The translations under genes were made by a program, and so were the position numbers. The notes under the pieces are model-generated. The model was given only the letters and a program-made list of their open reading frames with translations. It was not told the DNA's origin and ran no database searches. 43,518 nt of DNA, taken from positions 1-43,518 of the forward strand of contig JAEOTA010000075.1 of the NCBI GenBank assembly GCA_016840085.1, given 5' to 3'. Of this stretch, positions 1 to 43,518 are shown in pieces. Each line of letters starts with the position of its first letter. Within the stretch, counting starts at the first letter, position 1. The stretch comes from Promethearchaeota archaeon. GTDB lineage: Archaea; Asgardarchaeota; Lokiarchaeia; Sigyniarchaeales; SOKP01.

Positions 1-78
1 ACGTGGAGAATTAGAGAGATAAATACTGGAAACATCGCTGAGTTTAAGAATAGAATTATGGGTTTAAAAAGAGCCTAA
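1..78 (+). CDS. 3' end of a gene entering the window (partial; ...TWRIREINTGNIAEFKNRIMGLKRA*)
   Basis: Frame +1 is open from base 1 to TAA at 76-78 and is followed by AT-rich intergenic DNA. Too short to assign a function. Confidence 0.4.
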   Translation, partial: TWRIREINTGNIAEFKNRIMGLKRA

Positions 79-191
79 TCAAATTTGTCGAGTGAGTGGG
101 TTTTGACATTTAAGAAAAAAAAGAAAATTTGTAGTTATTTAAAATTTTTATTTTTAAATTTAACAGTTAAGATTTTTACACTTTTAGACTA

Positions 192-1391
192 TTGAAAAGT
201 GCTATGATTTCTAACGATAAACATGAAAATGATGAGTTAAAGAAGCGAATATCTGAGATTATTAAAGATTATGATAACCAGGGGATTCATCGTACTGGTA
301 CTAAAGTCGATTTAAATAGTGCTCATTGGTTAGAAAAAGAAGTAAAAAGGATAGGATTGAACCCTTATCTCGATGAATTTACCATTAATCGTTTAGATAT
401 TATAGAAACTTCATTGAATATTGACAATAAAAAGATTGATGGAATACCACTTTTTGATTGCATTTTTCCCGATAATAAAATAATTATAGGAAAATTAGGT
501 TTTCTTAAAGAAAAGAATACAATCGGCATCGCACGGACAAATAATGATAGGTTTAGGCATCTTAAGGAATACAGAAGGAGTAATCAACATCTTGGTTTGG
601 TTTTTATTACTCAAGGATTAACTCCTGGACTTTCGCTTATAAATGCGGAAAATTTCAAAGAACCTTTCGGTCCTCCAACTTTGCAAATTTCAAGTGATTA
701 TTGGTCATGGACTAAGTCAAATGTTGGAAAAGAAGCTACTCTTACTTTTAAAACCAAACGAACTCCTACTAAAGCGTTTAATGTTAATGTTCGAATAAAA
801 GGGAAAAATTCAAATTTAGCTCCTTTGATTGTGATGACACCTCGTAGTGGATGGTGGAACTGTGCTTCTGAAAGAGGTGGAGGTATTGCAATTTTATTAG
901 AAATGATGCATAATTTTTATATTAATCCACCATATAGGGATGTTATTTTTCTAGCAAATTCTGGTCATGAATTAGGGCATCTTGGACTTAATCATTTTCT
1001 CAAAGAGAATCATAATTTAATCAAAAATGCTTCATGCTGGATACATCTTGGTGCAAATATATCAGCAAAATCTCAAAAAAAAAAAAATAATGTACCAACC
1101 CCTATTATTACTATTCAAACTTCAGATGAAGAACTTGAGAAATTAGCTCTCAAGTCAATGAAATTGGTTGAAGTTAAGCCCAGTTGGAAAATTCCAGGTA
1201 CAAAAAGACCTTATGGTGAAGCAAGAAATGTTTTTGATGGTAATGGTCGTTATTTTTCAATATTAGGACTCTTTAATCCTTTGTTTCATCACCCTGATGA
1301 TCGATGGCCATATGCAATAGATTTAAATAAAACGCTAAAATTAACAAAAGCTCTTATTGATATAGGAAATCGAGTAGCTAATAAAAATTAG
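192..1391 (+). CDS. Zn-exopeptidase (M28-like) fold protein with PA-like insert; canonical metal ligands altered
   Basis: HRTGT...SAHWL N-terminus, NVNVRIKG, VMTPRSGW, ASERGGG, FLANSGHELGHLG and FHHPDDRWP follow the M28 motif layout. The true start may be the ATG at 204. Confidence 0.6.
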   Translation: MKSAMISNDKHENDELKKRISEIIKDYDNQGIHRTGTKVDLNSAHWLEKEVKRIGLNPYLDEFTINRLDIIETSLNIDNKKIDGIPLFDCIFPDNKIIIGKLGFLKEKNTIGIARTNNDRFRHLKEYRRSNQHLGLVFITQGLTPGLSLINAENFKEPFGPPTLQISSDYWSWTKSNVGKEATLTFKTKRTPTKAFNVNVRIKGKNSNLAPLIVMTPRSGWWNCASERGGGIAILLEMMHNFYINPPYRDVIFLANSGHELGHLGLNHFLKENHNLIKNASCWIHLGANISAKSQKKKNNVPTPIITIQTSDEELEKLALKSMKLVEVKPSWKIPGTKRPYGEARNVFDGNGRYFSILGLFNPLFHHPDDRWPYAIDLNKTLKLTKALIDIGNRVANKN

Positions 1392-1409
1392 AAAATTAAA
1401 AAAAAAGAG

Positions 1410-3416
1410 TTATTTCTTTTTGGGCTTAAATACAATTGCTGGTTTCGCAATGTCAGAATAGAAGAAACCAGAAGTTTCTTGGATATCACCATATTTTGCT
1501 TTTAATTCCTCTATTGTTCCCGAATCAAGAGCACGTGCATAACAAGCCTCCACACAGATAGGTTGCTTCCCAACATCGAGTCGATCAACACAATAATTAC
1601 ACTTTTGCATTTTAGTTTTTTCTCCATTAGCAAACTGAGGTGCTGAATAAGGGCATACATCTTTGCATAAATGTCCTGCACAATTAAGGCATCTCTCAGC
1701 TTCCTTGATTGCTGCCTCTTCATTAAACCCTAAAGTTACTTCTTTGAAATTTGACACTCTCTCAGATGCAGACAGAAGTGGCATTGGTTGACGCGTTTTT
1801 TTCTCAGTTCCAGAAGGAATATCTACTATTATTTTAGAGGCTTCAATTATTGGGCTCTGTCTAACTCGAAGTACATCACCTTGAAGATAACGATGGATAT
1901 GAGAAGTAGCTTTTTGACCATCAGCAATAGCATCAATAATACTTGTTATTCCACTAAAACAATCTCCAGCAACAAATACGCCCTTACTGTCGAGCATTAA
2001 TGTCTCCGGATCTGCTGTTATAGTTCCCATTTTCCCGATCTTTATCCTACCTGAGTTAATAATATCAGGTACCTGACCAATCGCAAAAATTACTGTATCT
2101 GCTTCTAATATTTGCTCTTTATCATCAACAAGATCAAAATGGGCTTCTCCATCATCATCAAAAGTACATCCTGTGATCTCAAGGCATGCTACTCCACTAA
2201 TCTTTCCATTATTGCTAATGATCTTTGTAAAAGTACGTGAATCATAGATCTGAATTCCTTCCTCACGAGCTTGTTCAACTTCAAAAATATCAGCTGGCAT
2301 GTCATCACAACACTCAAGACATGTTACCCCTACTTCAGCAGCACCAAGACGACGGGCAGTACGAGCACAATCCATAGCAACATTCCCACCACCTATTACT
2401 AAAACTTTATTACCAATTTTAACTTCTTTTCCAAGGTTCACATCTCGCATAAATGAGGTTCCTACTAAAGTACCGTCTAAATCGGCACCGGGTATCTCTA
2501 ATTTTTTACCTTTATGAGCACCTATTGCTACTAATACCGCACCATATCCCTGTTTCAAAAGTTCATCTATACCTTTTCCAAAATCAATTTGAGTATTAGT
2601 TTTGATTTCTACACCAAGAGCTTTAATATAATCAATATCTCTATTTAGAATATCGCGTGGTAGACGGTGTTCTGGTATGCCTACAGATAGCATCCCTCCA
2701 ACTACAGATAATGCTTCAAAAATGGTAACACCATAACCTAATCTTATAAGGTCATAAGCAGCAGCTAATCCTGCTGGACCTGAGCCAATAATAGCTACTT
2801 CCTCTGATTGAGTTTGTGATACCTTTCTTGGAAGTTCTATAGGGACATTATCTGCTACAAAACCTTTAAGTGCTTCAATAGCAATTGCTTGATCCACTTC
2901 TTTTCGAGCGCATACTTCTTCACAAGGATGAAGGCAAACTCTCCCACATACTGAAGGTAAGGGCATTCTTCGTCTGATTAAGTCAAGAGCTTCCTTAAAC
3001 CTACCTTTAGCAATCAAAGCAGTATAAGCAGGAATAGGGAGATGAACCGGACAAGCTACTTGGCAAGGAGCTTGAAATTCACCATAATTGAGTTCAGAAC
3101 CCATAGATTCCTTGGATATTATACCACAAGGGTGTTCTTCACGACATTTATCCTTATCAACTATAACAATCCCATCTTCCTCTCTTTTTATTATTGCCTC
3201 ATTAGGACAGACGTAGGAGCATATTGGTTCTTCACAGTGATAACAGTTTGAGATAAGATAACTGGCAAAAATGTCTGGATATGGGCCTTCTTCTTGATAA
3301 AGAATTCTCATCCATGATGCTGAACCTGCTGGTTGATCATGCCAATCCTTGCATGCTACTCTACAAGCATGACAACCTGCACACCTTGTTTGATCAAAAT
3401 AAAATCCTACTTGCAT
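1410..3416 (-). CDS. DmsB-type ferredoxin with an inserted GltD-like FAD/NAD(P)-binding oxidoreductase module
   Basis: N-terminus QVGFYFDQTRCAGCHACRVACKDW and CYHCEEPICSYVCP (DmsB-like). Centre has PCQVACP, CGRVC, GSGPAG, GGGNVAMD, FAIGQ and AGD (GltD-like). C-terminus has EAERCLNC, CKDVCPY, KCNYC and PICVEAC. Confidence 0.9.
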   Translation of the reverse strand: MQVGFYFDQTRCAGCHACRVACKDWHDQPAGSASWMRILYQEEGPYPDIFASYLISNCYHCEEPICSYVCPNEAIIKREEDGIVIVDKDKCREEHPCGIISKESMGSELNYGEFQAPCQVACPVHLPIPAYTALIAKGRFKEALDLIRRRMPLPSVCGRVCLHPCEEVCARKEVDQAIAIEALKGFVADNVPIELPRKVSQTQSEEVAIIGSGPAGLAAAYDLIRLGYGVTIFEALSVVGGMLSVGIPEHRLPRDILNRDIDYIKALGVEIKTNTQIDFGKGIDELLKQGYGAVLVAIGAHKGKKLEIPGADLDGTLVGTSFMRDVNLGKEVKIGNKVLVIGGGNVAMDCARTARRLGAAEVGVTCLECCDDMPADIFEVEQAREEGIQIYDSRTFTKIISNNGKISGVACLEITGCTFDDDGEAHFDLVDDKEQILEADTVIFAIGQVPDIINSGRIKIGKMGTITADPETLMLDSKGVFVAGDCFSGITSIIDAIADGQKATSHIHRYLQGDVLRVRQSPIIEASKIIVDIPSGTEKKTRQPMPLLSASERVSNFKEVTLGFNEEAAIKEAERCLNCAGHLCKDVCPYSAPQFANGEKTKMQKCNYCVDRLDVGKQPICVEACYARALDSGTIEELKAKYGDIQETSGFFYSDIAKPAIVFKPKKK

Positions 3417-3418
3417 AC

Positions 3419-5743
3419 TTAAGCCCCTCCTTTTTCAAATTTTACTTCAACTAAACACGTTTTTAACGCTGCAGCTCCACCTTCACTCATCTCATCTTTA
3501 GTTAGTGTATTTGCACAACCACCTCTGTCAATACCTTCCTCATCAGGACTATACCATGCTCCTTCTGGCATTGCAACTACTCCAGGGATAATTCTTTTTG
3601 TTACCCAAGCAGGGACAGCAATAGTTCCACGATCATTGTATACTAGAACAATATCTCCGTTTCTAACACCTCTCGGTTCTGCATCGATTGGATTAATCCA
3701 TAATCTATGTAATCCTAGTTCTTGTAACCACTCAATCTTTTGCAATTCAGAATGGACTGAATGTCGTGGATGAAAACTAAGGAATTGTAGGGGATATTTT
3801 TCAGCTAGAGGATCATCACGATTCTCCCATGTTGGAATGTATGCTGCAATAGGTGGACATAGTGGATTATTCCAACTTGCGATTTGATCTGAATAAATTT
3901 CTATTTTTTTTGATGGTGTTGGAAAGGGATTGTTCTCAAAATCTTCTATATTCTTTTGAAATGCAACATAAGGTTCCTTTAGTTCGACTCTATGAACACT
4001 ATCTCTTTTATATTTATCATAATCTTTTACATGTTGTCTTACATCTGCTGCTACTACAGAAAAGACACGTAAAAACTTATCATTGACATTATCATATTGC
4101 TCTACAGCCGTTTTCACAGATTTTCTCATAGAATTTAAAAATCCTTCAAGAACATGCTCTCTCCCAAAATTTTCTATACCAAGCCTTTCAGCTAATTCTT
4201 CAGCGATAGTCAGATCATCTTTACATTCACCCATCGGCTCAATTGCTTTATTCATATGGGTGAAATAAGGTCCAGATGGCCAAGGTCTTGTGAGATCGCT
4301 CCTTGCAGCAAAACTTGTTGCAGGAAGAACGATATCTGCATACTGAGCAGTGGGCGTTAGCCACAATTCAGGTACAACAGTAAATAAATCTTCTCTTTGC
4401 ATAGCCTTTCTAGATTTATTAACATTTCCTATTTGGTTAACAAAATCACATTGTACAAACCAGGCAAATTTTATGTCAGCAGGATATCCACCTGATTTTC
4501 CTTTAAGGATTCCATCAAAAATCTTATTAACATGGATTCTAGTATCCAAACGGTCTCTAGGATTGATATTTCCCCTTAAAGATTTACCCTTTGGGTATGC
4601 TTTATTAATTCCTGGAGGAATTGCAATACTCCTGAACATATGACCATATGGGATTCCATGGAGCCCTCCACAAGCGCTTCCCCCATGTTTTCCAATATTT
4701 CCAGTCATAGCAGAAAGTGTGATAGCTGCACGGTTGTATTGTCCTCCCATGTACGATCTAGCAGGGCCTTGAGCATCTTCCAATGCAGCAGGTTTAGTTG
4801 TTGCATACTCACGAGCTAATGCTTCAATAATTGAAGCATTCACACCACATATTTTTTCAGCCCACTCTGGTGTTTTTGGAATTCCATCTTCTTCACCCAT
4901 AACATATGTTTTATATTTATCAAATCCATGAGTATATTTATCGAGGAACTCTTGATCCTGAAGATTTTCCTTAATCAATACATATGCCATCGCAGCCATC
5001 ATTGCAACATCTGTTCCGGGTATTATAGGAATCCACTGATCTGCTAAAATTAAGGCGGAATCTGAATATCTAGGATCTACTACTATTATTTTCGCTCCGT
5101 TTTCTTTTGCTTTTATTAGCCACCAAAGTGTATTTGTCCCCCCTATCATACGTGCAGGGTCAAAACCCCAAAGAATTATTAATTTTGAGTTCATCCAATC
5201 ATCACGGCTATGTCCTACGAAAATCTGTCCAAATCCATATGAAGCTTGAGTACCGAAGATAGCTCCTTGCGAGGAAATGTTCCCATATGAAGTTGTAAAT
5301 CCCCCTAATGAATTAAATAGCCTTGCATATGCAACAGCAGGAAGATGCAATGCTCCAAAATAACCTCCATTGCTTATAGCCAAAATACTTTGATTCCCAT
5401 ATTTTTCTATGACTTCTTTAATTTTAGTTACGATAATATCATAAGCTTCATCCCAAGATATCCTTTCGAATTTTCCCGATCCTTTAGGTCCAGCCCTTTT
5501 TAATGGATATTTCAATCTATCAGGATGATAAAGATATCCTCTCAATGATCTGCATCTTAGACATGCTCTAAGTTGTTTATCAGGATCTGCTGTATCATCA
5601 CCTTCAATGCGTATAATTTTTCCATCCTTGACATGGAACCTTAAGGGACACCGACCTCCACAATCAAATGCAGAAGTAGTTCTTACAATTTTTACTCCTT
5701 TGTCATCTATATTCTCTTCTTGATTTACCATATGATCTACCAA
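3419..5743 (-). CDS. DMSO reductase family molybdopterin oxidoreductase catalytic subunit (DmsA-like, predicted Ser ligand, no Tat signal)
   Basis: FDCGGRCP, HPDRLKYPLKR, GKFERISWDEA, YGNISS (DmsA YGDYSS equivalent), PGTDVAMM, TPTAQYADIVLPA, WINPIDA, NDRG and EGAWY. The likely start is the ATG at 5731. Confidence 0.92.
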   Translation of the reverse strand: MVDHMVNQEENIDDKGVKIVRTTSAFDCGGRCPLRFHVKDGKIIRIEGDDTADPDKQLRACLRCRSLRGYLYHPDRLKYPLKRAGPKGSGKFERISWDEAYDIIVTKIKEVIEKYGNQSILAISNGGYFGALHLPAVAYARLFNSLGGFTTSYGNISSQGAIFGTQASYGFGQIFVGHSRDDWMNSKLIILWGFDPARMIGGTNTLWWLIKAKENGAKIIVVDPRYSDSALILADQWIPIIPGTDVAMMAAMAYVLIKENLQDQEFLDKYTHGFDKYKTYVMGEEDGIPKTPEWAEKICGVNASIIEALAREYATTKPAALEDAQGPARSYMGGQYNRAAITLSAMTGNIGKHGGSACGGLHGIPYGHMFRSIAIPPGINKAYPKGKSLRGNINPRDRLDTRIHVNKIFDGILKGKSGGYPADIKFAWFVQCDFVNQIGNVNKSRKAMQREDLFTVVPELWLTPTAQYADIVLPATSFAARSDLTRPWPSGPYFTHMNKAIEPMGECKDDLTIAEELAERLGIENFGREHVLEGFLNSMRKSVKTAVEQYDNVNDKFLRVFSVVAADVRQHVKDYDKYKRDSVHRVELKEPYVAFQKNIEDFENNPFPTPSKKIEIYSDQIASWNNPLCPPIAAYIPTWENRDDPLAEKYPLQFLSFHPRHSVHSELQKIEWLQELGLHRLWINPIDAEPRGVRNGDIVLVYNDRGTIAVPAWVTKRIIPGVVAMPEGAWYSPDEEGIDRGGCANTLTKDEMSEGGAAALKTCLVEVKFEKGGA

Positions 5744-5894
5744 TAGATTATTGATAATTTTATATTTTTTTAAAAATAATTTTAATGTATGAAAATTTAT
5801 AGTTTATTAAAGTTATTCTAGAATCCTTCAGTTATTAACTTTAAAGAAATCAATTTAAGCTAGATTTTATAAAAAAAAGATGTGAAGCTAATCC

Positions 5895-7052
5895 CTAATA
5901 TATATCTCCATAATCTTGTATCGCTTTAAAGAGAGCAATTATATTTTCTGGGGGGTGATCCAATAAGAAATTTGTTGGACCAGGAATGTATCCTCCCTTT
6001 TTTCCTAAAGTGAGAATATCATTTTTAATTGAATTTCTAATATATTCAGGAGTTTCATATTTCAGCATTTCTGAATCATCCACAGTTCCAATTAGGCTAA
6101 TTTCTGGATATTTTTCTCTATACATTTTTAAATCATTATTTTTAGGCTTCAATGATTCTACTCCGTCGATGCCTATCTCAACAAAATCTGGGAAAATCTC
6201 ACCTATATTTCCACAACTATGGATAACAAATTTAGCACCTCCATCATGGGCAATTTTTACATATTCTGATAAGGTTGGTTTAATAAATTTCCGCCATTGC
6301 TTTACATTCATTTGTAAACCCGCATTAAATCCATAATCATCTCCACACATAACGACATCAGGTTTTTGTTTCATTAATAACTGAAGTGAGGGTTCTTCAA
6401 ATGTTTCCCATTGAAAATCTATATGTTGTTTAAGAAATCCTGGTTCTTTCCTAGCAAAACGAGCAAAATTCGCAAGTCCAATTCCAAAAACACAATTTTC
6501 AAATGGTCCACTTATTCCCTGAGACACTACAATATCATATTTTTCCAACATGGTCTTTCGTATTCTTGACAAATTTCGGAAACCACTAGTATTTGGTTTT
6601 AATTCTTTTTCTTTTTCCCAATATTCTTCAATATGTTCCTTTTTTAATAGTGCAGGACCAGTATACCACAGATGAGGTATTCCATCTTCTTTTATAACCG
6701 CATCATATGTGCCTCCTGATTGAAGTAATATTTTGTTAGTAAAATCTAATTGTATTAAGCCTCCTCCAGCAATACTCCAACACATATCGATTTTAGCATC
6801 AATTCCTCCAGGTAAAATTTCTGGAGGCGAAAATTTAGCTACTATTGAATGAATAAAGGGTATCATAGAGGAAACTCTATCCTTATCTAATTGTTCCATA
6901 TCTTCTTCTGTAAGCTTATAAGGCGAATTCATAAATCGATATACAAAATCGCAATCACCACCTAAGATAAAGCTAGGGACGCGATCTGGAATTTTTCCCT
7001 CCAAGACCGTTAAAACTCTTTCAAGAGCAGACATTTTTTGAATTTTAGTCAT
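5895..7052 (-). CDS. Uroporphyrinogen decarboxylase / MtaA-CmuA methyltransferase family protein
   Basis: MSALERVLTVLEGKIPDRVP N-terminus, GDDYG, HSCGN, IGIDG and GGYI; TIM-barrel URO-D family pattern. Confidence 0.85.
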   Translation of the reverse strand: MTKIQKMSALERVLTVLEGKIPDRVPSFILGGDCDFVYRFMNSPYKLTEEDMEQLDKDRVSSMIPFIHSIVAKFSPPEILPGGIDAKIDMCWSIAGGGLIQLDFTNKILLQSGGTYDAVIKEDGIPHLWYTGPALLKKEHIEEYWEKEKELKPNTSGFRNLSRIRKTMLEKYDIVVSQGISGPFENCVFGIGLANFARFARKEPGFLKQHIDFQWETFEEPSLQLLMKQKPDVVMCGDDYGFNAGLQMNVKQWRKFIKPTLSEYVKIAHDGGAKFVIHSCGNIGEIFPDFVEIGIDGVESLKPKNNDLKMYREKYPEISLIGTVDDSEMLKYETPEYIRNSIKNDILTLGKKGGYIPGPTNFLLDHPPENIIALFKAIQDYGDIY

Positions 7053-7069
7053 TTTAAACCACCCGCATT

Positions 7070-7426
7070 TTAAGATAAATTTCTAAGCAAAATCCTAAAT
7101 ATAAGTCCTTCATTTTTCATCTTTACTTTTCCCTCATCTATCCCTTTCTTTAAAGCTGCAGGTCCTCCAAAAATATAACTCTGAGGTGTTGCTAAATAAC
7201 TATCACAATTTAAATTGTCTAATTCCGTGATTTCGTTTATATCCTCTAATTTTTCCATTTCAAAGGTTCCATTATCAATTTTGACTAATACAGCTGGAGG
7301 TTGATCAGTTATATATACTATAAATATAGTGTTATCTGGAAAATCTCTTTTTAATTTCCCGAATATCTGCCTTCTCCATAGACCCGAATAAATTAAAGCA
7401 GGAATACCTCTAAACTTTGCACACAC
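7070..7426 (-). CDS. SCP2 sterol/lipid-binding-domain-like protein
   Basis: 118 aa with GTG start. VLVKIDNG strand-turn and C-terminal GKVKMK resemble the SCP2 fold. It lies 7 bp downstream of a crotonase gene. Confidence 0.55.
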   Translation of the reverse strand: MCAKFRGIPALIYSGLWRRQIFGKLKRDFPDNTIFIVYITDQPPAVLVKIDNGTFEMEKLEDINEITELDNLNCDSYLATPQSYIFGGPAALKKGIDEGKVKMKNEGLIFRILLRNLS

Positions 7427-7433
7427 GTTAATA

Positions 7434-8270
7434 TCACTCTAAAGGAAAAAACTTGGGTAAATCTCCAGGTACTTTCAATTTCCATTTGGGTCTTCTTTTT
7501 TGAAGAAAAGATATTACTCCTTCACGCGCATCTGGTTGTAAACCTGTCCAGCCAAAATATTGGTGATTTATCATCTCTGCCTTATCTACATCTGTTTCAG
7601 TAAGAAATTGATATAACATTCTCTTTGTAAGAGATACACTCACAGGCGCACTTAATAATATCTCATCAGCTATTTCTCGGGCGGTATCCATTAATTTATC
7701 ATCAGGGACTACTCGACTAACAAGCCCATACTCTAAAGATTCTTGAGCATTTAAGATTCTACCAGTATACATTAATTCAGCAGCACGACTAATTCCAATA
7801 ATACGAGGTAAAATCCAAGGACAAGCAATTTCAGGTATAACACCTCGTCGATTAAATACAATTCCTATACGTGCACTCTCGGAAGCAATTCGTATATCAA
7901 AAGGTAGAATAAATGTGACACCAACTCCTACGGTAGGACCATTAATTGCTACTATTACAGGTTTCATTAACGAAAAGTACCGTTTAATTGCACTTCCTTG
8001 ACGCCTAGCTCTTTGTTCTTGCTCTTCACGTGGTAGATTAGAACCATCAAATGTTGTAGCACCACCCGATAAATCAGCACCAGCACAAAATCCTCTTCCT
8101 GCACCAGTTATTATTGTAACCCGTAGGTTGGGATCCTCTTCAACTTTCATAAGTGCATCCCAGAGTTCTGCTCCCATCTGCCATGTCCAAGCATTCAAAC
8201 GTTTTGGTCTGTTTAAAGTAATTGTCGCGATTTTATCTAAAGGTTCAAAAATAATTTGTTCATATTCCAT
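7434..8270 (-). CDS. Enoyl-CoA hydratase/isomerase (crotonase) family protein
   Basis: ITLNRPKRLNA, TGAGRGFCAGADL, KPVIVAINGPTVGVG, DIRIAS and EGVISFLQKRRP. Confidence 0.93.
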   Translation of the reverse strand: MEYEQIIFEPLDKIATITLNRPKRLNAWTWQMGAELWDALMKVEEDPNLRVTIITGAGRGFCAGADLSGGATTFDGSNLPREEQEQRARRQGSAIKRYFSLMKPVIVAINGPTVGVGVTFILPFDIRIASESARIGIVFNRRGVIPEIACPWILPRIIGISRAAELMYTGRILNAQESLEYGLVSRVVPDDKLMDTAREIADEILLSAPVSVSLTKRMLYQFLTETDVDKAEMINHQYFGWTGLQPDAREGVISFLQKRRPKWKLKVPGDLPKFFPLE

Positions 8271-8376
8271 ATTTACAAATGCCTCCTTTTTTAAAAAAAA
8301 ATAAAAAAATTTTTTTTAAATTTAAATAATGTTATCTTTTCTTTTTGATAAATCTGTTGTATTAATTTTGTGGTTT

Positions 8377-9132
8377 TTATTCTCTAGGTGGTCTACCAGG
8401 CATAAATCTATAGTATCTATTCATTTGACCATAGTAATCGAATAATGCATCAATACCTCGTATTTTGAGAGCAGTATTAAGGCATATTTTATTATGTAAA
8501 GCCCCCTCGGCGGGTATTTTGGCGATTTCAGTGGCTAATTTATTCACTTCTTCTTCGAGTTTATCTCGAGGAACACTTATACTCACAAGTCCCATTTCTG
8601 CTGCTTCTTTTCCCGAAATTCTTCGTCCACTCATCAAAAGATATCGTGCTTTTTTAACGCCTAAGTAAAATTGCCAAAGAGGCATACTTTGAGATCCACC
8701 CCATAACTGAGCGGGATGTCCTAATACTGCATCATCTGCTGCAACTGAGATATCACAGATAAGCTGAAGGTAACATCCCGCATCAGTACAATAACCATGA
8801 ATTTGAGCAATAGTTGGCTTTGGAAAATTAAATATGCGTGGATATTTCGCATATATCTTTTTATTTAATATCTCATACGAATTTTTATATTTCCAACCTC
8901 CCTCAGGAGGTGTTAAATAGTAGGATCCCTTAAGGTCAAAACCAGAACAAAAACTCTTACCGGCACCTTTTAACACAATTACATTTACGCTTTTATCTGC
9001 CTCTGCATGATCAAAAACGGCATCAATATCATCAAGCAGTTGATAACTTAATGCATTATGCTTTTCAGGTCTATTTAATGTAATATAACCAATTTTATTT
9101 TTACTTTCATAAAGAACGGTTTCAAATTCCAT
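8377..9132 (-). CDS. Enoyl-CoA hydratase/isomerase (crotonase) family protein
   Basis: ITLNRPEKHNAL, GAGKSFCSGFDL, PKPTIAQIHGYC and CDISVAA. AAGGTGA RBS 4 nt upstream. Confidence 0.92.
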   Translation of the reverse strand: MEFETVLYESKNKIGYITLNRPEKHNALSYQLLDDIDAVFDHAEADKSVNVIVLKGAGKSFCSGFDLKGSYYLTPPEGGWKYKNSYEILNKKIYAKYPRIFNFPKPTIAQIHGYCTDAGCYLQLICDISVAADDAVLGHPAQLWGGSQSMPLWQFYLGVKKARYLLMSGRRISGKEAAEMGLVSISVPRDKLEEEVNKLATEIAKIPAEGALHNKICLNTALKIRGIDALFDYYGQMNRYYRFMPGRPPRE

Positions 9133-9411
9133 CTTTTCACCTTATTATTTTTTTTGTTATTAACTGATTTTATCTCCCAAAATATTTAAAAGTTTAATTC
9201 TAATTTTTTTTAAAATTTTTTAATGACGAACATGAAAAGCTGAGATTATGTCTCGGTATTAAGTATAACTATTAAAGCTTTTTCTGAAAAATCATTTTTA
9301 AACACAGATCAGAAAAGTGTTGAACCTATACTATCTAAAGATGCGAAGTCAATAATTAAATAGATTTTTTAATTGGAAACTATTAAATAAAGAATATTAG
9401 ATAAAAATATA

Positions 9412-10071
9412 ATGACTGACTTAAACGATAATTTTAAGGATACTCTTAAACCCACATTTTTCATGGACTATGAACACCCCTTAATTCAGGAAAAAGTAAG
9501 AGAATTAACCCATGGTATTCCTGAAAAGGATGATATTAGCAAAGCTGTAAAACTTTTTTATTTTGTCAGAGATAAGATAAAATATTCAGTTAAAAATGCC
9601 CGTGAATCTTATAATAAAGAAAATTGGAAATCAAGTTTAACCCTTAAAAGGGGTTTCGGATTCTGCATTCCAAAATCAATACTATTAGTTTCATTAGCTA
9701 GAGCTGTTGGAATACCTTCTAAGCTTCATTATGTTGACATTGTAAATCACATGACTTCGGAAAGACTTAAAAAAGATATGGGTTCAAACCTTTTCATCTT
9801 TCATGGATTTGTTGAACTATATTTAAATGGAAAATGGGTAGAAGCTAATTGTGCTTTTGATAAAGAGCTGTGTATGAGAAAAAACTTTCCGTGGGTTGAT
9901 TTTAATGGAATAAAGGATGGACTTTTTGCGAGCACAAATAAAGACGGAAAACCATTTGTAGAATACATTAAGGATCGTGGGATTTATAATGACGCCCCAC
10001 ATCAAAAAATTATGCAAACCTGGGCTAAAGAATATCCAAAGCGTTATAATAACAACGGAAAACCTATATAA
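9412..10071 (+). CDS. Transglutaminase-like cysteine protease family protein
   Basis: LFYFVRDKIKY, GFCIPKS (catalytic Cys), ARAVGIPS and HGFVELYLNGKWV. Confidence 0.88.
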   Translation: MTDLNDNFKDTLKPTFFMDYEHPLIQEKVRELTHGIPEKDDISKAVKLFYFVRDKIKYSVKNARESYNKENWKSSLTLKRGFGFCIPKSILLVSLARAVGIPSKLHYVDIVNHMTSERLKKDMGSNLFIFHGFVELYLNGKWVEANCAFDKELCMRKNFPWVDFNGIKDGLFASTNKDGKPFVEYIKDRGIYNDAPHQKIMQTWAKEYPKRYNNNGKPI

Positions 10072-10193
10072 TGAATTGGTAAATTCTAATTCTAATTCCT
10101 TCTTCTCGAAATTGTATCTTTATTTCTATGATTTATTTTCCATAGAAATTTGATATATAAAATTAGGAATAAAAAATAAAAAATAATTTGGTT

Positions 10194-11327
10194 TTAGCTA
10201 GGACGAGGAGGAGCAAATCTTACAATTCTCTGTTTTTCAACTAATGATATTGCGTTTTCAGGGCAGAAAGCGGCACATACTCCACACCCTATACAAAGTT
10301 CTTCTATAGTTTCGGCTTTTCCTTCATCATTTAATTCCTTCGCTCCCGAATAACATTTTTCAACACATGTTCCACATCCGGTGCAAAGATCATGATCTAC
10401 ATGTGCTATATAATTTGTAAGATTAGCTGTTATATTTCTTGCTTGACCGCAACAGCAGTTACAACAATTGCATATACTGTCTTCTTCTCGTTTGAAATCC
10501 ATATTGGGATGATAAGCCTTATGTACCAACCCATCTTCTTCAGATTTTTTTAATATCTCAAGTGCTTCTTCTTTGGTAATCATTCTGGCAAAACCTTGTT
10601 CGCTAGTATAGCGAGCAGATTTTCCAAATGTAAAACAATTTTCTCGCAAATCGGTTTGTTTACATGGCTCTCCTAATAAGTCATGGTAATGACGGCAATA
10701 GCAATGTCCTACAGCAATATCATCAAATTTTTGAACAATTTCTTCAACTTTTTGAGCAGAAATTATCTTTTCTTCGGGTACTTCTAATTCTTCATCAATG
10801 ATAATATTGATTTCTTTTCCAGTTTCAAAATTTTCGGTATAGGGTACTGTTCTGTCAATTGGGCGCATAGTTGGAAGAAAATTTTTCACAACGGCATCAT
10901 AATTAGCTAACAATCTCCCTCTAGATTCTTTATTTAACTTAGCATATAATTGGGCTAATTCCTTTTCCGACTCGTTATATTCGAGTTTTTTCATAAATGT
11001 ATATTCAAATACACCAACATTGACAAATGGCATTAATCGAAATATCATTAAACCAATACGGTTTGGTTGATTCAAAATTAAGCCCTTTTTAGCTAGAAAC
11101 TCAACTTTCTTATCAATATCTTCCTCAGATAACCCACTACTGTCTTTCAATTGTTCCATAGTTTGAGATCTTCGCCTTTTAAATGCTATTATAAAGTCTA
11201 AATACTCTTCTGAAACAATATGCTTTAATATCGCAACGGTACTGTCACTAACGGGAACTGGAGTACCACCAGCACTATTAACAACTTGAACAGCCTTTTT
11301 ATATTTTTCATCTATAGCTTCTGACAT
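10194..11327 (-). CDS. wHTH + Cys-rich Fe-S domain + 2x[4Fe-4S] ferredoxin protein (paralog 1)
   Basis: wHTH-like QTMEQLKDSSGLSEEDIDKKVEFLAKKGLI; CYCR..PC..C; ICNCCNCCC; CTGCGTCVEKC and CIGCGVCAAFCP. Confidence 0.85.
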   Translation of the reverse strand: MSEAIDEKYKKAVQVVNSAGGTPVPVSDSTVAILKHIVSEEYLDFIIAFKRRRSQTMEQLKDSSGLSEEDIDKKVEFLAKKGLILNQPNRIGLMIFRLMPFVNVGVFEYTFMKKLEYNESEKELAQLYAKLNKESRGRLLANYDAVVKNFLPTMRPIDRTVPYTENFETGKEINIIIDEELEVPEEKIISAQKVEEIVQKFDDIAVGHCYCRHYHDLLGEPCKQTDLRENCFTFGKSARYTSEQGFARMITKEEALEILKKSEEDGLVHKAYHPNMDFKREEDSICNCCNCCCGQARNITANLTNYIAHVDHDLCTGCGTCVEKCYSGAKELNDEGKAETIEELCIGCGVCAAFCPENAISLVEKQRIVRFAPPRPS

Positions 11328-11424
11328 TTTTCATCAATAATCTATTAATTTTCTTTAAAAATTCTTGTGTTATAAAATCTATTTGCAATTTTAAAATTTC
11401 TCGTTAATTTATTTAATACTTTCC

Positions 11425-11854
11425 TCAAAATCTATATTTTTTATTAACAATATTTGAATGAATTTCCTCAGTTAGAAGGATATATTCTGAACTACCTGGC
11501 AAGAGAACAAAAATTGGATCTTCAGTTTTACTAATGTCGAAGCCAATCTTTTTCATATTGGATTTTGGGATTTTATAGGTAGTTGTTGTAGATAATTTGG
11601 ATAAGAAACGTATGAAAAGGGGGATTTGCATATTTGGGTAAATTCTTGTTTAAAATTTTTAAAACTCCGTTAAAGCCAAACTCATCAGGTTTCTTTTTAG
11701 AAAAAATTTTAACATTCCAATCTCTACAAAAATTTTGGATATATTCAGATTCATTTGCAATTTTGGTATAAATTTCATAATAATCATTTAGATCTACCAC
11801 AGATAATGTTCCACTATCCATTTTATTTATCAATTCTTCTTGTATCAATTTCAA
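11425..11854 (-). pseudogene. Probable degraded gene remnant in two overlapping frames (N-terminal part weakly SCP2-like)
   Basis: Strong GAGGAGGA RBS before TTG at 11848. A 93-aa ORF overlaps a 68-aa ORF in another frame, and neither forms a complete recognisable domain. Confidence 0.35.
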
Positions 11855-12021
11855 TCCTCCTCTTTTGAGATAAATTTTTAATATTCAACCTATTTATTAG
11901 CAAAGAAGCTGATATCACATGGTTTATTTTTATAATTAGAAAAGTTTATCATTACAATTAAATTTAAGAAATGCAACTACATTACTAAAGTATTCGTTTT
12001 AATAATTCTTATTATAAGAGC

Positions 12022-13323
12022 ATGGTAAGAAAACAACACTTTGTAAGCCCTATAATATCGAAACTCGAACAGGCCTTAATCAAGGGGAATAGATCAGTAC
12101 TAGATAATTTTTGGAAGAATATTGAACAAACTGGAACACCTATAATTGAACCCTTTGAAGATGATAATAATTGCAAGCTTGTCACTTTTGTTGTACGGGG
12201 AACTAGGGAAATAAAAAATGCTGTAATCATAACCGCATTAGCAAATCAAGATGATGTATTAACAAATAATATCTGTGAACGGGTTGAAAACACGAATATT
12301 TTCTATAAGACTTTTAAAGTACTAAATGGAACTCGTACAATATATACTATAAGTAAGAATAATAATCTTAGATATAACAGGTTTTATGATAATATAATTC
12401 TTAATTGGCATACTTGCTCCCCTGATCCTTTCAACTCAAAAAAGTTTTATCAAAGATATCGCAGAGAAGGGCAACGGATAGAAATTGAATATTCAGTTTT
12501 GGAAATGCCAGATACAAAGCCACGAATATGGAGTTTAAAAGATGATACTGTGCCTTCGGGAAAAGTAGAGGAAATAGATTTTTATAGTAATATTCTCAAT
12601 ATGAACCGTAAGATTTGGATATATACTCCTCCAAATTTTTCCAAAACTGAGGAAAAATATCATTTTTTGGTGATTTTTGACGGAAAGGCGTTTCTTGACT
12701 TTACGCAACCTCCAATAATATTTGATAATTTAATAGCTAAAAATAAAATTCCGTCATTAGTTGCTGTTTTTATTCATAATTACAGTGGTTTTCAAAGAGG
12801 AAAAGATTTAGATTGTTATCCTTCATTCGCAGATTTTATTGCTAAAGAACTAGTATCTTGGGCTAAAAAAAATTATTATATTTCCTCTGATCCCAATGAA
12901 GCAGTATTAATGGGAAGTAGCTCTGGTGCATTAGCAGCTGCATTTATTGGATATAGGTATCCCAATACTTTTAGAAAAATATTATCACAATCAGGATTTT
13001 ATGGATGGTTTCCAGGCAATATATTTTTCCAGCGGATGCGTTATTATTATGGAAAAGATTTTGTTCGCTGGTGGACCAAGGAAGATGAACAAGAACCTTA
13101 TTGGTTAATTAGGCAATTTTATAAAAGTGAAAAATTACCATTAAAGTTTTATGTAAATGTAGGAAATCTTGAAACTCGAACCATGCCTTCAGTCCATCAA
13201 TTTCGTAAGATGCTCCAAGAAAAAGGATATGAACACTATTATGAAGAATATCCAGGTGGACATGAATATATTGCTTGGCGAGAACACCTTCCTGAAGGGT
13301 TGATTTATTTAATTGGAAATTAA
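12022..13323 (+). CDS. Enterochelin esterase (Fes)-like alpha/beta hydrolase
   Basis: N-terminal GTPIIEP..VTFV domain, RKIWIYTPP, FDG, GSSSG nucleophile elbow, SQSG and EYPGGHEY. Confidence 0.88.
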   Translation: MVRKQHFVSPIISKLEQALIKGNRSVLDNFWKNIEQTGTPIIEPFEDDNNCKLVTFVVRGTREIKNAVIITALANQDDVLTNNICERVENTNIFYKTFKVLNGTRTIYTISKNNNLRYNRFYDNIILNWHTCSPDPFNSKKFYQRYRREGQRIEIEYSVLEMPDTKPRIWSLKDDTVPSGKVEEIDFYSNILNMNRKIWIYTPPNFSKTEEKYHFLVIFDGKAFLDFTQPPIIFDNLIAKNKIPSLVAVFIHNYSGFQRGKDLDCYPSFADFIAKELVSWAKKNYYISSDPNEAVLMGSSSGALAAAFIGYRYPNTFRKILSQSGFYGWFPGNIFFQRMRYYYGKDFVRWWTKEDEQEPYWLIRQFYKSEKLPLKFYVNVGNLETRTMPSVHQFRKMLQEKGYEHYYEEYPGGHEYIAWREHLPEGLIYLIGN

Positions 13324-13419
13324 AATTGTATATATACTATTTTCTCATATCCTCATTAAAATTTTAAGCAATATAAAATTTAATTGTAATTAAAAACTTC
13401 TCGTTAAGGATTAAAAGGT

Positions 13420-15717
13420 ATGATTGAAAAAAAAGATCAAAAGTCTCGTGATGAAGTAAAGATTATTCGTACTGGATGTTGCCACGATTGTGGTGGTAGA
13501 TGTAGCCTTTGGGCTCATGTTAAAAATGGTAAAATTATTAAGTTTGAAACAGATAGTAGCGAAGAATCTCAATTAAGAGCTTGTGCAAGGGGAAGAGCAT
13601 ATCGCCAAAGAGTTTATTCTTCAGAAAGACTTAAATATCCTATGCGCCGAATTGGCGAGCGAGGTGAGGGTAAATTTGAACGTATATCTTGGGATGAAGC
13701 TTTAGATATAGTTGCAAATAAACTTAAAGAAATTAAAAATAAGTATGGTAATTCAGCAATTCTTTTTGTTCCTGGTTCTGGAAATCAAGGTTGGATTCAT
13801 GGACCTATGCCTGTGGGATTAATGCTTAATCAATTTGGAGGTTATACTCGTATGTGGGGTGCCCCATCATATGAAGGGGCTCTGTTTGCGTCGATGGCAA
13901 CATATGGGACAATGATGACTGGTAATGCTCGTGAAGATTTTCTCAATTCTAAGCTTATCATTATATGGGGCTGGAATCCAGCAAATACAGTATGGGATCC
14001 AGGAACTCCTTTAATGTTAGCTAGAGCTAGAGAAAAAGGTATTAAGATAGTAAATATTGATCCAATCTTTACTGATTCTGCTGCAATTTTGGCTGAACAA
14101 TGGATACCTATTCGTCCAGGTACTGATTCTGCTATGCTTATTGCTATGACATATGTAATTATAACAGAAAATCTTCATGATCAAAAATTTATTAATAGCT
14201 ACACAGTTGGTTTTAATAAATATAAAAAGTATGTATTGGGAGATGAGGATGGAATACCTAAAACCCCAGAATGGGCTGAAAAAATAACTATTGTTCCAGC
14301 AGATACTATTATTAACCTAGCTCGAGAATATGCGACAAATAAGCCAGCAGCTCTCGTTGCTGGTTGGGGTCCTGCGCGTACTGCATTAGGAGAACAATAT
14401 TCAAGAGCTGCTAATGCCCTGTGTGCAATTACAGGAAATATTGGTATCAATGGGGGTTATGCTTCTGGTTTCATGAGAGCTTATTATAGTCGTGAAGCAG
14501 TTGTCTCAGGAGGGAAAAAGAAAGTAGGACCAGTTAAACCTGAAGAGCAAAAAAAATTAGTAAAAGATAAGAGTCCACGAGGTAATCCAGTTGATTTTAA
14601 TGCACCTCCTCGAAAAGATAGTTTATATAAATTAAGAGGTGGAACAAATCCTGCAAGTACTCGAATCCATTATAATGAATATTATGATGCCATATTACAA
14701 GGTCGAAAAGGAGGATATCCTGCTGATTTAAAGATGGCATATATTGTCGCAACAAACCATTTAAATCAATATAGCAATGTAAATAAGGGCATAAAGGCAT
14801 TAAAAGCTCTTGAATTCATTGTAGTTCACGAACAATTTATGACACCTACCGCTAAATTTGCAGATATTTTATTACCAGTTAATACTTTTATGGAACGTAA
14901 TGATATTGCTGTACCATGGCTAGGCTCACCCTATTATATTTATTTGAATAAAACAATTGATTCCTTATATGAATCCAAATCGGATTTAGAAATATGCAGA
15001 GAACTATCTAAAAGATTAGGGATTGATCCTGGTCTTTTAAACCTTTCAGAGGATCAAATCTTACGAATATTTACCTCCCCCCGTAAAGATATTAAAAGTT
15101 ATGATCAGATGAAAAAAGATGGATTTTATAAAGTAAAAGTAGAGGAACCATTTGTTGCATTTAAAGAACAGATAGAAGACCCTAAAAATAATCCTTTTCC
15201 TACATTATCAGGAAAAATTGAAATCTATTGCGAACATATGGCTGAATTAAACATCCCAAATATGCCACCTATTCCAAATTATTTGAGCCATGATGAGCAT
15301 TATGATGCACCCTTAGCAAAAAAATATCCTTTACAACTTCTTACTCCCCATAACAAAAGGAGAACTCACTCAAGTTTGAGTATGATTCCATGGTTAGAAG
15401 AAGTGGAACCACATGCGGTATGGATTAATCCAATTGATGCTGATTCAAGAAATATTGACCATTATGATTTAGTTGATATTTATAATGACAGAGGACGAGT
15501 AAGAATCCCTGCGAATGTAACAGAACGAGTTATCCCCGGGGTGGTTGTAATTTATCAAGGAGCATGGTATAATCCAGATAAAGATGGAGTTGATCTTGGA
15601 GGATGTGGGAATGTTTTAACAAAAGATACACGTTCTCCTGGAGGTGCATTTCCTATGAACAGTGCTCTGGTACAAGTAGAATTATTTTCTAAAAAAGAAT
15701 CGGAGGGCTCACCATGA
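13420..15717 (+). CDS. dmsA: DMSO reductase family molybdopterin oxidoreductase catalytic subunit (DmsA-like, predicted Ser ligand, no Tat signal)
   Basis: CCHDCGGRC...RACARG FS0 motif, RLKYPMRR, WGAPSYE, PGTDSAM, TPTAKFADILLP, WINPIDA and QGAWY. ATGA overlap with the next gene. Confidence 0.92.
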   Translation: MIEKKDQKSRDEVKIIRTGCCHDCGGRCSLWAHVKNGKIIKFETDSSEESQLRACARGRAYRQRVYSSERLKYPMRRIGERGEGKFERISWDEALDIVANKLKEIKNKYGNSAILFVPGSGNQGWIHGPMPVGLMLNQFGGYTRMWGAPSYEGALFASMATYGTMMTGNAREDFLNSKLIIIWGWNPANTVWDPGTPLMLARAREKGIKIVNIDPIFTDSAAILAEQWIPIRPGTDSAMLIAMTYVIITENLHDQKFINSYTVGFNKYKKYVLGDEDGIPKTPEWAEKITIVPADTIINLAREYATNKPAALVAGWGPARTALGEQYSRAANALCAITGNIGINGGYASGFMRAYYSREAVVSGGKKKVGPVKPEEQKKLVKDKSPRGNPVDFNAPPRKDSLYKLRGGTNPASTRIHYNEYYDAILQGRKGGYPADLKMAYIVATNHLNQYSNVNKGIKALKALEFIVVHEQFMTPTAKFADILLPVNTFMERNDIAVPWLGSPYYIYLNKTIDSLYESKSDLEICRELSKRLGIDPGLLNLSEDQILRIFTSPRKDIKSYDQMKKDGFYKVKVEEPFVAFKEQIEDPKNNPFPTLSGKIEIYCEHMAELNIPNMPPIPNYLSHDEHYDAPLAKKYPLQLLTPHNKRRTHSSLSMIPWLEEVEPHAVWINPIDADSRNIDHYDLVDIYNDRGRVRIPANVTERVIPGVVVIYQGAWYNPDKDGVDLGGCGNVLTKDTRSPGGAFPMNSALVQVELFSKKESEGSP

Positions 15718-16271
15718 AACAGATGGGATTTTATTTCGACCAAACAAGGTGCACTGGTTGCTATACTTGTTCAGTAGCTTGTAAAGATTGGAATGATATT
15801 GATGCTGGACCTGAAAATTGGATGCGTATAATAGCAAATGAAAAAGGAAAATTTCCAAATATATCTCTTTCATATCTTGCTATCGCTTGTAACCATTGCG
15901 CTGATCCTCCATGTATTAAAGCATGTCCCACTAATGCTATCACAAAAAGAGATTCTAATGGAATTGTTCTCGTAGATCAAGAAAAATGTTTAGGAAAAAG
16001 CGAATGTGGAGCTAAATGCTTAAAGGCTTGTCCATATAAAGCACCGCAATTCAGCTCAGAAAATGCCAAAATGCATAAGTGTCATCTTTGCTTTGATAGG
16101 TTAGAACAAGGTCAACAAACGATATGCGTTGAGGCATGTCCAATGTATGCTTTAGATGTGGATACGATTGAAGAATTACATAAAAAATATGGAACAAACA
16201 CAGAAGCTGATGGCTTTCACTACAGTGAGAAGATAAGACCGTCAATAATATTTAAAAAAAGAAATACCTGA
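15714..16271 (+). CDS. dmsB: DmsB-like 4x[4Fe-4S] electron-transfer subunit
   Basis: QMGFYFDQTRCTGCYTCSVACKDWN, CNHCADPPCIKACP, CLGKSECGAKCLKACPY, KCHLC and CVEACP. Confidence 0.92.
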   Translation: MKQMGFYFDQTRCTGCYTCSVACKDWNDIDAGPENWMRIIANEKGKFPNISLSYLAIACNHCADPPCIKACPTNAITKRDSNGIVLVDQEKCLGKSECGAKCLKACPYKAPQFSSENAKMHKCHLCFDRLEQGQQTICVEACPMYALDVDTIEELHKKYGTNTEADGFHYSEKIRPSIIFKKRNT

Positions 16272-16285
16272 ATTGCTCAAATTTT

Positions 16286-17224
16286 ATGCAAAAAATAAAA
16301 GTAAAACGTCTTATTAATAATCCAATTATTTACCCTGAGATAGATGAAACTCTAAGTCATAATATTAATGGTCCATCCTTAATTCGCATACCAAATTGGA
16401 TTGAAAATCCACTTGGAAAATATTATCTTTATTTTGCCAATCATAAAGGATCTTATATATATTTAGCTTATGCTGATAATTTAGAAGGTCCTTGGCGTAT
16501 CTATAGAAAAGGAACTTTACAATTAGAGGAATCTCTTTTTTCCACAACCCCCTCAGTTCAAGTACCAAAATTTGCTAAAGAAGCAGTCAAACATGGTTCT
16601 GATGAAAGAACCCCACATATTAGCTCTCCTGACGTTCATGTTCATGAAGATACAAAAGAAATTCGTATGTATTACCATGGACTCCAATCAGATGGATATC
16701 AAACGTCTCGTGTAGCGCATTCTAAAGATGGGATTCATTTTATACCTGAACCCGAGATTATATCTTTCTCTTATTTACGGGTATTTAAATTTACTGCGTG
16801 GTATTATGGCATGTGTATGCCGGGAATATTCTATAGGTCTCGAAATGGGATAAGTAATTGGGAAAGAGGTCCAATTCTTTTTAACAGAAATATGCGCCAT
16901 TCCGCTTTAAGAGTAGATGAAAATCTATTACAAGTGTTCTGGACTAGAGTAGGCGATTCTCCTGAAAGAATATTGCTATCTACCATCGATTTATCGAAAG
17001 AATGGTCGGAATGGAAGGAATCTTTACCAATTGAGATTCTTACTCCAGAAAAAGATTGGGAAGGAGGAAACTTATCAGTTGAACCGTCCTTTCGAGGTCC
17101 TATTAATGAATCTGTTTGTCAATTACGTGATCCAGCAATTTATGAAGAAAAAGATAAAATTTTCTTATTATATGCTATAGCAGGTGAATCTGGTATAGCT
17201 ATTGCGGAGTTAAGCGGCTTATAA
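16286..17224 (+). CDS. Five-bladed beta-propeller glycoside-hydrolase-like protein (GH43/GH32/GH130 clan-like)
   Basis: NINGPS, YYLYFANH, ADNLEGPW, SSPDVHV, RMYYHG, SKDGIHF and LRDPAIY blade repeats. Confidence 0.7.
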   Translation: MQKIKVKRLINNPIIYPEIDETLSHNINGPSLIRIPNWIENPLGKYYLYFANHKGSYIYLAYADNLEGPWRIYRKGTLQLEESLFSTTPSVQVPKFAKEAVKHGSDERTPHISSPDVHVHEDTKEIRMYYHGLQSDGYQTSRVAHSKDGIHFIPEPEIISFSYLRVFKFTAWYYGMCMPGIFYRSRNGISNWERGPILFNRNMRHSALRVDENLLQVFWTRVGDSPERILLSTIDLSKEWSEWKESLPIEILTPEKDWEGGNLSVEPSFRGPINESVCQLRDPAIYEEKDKIFLLYAIAGESGIAIAELSGL

Positions 17225-17416
17225 TTCATCAATTGATATAATTGCTCGAATAAAATCTAATGCTATTTCTTTTATACTAAAAGTGATCTGTATCTCTGAT
17301 AAAATTTTCAGAGATATTTATAGAAAAATTTAGTTCTAAAATTAAAATAAAATGTATTACAAATTCTAATTATTAATTAAAAATTTAGATTTAAAATACT
17401 TTGAAGGTTTATTTCA

Positions 17417-18916
17417 ATGGAAGATGATATTATTGTAGAAACTACTCATGGGAAGGTACGTGGATACAGTAGAAGAGGAGTCATAAAATTCAAGGGAATC
17501 CCGTATGCAACGCCTCCCATCGGTAATCTTCGTTTTAAGGCTCCCGCGCCAGTAGAACCATGGAGTGATGTACGTGATGCGACAAAATATAGTCCTGTTG
17601 CACCTCAACCACCCTCAGCTCTTGAAGCACTTTTTGGAGAACAAATGCCTCAGAGTGAAGCAGAATGTTTAACATTAAATATATGGACTCCAAGGTTAGA
17701 TAATGGTAAAAGATCTGTTATGTTTTGGATACATGGAGGCGGATTTATTACAGGAAACGGTGCATCTTTAGATGGATCACGCTTAGTCCTAAGGGGAAAT
17801 GTGGTTGTGGTAAGTATCAATTATCGGTTAGGGTATTTAGGTTTTCTTTATATGCCTGAGGTACCTGATACAAACGCTAATGTGGGACTACTTGATATGA
17901 TTGCAGCACTCAAATGGGTAAAAGAGAATATCTCTTTATTTGGAGGTAATCCAAATAATGTCACAATTTTCGGTGAATCAGCAGGTGGTTTTGCAGTATC
18001 GAGTTTACTTGCTATGCCTGCTGCTAAAAGATTATTCCATCGGGCTATTCCACAATCTGGAGCTGCTCATAAGTTAGGCTTTAATCCTATAGCTGGAATA
18101 AAAGTTTATGAGAATTTACTTAAGGATTTAGGACTTAAAAAAGGTGATATAGAAGCATTACGAAAAGTTCCTACCGAGAAGTTTATTGTGCCTCAGGATA
18201 CAATCTTGAGAATCCAGGAGGGTGTATTGAGATTAGGGCCCGTTGTTGATAAAATGACTTTGCCAGATCACCCGCTTGATGCTATAAGAAAGGGTTTTGC
18301 TAAGGATATTGACATATTCATAGGGTCAAATTTAGATGAAAGTAAATTATGGTTAATGTGGACACCTCAAGCGAATGAACTTACAGAAGAGAAATTATTA
18401 CAAAATGTAAATAATCTAATGACTTATTCAAAAAAAGATGAAAAAAAGTCTAAAGAGTTAATAGAAATCTATAGAAAATTAAGAAAAACTCCAAGAAATA
18501 TAATGGACGCAATTTCTACAGATTATATGTTTCGAATTCCTGCAATTCAACTTGCGAAAGCACAATGTGAATATCAACCGAATACTTATATGTATCTATT
18601 TGCATGGAAAAGCCCTATGGAAGGAGGAAAATATGGAGCAGTGCATGCACTTGAGCTTCCATTCGTTTTTGGGCTTCTTGGAAACCAAGATATTGGTTTT
18701 TTTCCGCGTAAGACTGATGAAACACAAAACCTTTCTGAAAAAATGATGGACGCATGGATTTCATTCGCTCATAATGGAAATCCAAATCACAATAATATCC
18801 CTGAGTTGCCTAGTTATGACAAAGAAAAAAGATCTACCATAATATTTGATAAAGAGATTACTATAGAAGAAGATCCTTATAGCAATGAAAGGATGGCGTG
18901 GGATAGTATTTTATAA
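17417..18916 (+). CDS. Type-B carboxylesterase (PnbA-like)
   Basis: FKGIPYA, ECLTLNIW, WIHGGGF, NYRLG, FGESAG nucleophile, QSG and HALELPFVFG. Confidence 0.95.
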   Translation: MEDDIIVETTHGKVRGYSRRGVIKFKGIPYATPPIGNLRFKAPAPVEPWSDVRDATKYSPVAPQPPSALEALFGEQMPQSEAECLTLNIWTPRLDNGKRSVMFWIHGGGFITGNGASLDGSRLVLRGNVVVVSINYRLGYLGFLYMPEVPDTNANVGLLDMIAALKWVKENISLFGGNPNNVTIFGESAGGFAVSSLLAMPAAKRLFHRAIPQSGAAHKLGFNPIAGIKVYENLLKDLGLKKGDIEALRKVPTEKFIVPQDTILRIQEGVLRLGPVVDKMTLPDHPLDAIRKGFAKDIDIFIGSNLDESKLWLMWTPQANELTEEKLLQNVNNLMTYSKKDEKKSKELIEIYRKLRKTPRNIMDAISTDYMFRIPAIQLAKAQCEYQPNTYMYLFAWKSPMEGGKYGAVHALELPFVFGLLGNQDIGFFPRKTDETQNLSEKMMDAWISFAHNGNPNHNNIPELPSYDKEKRSTIIFDKEITIEEDPYSNERMAWDSIL

Positions 18917-18969
18917 ATATTCTGAAACTTTCAAATTAATTATCTATTTTTCTTTTTATTATTTAAATA

Positions 18970-20427
18970 TTAAATTACTCTTCGCCTTTTCCAATCCGCA
19001 TTATCGCTTGTTCTCAAGTACCATCTTAAAAGACGTTCTTTTAAATCTATTTTAGTGCTATTAAATTCAGAATCATCAATTAAATTTTCAAGTTCATTAG
19101 GATCATTAAGTAAATCATATAACTCTTCTTTTCCTTCATCTCTAATAATTAATTTCCATTTTTTTGTTCGTATCATAGCTGAACGTGAAACAGTTGATGG
19201 ATTTTCCTTAGGTATGTTTGTTTTATCAAAATAAATTCCTGCTATGGGAATATCCGAACTTTTAATAGAATCTTCGAAGCATTGGGGTTCTCTAGGGTTA
19301 TATCCCCCCTCTGCAAAGATAGCATCTCTATGTTCAGAAGCCTTATTTTGTAAAAGAGGTATTAAACTCTTACCAAAATGTGTATATAGAGTTTCAACTC
19401 GAGCAATATCCATGATTGTTGGAAATATGTCAATAGACGAAACTAAATTTTCATAAATATTTTTGCTAGTTTTAATTCCAGGAATTTTTATGATTAATGG
19501 GATATTTATTAAACAATCTTGAAAAGCATTAGGCCACTTCTCAGTTAAACCATAATCTCCTGCGAAATCTCCGTGGTCAGCAAAAAAGAGTATAGCGGAG
19601 TTATCATATTCTCCAATCTCTTTTAATTTTGTAATAATTTGTCCGAATTGAAAATCTACTTTTGAAATCATTCCATAATATGTAGCAATGATTTCTTTAT
19701 AATCCTCTTTATTTAATTTATCTAGACCATATCTTTTATACATGAGATGCATAAACTCTGGTTTATCGTTATGCTTAGGAGGAATTAGTGATGGAATACT
19801 TTCTCTGTCATACATAGAAAAATAAGGTTCTTCAACTGTATATGGGGGATGTGGAAAAGCAATTGCAATATAAAGACAAAATGGTTTTTTTAAGTTTGAA
19901 TCCAAGTATTCTAAAGCCTTTTGAACGGTATAATAATCTATATCATTTGCCTCTTCTTGAGTTCTTTCTCCAAAATAAAATGATTTTCTTAAACGATGAT
20001 CTTTTGGAAAGGGATTAATTTTATAACGAGATCTTTTACTAAACAAATCCTTATAAGTGACACTTTCGTTCACACTTAAATTAATCGTCTCTTTATCAAA
20101 TAAATCGTTTCTACCTATCCAAATAACCTCATACCCTTGGTTTTTTAAAAATTTAAATAGATTTTCTTCATGAGGTTGCAATAACTGATAAAGACTCCTA
20201 TGACCATTTGAATGGATATATTGTCCTGTAAAAATACAGCATCGGGATGGTACACAAACAGGATTAACTGTAAAACATTTAGTAAACGCTACACCCTCTT
20301 TAGCAAGTTGATCAATATTGGGAGTTTTGATTATTGGATTTCCTATTCCTTCTAAAGAAACAGTATCTCCTCTCATTTCATCTGGGACAAATATAATAAT
20401 ATTGGGAAGAGCTTTATTTTCTACCAT
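18970..20427 (-). CDS. Formylglycine-dependent sulfatase
   Basis: PNIIIFVPDEMR, CVPSR (CxPxR), FPHPPY, ADHG and ELYDLLNDPNE. Confidence 0.93.
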   Translation of the reverse strand: MVENKALPNIIIFVPDEMRGDTVSLEGIGNPIIKTPNIDQLAKEGVAFTKCFTVNPVCVPSRCCIFTGQYIHSNGHRSLYQLLQPHEENLFKFLKNQGYEVIWIGRNDLFDKETINLSVNESVTYKDLFSKRSRYKINPFPKDHRLRKSFYFGERTQEEANDIDYYTVQKALEYLDSNLKKPFCLYIAIAFPHPPYTVEEPYFSMYDRESIPSLIPPKHNDKPEFMHLMYKRYGLDKLNKEDYKEIIATYYGMISKVDFQFGQIITKLKEIGEYDNSAILFFADHGDFAGDYGLTEKWPNAFQDCLINIPLIIKIPGIKTSKNIYENLVSSIDIFPTIMDIARVETLYTHFGKSLIPLLQNKASEHRDAIFAEGGYNPREPQCFEDSIKSSDIPIAGIYFDKTNIPKENPSTVSRSAMIRTKKWKLIIRDEGKEELYDLLNDPNELENLIDDSEFNSTKIDLKERLLRWYLRTSDNADWKRRRVI

Positions 20428-20579
20428 ATTTAACTCATTATTTTCAAGAATTAAAAAATTATTAGTTTGATATTTAGAAACTACAATTTTTAAGTTTGCA
20501 AGAATATTAATTAGATTTAACCATTTAAAAAATCTATTTCAAATATTAAAAACTAAATTATCAAGAATTTAAAAAGAAG

Positions 20580-21416
20580 ATGATAAAAATGTCTGAAGAA
20601 AAAAAGTTTGAACATGTTAAAATAGAGAAAGTTGATGAGGGAAATTATGCAGTAGTTTCAATAAATAGACCCGATAAACTGAACGCACTTCAAAATCAAA
20701 CACTTAGAGAAATTGCCGAAGCTTTAGAAACTATAGAAATCGATGAAAAAGTTCGCTGTGTTATTTTACGTGGGGTAAAAGAATATACAAAGAAACCTGC
20801 CTTCTCTGCTGGTGCTGACCTTTCAGCCCGAGGTGGGCCTAAACTCAATATGGAAAATATTAGACATCGCAGTCATGCTATGTATTTGCGACATAAATAT
20901 TATGATTTAATTGAGGAATTTCCAAAACCTCTGATTGCTGCTGTTGATGGATATGCACTAGGAGGAGGATTAGAATTAGTATTAGTATGTGATTTAGTTA
21001 TTGCATCAAAAAAATCAGAGTTTGGCTTCCCTGAGATTAGAAGAGGAATTTTTCCGGGGAACGGGGGAACACAACGGATGATTAGAAACTTAGGAAAAAT
21101 GAGAGTTAATAGAATGATGTACTTTGGGGAACATTTTACTGCTGAAGAAATGTATAGTATGGGATTGGTGTCATTTTTAGTTGATGATGATAAATTTGAG
21201 GAATTTGTGCATGAAAAGGCATCATGGTTAGGGAATGCTGCAACAAATGCTCTATTTGTCATCAAAAAGTGTATCCAATATGGAACTCAAGTACCCCTTA
21301 ATGTTGGCCTTCAATTTGAGCACTGGGCATATGCGTTAAATACTACCTCTAAAGATGTTATTGAGGGCGTAGGTGCCTTTTTACAGAAGAGGGAGCCAAA
21401 ATTTCAAGGCAAATAA
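20580..21416 (+). CDS. Enoyl-CoA hydratase (both catalytic Glu present)
   Basis: NRPDKLNAL, AFSAGADL, GGGLELVLVCD, FGFPEIRRG and AFLQKREPKFQGK. Confidence 0.93.
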   Translation: MIKMSEEKKFEHVKIEKVDEGNYAVVSINRPDKLNALQNQTLREIAEALETIEIDEKVRCVILRGVKEYTKKPAFSAGADLSARGGPKLNMENIRHRSHAMYLRHKYYDLIEEFPKPLIAAVDGYALGGGLELVLVCDLVIASKKSEFGFPEIRRGIFPGNGGTQRMIRNLGKMRVNRMMYFGEHFTAEEMYSMGLVSFLVDDDKFEEFVHEKASWLGNAATNALFVIKKCIQYGTQVPLNVGLQFEHWAYALNTTSKDVIEGVGAFLQKREPKFQGK

Positions 21417-21522
21417 CTATTAAAAGAAACCTATTTTATTTTTTTTTGTCTTTAAAGATTAATTTATCGAATATAAAAGAAGTTAATGTTAGATTTATTT
21501 AAGAACAATTCAAAACAGTTAA

Positions 21523-22677
21523 TTACAGACAATTATACAATGCTTCCCGAATTCTCATTGAACGGGGATCTCCTGTGAGAGTAACTACCATTTTATTCAT
21601 TACATACGCCCAGCTTAATTTAGCGTCAAGATCCATTGTAACATGTGAGCCCCCCCATCCACCCCAATAAAATGCACGTGGATTTGGGCTTATTGGAATC
21701 TCTTTACAAACAAGACCATAACCTAAACCAAAACGTATAGGTCCACTAAGAACCAAATCAGTACCGTAAGATTGCTCCTCTATAGCTTTCTCAATTGTTT
21801 CTAAAGAGAGTAACTGTATACCATCAAGTTCACCGCCACATGCTAAAGCAGCTGCTATCTTTGCGACTGACCTAGCATTACCATGCCCATTCGAAGCAGG
21901 AATTTCAGCCACACGCCATTCACGTGTTAAAGTCTCTCTGGCTGTTAGTGGAGGATTTAATAATACTTTTAGTGATATTGATTCAGGGTCAATATTACCC
22001 AAATTTTTAAGATCAGGAGGCGGTGGTGGGATTAATTCTCCAACACGGGGATCTTGTTCTTCAGGTAAACCTATATAAAAATCTGCTTTAAGTGGAGTTG
22101 CTACTTCATCTCGAAAAAATATACCGAGACTTTTACCTGTTACTCGGCGGACCAATTCACCTAAAAGATAACCGAAAGTAATTGAATGATAACCGCTTTT
22201 AGTTCCAGGTTCCCACCATGGTTTCTGAGCAGCTAGCATGTTAACAATTTGATCCCAATCATAAAGAGTTTTAGCTTGAATAGATTTATCAAAACCAGGG
22301 AGTCCAGCGGTATGACTAAGAAGATAACGCACAGGTAAGTTTTGCTTACCTGCTTGCCCAAATTCAGGCCAATATTTAGCTACGGGAGCATCTAAATCTA
22401 TAAGTCCTTTATCCACAAGCATAAGAACACATAACGCTGTCATAACTTTTGTAGTCGAATATACATTAACTATAGTATCTTGTTCCCACCGGTGTGTTTG
22501 AGCCTCATCGGAATACCCTGCCCAAATATCAACTACATATTTTCCATTTATCGTGACAGCAAGGGAAGCTCCAACTTCCAAACCTTCTTCAAAATTCATT
22601 TTAAAAGCTTCTTTTACTGGTTCAAATTGCTCTTCACAAAAACCATGAATTTCAATTTTATTTGACATCTTTTTCAC
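21523..22677 (-). CDS. Serine hydrolase, beta-lactamase/EstB family esterase
   Basis: YSTTK (SxxK), LLSHTAGL, WEPGTKSGYH and WGGWGGS. Confidence 0.93.
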   Translation of the reverse strand: MKKMSNKIEIHGFCEEQFEPVKEAFKMNFEEGLEVGASLAVTINGKYVVDIWAGYSDEAQTHRWEQDTIVNVYSTTKVMTALCVLMLVDKGLIDLDAPVAKYWPEFGQAGKQNLPVRYLLSHTAGLPGFDKSIQAKTLYDWDQIVNMLAAQKPWWEPGTKSGYHSITFGYLLGELVRRVTGKSLGIFFRDEVATPLKADFYIGLPEEQDPRVGELIPPPPPDLKNLGNIDPESISLKVLLNPPLTARETLTREWRVAEIPASNGHGNARSVAKIAAALACGGELDGIQLLSLETIEKAIEEQSYGTDLVLSGPIRFGLGYGLVCKEIPISPNPRAFYWGGWGGSHVTMDLDAKLSWAYVMNKMVVTLTGDPRSMRIREALYNCL

Positions 22678-22786
22678 TTTAGAATATCATTTTATTACTT
22701 TAACATACTATAAACTAATCTTATAAAAAAAAAATAGTAATTAAATTTAAAATTACTTAATGCTAATTAATAAAAATTCTTACAAA

Positions 22787-23098
22787 TTAGCCCATCCCAA
22801 TGTAACCCATAGCTTCACCTACGGTACTAAAGGTTCTAACTTGATACCTGAAACCTTCAATATCACGAAACTCGGTTAAAAATTGGCTAGCATAATCTAA
22901 AGCTTCTCCTATATCTTCTCGTTTTACTTCATCAACAACCATAACTTCGATTCCTTCTTTGGTTGATGAAACTGCTACTGGGACAATACGTTTGATACTA
23001 GAGATTACAGGATATTTCTGAAGTGTTTCTAAATATCTTTGAGCAACTGTATTTGATTGAGAAGGGGGATACCATGAAAATAATACGATATATGGCAT
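22787..23098 (-). CDS. Small hypothetical protein (possible ferredoxin-like/dimeric alpha-beta barrel)
   Basis: 103-aa ORF with AGGT RBS and normal composition in its own intergenic slot. Confidence 0.7.
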   Translation of the reverse strand: MPYIVLFSWYPPSQSNTVAQRYLETLQKYPVISSIKRIVPVAVSSTKEGIEVMVVDEVKREDIGEALDYASQFLTEFRDIEGFRYQVRTFSTVGEAMGYIGMG

Positions 23099-23388
23099 TG
23101 ATATTTACCTATTTTTAAGTATTAAATTGAATTTCTTAATTGAAATCATAAGAGAGAATTTGAATATCTTTTTAAATTTTACTTTTTTATCAAAATCTTC
23201 TTGATAAATTTGGATAGAGTGAGAAATACTCTAATTTTTTTATTAGAGTCTTTAGTATGAATAATTATCCATTTACATTCGTAAAGTTGATATGGAATTT
23301 TAAAATTCTTAATATAATACTTTTAATTTTTAACTTTGACATAAAATTTCATTAAAAATAAAATAAAGCATAAAAAAGTGAAAAAAAT

Positions 23389-24666
23389 TTGGATTTAAAA
23401 GAAGTATGGTTAATTGATTATGCTCGGACAGCATTTTCTCGATGTAGACCACGAACACCAGAAAGGGATGTTTTTGGCGAACTTAGAGGAGATGAAATAT
23501 TGGCTCAGTTGCTAATGAAATTCTTTGATGAGAAATTAGCAGATAAAGGCATAGAAAAAAAAGATATAGAAGAATCTACTGTTGGAGTCGCAAATGGAAC
23601 ATTAGAAGGTTGGACTTATGGAGGGAGACTTCCCATCTTTATGGCAGGATTTCCAGTAACCACACCTGCATTCTTTATAGATAGACAATGTGGCTCAGCA
23701 GGTTCTGGTATGCATGTAGGAATTATGGAAATTATGACTGGGCATGCGAAATGCACGTTAGCTAATGGATTTGAACATATGGGTCGTGGTAGAGGCAGTG
23801 GAACTAGCCCAAATATGAAGTTGGTGGACAAAAATAGTATATATTATCGTTCTGATATTGATCTGAGAACAACTTTTAATATGCTTCAAACCGCTCAGAA
23901 GTTATATGAAGAAGAAGTACCTACATTTACTAAAGAAGATTTAGATAGGTTTGGAGTAAGAGCCCATAATTTAACAGTTAAAAGTCATGAGGAAAGGTGG
24001 TTTAAAGGTGAAATTATACCTATCGAGGGCCATGTTGAAGGTGATGTTAACACCCCAATGATGGTTGATAGAGATATGAATGCAAGACAGTCAAATATGG
24101 AAGGACATGCAAAATTACCACGATTATCAAGACCCTTTTATTTAGAGAAAAATGGCGGTAAAGAAGGATATGTAAAAAGAGAAGGCACAGAAGAAGGGAT
24201 TATTACTGTTGGAAACTCATCCCCTTTGAATGCAGGAGCCACAACAGCGGTTTGTATGGACGCTAAAGAAGCTGAAAAACGAGGTATTGAGCCAATGGCA
24301 AGAATTGTATCAATTGGTTGGGCAGCAGTAGATCCAACGACAATGGGACGAGGACCAGTTCCTGCTACAAAAAAGGCTTTAGCGGTAGCTGGATTGAAAG
24401 CTGAAGATATTGATTACTGGGAGATTAATGAAGCATTTTGTATTGTAACTCTAAATTGTATGGATAAATTTGATTTACCTTGGGACATAGTGAATATTAT
24501 GGGCGGGTCGACTGCTATCGGACATCCTCTTGGGAGTACTATGATCCGACTTACTGGAACTTTAGCAAGAATATTAAAGGATAAGAAAGCTAAATACGGT
24601 GTTGCTAATGCTTGTTGCGGTGGTGGCCAAGGAGTTGCAACAGTTATAGAAAATCTAGATGCTTAA
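23389..24666 (+). CDS. Acetyl-CoA C-acyltransferase (thiolase), catalytic residues intact
   Basis: DRQCGSA (Cys nucleophile), GNSSPLNAGA, WEINEAF, GHPLG and ACCGGGQG. Confidence 0.95.
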   Translation: MDLKEVWLIDYARTAFSRCRPRTPERDVFGELRGDEILAQLLMKFFDEKLADKGIEKKDIEESTVGVANGTLEGWTYGGRLPIFMAGFPVTTPAFFIDRQCGSAGSGMHVGIMEIMTGHAKCTLANGFEHMGRGRGSGTSPNMKLVDKNSIYYRSDIDLRTTFNMLQTAQKLYEEEVPTFTKEDLDRFGVRAHNLTVKSHEERWFKGEIIPIEGHVEGDVNTPMMVDRDMNARQSNMEGHAKLPRLSRPFYLEKNGGKEGYVKREGTEEGIITVGNSSPLNAGATTAVCMDAKEAEKRGIEPMARIVSIGWAAVDPTTMGRGPVPATKKALAVAGLKAEDIDYWEINEAFCIVTLNCMDKFDLPWDIVNIMGGSTAIGHPLGSTMIRLTGTLARILKDKKAKYGVANACCGGGQGVATVIENLDA

Positions 24667-24761
24667 TCTATTTTCTTTTATTTTTTGAGTTAAAACATAC
24701 AATATTTTTTTTTTGATATATCTATATATTTTTTAATATAATCATTAGCTAAGGTGATTTT

Positions 24762-25562
24762 ATAACACATATAAAAGATTTATTTAAATTAGATGGAAAA
24801 GTTGCTCTTGTTACTGGTGGAGGGAAAGGATTAGGATATTTTTCCACTGAAGGATTAGCTGAAGCAGGTGCACATGTAGCTATTTGTGGAAGAGATATTC
24901 ATGGAAAATTAGATAATGCTATTGAAAAGCTAAAAAAGATAGGGACTGATTGCATATCAATCAAATGTGATGTAACAAGGGAAGATCAAGTAGAACAAAT
25001 GGCAAAAAAAATGAAAGAACATTACGGAAAATGCGATATACTGGTTAATAATGCGGGAATTTCTGATATGGCACAATCTAAAACATATAGTTTAGAGCGA
25101 TGGAAAAGAATTATAAATACAAATATTACGGGGACATTTCTATGTTGTCGAGAAATAGGTAAACTGATGATTAGACAAAAAAATGGAAGTATCATCAACT
25201 TTTCTAGTGAAAATGGACAAGTAGGTTTTTCAAGTGGAATGACTGCTTATGCAACTTCTAAGATAGGAATTATAGGTCTTTCTAGATCTTTAGCCGTTGA
25301 GTGGGGAAAACATAATATTAGAGTAAATGCCATCTTACCAGGCAATATGGAAGAAGGTATGATGGAATTCCTTCAAGATAAAAGTAATCCATTTTATAAG
25401 TTGATGGGGGTTCCTTTGTTGAACCTAATTCCTATGAAACGATTTGGAAATGGAGATGACATTAAAGGAACAATTGTATTTCTAGCTTCGGATGCAAGTA
25501 GTTATATTTCAGGTGCAAAAATCGTTGTTGATGGTGGTTTCACTATTAATGCTGGAATTTAG
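24762..25562 (+). CDS. Short-chain dehydrogenase/reductase (gluconate-5-DH/KduD-like), 266 aa from a non-canonical ATA start
   Basis: The frame upstream of the listed 24999 ATG is open and encodes DLFKLDGKVALVTGGGKGLG. NNAG, YATSK and VDGG are also present. AAGGTGA RBS lies 4 nt before ATA 24762, with an in-frame TAA at 24750. Confidence 0.85.
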   Translation: MTHIKDLFKLDGKVALVTGGGKGLGYFSTEGLAEAGAHVAICGRDIHGKLDNAIEKLKKIGTDCISIKCDVTREDQVEQMAKKMKEHYGKCDILVNNAGISDMAQSKTYSLERWKRIINTNITGTFLCCREIGKLMIRQKNGSIINFSSENGQVGFSSGMTAYATSKIGIIGLSRSLAVEWGKHNIRVNAILPGNMEEGMMEFLQDKSNPFYKLMGVPLLNLIPMKRFGNGDDIKGTIVFLASDASSYISGAKIVVDGGFTINAGI

Positions 25563-25575
25563 GTTTTTTAAATAT

Positions 25576-25588
25576 GAAAGATTTAAAG
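25576..25588 (+). promoter_or_regulatory. Candidate archaeal BRE-TATA element
   Basis: GAAAGA-TTTAAAG about 55 nt upstream of ATG 25643. The AT-rich context limits specificity. Confidence 0.35.
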
Positions 25589-25642
25589 TGTAAGGAAAAT
25601 TTTTTACCTAAATAAAAATATTATATCTATTCGTGAAAAATA

Positions 25643-26581
25643 ATGGGAATGTTAGATGGAAAAGTAGCCATAATTACTGGTGCGGGTCGTGGTGTAGGCC
25701 GCGAAGAAGCATTACTTATGGCTAAAGAAGGTTGTAATTTGATAATTAATGATATTGGCGGTGGTGCAAGTCATTTAGATAAGGATGCCAAAATCGCAGA
25801 TACTGTTGTTGAAGAGTGTAAGGCTCTTGGAGTCAAAGCAATAGCGAATTATGACTCTGTAGTTGATTATAACAAGACAAAAGGCATGATAGATCAAGCA
25901 ATATCAGAATTTGGTAAATTAGATATTGTTGTGAATAATGCTGGTATCTTGAGAGACAGGATGATATTTAATATGGCAGAAGAAGAATTTGATCTTGTTA
26001 TCGCAGTTCATTTAAAAGGAACATTTAATTTAACTAGACATGCAGGTTCTTATTTTAGAGAACAAGGTAAAGCTTTTCCTGATCTAGGAAATTTTGGAAG
26101 AATTATTAATACTGCATCCGATTCTGGGTTATATGGTAATGTTGGTCAATCAAATTATGGCGCTGCTAAATCTGGAATAGCAACTTTCACAGTAATAGTA
26201 TCTCAAGAACTTGCGAAATATGCAACCGTTAACTGCGTAGTTCCAAGTGCGAGAACCCGAATGACAACAGATTTAACTCCAAAAATGGCAAACTTTATGA
26301 AAATGAAAACAAAGGAAGGTTTTGATATTTTTAATCCAGAACATTTTGCTCCTTTAGTAGCATACATCGCTTCTGATGCAGCTAAAGACATTAATGGTGA
26401 AGTTTTTAGAGCTATAGGTGATAAAGTTTGGGTGTATCGTGGTTGGAAAGCTGTAAAGAAAATTTCGAATAATATGCAAACTTTTACCCCTCAAAAATTA
26501 GCTGAACGATTTCCAGAATTAATGAAGGATTTACCTTCTAAAAGAGAAGGTGCTGCTACCCCGGACGAATTAATGGGTTAA
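25643..26581 (+). CDS. SDR, MFE-2/HSD17B4-dehydrogenase-like (putative (R)-3-hydroxyacyl-CoA dehydrogenase)
   Basis: TGAGRGVG, IINDIGG, VNNAGILRD and GNVGQSNYGAAK. Confidence 0.9.
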   Translation: MGMLDGKVAIITGAGRGVGREEALLMAKEGCNLIINDIGGGASHLDKDAKIADTVVEECKALGVKAIANYDSVVDYNKTKGMIDQAISEFGKLDIVVNNAGILRDRMIFNMAEEEFDLVIAVHLKGTFNLTRHAGSYFREQGKAFPDLGNFGRIINTASDSGLYGNVGQSNYGAAKSGIATFTVIVSQELAKYATVNCVVPSARTRMTTDLTPKMANFMKMKTKEGFDIFNPEHFAPLVAYIASDAAKDINGEVFRAIGDKVWVYRGWKAVKKISNNMQTFTPQKLAERFPELMKDLPSKREGAATPDELMG

Positions 26582-26661
26582 AATTAAAGAATCAAAATTT
26601 TTTCTTTTTTATTTTTAAATTTATTAAACCCTATAAAATTAGTGTAATTCAATTCAAAACA

Positions 26662-27555
26662 GTGATTAAATTGGTTTTCATCCATAAAGAAGGAAAATTC
26701 AATGGAAATAGTTATTTAATTGACGGTTATTTATTTGGAGCACCTAGAAGTCTTGCTCTTTACGTGATTGAAAATAATGGGACTCGGATGCTCATAGATA
26801 CATCAACTGCAGATAACGCAGATAGAATTATAGAAAAGTTAAAAGAATTTAAGATATACCCTATTCATAAAATTTTCCTTACACATTCGCATTGGGATCA
26901 TACAGCTGGCGTGAATAAATTAAAGACTCTAATGAAGGACATTGATATTGAAGTATTGGCATCAGAGAATGCGATTGACAATTTGAAAAAGCCAGCTGCT
27001 ATGAATAATATTTTTGAAGCAACCGTCGAGCCTTTAGATGGTGTTATACCATTAAAAGAAGGTGATCTAATTGAATTGAATGGTCTGAAATTAGAAGTTT
27101 TTAATTTCTTTGGCCATACAATGGATTCGATTGCACTTTTAGATGAAGAAAATAGAAATATTTTTACAGGTGATGCCATCATTGATAAATCGGGTTATAA
27201 TTACATCACACCTACTTTCATGCCACCAGATTTCAATGAATCCGAATTACTTAAAACTTTTCAAAAACTGAGAGACATGAGGGACAAGTTAAATTCGATT
27301 ACATTAGCTCATTTTGGGGTATGGACAGATGGGGATTTTGAAAAGATTCTTGATGGAATGGAATCATTTCACTTTGACACAAAAAACTCAATAATTCAAT
27401 GGTATAAGGAAAATCTATCGAGTAAAGAAATTGCAATGAAATACTTTGAGAAATTTATACCAAAATCTAAAATTGTAGAATATGGATTATTAGATAATTT
27501 AGAAATGAATATCAAATGGTTATTAGAAGGCTTGAAAAGGAGTGGTTTCATTTAA
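26662..27555 (+). CDS. Metallo-beta-lactamase fold hydrolase
   Basis: LIDT, THSHWDH, GHT, FTGDA and AHFG. Confidence 0.9.
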   Translation: MIKLVFIHKEGKFNGNSYLIDGYLFGAPRSLALYVIENNGTRMLIDTSTADNADRIIEKLKEFKIYPIHKIFLTHSHWDHTAGVNKLKTLMKDIDIEVLASENAIDNLKKPAAMNNIFEATVEPLDGVIPLKEGDLIELNGLKLEVFNFFGHTMDSIALLDEENRNIFTGDAIIDKSGYNYITPTFMPPDFNESELLKTFQKLRDMRDKLNSITLAHFGVWTDGDFEKILDGMESFHFDTKNSIIQWYKENLSSKEIAMKYFEKFIPKSKIVEYGLLDNLEMNIKWLLEGLKRSGFI

Positions 27556-27669
27556 AAATTAAAAATAAAGAGACATTTTGGAAAAAATAAAGCAAAATTG
27601 AAATGATTAATATACTATTTCATATAAAAACTAATTAAAAAACAATTAAATAATTAAGAACGGTTAAAA

Positions 27670-28500
27670 ATGTCAGGATTAGATTTAAGCGTCGTAGGTA
27701 AAAAGAATCCAGAAAGAAGTTTTAAATATACTTGGAGAGATACAGCACTTTACGCATTAGGAATTGGGGCTCAGACAGATGAGCTTTCCTTCATTTATGA
27801 AAATACTCCTGGTGGAATCAAAGTATTTCCTAGTTTTGCAACCATCGCTAGAGGAGTTGCTTTTCCTAGATTGGGAAACATTTTTTTTCCTAGGTTCATT
27901 CATGGTGAGGAGTTAATTCATTTGCATAAACCTTTTCCATCTCAAGGTGAGGTAATATGTTTCAGTGAGGTAACCGATATTTTTGATAAAGGTAAAGCTG
28001 CTGTTATTCATGTAAAATTCACAGGTCTTACTAAAGATAGGGAACCCTTATTTGACGTCATATCATCTTTCTTTTATCTAGGAGCGGGTGGATTTGGAGG
28101 GGAACGTGGTCCTAAAAGTGAATCTTTAACACCTCCAGAAGGAGTAGCTCCAGATTTTAGCATATCCTATAAAACTACTAAGAATCAAGCCGCGCTCTAC
28201 AGACTTAATGGTGATATAAATCCTTTACATATTGACCCTGAGTTGGCTCGGAGAGGTGGTCAAGAGAAACCAATATTACATGGATTATGTACTTATGGAT
28301 TTGCTACTAGAGCAATACTTTATGGCATATGTGATGGTGATGTGTCTCGTTTCAAGGAATTTAAAGCAAGATTTACTAATGTTGTTTATCCGGGAGAAAC
28401 TCTTACTACTGAGGGTTGGAAAGATAACGGACGCTATATAATTCAAGTACGAAAAGATAAGACCGTTGTGTTAAGCAATGCATATGCAATTATTGAATAA
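27670..28500 (+). CDS. Double hot-dog (R)-specific enoyl-CoA hydratase 2 (MaoC family)
   Basis: LYALGIG, FPSFATI, HGEE, DKGKAA, YRLNGDINPLHIDP and ILHGLCTYG hydratase-2 motif. Confidence 0.93.
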   Translation: MSGLDLSVVGKKNPERSFKYTWRDTALYALGIGAQTDELSFIYENTPGGIKVFPSFATIARGVAFPRLGNIFFPRFIHGEELIHLHKPFPSQGEVICFSEVTDIFDKGKAAVIHVKFTGLTKDREPLFDVISSFFYLGAGGFGGERGPKSESLTPPEGVAPDFSISYKTTKNQAALYRLNGDINPLHIDPELARRGGQEKPILHGLCTYGFATRAILYGICDGDVSRFKEFKARFTNVVYPGETLTTEGWKDNGRYIIQVRKDKTVVLSNAYAIIE

Positions 28501-28603
28501 TATTTAAAATTTTAATCTTTTTTCTTTTAATCAGTAATTTTATAAAAATAAACTTAAATTTTAGTAAGAAGATCGCAAATTCTTTTAAGTAAAAAAAGAC
28601 TTC

Positions 28604-29002
28604 TTATTTAATTAGAGAAAGACGTTCACGATAACTTGAGAATTGGTTAGATAATATACGATGTTTACAATCATCCCATTTCTTACGAAAAGTATAAAAA
28701 TATTCAGAAATCTCTAAAATATCTCCAAAAATAACTTCATAGTGGTCAATAATAGAAATTTGAATATAGATTGGAAATAATTCAAATACGCGAAGGTCAA
28801 ATTTTGAAGAAAATTTTCCTAAAAGTTCTTTTTGCAGGTTAATATTTTTTTCTATAGCACTTTCACGTGAAATCACAGCTATGTCAAAATCTGAATTTGG
28901 GCGTGCCCCACCTTCCACTTGGGATCCAAATATAATCACTTCATAATTCTGCTTTAGTGATCTTAAATTTTCCCTTAATTCTGCTATTTTATATGATTTC
29001 AT
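28604..29002 (-). CDS. mntA: Minimal nucleotidyltransferase (MNT) antitoxin
   Basis: IIFGSQVEGGARPNSDFDIAV = GSx10DxD. Overlaps the HEPN gene by 14 bp. Confidence 0.88.
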   Translation of the reverse strand: MKSYKIAELRENLRSLKQNYEVIIFGSQVEGGARPNSDFDIAVISRESAIEKNINLQKELLGKFSSKFDLRVFELFPIYIQISIIDHYEVIFGDILEISEYFYTFRKKWDDCKHRILSNQFSSYRERLSLIK

Positions 29003-29393
29003 TTAATATTTCCTCCACAATTTTTATCCATATATATAAAAGATTCTTAATTTCTTCGACAGAATTTAGGATTATCTGTTCTTCAAAATCATTATAACGA
29101 TGGACTATAATATTTCGCATACCATTAGCTTTTTTTAAGTTTTCTCCTAACTCTGATTTTAGTTTTCTAACTTTGACAATTTCTGAAATATTGGTAACAT
29201 CATCTCTAACTTGAATTCCTAAATCTTTAATAAGCATTGCAATTAAATCTACAATTGCTTCGATGGATGTTTGTAGGGAATAAAATATCCCACGTTTTTC
29301 AAGTTCGTTTTTTGGTTCTATTGGTAAATCCTTTATATAATCTATAATATGATTTATTTTATCATGATATCGCTTAATTCTTAAATTATCCAT
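28989..29393 (-). CDS. hepT: HEPN (DUF86) RNase toxin
   Basis: LQTSIEAIVD and GMRNIIVHRY = Rx4HxY motif. Confidence 0.9.
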   Translation of the reverse strand: MDNLRIKRYHDKINHIIDYIKDLPIEPKNELEKRGIFYSLQTSIEAIVDLIAMLIKDLGIQVRDDVTNISEIVKVRKLKSELGENLKKANGMRNIIVHRYNDFEEQIILNSVEEIKNLLYIWIKIVEEILNEII

Positions 29394-29593
29394 TAGAATT
29401 CTTAGCTAAATTTCACTTCTTTAATTATAAAATCTCTTTTCTATTATTTATATTATTTATATGTATTAAGATTTTTTTAAACAACTTTAGACATAAGAAT
29501 CATTCAATTTAAAAAAAAATAATTAAAAAATTAAGATGAGATTGAATCATATATCTAGTTCAATATACGATGAATTTCCAAATATAGAATTAT

Positions 29594-30370
29594 TTATAGC
29601 TTTTGGATACAAAGCAATTTTTCTCTCCCTAGGAAAAGTACATTAAACTCATCAATAAAATTTTTTCCGATTAGTGCTTGAATTGGTAATCCACTAATAT
29701 CAGATGATGTGAATTCTAATTCATATGACAGATTTTCATATTGGAATATACTTTTATAGATTGATGCTTCAATAATTCCATTCGCAGTTAATATTTTACT
29801 TTTTCTAATAGGTTTTAATTCAAAATTTTCAATGAGCTTTCTATCAAGGGCCATAATCGATGCTCCAGTATCAACTAATCCAAGTAAAGACTTTTTATCT
29901 CCATTAAGTGATATGAAAAATTCTAAAATAGGAAAAAATCTTTTAGCAATTTCAGCTTGCTGGAAACATTTGGTATTTTCAGAAGAAAATAGTGAGAATA
30001 GTGTTTCAAATTGCTCAATTTCTTTACCTTTACGTAGAATCCCTGCAGAAGCTTCCGGGAACTTTTCGTAAAGCGTTTTCATTACTTCTTGCAATGTATC
30101 TCCAATAACTACAATTGTATTTCTAGAGATTCCTAAATACTTTCCATCTGGTATGAAATCAGGTATGTCAATTTTATCTAAATCGATAGGAGGATTTTTT
30201 TCTGTAAAGTTGTCGATTATTTTTTGCAAATTCATTTTTTCATCAATAGCTTCCCGAATGAATTCACTGACACTTTTATAACCTTTAAGCTTAGCAATTT
30301 CTTCTATTTTCTTCTTTTTATCTTCATCCACTTTAAAATTAATAATAGTCAAAATTGGTATTACCATCAT
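29594..30370 (-). CDS. RHH DNA-binding + DUF5678-like + clan AA (retropepsin-like) aspartic protease fusion
   Basis: IINFKVDEDKKKKIEEIAKLKGYKSVSEFIREAI (RHH); GKYLGISRNTIVVIGDTLQEV (DUF5678-like); LVDTGAS, TANG and LIGKNFI (retropepsin). Confidence 0.8.
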   Translation of the reverse strand: MMVIPILTIINFKVDEDKKKKIEEIAKLKGYKSVSEFIREAIDEKMNLQKIIDNFTEKNPPIDLDKIDIPDFIPDGKYLGISRNTIVVIGDTLQEVMKTLYEKFPEASAGILRKGKEIEQFETLFSLFSSENTKCFQQAEIAKRFFPILEFFISLNGDKKSLLGLVDTGASIMALDRKLIENFELKPIRKSKILTANGIIEASIYKSIFQYENLSYELEFTSSDISGLPIQALIGKNFIDEFNVLFLGREKLLCIQKL

Positions 30371-30595
30371 TTATATATTAAGTATTATATTTTGTATATA
30401 CATTTAAATTTATTCGTTTATAATCCAATTGACTTTATGATTATTGCAATTTATATAACGGTTGTTTCTCCTACGTTTCCATTTATTATCCCTATTTTAT
30501 AGAAAATTTTTTAAAAATTTTCCAGAAATCAATTTTTTAAAAACAAATTCTTCAAAGCTAATTAAAAAAAGAAAGAAAAAATTAATTTGATAGGA

Positions 30596-31723
30596 CTAAT
30601 TTTTACGAGGGGGAAGCATTCTGACCATTCTCGGACCCTCAATAAGGGAGATTGCATTTTCAGGGCAATGATAAGCACATATGCCACAACCAACACAGTA
30701 TTCCTCTATTCGTTCCGCTTTATTGTCATCATTTAATTCAATAGCATGATTATAACAATTCTCAACACAGGTACCACATCCTATGCATAAATCTGGATTA
30801 ATACTGGCTAAGTAATTTGTTTCATTAACTACAGGAAAAATTAAACAATTTCTTGCAGTCATGCAACAGCAGCTACAACAATTACAAATCGCGACTTCCT
30901 CGCTCGATGAATCTCCGTATTTATGATAGGCTTTATGAACTAATCCAGCATCTTCACACTTTTTTAGAATTTCTAATGCCTCTTCCTTAGATACTAATTT
31001 TGAAAAACCATGGTTAGATGTATGTCTAGCAGACTTACCTAACGTCATACAAGTTGGTGTAAGTTCTATCTGCTTACAAGGGTTTCCTAATAATTCTTGA
31101 TGTTGTCTACAATAACAATATCCCACCCCAATATCATCATACTTTTCAATAAGTTCTCTAATCCGTTGAGTTGGTAAAATTTTTTCAGTGGGAACTTCTA
31201 ATTCTTTATTAACTATTATATTAGTTTCTTCTCCAGTTTCTAGATTTTCTAATATAGGGACTGTACGATCGATTGGTGGCATACGCTTCAAGGCAGCACT
31301 CATTCCATCATATTGAGATTGCACCAGCTCACTTTGCTCTTGATTCAATTTTTGGAATAACCGTGCTATCTTATAATTTTCCTCCGTTTTTTCAAGCTTT
31401 TGCATAAAAATATATTCAAATTGCCTATGTAAAGGAAATATTTGATATACCATAACCCCACGACGATTAGGTTGATTGATTAGTACACCTGTTTTTGCTA
31501 AAGCATCTGCTTTTTCTAGAATTTCTTCTTCAGATAATCCACTGCTCTCCTTTAATTGCTCCATTGTTTGGGAGGTTTGATTTTCAAAAGCCATTATGAA
31601 ATCTAAATTTTCATCTTTGATAGTTATTTTTAGAATTTCATGTATAGTTTCTGAAAATGGGAATTGAAATCCTCCTGCTTTAAATAAGATTTTAAGAGCT
31701 TTTTTATAATCAGCTTCACTCAT
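30596..31723 (-). CDS. wHTH + Cys-rich Fe-S domain + 2x[4Fe-4S] ferredoxin protein (paralog 2)
   Basis: SQTMEQLKESSGLSEEEI, CYCR, ICNCCSCCC, CIGCGTCVENC and CVGCGICAYHCP. Collinear with 10194..11327. Confidence 0.85.
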   Translation of the reverse strand: MSEADYKKALKILFKAGGFQFPFSETIHEILKITIKDENLDFIMAFENQTSQTMEQLKESSGLSEEEILEKADALAKTGVLINQPNRRGVMVYQIFPLHRQFEYIFMQKLEKTEENYKIARLFQKLNQEQSELVQSQYDGMSAALKRMPPIDRTVPILENLETGEETNIIVNKELEVPTEKILPTQRIRELIEKYDDIGVGYCYCRQHQELLGNPCKQIELTPTCMTLGKSARHTSNHGFSKLVSKEEALEILKKCEDAGLVHKAYHKYGDSSSEEVAICNCCSCCCMTARNCLIFPVVNETNYLASINPDLCIGCGTCVENCYNHAIELNDDNKAERIEEYCVGCGICAYHCPENAISLIEGPRMVRMLPPRKN

Positions 31724-31955
31724 TTTTTATCAACAAATAATATTTTTTATTAGGTCAATATTTATTCAATATTTTATTAAAATTGGTATGATAATAAAGT
31801 TTTATTTTTTATCTTGATAACTCTACTACTGTTTCTTTAATTTTAAGTAAAAGGTAAAAGAATTAAATAGTACAATAATCACTTTTAATTAAAATAAATT
31901 AAAAATTAACAAATTACATAATTTTAACAGATTTTATTTAAAGGTGTCATAGTTA

Positions 31956-32738
31956 ATGAGTCCAGAATATGAAACAATTTTGTATGAAAAAAAGGATAAA
32001 GTAGCGGTTATAACTCTTAATCGTCCCGAAAGAATGAATGCTATCAATGTACAGATGAATGCAGACTTAAAAAATTCATTAAAAGTAGCTAAAGAAGATT
32101 CTGATGTGAGAGCAATAGTTATCACAGGAGCGGGGAAAGCATTTTGTGCAGGGGCAGATGTACAGGAGTTTGCAAGTGGGAAATTTAGGGAAAAAGTCGC
32201 AGGAGGCAGTGTGACTATACATCCCTATGATTTCTTTAGATTATATAAGCCAATTATTGCGGCTGTGAATGGTGTAGCTGTAGGGTTTGGTACTAATTTA
32301 ACATTAAGTTGCGACATTATTTATGCTTCAGAGAAGGCTAGCTTTGGAGAATTCTTCATTCGCATGGGATTAATTCCTGATATGAACGGAAGTTTTTTAC
32401 TACCTAAATTTATTGGAGTTCATAAAGCAAAAGAGCTAATATTCAGTGGTAAACGTATATTTGCTGAAGAGGCTTTAAAGATAGGATTAGTTAATGCTGT
32501 TTTTCCTCATGATGAATTATTACCCAAAACAATGGAATTTGCAAATCATTTAGCAGCACAAGCACCACTGGCAATAGCTCTTTCGAAAGAAGCGATTCAT
32601 CGAGGTTACGATAAAAAATTTGATGAAATGCTCAAGGTTGAAGGTGAATTTAATGCTAAATGTTATGCTTCTGAGGATCATCGCGAAGCAGCCACTGCAT
32701 TTGTTGAAAAACGTAAACCAGTATTTAAGGGAAAATAA
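31956..32738 (+). CDS. Enoyl-CoA hydratase/isomerase (PaaG-like isomerase subgroup)
   Basis: TLNRPERMNA, AFCAGAD, NGVAVGFG, FIRMGLIPD and AFVEKRKPVFKGK. Confidence 0.93.
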   Translation: MSPEYETILYEKKDKVAVITLNRPERMNAINVQMNADLKNSLKVAKEDSDVRAIVITGAGKAFCAGADVQEFASGKFREKVAGGSVTIHPYDFFRLYKPIIAAVNGVAVGFGTNLTLSCDIIYASEKASFGEFFIRMGLIPDMNGSFLLPKFIGVHKAKELIFSGKRIFAEEALKIGLVNAVFPHDELLPKTMEFANHLAAQAPLAIALSKEAIHRGYDKKFDEMLKVEGEFNAKCYASEDHREAATAFVEKRKPVFKGK

Positions 32739-32877
32739 AATTTCTTAATTTATATTCTAATTTCTTTTTTTTAAGATTTAAATTGAGCTTATTTTTGATC
32801 ATATGAAAATATTTATTTAATCATTAAATTTCAACATTATAATTTTTATATTTTAAACTAAAAAGAGAAAATGAAAT

Positions 32878-34212
32878 ATGAAGGAAAAAAGAGAAGTATA
32901 TTTAGTAGACCATGTTAGGACACCATTTTCTCAAGCAAATCCTCTGAATCCTGATGATGATGTTTTTAGTAAGAAATGGGGATTAGAATTTGCCACTCAT
33001 GTTTTGATTGACATGTTTGACAATCGATTACCGAACAAAGGAAGCACACTCAAACGTGAGAATGTAAGCGAGGTTTTAGTTGGAATTTCCTTACCACAAC
33101 ATGAAAACGGAACATTTGGGGGAAGAATTCCTATATTTATGGCAAATTTTCCCTTTAGTGTGCCTGCCACTGCATTTGACAAACAGGATGGTTCTGGTAT
33201 GGCAGCTTTACATGTTGGTTTTGGAAACATTTCAATGGGTTATTCTGACGTGGTGGTATCCTTGGGTTTAGATCAATCTACCCGAGTACCAGTACATAGT
33301 TACAATGGAAAAGTAACCGTATATGGAATGCCTCCAGATAAACTTATGCTTGATCCAAATAACAAATGGTATAATGATGATTTATATGATTGGAAAACGA
33401 GTCGGTTATTGTTTCAAGCGGCTCAAAAACTTGCAGAAGAAGAGGCAGAACTTTTTACAAAGGATGAAATGGACAAATTAGCGGCACGTAGTCATAATTT
33501 AGCAGAGAAAGCTTTGGAAAATGGATATTTCAAAGAAGAAATTATATCTATTAAAGGTCATAAAGAAGGTGAACCTGATAACCAAATTGAGATTGAAGAA
33601 GATCAATCTATTAAAAAGGCCGTTACTGTAGAAAATATTGCAAATATGCCTTCCATAAGCACCCCAGGATGGGCAGGTGGTTATAAAAATCCAGTATTTT
33701 CTAAAGAAGCATATATTGCAAAATTTGCAACAGAGGAAGGTATTATTACAACAGGAAATAGTGCTCCAATGAATGACGGGGCTTCAGTTTGTTTATTAAT
33801 GTCTAAAATTGCACTTGAACAATATAATTTAAAACCTATGGCAAAAATCATTTCAATTGGTTTTGCAGGGGTTGACCCAACTGTACGGGGACGTGGTGTG
33901 GTACCGGCATCCCAAATGGCTTTAAAACATGCGGATTTAAAAGTGGAAGATATTGATTTTTGGGAAATTAATGAATCCTTTAGTATCGTAGCACTGAATG
34001 CTGTTAATAAATTAGGAATTGATTGGGAAAATAAAATGAATATTCATGGAGGAGCAATGGCAATAGGGAATCCGTCATCAGCAACGGGTCCGAGAATCTC
34101 AGCAACATTAGCTAGAATTCTTAAAGAGAAAAATGCAAAATACGGGCTTGCTGCTATGTCATGTGGTGGGGGTCAAGGAACAGCTGTAGTAATTGAGATT
34201 ATAGATATGTAA
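32878..34212 (+). CDS. Thiolase-fold protein lacking all three catalytic residues (pseudo-thiolase)
   Basis: Collinear with both neighbouring thiolases but has DKQDGSG, NESF, GNPSS and MSCGGGQG. Confidence 0.88.
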   Translation: MKEKREVYLVDHVRTPFSQANPLNPDDDVFSKKWGLEFATHVLIDMFDNRLPNKGSTLKRENVSEVLVGISLPQHENGTFGGRIPIFMANFPFSVPATAFDKQDGSGMAALHVGFGNISMGYSDVVVSLGLDQSTRVPVHSYNGKVTVYGMPPDKLMLDPNNKWYNDDLYDWKTSRLLFQAAQKLAEEEAELFTKDEMDKLAARSHNLAEKALENGYFKEEIISIKGHKEGEPDNQIEIEEDQSIKKAVTVENIANMPSISTPGWAGGYKNPVFSKEAYIAKFATEEGIITTGNSAPMNDGASVCLLMSKIALEQYNLKPMAKIISIGFAGVDPTVRGRGVVPASQMALKHADLKVEDIDFWEINESFSIVALNAVNKLGIDWENKMNIHGGAMAIGNPSSATGPRISATLARILKEKNAKYGLAAMSCGGGQGTAVVIEIIDM

Positions 34213-34253
34213 GTATAATATGAGATAAAAAAATAAAAAGAGGTTTAAAAAAT

Positions 34254-35558
34254 ATGAAAATAAGAGATGTATATATTACAGATTATGTTAGAACTCCTTT
34301 TTCAAGATCTCGACCAAGAGAACCACCAAGAGATGCGTTTGGAAACTTACGTCCTGATGAATTGACTGCTCTAACATTAATAGATATGTTTGATAACCGT
34401 CTAAAAGATAAAGTAAAACCTGAAGATGTAGATGAGTTTTATGTAGGAGCCACTCATTTTAATTATGAAAACATAGCCTTTGGAGGAAGATATTCCCTGT
34501 TTTTAGCGAAATTTCCAGCGAAAATATCGTCTACCGCATTAGATAGGCAATGTGGTTCAGGAATGACCTGCGCTTCCATAGGATATAATAATATTGCAAT
34601 GGGGTATTCTGATGTTGTTATAGCGACTGGGAAAAATAATGCTACTATGTCACGATCAAAACGTCCAACGGTAAGAGAAACCCCTCCATCCATGAGGAAA
34701 GGTCATGAATTTTTTGTTGATGATGTCGTTGATTTCCGTTGCTCGTACTCAATGCTACAAACAGCTCAAAAACTCTCAGAAATGAATGCTGGTATTTTCA
34801 CTAAAGAAGACTATGATAGATTTTCGGTTCGCAGTCATCAGTTAGCTGCTAAAGGTCAAGATGAAGGTTTTTTCAAGGGAGAAATTGTCCCTGTAATGGC
34901 TCATACAGAGGGTGATGAGGATACACCGATGATAATAGACCATGATCTTTCTGTCAGGAAAAATGCCACCTATGAAGGAACAAAGGATTTAAGAGCTCTA
35001 AGTAAACCAGGTTGGGATGGTGGATACTATAGACCACTCCTGAGCAAAGATGAATATGTTAAAGCGTTTGGGACAGAACTGGGACTAGTAACTGCGGGAA
35101 ATTCATGCCCAATTAATGCAGGAGCTGCTACCTTGTTATTAATGTCAGAAGATGCAATGAAAAAACATGATCTTGATCCATTAGCTCGTATTGTTTCGAA
35201 TGGATATGGTGCGGTGGATCCCACAGTTATGGGAAGGGGTCCCGTTCCTGCAACATGGATGGCATTAAAGCATGCTGGTTTAACTATAGATGATATCGAA
35301 TTTTGTGAAATTAATGAGGCGTTTGGTAGTGTAGGTCTTAATTGGATTCATGAAGTAGGGTTAGAGGATAGAATTGATGACATTAATATTAAAGGTGGTG
35401 CCATTTCAATTGGGCACCCAATAGCAGCAACAGGCCCCAGAATAGTTGGTACATTGGCAAGAATTTTAAAAGAGAAAAACGCGAAGCTTGGTCTCGCTAC
35501 AATGTGTTGTGGAGGAGGTCAAGGAACAGCAATGATAATTGAGAATACAGATGCTTAA
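34254..35558 (+). CDS. Acetyl-CoA C-acyltransferase (thiolase), catalytic residues intact
   Basis: DRQCGSG, EINEAF, GHPIA and MCCGGGQG. Confidence 0.95.
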   Translation: MKIRDVYITDYVRTPFSRSRPREPPRDAFGNLRPDELTALTLIDMFDNRLKDKVKPEDVDEFYVGATHFNYENIAFGGRYSLFLAKFPAKISSTALDRQCGSGMTCASIGYNNIAMGYSDVVIATGKNNATMSRSKRPTVRETPPSMRKGHEFFVDDVVDFRCSYSMLQTAQKLSEMNAGIFTKEDYDRFSVRSHQLAAKGQDEGFFKGEIVPVMAHTEGDEDTPMIIDHDLSVRKNATYEGTKDLRALSKPGWDGGYYRPLLSKDEYVKAFGTELGLVTAGNSCPINAGAATLLLMSEDAMKKHDLDPLARIVSNGYGAVDPTVMGRGPVPATWMALKHAGLTIDDIEFCEINEAFGSVGLNWIHEVGLEDRIDDINIKGGAISIGHPIAATGPRIVGTLARILKEKNAKLGLATMCCGGGQGTAMIIENTDA

Positions 35559-35567
35559 TAAATCAAA

Positions 35568-35616
35568 TTTTTTTTATTATTTTTTTTTTGACAGGTTTTA
35601 AATTTAAAAGAAAAAA
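35568..35616. terminator. Convergent archaeal oligo-T terminators
   Basis: T-tract at 35568-35589 after the thiolase stop (+). A-tract near 35606-35616 serves the convergent minus-strand ferredoxin gene. Confidence 0.55.
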
Positions 35617-35621
35617 GAGAG

Positions 35622-36206
35622 TTATAATCTTCTTTTAGGTTTAGGATAAATGTAATAAATAGATGGATTTGTTCCTTCCTCTGGTTTTAATTGAAAAAGA
35701 TCATCTCTAGATAGTATTTTTGATATTTTACTATCAGGATCGTTTAAATCTCCAAAATGTAATGCTTGTCCTTCGCAACAAAGAACACAGAAGGGATCAA
35801 GACCTTCATCTATTCTATGAGCACAGAGATTACATTTTTCTGCTAGATTACTAGTTTCATCGAATACAATGACATCATACGGACACGCATCTAAACATGC
35901 TTGGCATCCAGTACACGATTCTTGATCTAAAATCACAATTCCATCATCCCGTTTTTGTAAAGCGTCAACTGGACAAGATTCGATGCAAGGTGGATTTTCA
36001 CAATGGTTACATAATCTAGGGAGAAAATTCAGAGTTAAATCTGGAAATTTCCCAGCTGGAGTATCTTTAATACTTGTTCCTTGAGTCTCAACTTTTATCC
36101 AGAAATTAGATGAATTGTTTTCTATTCTGCATGCTACACTACATGCTTCACATCCGATACATCTTTCTTGATCAATAACCATACCAAACCGTTTACTCTT
36201 ACTCAT
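35622..36206 (-). CDS. DmsB/NrfC-type 4x[4Fe-4S] subunit
   Basis: CIGCEACSVAC, CNHCENPPCIESCP, CTGCQACLDACPY, KCNLC and PFCVLCC. ATGA overlap with the upstream Mo-enzyme gene. Confidence 0.92.
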   Translation of the reverse strand: MSKSKRFGMVIDQERCIGCEACSVACRIENNSSNFWIKVETQGTSIKDTPAGKFPDLTLNFLPRLCNHCENPPCIESCPVDALQKRDDGIVILDQESCTGCQACLDACPYDVIVFDETSNLAEKCNLCAHRIDEGLDPFCVLCCEGQALHFGDLNDPDSKISKILSRDDLFQLKPEEGTNPSIYYIYPKPKRRL

Positions 36207-38452
36207 TTTTTCTCAGCCTCCACAGCTACATCATTCATATGCATGTTAGGTTCATAGATTTTATCCTGAACTGGATTAATGATATCATGTGTAAGATGGT
36301 TTAAGCTTCCTTCTTTAAACTGCTCTATCCACCAACCTTCAGTAATGTCAAGTACTCCCGGTTGAACACCTTGAGAGATTCTAGCTTTTAGTGTTGTTCG
36401 AGCTCTGTCATTAAAAACCGTTACTATATCATTATTTGAAATATTTCGTTTTTCAGCATCAATTGGATTTATATCGACTATAGGTTCAGGGTTTAAATCT
36501 AATAAAGATTGCACGTTAGCAAACATAGAGTGTGTGTGGAAACGAGTATGACCATTCACTAGTGTTAAAGGATATTTTTTTTCTCCAGAACCAATAGGGG
36601 CTTCTATTGGTGGTAAATAAACGGGAAGGGCTTCTCCATCTTCAACCAATTGCTCCGCATATAGTTCAATTTTTCCAGAAGGTGTTCCGAAATTTAATGG
36701 GAAGTTTGTTCCTTCTGGAAGTGCTGGTAATCTCATTGCTTGGGTTTTTAAAGTTTCTCGAGTTATTCCTTTAAAGGAGCGAGTTACCATAATAAGGTCT
36801 ATTAATCCTTCTTCACCCCCCTTAAAGTAATCTCCAAACCCAAGGCGTTCAGCAAGTTCAGCAACAATAGTAGCATCTGATTTTGATTCAAATAACGGTT
36901 CAATAACTTTTTGTTGGAGTTGCACGTTCGGATATGGTTGAGCTAAGAAATCTGAGAATTCTAAAAAACTGCAAACTGGCAGAATTAAATCAGCATATTG
37001 TGCAGATGGAGTCATGAACAATTCAGTTTGCACTATAAACTCTAAACTTGGGTAAAATTTTTCAATAATTTTATTGGAATTTGCACATTGGTTCAAAAAG
37101 TTAATAAAAGCAAACCAAAGAGCTTTTATAGGATACGGTTTTCCAGAAATCACAGCCTCATACAGATTAAGTATTCCCATTCTATGAAAACTGGGTTTAT
37201 CGGGAATTGCTTTTAAGAAAGGATTCCAGTTTAGAATAGCAGGAATATAACCTGAAATCACTGAGGTAGTTACATTACCAGTTACTGCTGCTACAGATAT
37301 CATTCCCCGTAAAGAAATATCTCCATGATAGGTTCGAGTAAAACCCATATGCGTCAAAAATATAACTTTTTTGGAATTACCAATTCTTTTTGCTAATTTA
37401 CTAACGAGTTCTTTTTCTATTCCGGTAATTTCTTCAGTTTTTTCTAAAGTATACTTTGAAGCTAAATCCATTAATAACTGAATAACCGGTTTACATTCAA
37501 TACCATTTATCATATAAGTTCCAGTAAGGCTTGCTTCTTTTAGATTTATGCGGGATTGTGCTTTATGAAAATTAGAAGGTTTATGCCATATGATATATGA
37601 CTCTAGTTTTCTTGCTTCTACATCCCTGCCCCGAAGTAGTTATCCGGTATCAGTTCTTACCAGATAGGCTCCGTTAGTATGTTTTAATATGAATTCTTTA
37701 TCATGTAGATTATCTTGGAATATTACATTCATTATACCTAAAGCCAAAGCACTATCGGTACCTGGTTTTAATCCAATATATTCATCCGCTTTCGATGCTG
37801 TAACTGTGAAACGAGGGTCTACAACTATTATTTGAGTTCCATATTCTTTAGCATCTAGAACTTTTCTCATATTTTGTAAAGGCATAGATTCCGCTGGGTT
37901 TGTACCCCATATCATTAGTAATTCTGGATACTTCCTTTGCCAGAATTCTCCAAACAGAAACATATAAGGAAATTGGTGACCAAATATTACTCTACTTCCA
38001 CATGGTAACCCCGCATCTCCATAACCCCAGGCACTCACACGAGTGCTTTGTGTTAAACTTGCTAATCTAAGATATGCACCAAATTTTGTAGTTCCCACGC
38101 CAGGTCCACCCAAAACCCATCCTATCGATTTCCATCCATATTTTTCAGAAATTTCTTTAAATTTCGAAATGATTATTTCATAAGCTTCTTCCCATGATAT
38201 TCGCTCAAATTTCCCTTCACCCCTTTCTCCAACTCTTTTCATAGGATATTTAATACGATCCGGGTGATATGTAATATCTAAACTAGCTAATCCACGTAAG
38301 CAAATCCTTCGATCTTTCTCGTCAGGGAAGTCCGCAGGTTCCAATTTTACAATACGATCTCCTTTTACATGAGCTAAAATTCCACAGCAATCTATACCGC
38401 AATGCGCTGGACATGCAGTTCTTACTAACTTAACTTGTTCCCTTTCAGTCAT
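36203..38452 (-). pseudogene. DMSO reductase family molybdopterin oxidoreductase (predicted Asp ligand), interrupted by one in-frame TAA at 37640-37642
   Basis: ORFs 37640..38452 and 36203..37513 are in the same frame. The bridge reads YLVRTDTG*LLRGRDVEARKLESYIIW...TGTYMING, giving 749 codons in total. Motifs: CPAHCGIDCC...ICLRG, GYGD, PGTD, SAQYADLILP and FNDRA. Confidence 0.85.
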
Positions 38453-38599
38453 CTCTTATCAATATTTCCATAAAATTTCAATAGGTGGTTTTAAATATTA
38501 GGTATGATAATGAAAAAATTGTAATAATTATTATTAGAAATAACATATAAAATTATCAATTGATAAATTTAATGAGATAAGATAAAGGTAAAAATTACT

Positions 38600-40531
38600 A
38601 TGGTAGTAGAGGAAGTGAAATATTTATTCCAACCGATAACGATTGGGGATGTGGAAATAAGTAATAGGATAATGATGGCGCCAATGAATACGAGATTTGG
38701 CTATGATGGATATGTAACCGATCAATTAGTGGATTACTATGTAGAAAGGGCCAAAGGAGGTGCTGGTTTTATTTGTGTAGAGATGGGTATCATAGATTAC
38801 CCGATAGGAAGTACAGCAGGCAAAGGTATGATTGCGACTGATGACGATAAATATCTTCCAGGGCTGACACAGTTAGCTGATGCAATAGAAAAAGGAGGGT
38901 CAGTTCCGATGATTGAATTATCACATGGGGGGAGATATTGTCATTCAGGCCTTACTGGTATGCAACCTGTAGCGCCATCTCCTATTCCAGGTTATCGAGG
39001 GAGAGGGGAAATGCCAAGAGAATTAACTACTGAGGAGGTTGAAGAATTGGTTGAAAGATTTGGTGACTCTGCGAGAAGAAGTGCTGAAGCAGGATTTAAG
39101 GGTGTATTACTAATGGGGTCAACTGGATATTTAATAAGTCAATTCGGATCACCTCTTACAAACAAGCGTACTGATAGATTTGGAGGAGAAACTCCCGCAG
39201 AACGGGCAACTTTTATTGTTGAAATTATTAAAAATATTAGAAAAAAACTTGGAAACAAATTCCCTGTAATTTATAAAATTAGTGCTGAAGAGTACATAGA
39301 TGGGGGTACAGTTCTAGAGGATTCTCAAATTATGGCAAAACGGGCAGAGCAAGCAGGAGTTTCTGTGATACACACATGGGCAGGATGGCATGAATCACCA
39401 AAACCTATGTTACCTATGTCAGTTCCTAGGGGTGCATTTGTATATTTAGCAGAAGCGATGAGAAAGATAATAACTGTTCCTATTATGACAGGAGGAAGAA
39501 TCAACGATCCTCGATTGGCTAATGATATTATAAGAGACGGAAGAGCAGATTTGGTACATTTTGGCAGGCCATTTTTGACTGATCCATATTTCCCAAAAAA
39601 AGCTATGAAAGGTGAATTTGACGATATTAATATGTGTATAGCTTGTTGCCGTTGTTTTGATGCCATGGCTAGTCCAGGAACTATTGTGTGTTCTGTAAAC
39701 GCTGGATTGGGTAAGGAAGGTAAAAAATTAGAGAAAGCGGAAAATTTGAAAAAGATCCTCATTATTGGTGGGGGTCCAGCTGGGATGGAAGCCGCAAGGG
39801 TAGCAACATTAAGAGGTCACAAAGTGACTCTATGGGAGAAAAATGATCAGCTAGGAGGAAATTTAATAACGGCGTCCTTAGCCCCTCATAAGGAGGAGAC
39901 CAATTGTTTAACACATTACTTAACATATCAGATGAAGAAATTAAAAATTAATGTTCAGCTTAATAAAGAAGCAACGCTAGATTCTATTTTGAAGGAAAAC
40001 GCTGATGAGGTTATCGTAGCTACTGGTGCGACAGCAATAACTCCAGATATACCAGGTATTAACGCTAAAAATGTTGTTATGGCAGTTGATGTGTTAAAGG
40101 GAACGTCAAGCACAGGTGATAATATTGTAATAATAGGGGGAGGAATGATTGGTTGCGAGACAGCTGAGCTTCTAAGATCTCAAGGAAAGGATGTTTCTAT
40201 TATTGAAATGTTGCCAAAGATTGCACGAGATATTGGCCCTGCAACAAAATGGTCAGTAACAATGAGAATAGCTAGATGGGGAATTAAACAATTCACCTCA
40301 TCAAAAGTTATAGGCATAAGAGATGACGGTGTTGAAATTGAAAGAGAAGGAAAACCCGAAATTGTAAAAGCAGAAACAATTGTTATTGCAGCAGGTATGG
40401 AACCTAATATTAAATTACTTAATTTAGTGAAAGAAAAACTCCCAAACATGCATGTAATTGGAGATTCTTCACAAGCTAGAAGAATGTTAGAAGCGATTCA
40501 TGAAGGGTACTCCTTAGGTCAAAGACTCTAA
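38600..40531 (+). CDS. fadH: 2,4-dienoyl-CoA reductase (FadH)-like old-yellow-enzyme / Fe-S flavoprotein
   Basis: NRIMMAPM, ERAKGG, MGSTGYL, TNKRTDRFGG, GWHE, CIACCRC..CSVN, GGGPAG and GGGMIG. Confidence 0.85.
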   Translation: MVVEEVKYLFQPITIGDVEISNRIMMAPMNTRFGYDGYVTDQLVDYYVERAKGGAGFICVEMGIIDYPIGSTAGKGMIATDDDKYLPGLTQLADAIEKGGSVPMIELSHGGRYCHSGLTGMQPVAPSPIPGYRGRGEMPRELTTEEVEELVERFGDSARRSAEAGFKGVLLMGSTGYLISQFGSPLTNKRTDRFGGETPAERATFIVEIIKNIRKKLGNKFPVIYKISAEEYIDGGTVLEDSQIMAKRAEQAGVSVIHTWAGWHESPKPMLPMSVPRGAFVYLAEAMRKIITVPIMTGGRINDPRLANDIIRDGRADLVHFGRPFLTDPYFPKKAMKGEFDDINMCIACCRCFDAMASPGTIVCSVNAGLGKEGKKLEKAENLKKILIIGGGPAGMEAARVATLRGHKVTLWEKNDQLGGNLITASLAPHKEETNCLTHYLTYQMKKLKINVQLNKEATLDSILKENADEVIVATGATAITPDIPGINAKNVVMAVDVLKGTSSTGDNIVIIGGGMIGCETAELLRSQGKDVSIIEMLPKIARDIGPATKWSVTMRIARWGIKQFTSSKVIGIRDDGVEIEREGKPEIVKAETIVIAAGMEPNIKLLNLVKEKLPNMHVIGDSSQARRMLEAIHEGYSLGQRL

Positions 40532-40679
40532 ATATTTAAGCAAACATTCGAATTAAATCCCTATTATACACAACCATATTTTTGATATTTATATTTTTAG
40601 AAATTTTTTTGTATAATATTTAAATTAATTATGTTCTAACAACTCAAATATAATTTGTTGACAACTAGCTTTTTATGAA

Positions 40680-40696
40680 GAAAAAGATTATAAATA
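40680..40696 (+). promoter_or_regulatory. Candidate archaeal BRE-TATA element
   Basis: GAAAAAGA-TTATAAATA about 70 nt upstream of ATG 40767. Confidence 0.35.
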
Positions 40697-40766
40697 AAAA
40701 ATAATTACTAAATTAAATTACGGTAGTAAGGACTCAAATTTTAATAAAATTCATAGTGAAATTTTT

Positions 40767-42575
40767 ATGACAATAGCTAAAGGGAAAATAACTATTAAGA
40801 AATCTGGCAATGGTGGTTATAAGAGTGTATGGCTTTATATTCCAAGTAAGATAAGTAAAGATAATTCTTTTCCTTTTAATGAAAATGAAGAAGTATTAAT
40901 TGAAATAGAAGATGGATCTTTAGTTATCAGTAAAAACGAGGAACTTGCTAAAATTGTTAAAAACTTTGGAATTGATAATGCTACACTTCCAAAGTTATTA
41001 GAGATAAAAGCCGACAAAAATGGGGATAAACCCTTTCTTTATTTTAAAGATCAATATTTTTCTTATGTAGAAATTAATCGAAAATCAAATCAAATAGCCC
41101 ATGGAATAATGGAATTTATTAACAAATTGGATTTAAAAAAGCCTCATATTTCTATAATGATGGGTAATTGCCCAGAATATATTTTTACGTGGTTTGGTAT
41201 AATAAAAGCGGGATGTATATTCATTCCTATTAATTTATTTTTAAATAATGAACTCATAGAGTATGTACTAACTAATAGTGATACTGATATTATCATTACA
41301 GATTATAAATATTTTGTTAAATACAAGAATATATTTGCCAAACTAAAAAAAATTAAAATAATATTTATCCACAACGCTCCAGAAAACTTTAATTTTAATT
41401 CAAAATATTTAGATTTTAAGTTATTAAATAAGTCAAATTTAAGTAATCCTAAAATCTATATATACGATGAGGACCTTATAGAAATACTATATACAGGAGG
41501 ACGAACGGGAAAACCTAAAGGAATCGTAAAGAGAAAGATTGTTTTAAGTGGAATCGCTATAGGATATGAATTAAAAAAAATAGGCTTGAAAAAAGAAAAT
41601 AAAATATATTGCACTTACCCTTTATACATGCCAGCAGCACAATCATTTGTAATTATACCTTCATTATTTTATGATGTCTCTGTCATTATCTCTGACGAAT
41701 TTAGTCCATCAACTTTTTGGGAAATAGAAAAAAAATATAAACCTGATGGTTTTTGCTATTTTAGAGGTTATTTGGCAGAGTTATTACATCAAACACCTAA
41801 TATAATGGATAGAACCCATTCACTTAGATGGGCATATGGTGCCGGTGCAGACATTGATATATGGAATGCTTTTGAGAAGAGATTCGGGATTCCATTATAT
41901 GAATGTTGGGGACATTTAGAAGGCATAGGGGTAACTATTAATAGAATAGGATCTCAAGGAGGTAAAACAGGATCAGTAGGTACTCCAATAAATTATGTAG
42001 AATTAAAAATTATGGATTCAGAAGGAAAAGAATTATTCCCTGGTCGAGATAATGTCGGTGAAATAGCAGTTAAGCGCAAATATGGTGATATATTCGAATA
42101 TTACAAAGTACCTGAGAACACAGATGTAAGAATAGACGAAAATGGTTGGATGTTTACAGGTGATTATGGATATAGAGATTATGATGGCTTTGTTTATTTT
42201 AAGGGTAAGAAGGATGAGATTATAAATATTGAAGGTGATATAATTCTTACTAGAGATATAGAACGTATTGCTAATTCACATCCACATATTCTAGAAACTG
42301 CTGTTATTCCTATTAGTAATAAAAGTAATCCTAAAATTGATTTAAAATTAATAGCGAAAAAAGTGAAAAATCGTTCAATAACACATGAAGAACTCAGTGA
42401 TTATTTATATCATAATCTAGCTTATTATCAAGTGCCAAGATATATTGAATTTAAAGATGAATTAACTAAAGGTCCAGGTACTGAATTGCTAAAGGAAATC
42501 ATTAGACAAGAATCGAATAATCGAGAATCAAGGAATAATACCTGGGACACTAAAACACGAGATTTCTTGAAATAA
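40767..42575 (+). CDS. AbrB/SpoVT-like N-terminal domain fused to a CaiC-like acyl-CoA synthetase (ANL) fold with degenerate motifs
   Basis: Residues 1-57: KITIKKSG..SVWLYIPSKI..FPF..NEEVLIEIEDGSLVISK. Then NCPEY, KAG, YTGGRTGKPKG, FEKRFGIPL, TGDYG and LAYYQVPRYIEF. Confidence 0.85.
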   Translation: MTIAKGKITIKKSGNGGYKSVWLYIPSKISKDNSFPFNENEEVLIEIEDGSLVISKNEELAKIVKNFGIDNATLPKLLEIKADKNGDKPFLYFKDQYFSYVEINRKSNQIAHGIMEFINKLDLKKPHISIMMGNCPEYIFTWFGIIKAGCIFIPINLFLNNELIEYVLTNSDTDIIITDYKYFVKYKNIFAKLKKIKIIFIHNAPENFNFNSKYLDFKLLNKSNLSNPKIYIYDEDLIEILYTGGRTGKPKGIVKRKIVLSGIAIGYELKKIGLKKENKIYCTYPLYMPAAQSFVIIPSLFYDVSVIISDEFSPSTFWEIEKKYKPDGFCYFRGYLAELLHQTPNIMDRTHSLRWAYGAGADIDIWNAFEKRFGIPLYECWGHLEGIGVTINRIGSQGGKTGSVGTPINYVELKIMDSEGKELFPGRDNVGEIAVKRKYGDIFEYYKVPENTDVRIDENGWMFTGDYGYRDYDGFVYFKGKKDEIINIEGDIILTRDIERIANSHPHILETAVIPISNKSNPKIDLKLIAKKVKNRSITHEELSDYLYHNLAYYQVPRYIEFKDELTKGPGTELLKEIIRQESNNRESRNNTWDTKTRDFLK

Positions 42576-42701
42576 AACCCCAATTACTTTACGAACGTAA
42601 ATATCCATTTATGAATTCATCAAAATAAAAAGAATTTAAATTTATAAAATAATTTTAAAACCTAAGTTAGAAAATATTCCAAAAATGTGAGTTTTCGACA
42701 T

Positions 42702-43217
42702 ATGGACACTGAAAGTCAAACTGAACAAGAATATCCTAAAGAAAAAGGGCATATCAAAGTTGATTGGGGAAGGCAAGGTGGAGTTATTGCTGCCTATTTA
42801 GTTCTCCTCTTAGGGTATTATGGAATCATTGCGAATACAATGATGTATGATGAATATGGTCATTAGGTTCCCTTTATGGAGATGGATAGGACCATCCTTT
42901 TTTGGACGTATACTACATATTTAAATAATTTCTTCTTACCTGCATTGTTATTGTTTTTTGTTTGTTTACTTTTAACTTATAAGGAAGATATTCCGCATTA
43001 TGGAATTAAAGCGTCATTATGGGTAGTGCCACTCCTCATCGCGGAAGGATTCATATTCTATATTCTAATGTTTGGCTTCACATCTGAACCAGCATATCTC
43101 AAATTTGGTCGTATAGAAGGATATTTAGATATAATTATTTTATTTGGATTAGCTCTTTCTGGGGCGATAAGCGGTATGAAACTCAAGCAGTATATTGAAC
43201 AAAAAAGAGAAGTTTAA
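42702..43217 (+). pseudogene. Multi-pass membrane protein interrupted by one in-frame TAG at 42864-42866
   Basis: ATG 42702 is in frame with the listed ORF at 42876: MDTESQ...GVIAAYLVLLLGYYGIIANTMMYDEYGH*VPFMEMDRTILFW. One hydrophobic segment precedes the stop and about three follow it. Confidence 0.7.
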
Positions 43218-43518
43218 CTACTTTTAGATCTTATATAAATCTTGGAGCAATTAGCTAATTTAAGTATATAATTTTTACCCCTATAAGGAATTGAAAAGGA
43301 TTTTAAAAACATTTCTAAAGTCTTATTATCTTAAACCTTTCAAATTGATCAAAATAAAAATAACTATATTTAAATAAAATTCTTATTTTTGATGATAATT
43401 TTTAATTTACCTTCTTTTTTTAAATCTTCAATCACCTTTAAACTTTAATCCGACATTATTTTCTTATTTTCTTAAGTCAAATCAGTAATTTATATGAAGT
43501 TTTATGGAGTATTTGAGG

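Follow-up and report, generated by a model that had tools for sequence, protein, structure and literature searches.

A gene of the Lokiarchaeia encodes, in one chain, an AbrB-type swapped-hairpin domain and a degenerate acyl-CoA ligase (ANL) fold, and a palindrome, TTAC-N4-GTAA, is conserved at its own promoter and at the promoters of a few linked genes. The protein is probably a one-component transcription factor, in which the N-terminal domain would act on the palindrome as a dimer and the ANL body, probably catalytically dead, would serve as a ligand sensor. The gene was found in the window, the whole stretch of 43,518 nucleotides analysed here, from a genome of 4.68 Mb and 29.5% GC; the features are listed in Table 1. 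The initial annotation had proposed a one-component factor controlling the surrounding beta-oxidation genes, and the union of both domains in one chain and the family-wide palindrome at its own promoter agree with the first part of that proposal, but not with the choice of targets.

Table 1. Coordinates of the fused gene, its promoter elements and its candidate target in the window.
Feature	Position	Strand	Basis
BRE/TATA-like promoter element of the fused gene (putative function)	40680..40695	+	sequence; kept in close relatives
Weak (one-mismatch) copy of TTAC-N4-GTAA	40705..40716	.	sequence comparison
Candidate autorepression operator: exact TTAC-N4-GTAA palindrome covering the predicted transcription start	40718..40729	.	
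Fused gene: AbrB-type domain and degenerate CaiC-like ANL (acyl-CoA ligase) fold, 602 aa	40767..42575	+	single ORF
AbrB/MazE/SpoVT swapped-hairpin domain (aa 1-57), IYIP...FPF subfamily, predicted homodimer	40767..40937	+	
ANL large N-lobe (about aa 73-483)	40983..42215	+	
ANL small C-lobe (aa 484-602)	42216..42572	+	
Candidate activation site: exact TTAC-N4-GTAA palindrome, followed ~27 nt downstream by a BRE/TATA-like element (about 42627-42641)	42589..42600	.	
Candidate target: 171-aa hydrophobic membrane-protein gene downstream of the fused gene, no Pfam family	42702..43217	+	

Architecture and distribution of the fused family

The reading of this frame as an AbrB-like domain joined to an ANL fold, already made in the initial annotation, is upheld in its ANL part by Pfam matches to AMP-binding (residues 79-437; PF00501, 153 bits) and AMP-binding_C (498-568), while the first 65 residues alone gave no Pfam or NCBIfam match above cut-off. 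A homology search retrieved full-length homologs in about 89 clusters (clustered at 90% identity; 42-61% identical to the query), beyond which scores fall to ordinary ligases without the N-terminus. A second fused paralog is present in the same genome (G000:C75:47672-49477), and a profile of the N-terminal domain identified carriers in 54 of the 161 genomes of the class Lokiarchaeia, the domain being almost always part of a frame some 600 aa long. These findings establish the fusion as a genuine, conserved feature and rule out a singleton or a misassembly. A DNA-binding-type and an input-type domain are kept as a unit across the ~89 clusters.

The names on all close homologs are Promethearchaeota/Lokiarchaeota, Helarchaeota or other Asgard labels; the fused family spans Lokiarchaeia including Helarchaeales, and elsewhere in the phylum the N-terminal profile finds small stand-alone proteins only. 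Several MAGs filed under Thor-, Odin-, Hod- or Hermodarchaeota (L002, L011, L024-L027, L034) have genes and synteny near-identical to those of Lokiarchaeia, and these labels are probably loose, since in the genome-taxonomy search the fusion turned up in no other class. In a tree of the ANL part all fused proteins form one clade (SH-aLRT 100), nested within CaiC-like ligases that lack the fusion and come from bacteria, Thermoplasmata and Lokiarchaeia. The ESM Atlas contains the fused protein as a 52-member 'AMP-binding' cluster, and a feature search of the same resource returned nothing. Large fusions of the N-terminal domain other than those to ANL, tandem duplicates and one DUF5678 protein were not found, an absence that is weakly supported, and literature searches, of incomplete coverage, gave no description of an AbrB-ANL fusion.

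The N-terminal domain

The N-terminal domain is the best-conserved part of the protein, with a mean identity of 57%, the two ANL lobes being at 51% and 44%, and Ser13, Tyr18, Trp22, Tyr24 and the Phe-Pro-Phe motif are invariant in it. Residues 1-62 of the query alone match PF04014 below the cut-off (E 0.17); among the 142 family members, 34 match PF04014 (best 2e-6) and 10 match the AbrB model TIGR01439. The domain was modelled at a pLDDT of 89.5 with strands at 7-13, 18-24, 43-48 and 51-56 and a helix at 27-30, the layout of four strands and one short helix in about 50 residues that characterizes the swapped-hairpin superfamily. A structural search with this model, a check recommended in the initial annotation, gave 12 matches (Z 2.7-4.7, rmsd 1.8-4.1 over 44-51 residues), of which ranks 1-10 are AbrB, SpoVT, VapB or MazE types or small archaeal proteins that we take to be AbrB-like. 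The matches of the predicted structure are weak one by one and consistent taken together. The top match is 5itj, a 'histone-like protein' (Sulfolobus chromatin protein), and a PDB sequence search with the domain returned MazE only, at E 0.5-0.8.

Modelling of the domain as a dimer, likewise suggested initially, produced a homodimer scoring 0.51 versus 0.00 for the best control, with 154 contacts, a pLDDT of 73 and contact agreement of at least 96% between runs; of the solved pairs 20 of 30 attain this score mark, as does 1 of 23 single chains, and resemblance to AbrB dimers of known structure may account for the pass. The predicted dimer is intertwined, with the closest contacts between beta2 and beta2', beta4 and beta4', and beta1 and beta3', the contact order described for the VapB2 barrel (PMC3326315). 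Family matches, structural matches and predicted dimer together favour the swapped hairpin first assigned to residues 1-57. The invariant loop residues and the co-conserved palindrome suggest that the domain would bind DNA through its beta1-beta2 loops.

The profile search with the N-terminal domain retrieves 416 proteins, mostly stand-alone archaeal proteins of 50-90 aa, some with two tandem copies. Among them is a large unnamed stand-alone archaeal AbrB-like family with the FPF signature (P0134-P0268; found, for example, in Bathyarchaeota), which includes some tandem duplicates and is the likely donor of the fused domain.

A conserved palindrome at the fused loci

The palindrome TTAC-N4-GTAA emerged from comparing the upstream regions of the fused loci. 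Of 50 loci, 30 have an exact copy no more than 120 nt from the fused gene (0.2 in shuffles) and 38 have a copy there with at most one mismatch (6.1 in shuffles), the compared genomes being kin, so that site and gene may have been inherited together and the counts are not independent events. Copies with at most one mismatch are missing at the fused gene in about 12 of the 50 loci, one of them the promoter of the second fused gene of the query genome. Early-branching Helarchaeales loci also have the palindrome, often as the sole exact copy in 14-22 kb. In the genome of the query it stands within 200 nt of 15 of 3761 genes (0.4%); genome-wide it is no commoner than other spacers or half-sites, and its counts do not separate genomes with the fusion from genomes without it. 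A global regulon was rejected on the ground of this lack of enrichment, which fits a small local regulon.

At the gene's own promoter the palindrome follows the BRE/TATA-like element at a distance of about 23 nt and covers the expected start, the positions of TATA and start being read from consensus; the promoter element itself had been recognized in the initial annotation and is conserved in close relatives. In one genome (G353) the ortholog (L132:1099-1350, contig C74) has an internal deletion that leaves the AbrB domain only, and both palindromes are mismatched, a single case that could be an assembly fault.

Footprinting thus places a conserved site at both the own and the target promoters, as expected of a one-component factor, and the fused protein very probably binds TTAC-N4-GTAA, as judged from the sequence comparisons. 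That the palindrome instead belongs to another factor, with the AbrB-like domain only dimerising or binding DNA non-specifically, is quite unlikely: the histone-like top structural match and an HTH protein in some of the loci would suit such a reading, but the HTH gene occurs in 6 of 51 loci only, and no other regulator common to the fused loci was found. Moreover, the palindrome tracks the fused gene family-wide through differing neighbourhoods and is absent from homologous targets where the fusion is lacking.

Candidate target genes

The gene downstream of the fused gene probably encodes a 4-TM protein, judged by eye, and is interrupted in the query genome by a TAG at 42864-42866 where relatives have Trp. 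Copies of this membrane gene that adjoin the fused gene have the exact palindrome in 7 of 8 cases, versus 0 of 10 where the genome lacks the fusion and 1 of 12 where the fusion sits elsewhere. An Opp-type binding protein gene linked to the fusion has it in 6 of 7 cases, and the operon for a DUF2284 protein, a corrinoid protein and RACo, which lies 5' of the intermediate-clade (paralog) genes, carries it before its first gene in 28 of 29. A further, distal gene, for a 682-aa two-anchor protein (L084:3028-5076; G000:C78:195027-197075), is preceded by an exact or one-mismatch copy in 7 close orthologs, which belong to genomes with the fusion. The 682-aa protein has hydrophobic ends and internal repeats; a CD36-like identity was considered and dropped, Pfam and PDB giving no support.

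In archaeal promoters a site over the start generally leads to repression and a site upstream of TATA to activation. At the target genes the palindrome precedes the TATA-like element by about 13-30 nt, and this placement, together with that over the start of the fused gene, points to autorepression at the own promoter and activation at the targets, the fused protein being probably an autorepressor plus activator.

The target genes allowed no ligand to be named, the two target sets failing to converge on a single one. The neighbourhoods of the fused genes contain CoA transferases, CaiC-like ligases, a ChsH2/thiolase pair, the corrinoid system and the importer, which suggests a CoA-activated organic acid as the ligand class; a small-molecule acyl ligand is likely, and that of the paralog clade is perhaps a methylated or methoxylated acid. 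The DUF2284-corrinoid-RACo operon (L080:3982-7583; G000:C75:43981-47582) is conserved and has no recognisable methyltransferase inside, and DUF2284 might be its missing substrate-specific subunit. Its corrinoid protein scores below the MtgC/MtbC cut-offs, the methyltransferases elsewhere in the genome are 16 of URO-D type and one of MttB type, and the Opp-type binding protein gave weak PDB matches only.

Erosion and retention in the ANL body

The ANL body has the large N-lobe, small C-lobe and AMP-binding region of the fold (model pLDDT 87.8) and matches acyl-CoA ligases over its whole length (Foldseek E 1e-38, prob 1.0). The best NCBIfam models for the query are PRK06187, PRK06155 and CaiC, all far under cut-off (CaiC, 215.8 versus 651 bits; PRK06155, 233.7 versus 722 bits). 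The query keeps A3 Lys251, A5 Glu385 and A7 Asp466, the last belonging to the ribose-binding TGD motif that had been reported as retained and being kept in 96-97% of the two main fused subclades; all three residues are retained in 92-100% of fused proteins, and in 96-100% within each of the intermediate and derived clades described below. In the N-lobe A3 Thr is replaced by R246, A4 His by M288, A5 Thr by L384 and A8 Arg by K481; in the C-lobe the hinge Asp has become Glu484, the A8 G-E-N loop is gone, and the A10 position, aligned to the catalytic Lys of 4-coumarate:CoA ligase, is Glu573 (42483-42485). None of the residue sets of an active ligase (A10 Lys; A8 Arg, hinge Asp and G-E-N loop; A3 P-loop, A4 His and A5 Thr) is thus intact in the query. 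Much of this had been anticipated: the initial annotation found the catalytic Lys not evident, correctly, and its hinge Arg-to-Lys change stands, joined now by the losses at the hinge Asp, the G-E-N loop and A4. Its eroded P-loop is only partly so, R246 being aberrant but the Gly at position 2 ordinary (64% of unfused paralogs).

Comparison with unfused relatives, which had also been proposed, shows a graded loss, with 18.2 of 19 canonical motif positions in sister ligases, 14.0 in the intermediate fused clade, 11.2 in the derived clade and 12 in the query. Unfused sister ligases have K or R at A10 in 25 of 25 (Arg 68%, Lys 32%), and the earliest fused branch, P0072 (Helarchaeota), has nearly all motifs intact and the sister-clade Arg at A10. 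The intermediate clade keeps the P-loop, A7 and the A8 Arg-Asp, has Leu or Phe at A10 in 27 of 27, and shows A4 His changed to Gln and no G-E-N loop. In the derived clade, which holds the query, the P-loop is also eroded (with a Glu in 57%), A8 Arg is Lys in 78%, the hinge Asp is Glu in 86% and A10 is Glu in 76%; Lys is back at position 573 in one nested subgroup. The lost positions drift freely in the query's clade. Ten close pairs give dN/dS values of 0.12-0.25 for the ANL part, indicating purifying selection and therefore a maintained domain rather than a decaying gene.

The A10 Lys touches the adenylate and the hinge Asp mediates lobe rotation (PMC8807600), and A4 His and A8 open the route for CoA (PMC10601079). 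With A10 Lys, A4 His and A8 lost, both half-reactions are probably gone in the query's clade, for which normal ligase activity is very unlikely, and binding at the AMP site may remain. A trigger enzyme whose ANL body still slowly adenylates, or a half-reaction enzyme that only makes the thioester from preformed acyl-AMP in the manner of PtmA2, with turnover as the signal to the regulator, is accordingly an unlikely alternative; it would explain the near-universal A3 Lys, A5 Glu and A7 Asp, the well-preserved P0072 and the returning Lys573, and split half-reactions exist (PMC6594144), but it has to contend with the loss of the residues for adenylation and for CoA access, with the free drift of these positions, and with the more than 20 other ANL ligases of the same genome, most of them with intact motifs. 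Residual or half-reaction catalysis is more likely for basal members than otherwise, since the nearly intact P0072 implies that basal fused members may be bifunctional.

What the ANL body would sense bears on another reading, in which the same site is bound and the signal is only an adenine nucleotide (the AMP/ATP ratio) or a partner protein such as an active ligase or the importer. The nucleotide-binding residues are indeed the best kept, the carboxylate-gating A4 His is lost and a P-loop Glu is frequent in the derived clade; nevertheless, the regulon appears small, local and substrate-specific (importer, corrinoid system) rather than global, and residues of the acyl-pocket region (e.g. 256-266, 331, 358, 388-400) are conserved in a family-specific manner, so that this reading seems rather unlikely.

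Proposed mechanism

In the mechanism that we favour, a factor with a dead ANL body as acyl sensor, two copies would dimerise via the N-terminal swapped-hairpin barrel, and the beta1-beta2 loops, with Ser13, Tyr18, Trp22, Tyr24 and basic residues, would contact TTAC-N4-GTAA. The ANL body would no longer turn over, its AMP site and two-lobe hinge being kept, and would bind a carboxylic acid or its acyl-AMP or acyl-CoA form, probably with an adenine nucleotide. The ensuing lobe movement would alter the seating on DNA of the dimer, or of a dimer pair where tandem sites are spaced by 13 or 20 bp, giving repression where the site covers the start of the own promoter and activation where it lies just upstream of BRE/TATA at the targets. 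The regulon would be small and local, comprising the membrane protein and the Opp-type importer in the query clade and the DUF2284-corrinoid-RACo operon in the paralog clade.

Known systems and significance

The fused protein would work like SpoVT and GfcR without belonging to either family. SpoVT of Bacillus subtilis (PDB 2w1t; Z 4.0, rmsd 2.6, 49 aligned residues against the N-terminal domain) likewise has an N-terminal swapped-hairpin DNA-binding domain and a C-terminal ligand-type domain, but its partner is a GAF domain, whereas here it is a 530-aa ANL ligase fold in an archaeal protein of the IYIP...FPF subfamily. GfcR, a catabolic regulator of the archaeon Haloferax volcanii, and PurR of Firmicutes are proposed to derive from an enzyme fold and to bind pathway intermediates (PMC10838023), although they combine a PRT fold with HTH instead of ANL with a swapped hairpin. 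The AbrB/MazE/VapB2 antitoxin-type repressors (PF04014; PMC3326315) share the dimeric barrel and short palindromes at their own promoter; in contrast, no toxin partner is present here, and the signal input is proposed to act in cis via the ANL domain.

On the enzyme side, the protein has the full ANL fold of the CaiC-like ATP-dependent acyl-CoA ligases (PRK06155, PRK08008, PRK06187), among whose unfused members its clade lies, but fails as an active ligase: it scores 216-252 bits against cut-offs of 476-722, has lost catalytic motifs and carries an extra N-terminal domain. PtmA2, cited in PMC6594144, is also a non-adenylating ANL enzyme; unlike the fused protein, with its eroded A8 loop for CoA access and attached DNA-binding domain, it carries out the nucleophilic half-reaction.

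To our knowledge, almost no transcription factor-operator pair has been established in Asgard archaea, for which the present analysis offers a protein with a 12-bp site and predictions of its targets and of the sign of regulation, all open to in vitro work with no need of cultures. On balance, we lean towards an undescribed factor family that uses ANL domain alternation as an allosteric switch on a swapped-hairpin dimer, acts as activator and autorepressor at TTAC-N4-GTAA and preserves an Asgard enzyme-to-sensor transition in living intermediates, namely the active-looking basal fusion, the A10-less intermediate and the fully eroded form. If this is true, the ANL superfamily joins the enzyme folds recruited as sensor domains, and graded natural intermediates become available for the study of pseudoenzyme origin. 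In databases the fused proteins go under the names crotonobetaine/carnitine-CoA ligase and AMP-binding protein, which inflates the counts of lipid-activating enzymes in Lokiarchaeia, and finding the ligand would name the substrate of an orphan Opp-type importer and of a corrinoid system. ANL pockets can be retuned, which makes the protein a possible biosensor scaffold.

Neighbouring genes of the window

The fused gene does lie downstream of the gene initially called fadH, but the latter is a FadH/BaiCD-like OYE flavoenzyme whose score reaches none of the curated cut-offs shown. Synteny of the beta-oxidation neighbours is kept within the derived clade, but control of these genes by the fused protein, as initially proposed, is not supported. 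The spacer between the OYE flavoenzyme and Mo-enzyme genes (38453-38599), singled out for a binding assay, has an exact palindrome in 0 of 9 relatives for the OYE flavoenzyme and in 0 of 11 for the Mo-enzyme, and the crotonase-thiolase operon has none. An exact copy at 23273-23284 precedes the thiolase gene at 23389 and is kept in 0 of 24 orthologs; a one-mismatch copy at 38595-38606, over the OYE start codon, is not kept in orthologs either. Regulation of the adjacent OYE, Mo-enzyme and crotonase-thiolase genes was therefore rejected. A better-placed candidate regulator of the adjacent beta-oxidation genes is a 258-aa protein with an N-terminal ribbon-helix-helix domain, encoded at 29594-30370 on the minus strand.

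The thiolase-fold gene at 32878-34212 (+), which adjoins an intact thiolase, has Asp in place of the catalytic Cys and is without the NEAF motif and the GHP His; the same Asp is present in relatives L002 and L004, and the gene appears to be a conserved pseudo-thiolase. The molybdopterin oxidoreductase gene at 36203-38452 (-) has an in-frame TAA at codon 271 (37640-37642), which is not a Sec codon, and the relatives' protein is intact (about 749 aa, 82-89% identical); the split gene is a pseudogene or an assembly error. Three molybdopterin oxidoreductase/Fe-S pairs (1410-5743, 13420-16271 and 35622-38452) stand among the acyl-CoA catabolic genes of this one 43-kb contig, two of them DmsA-like at scores below cut-off.
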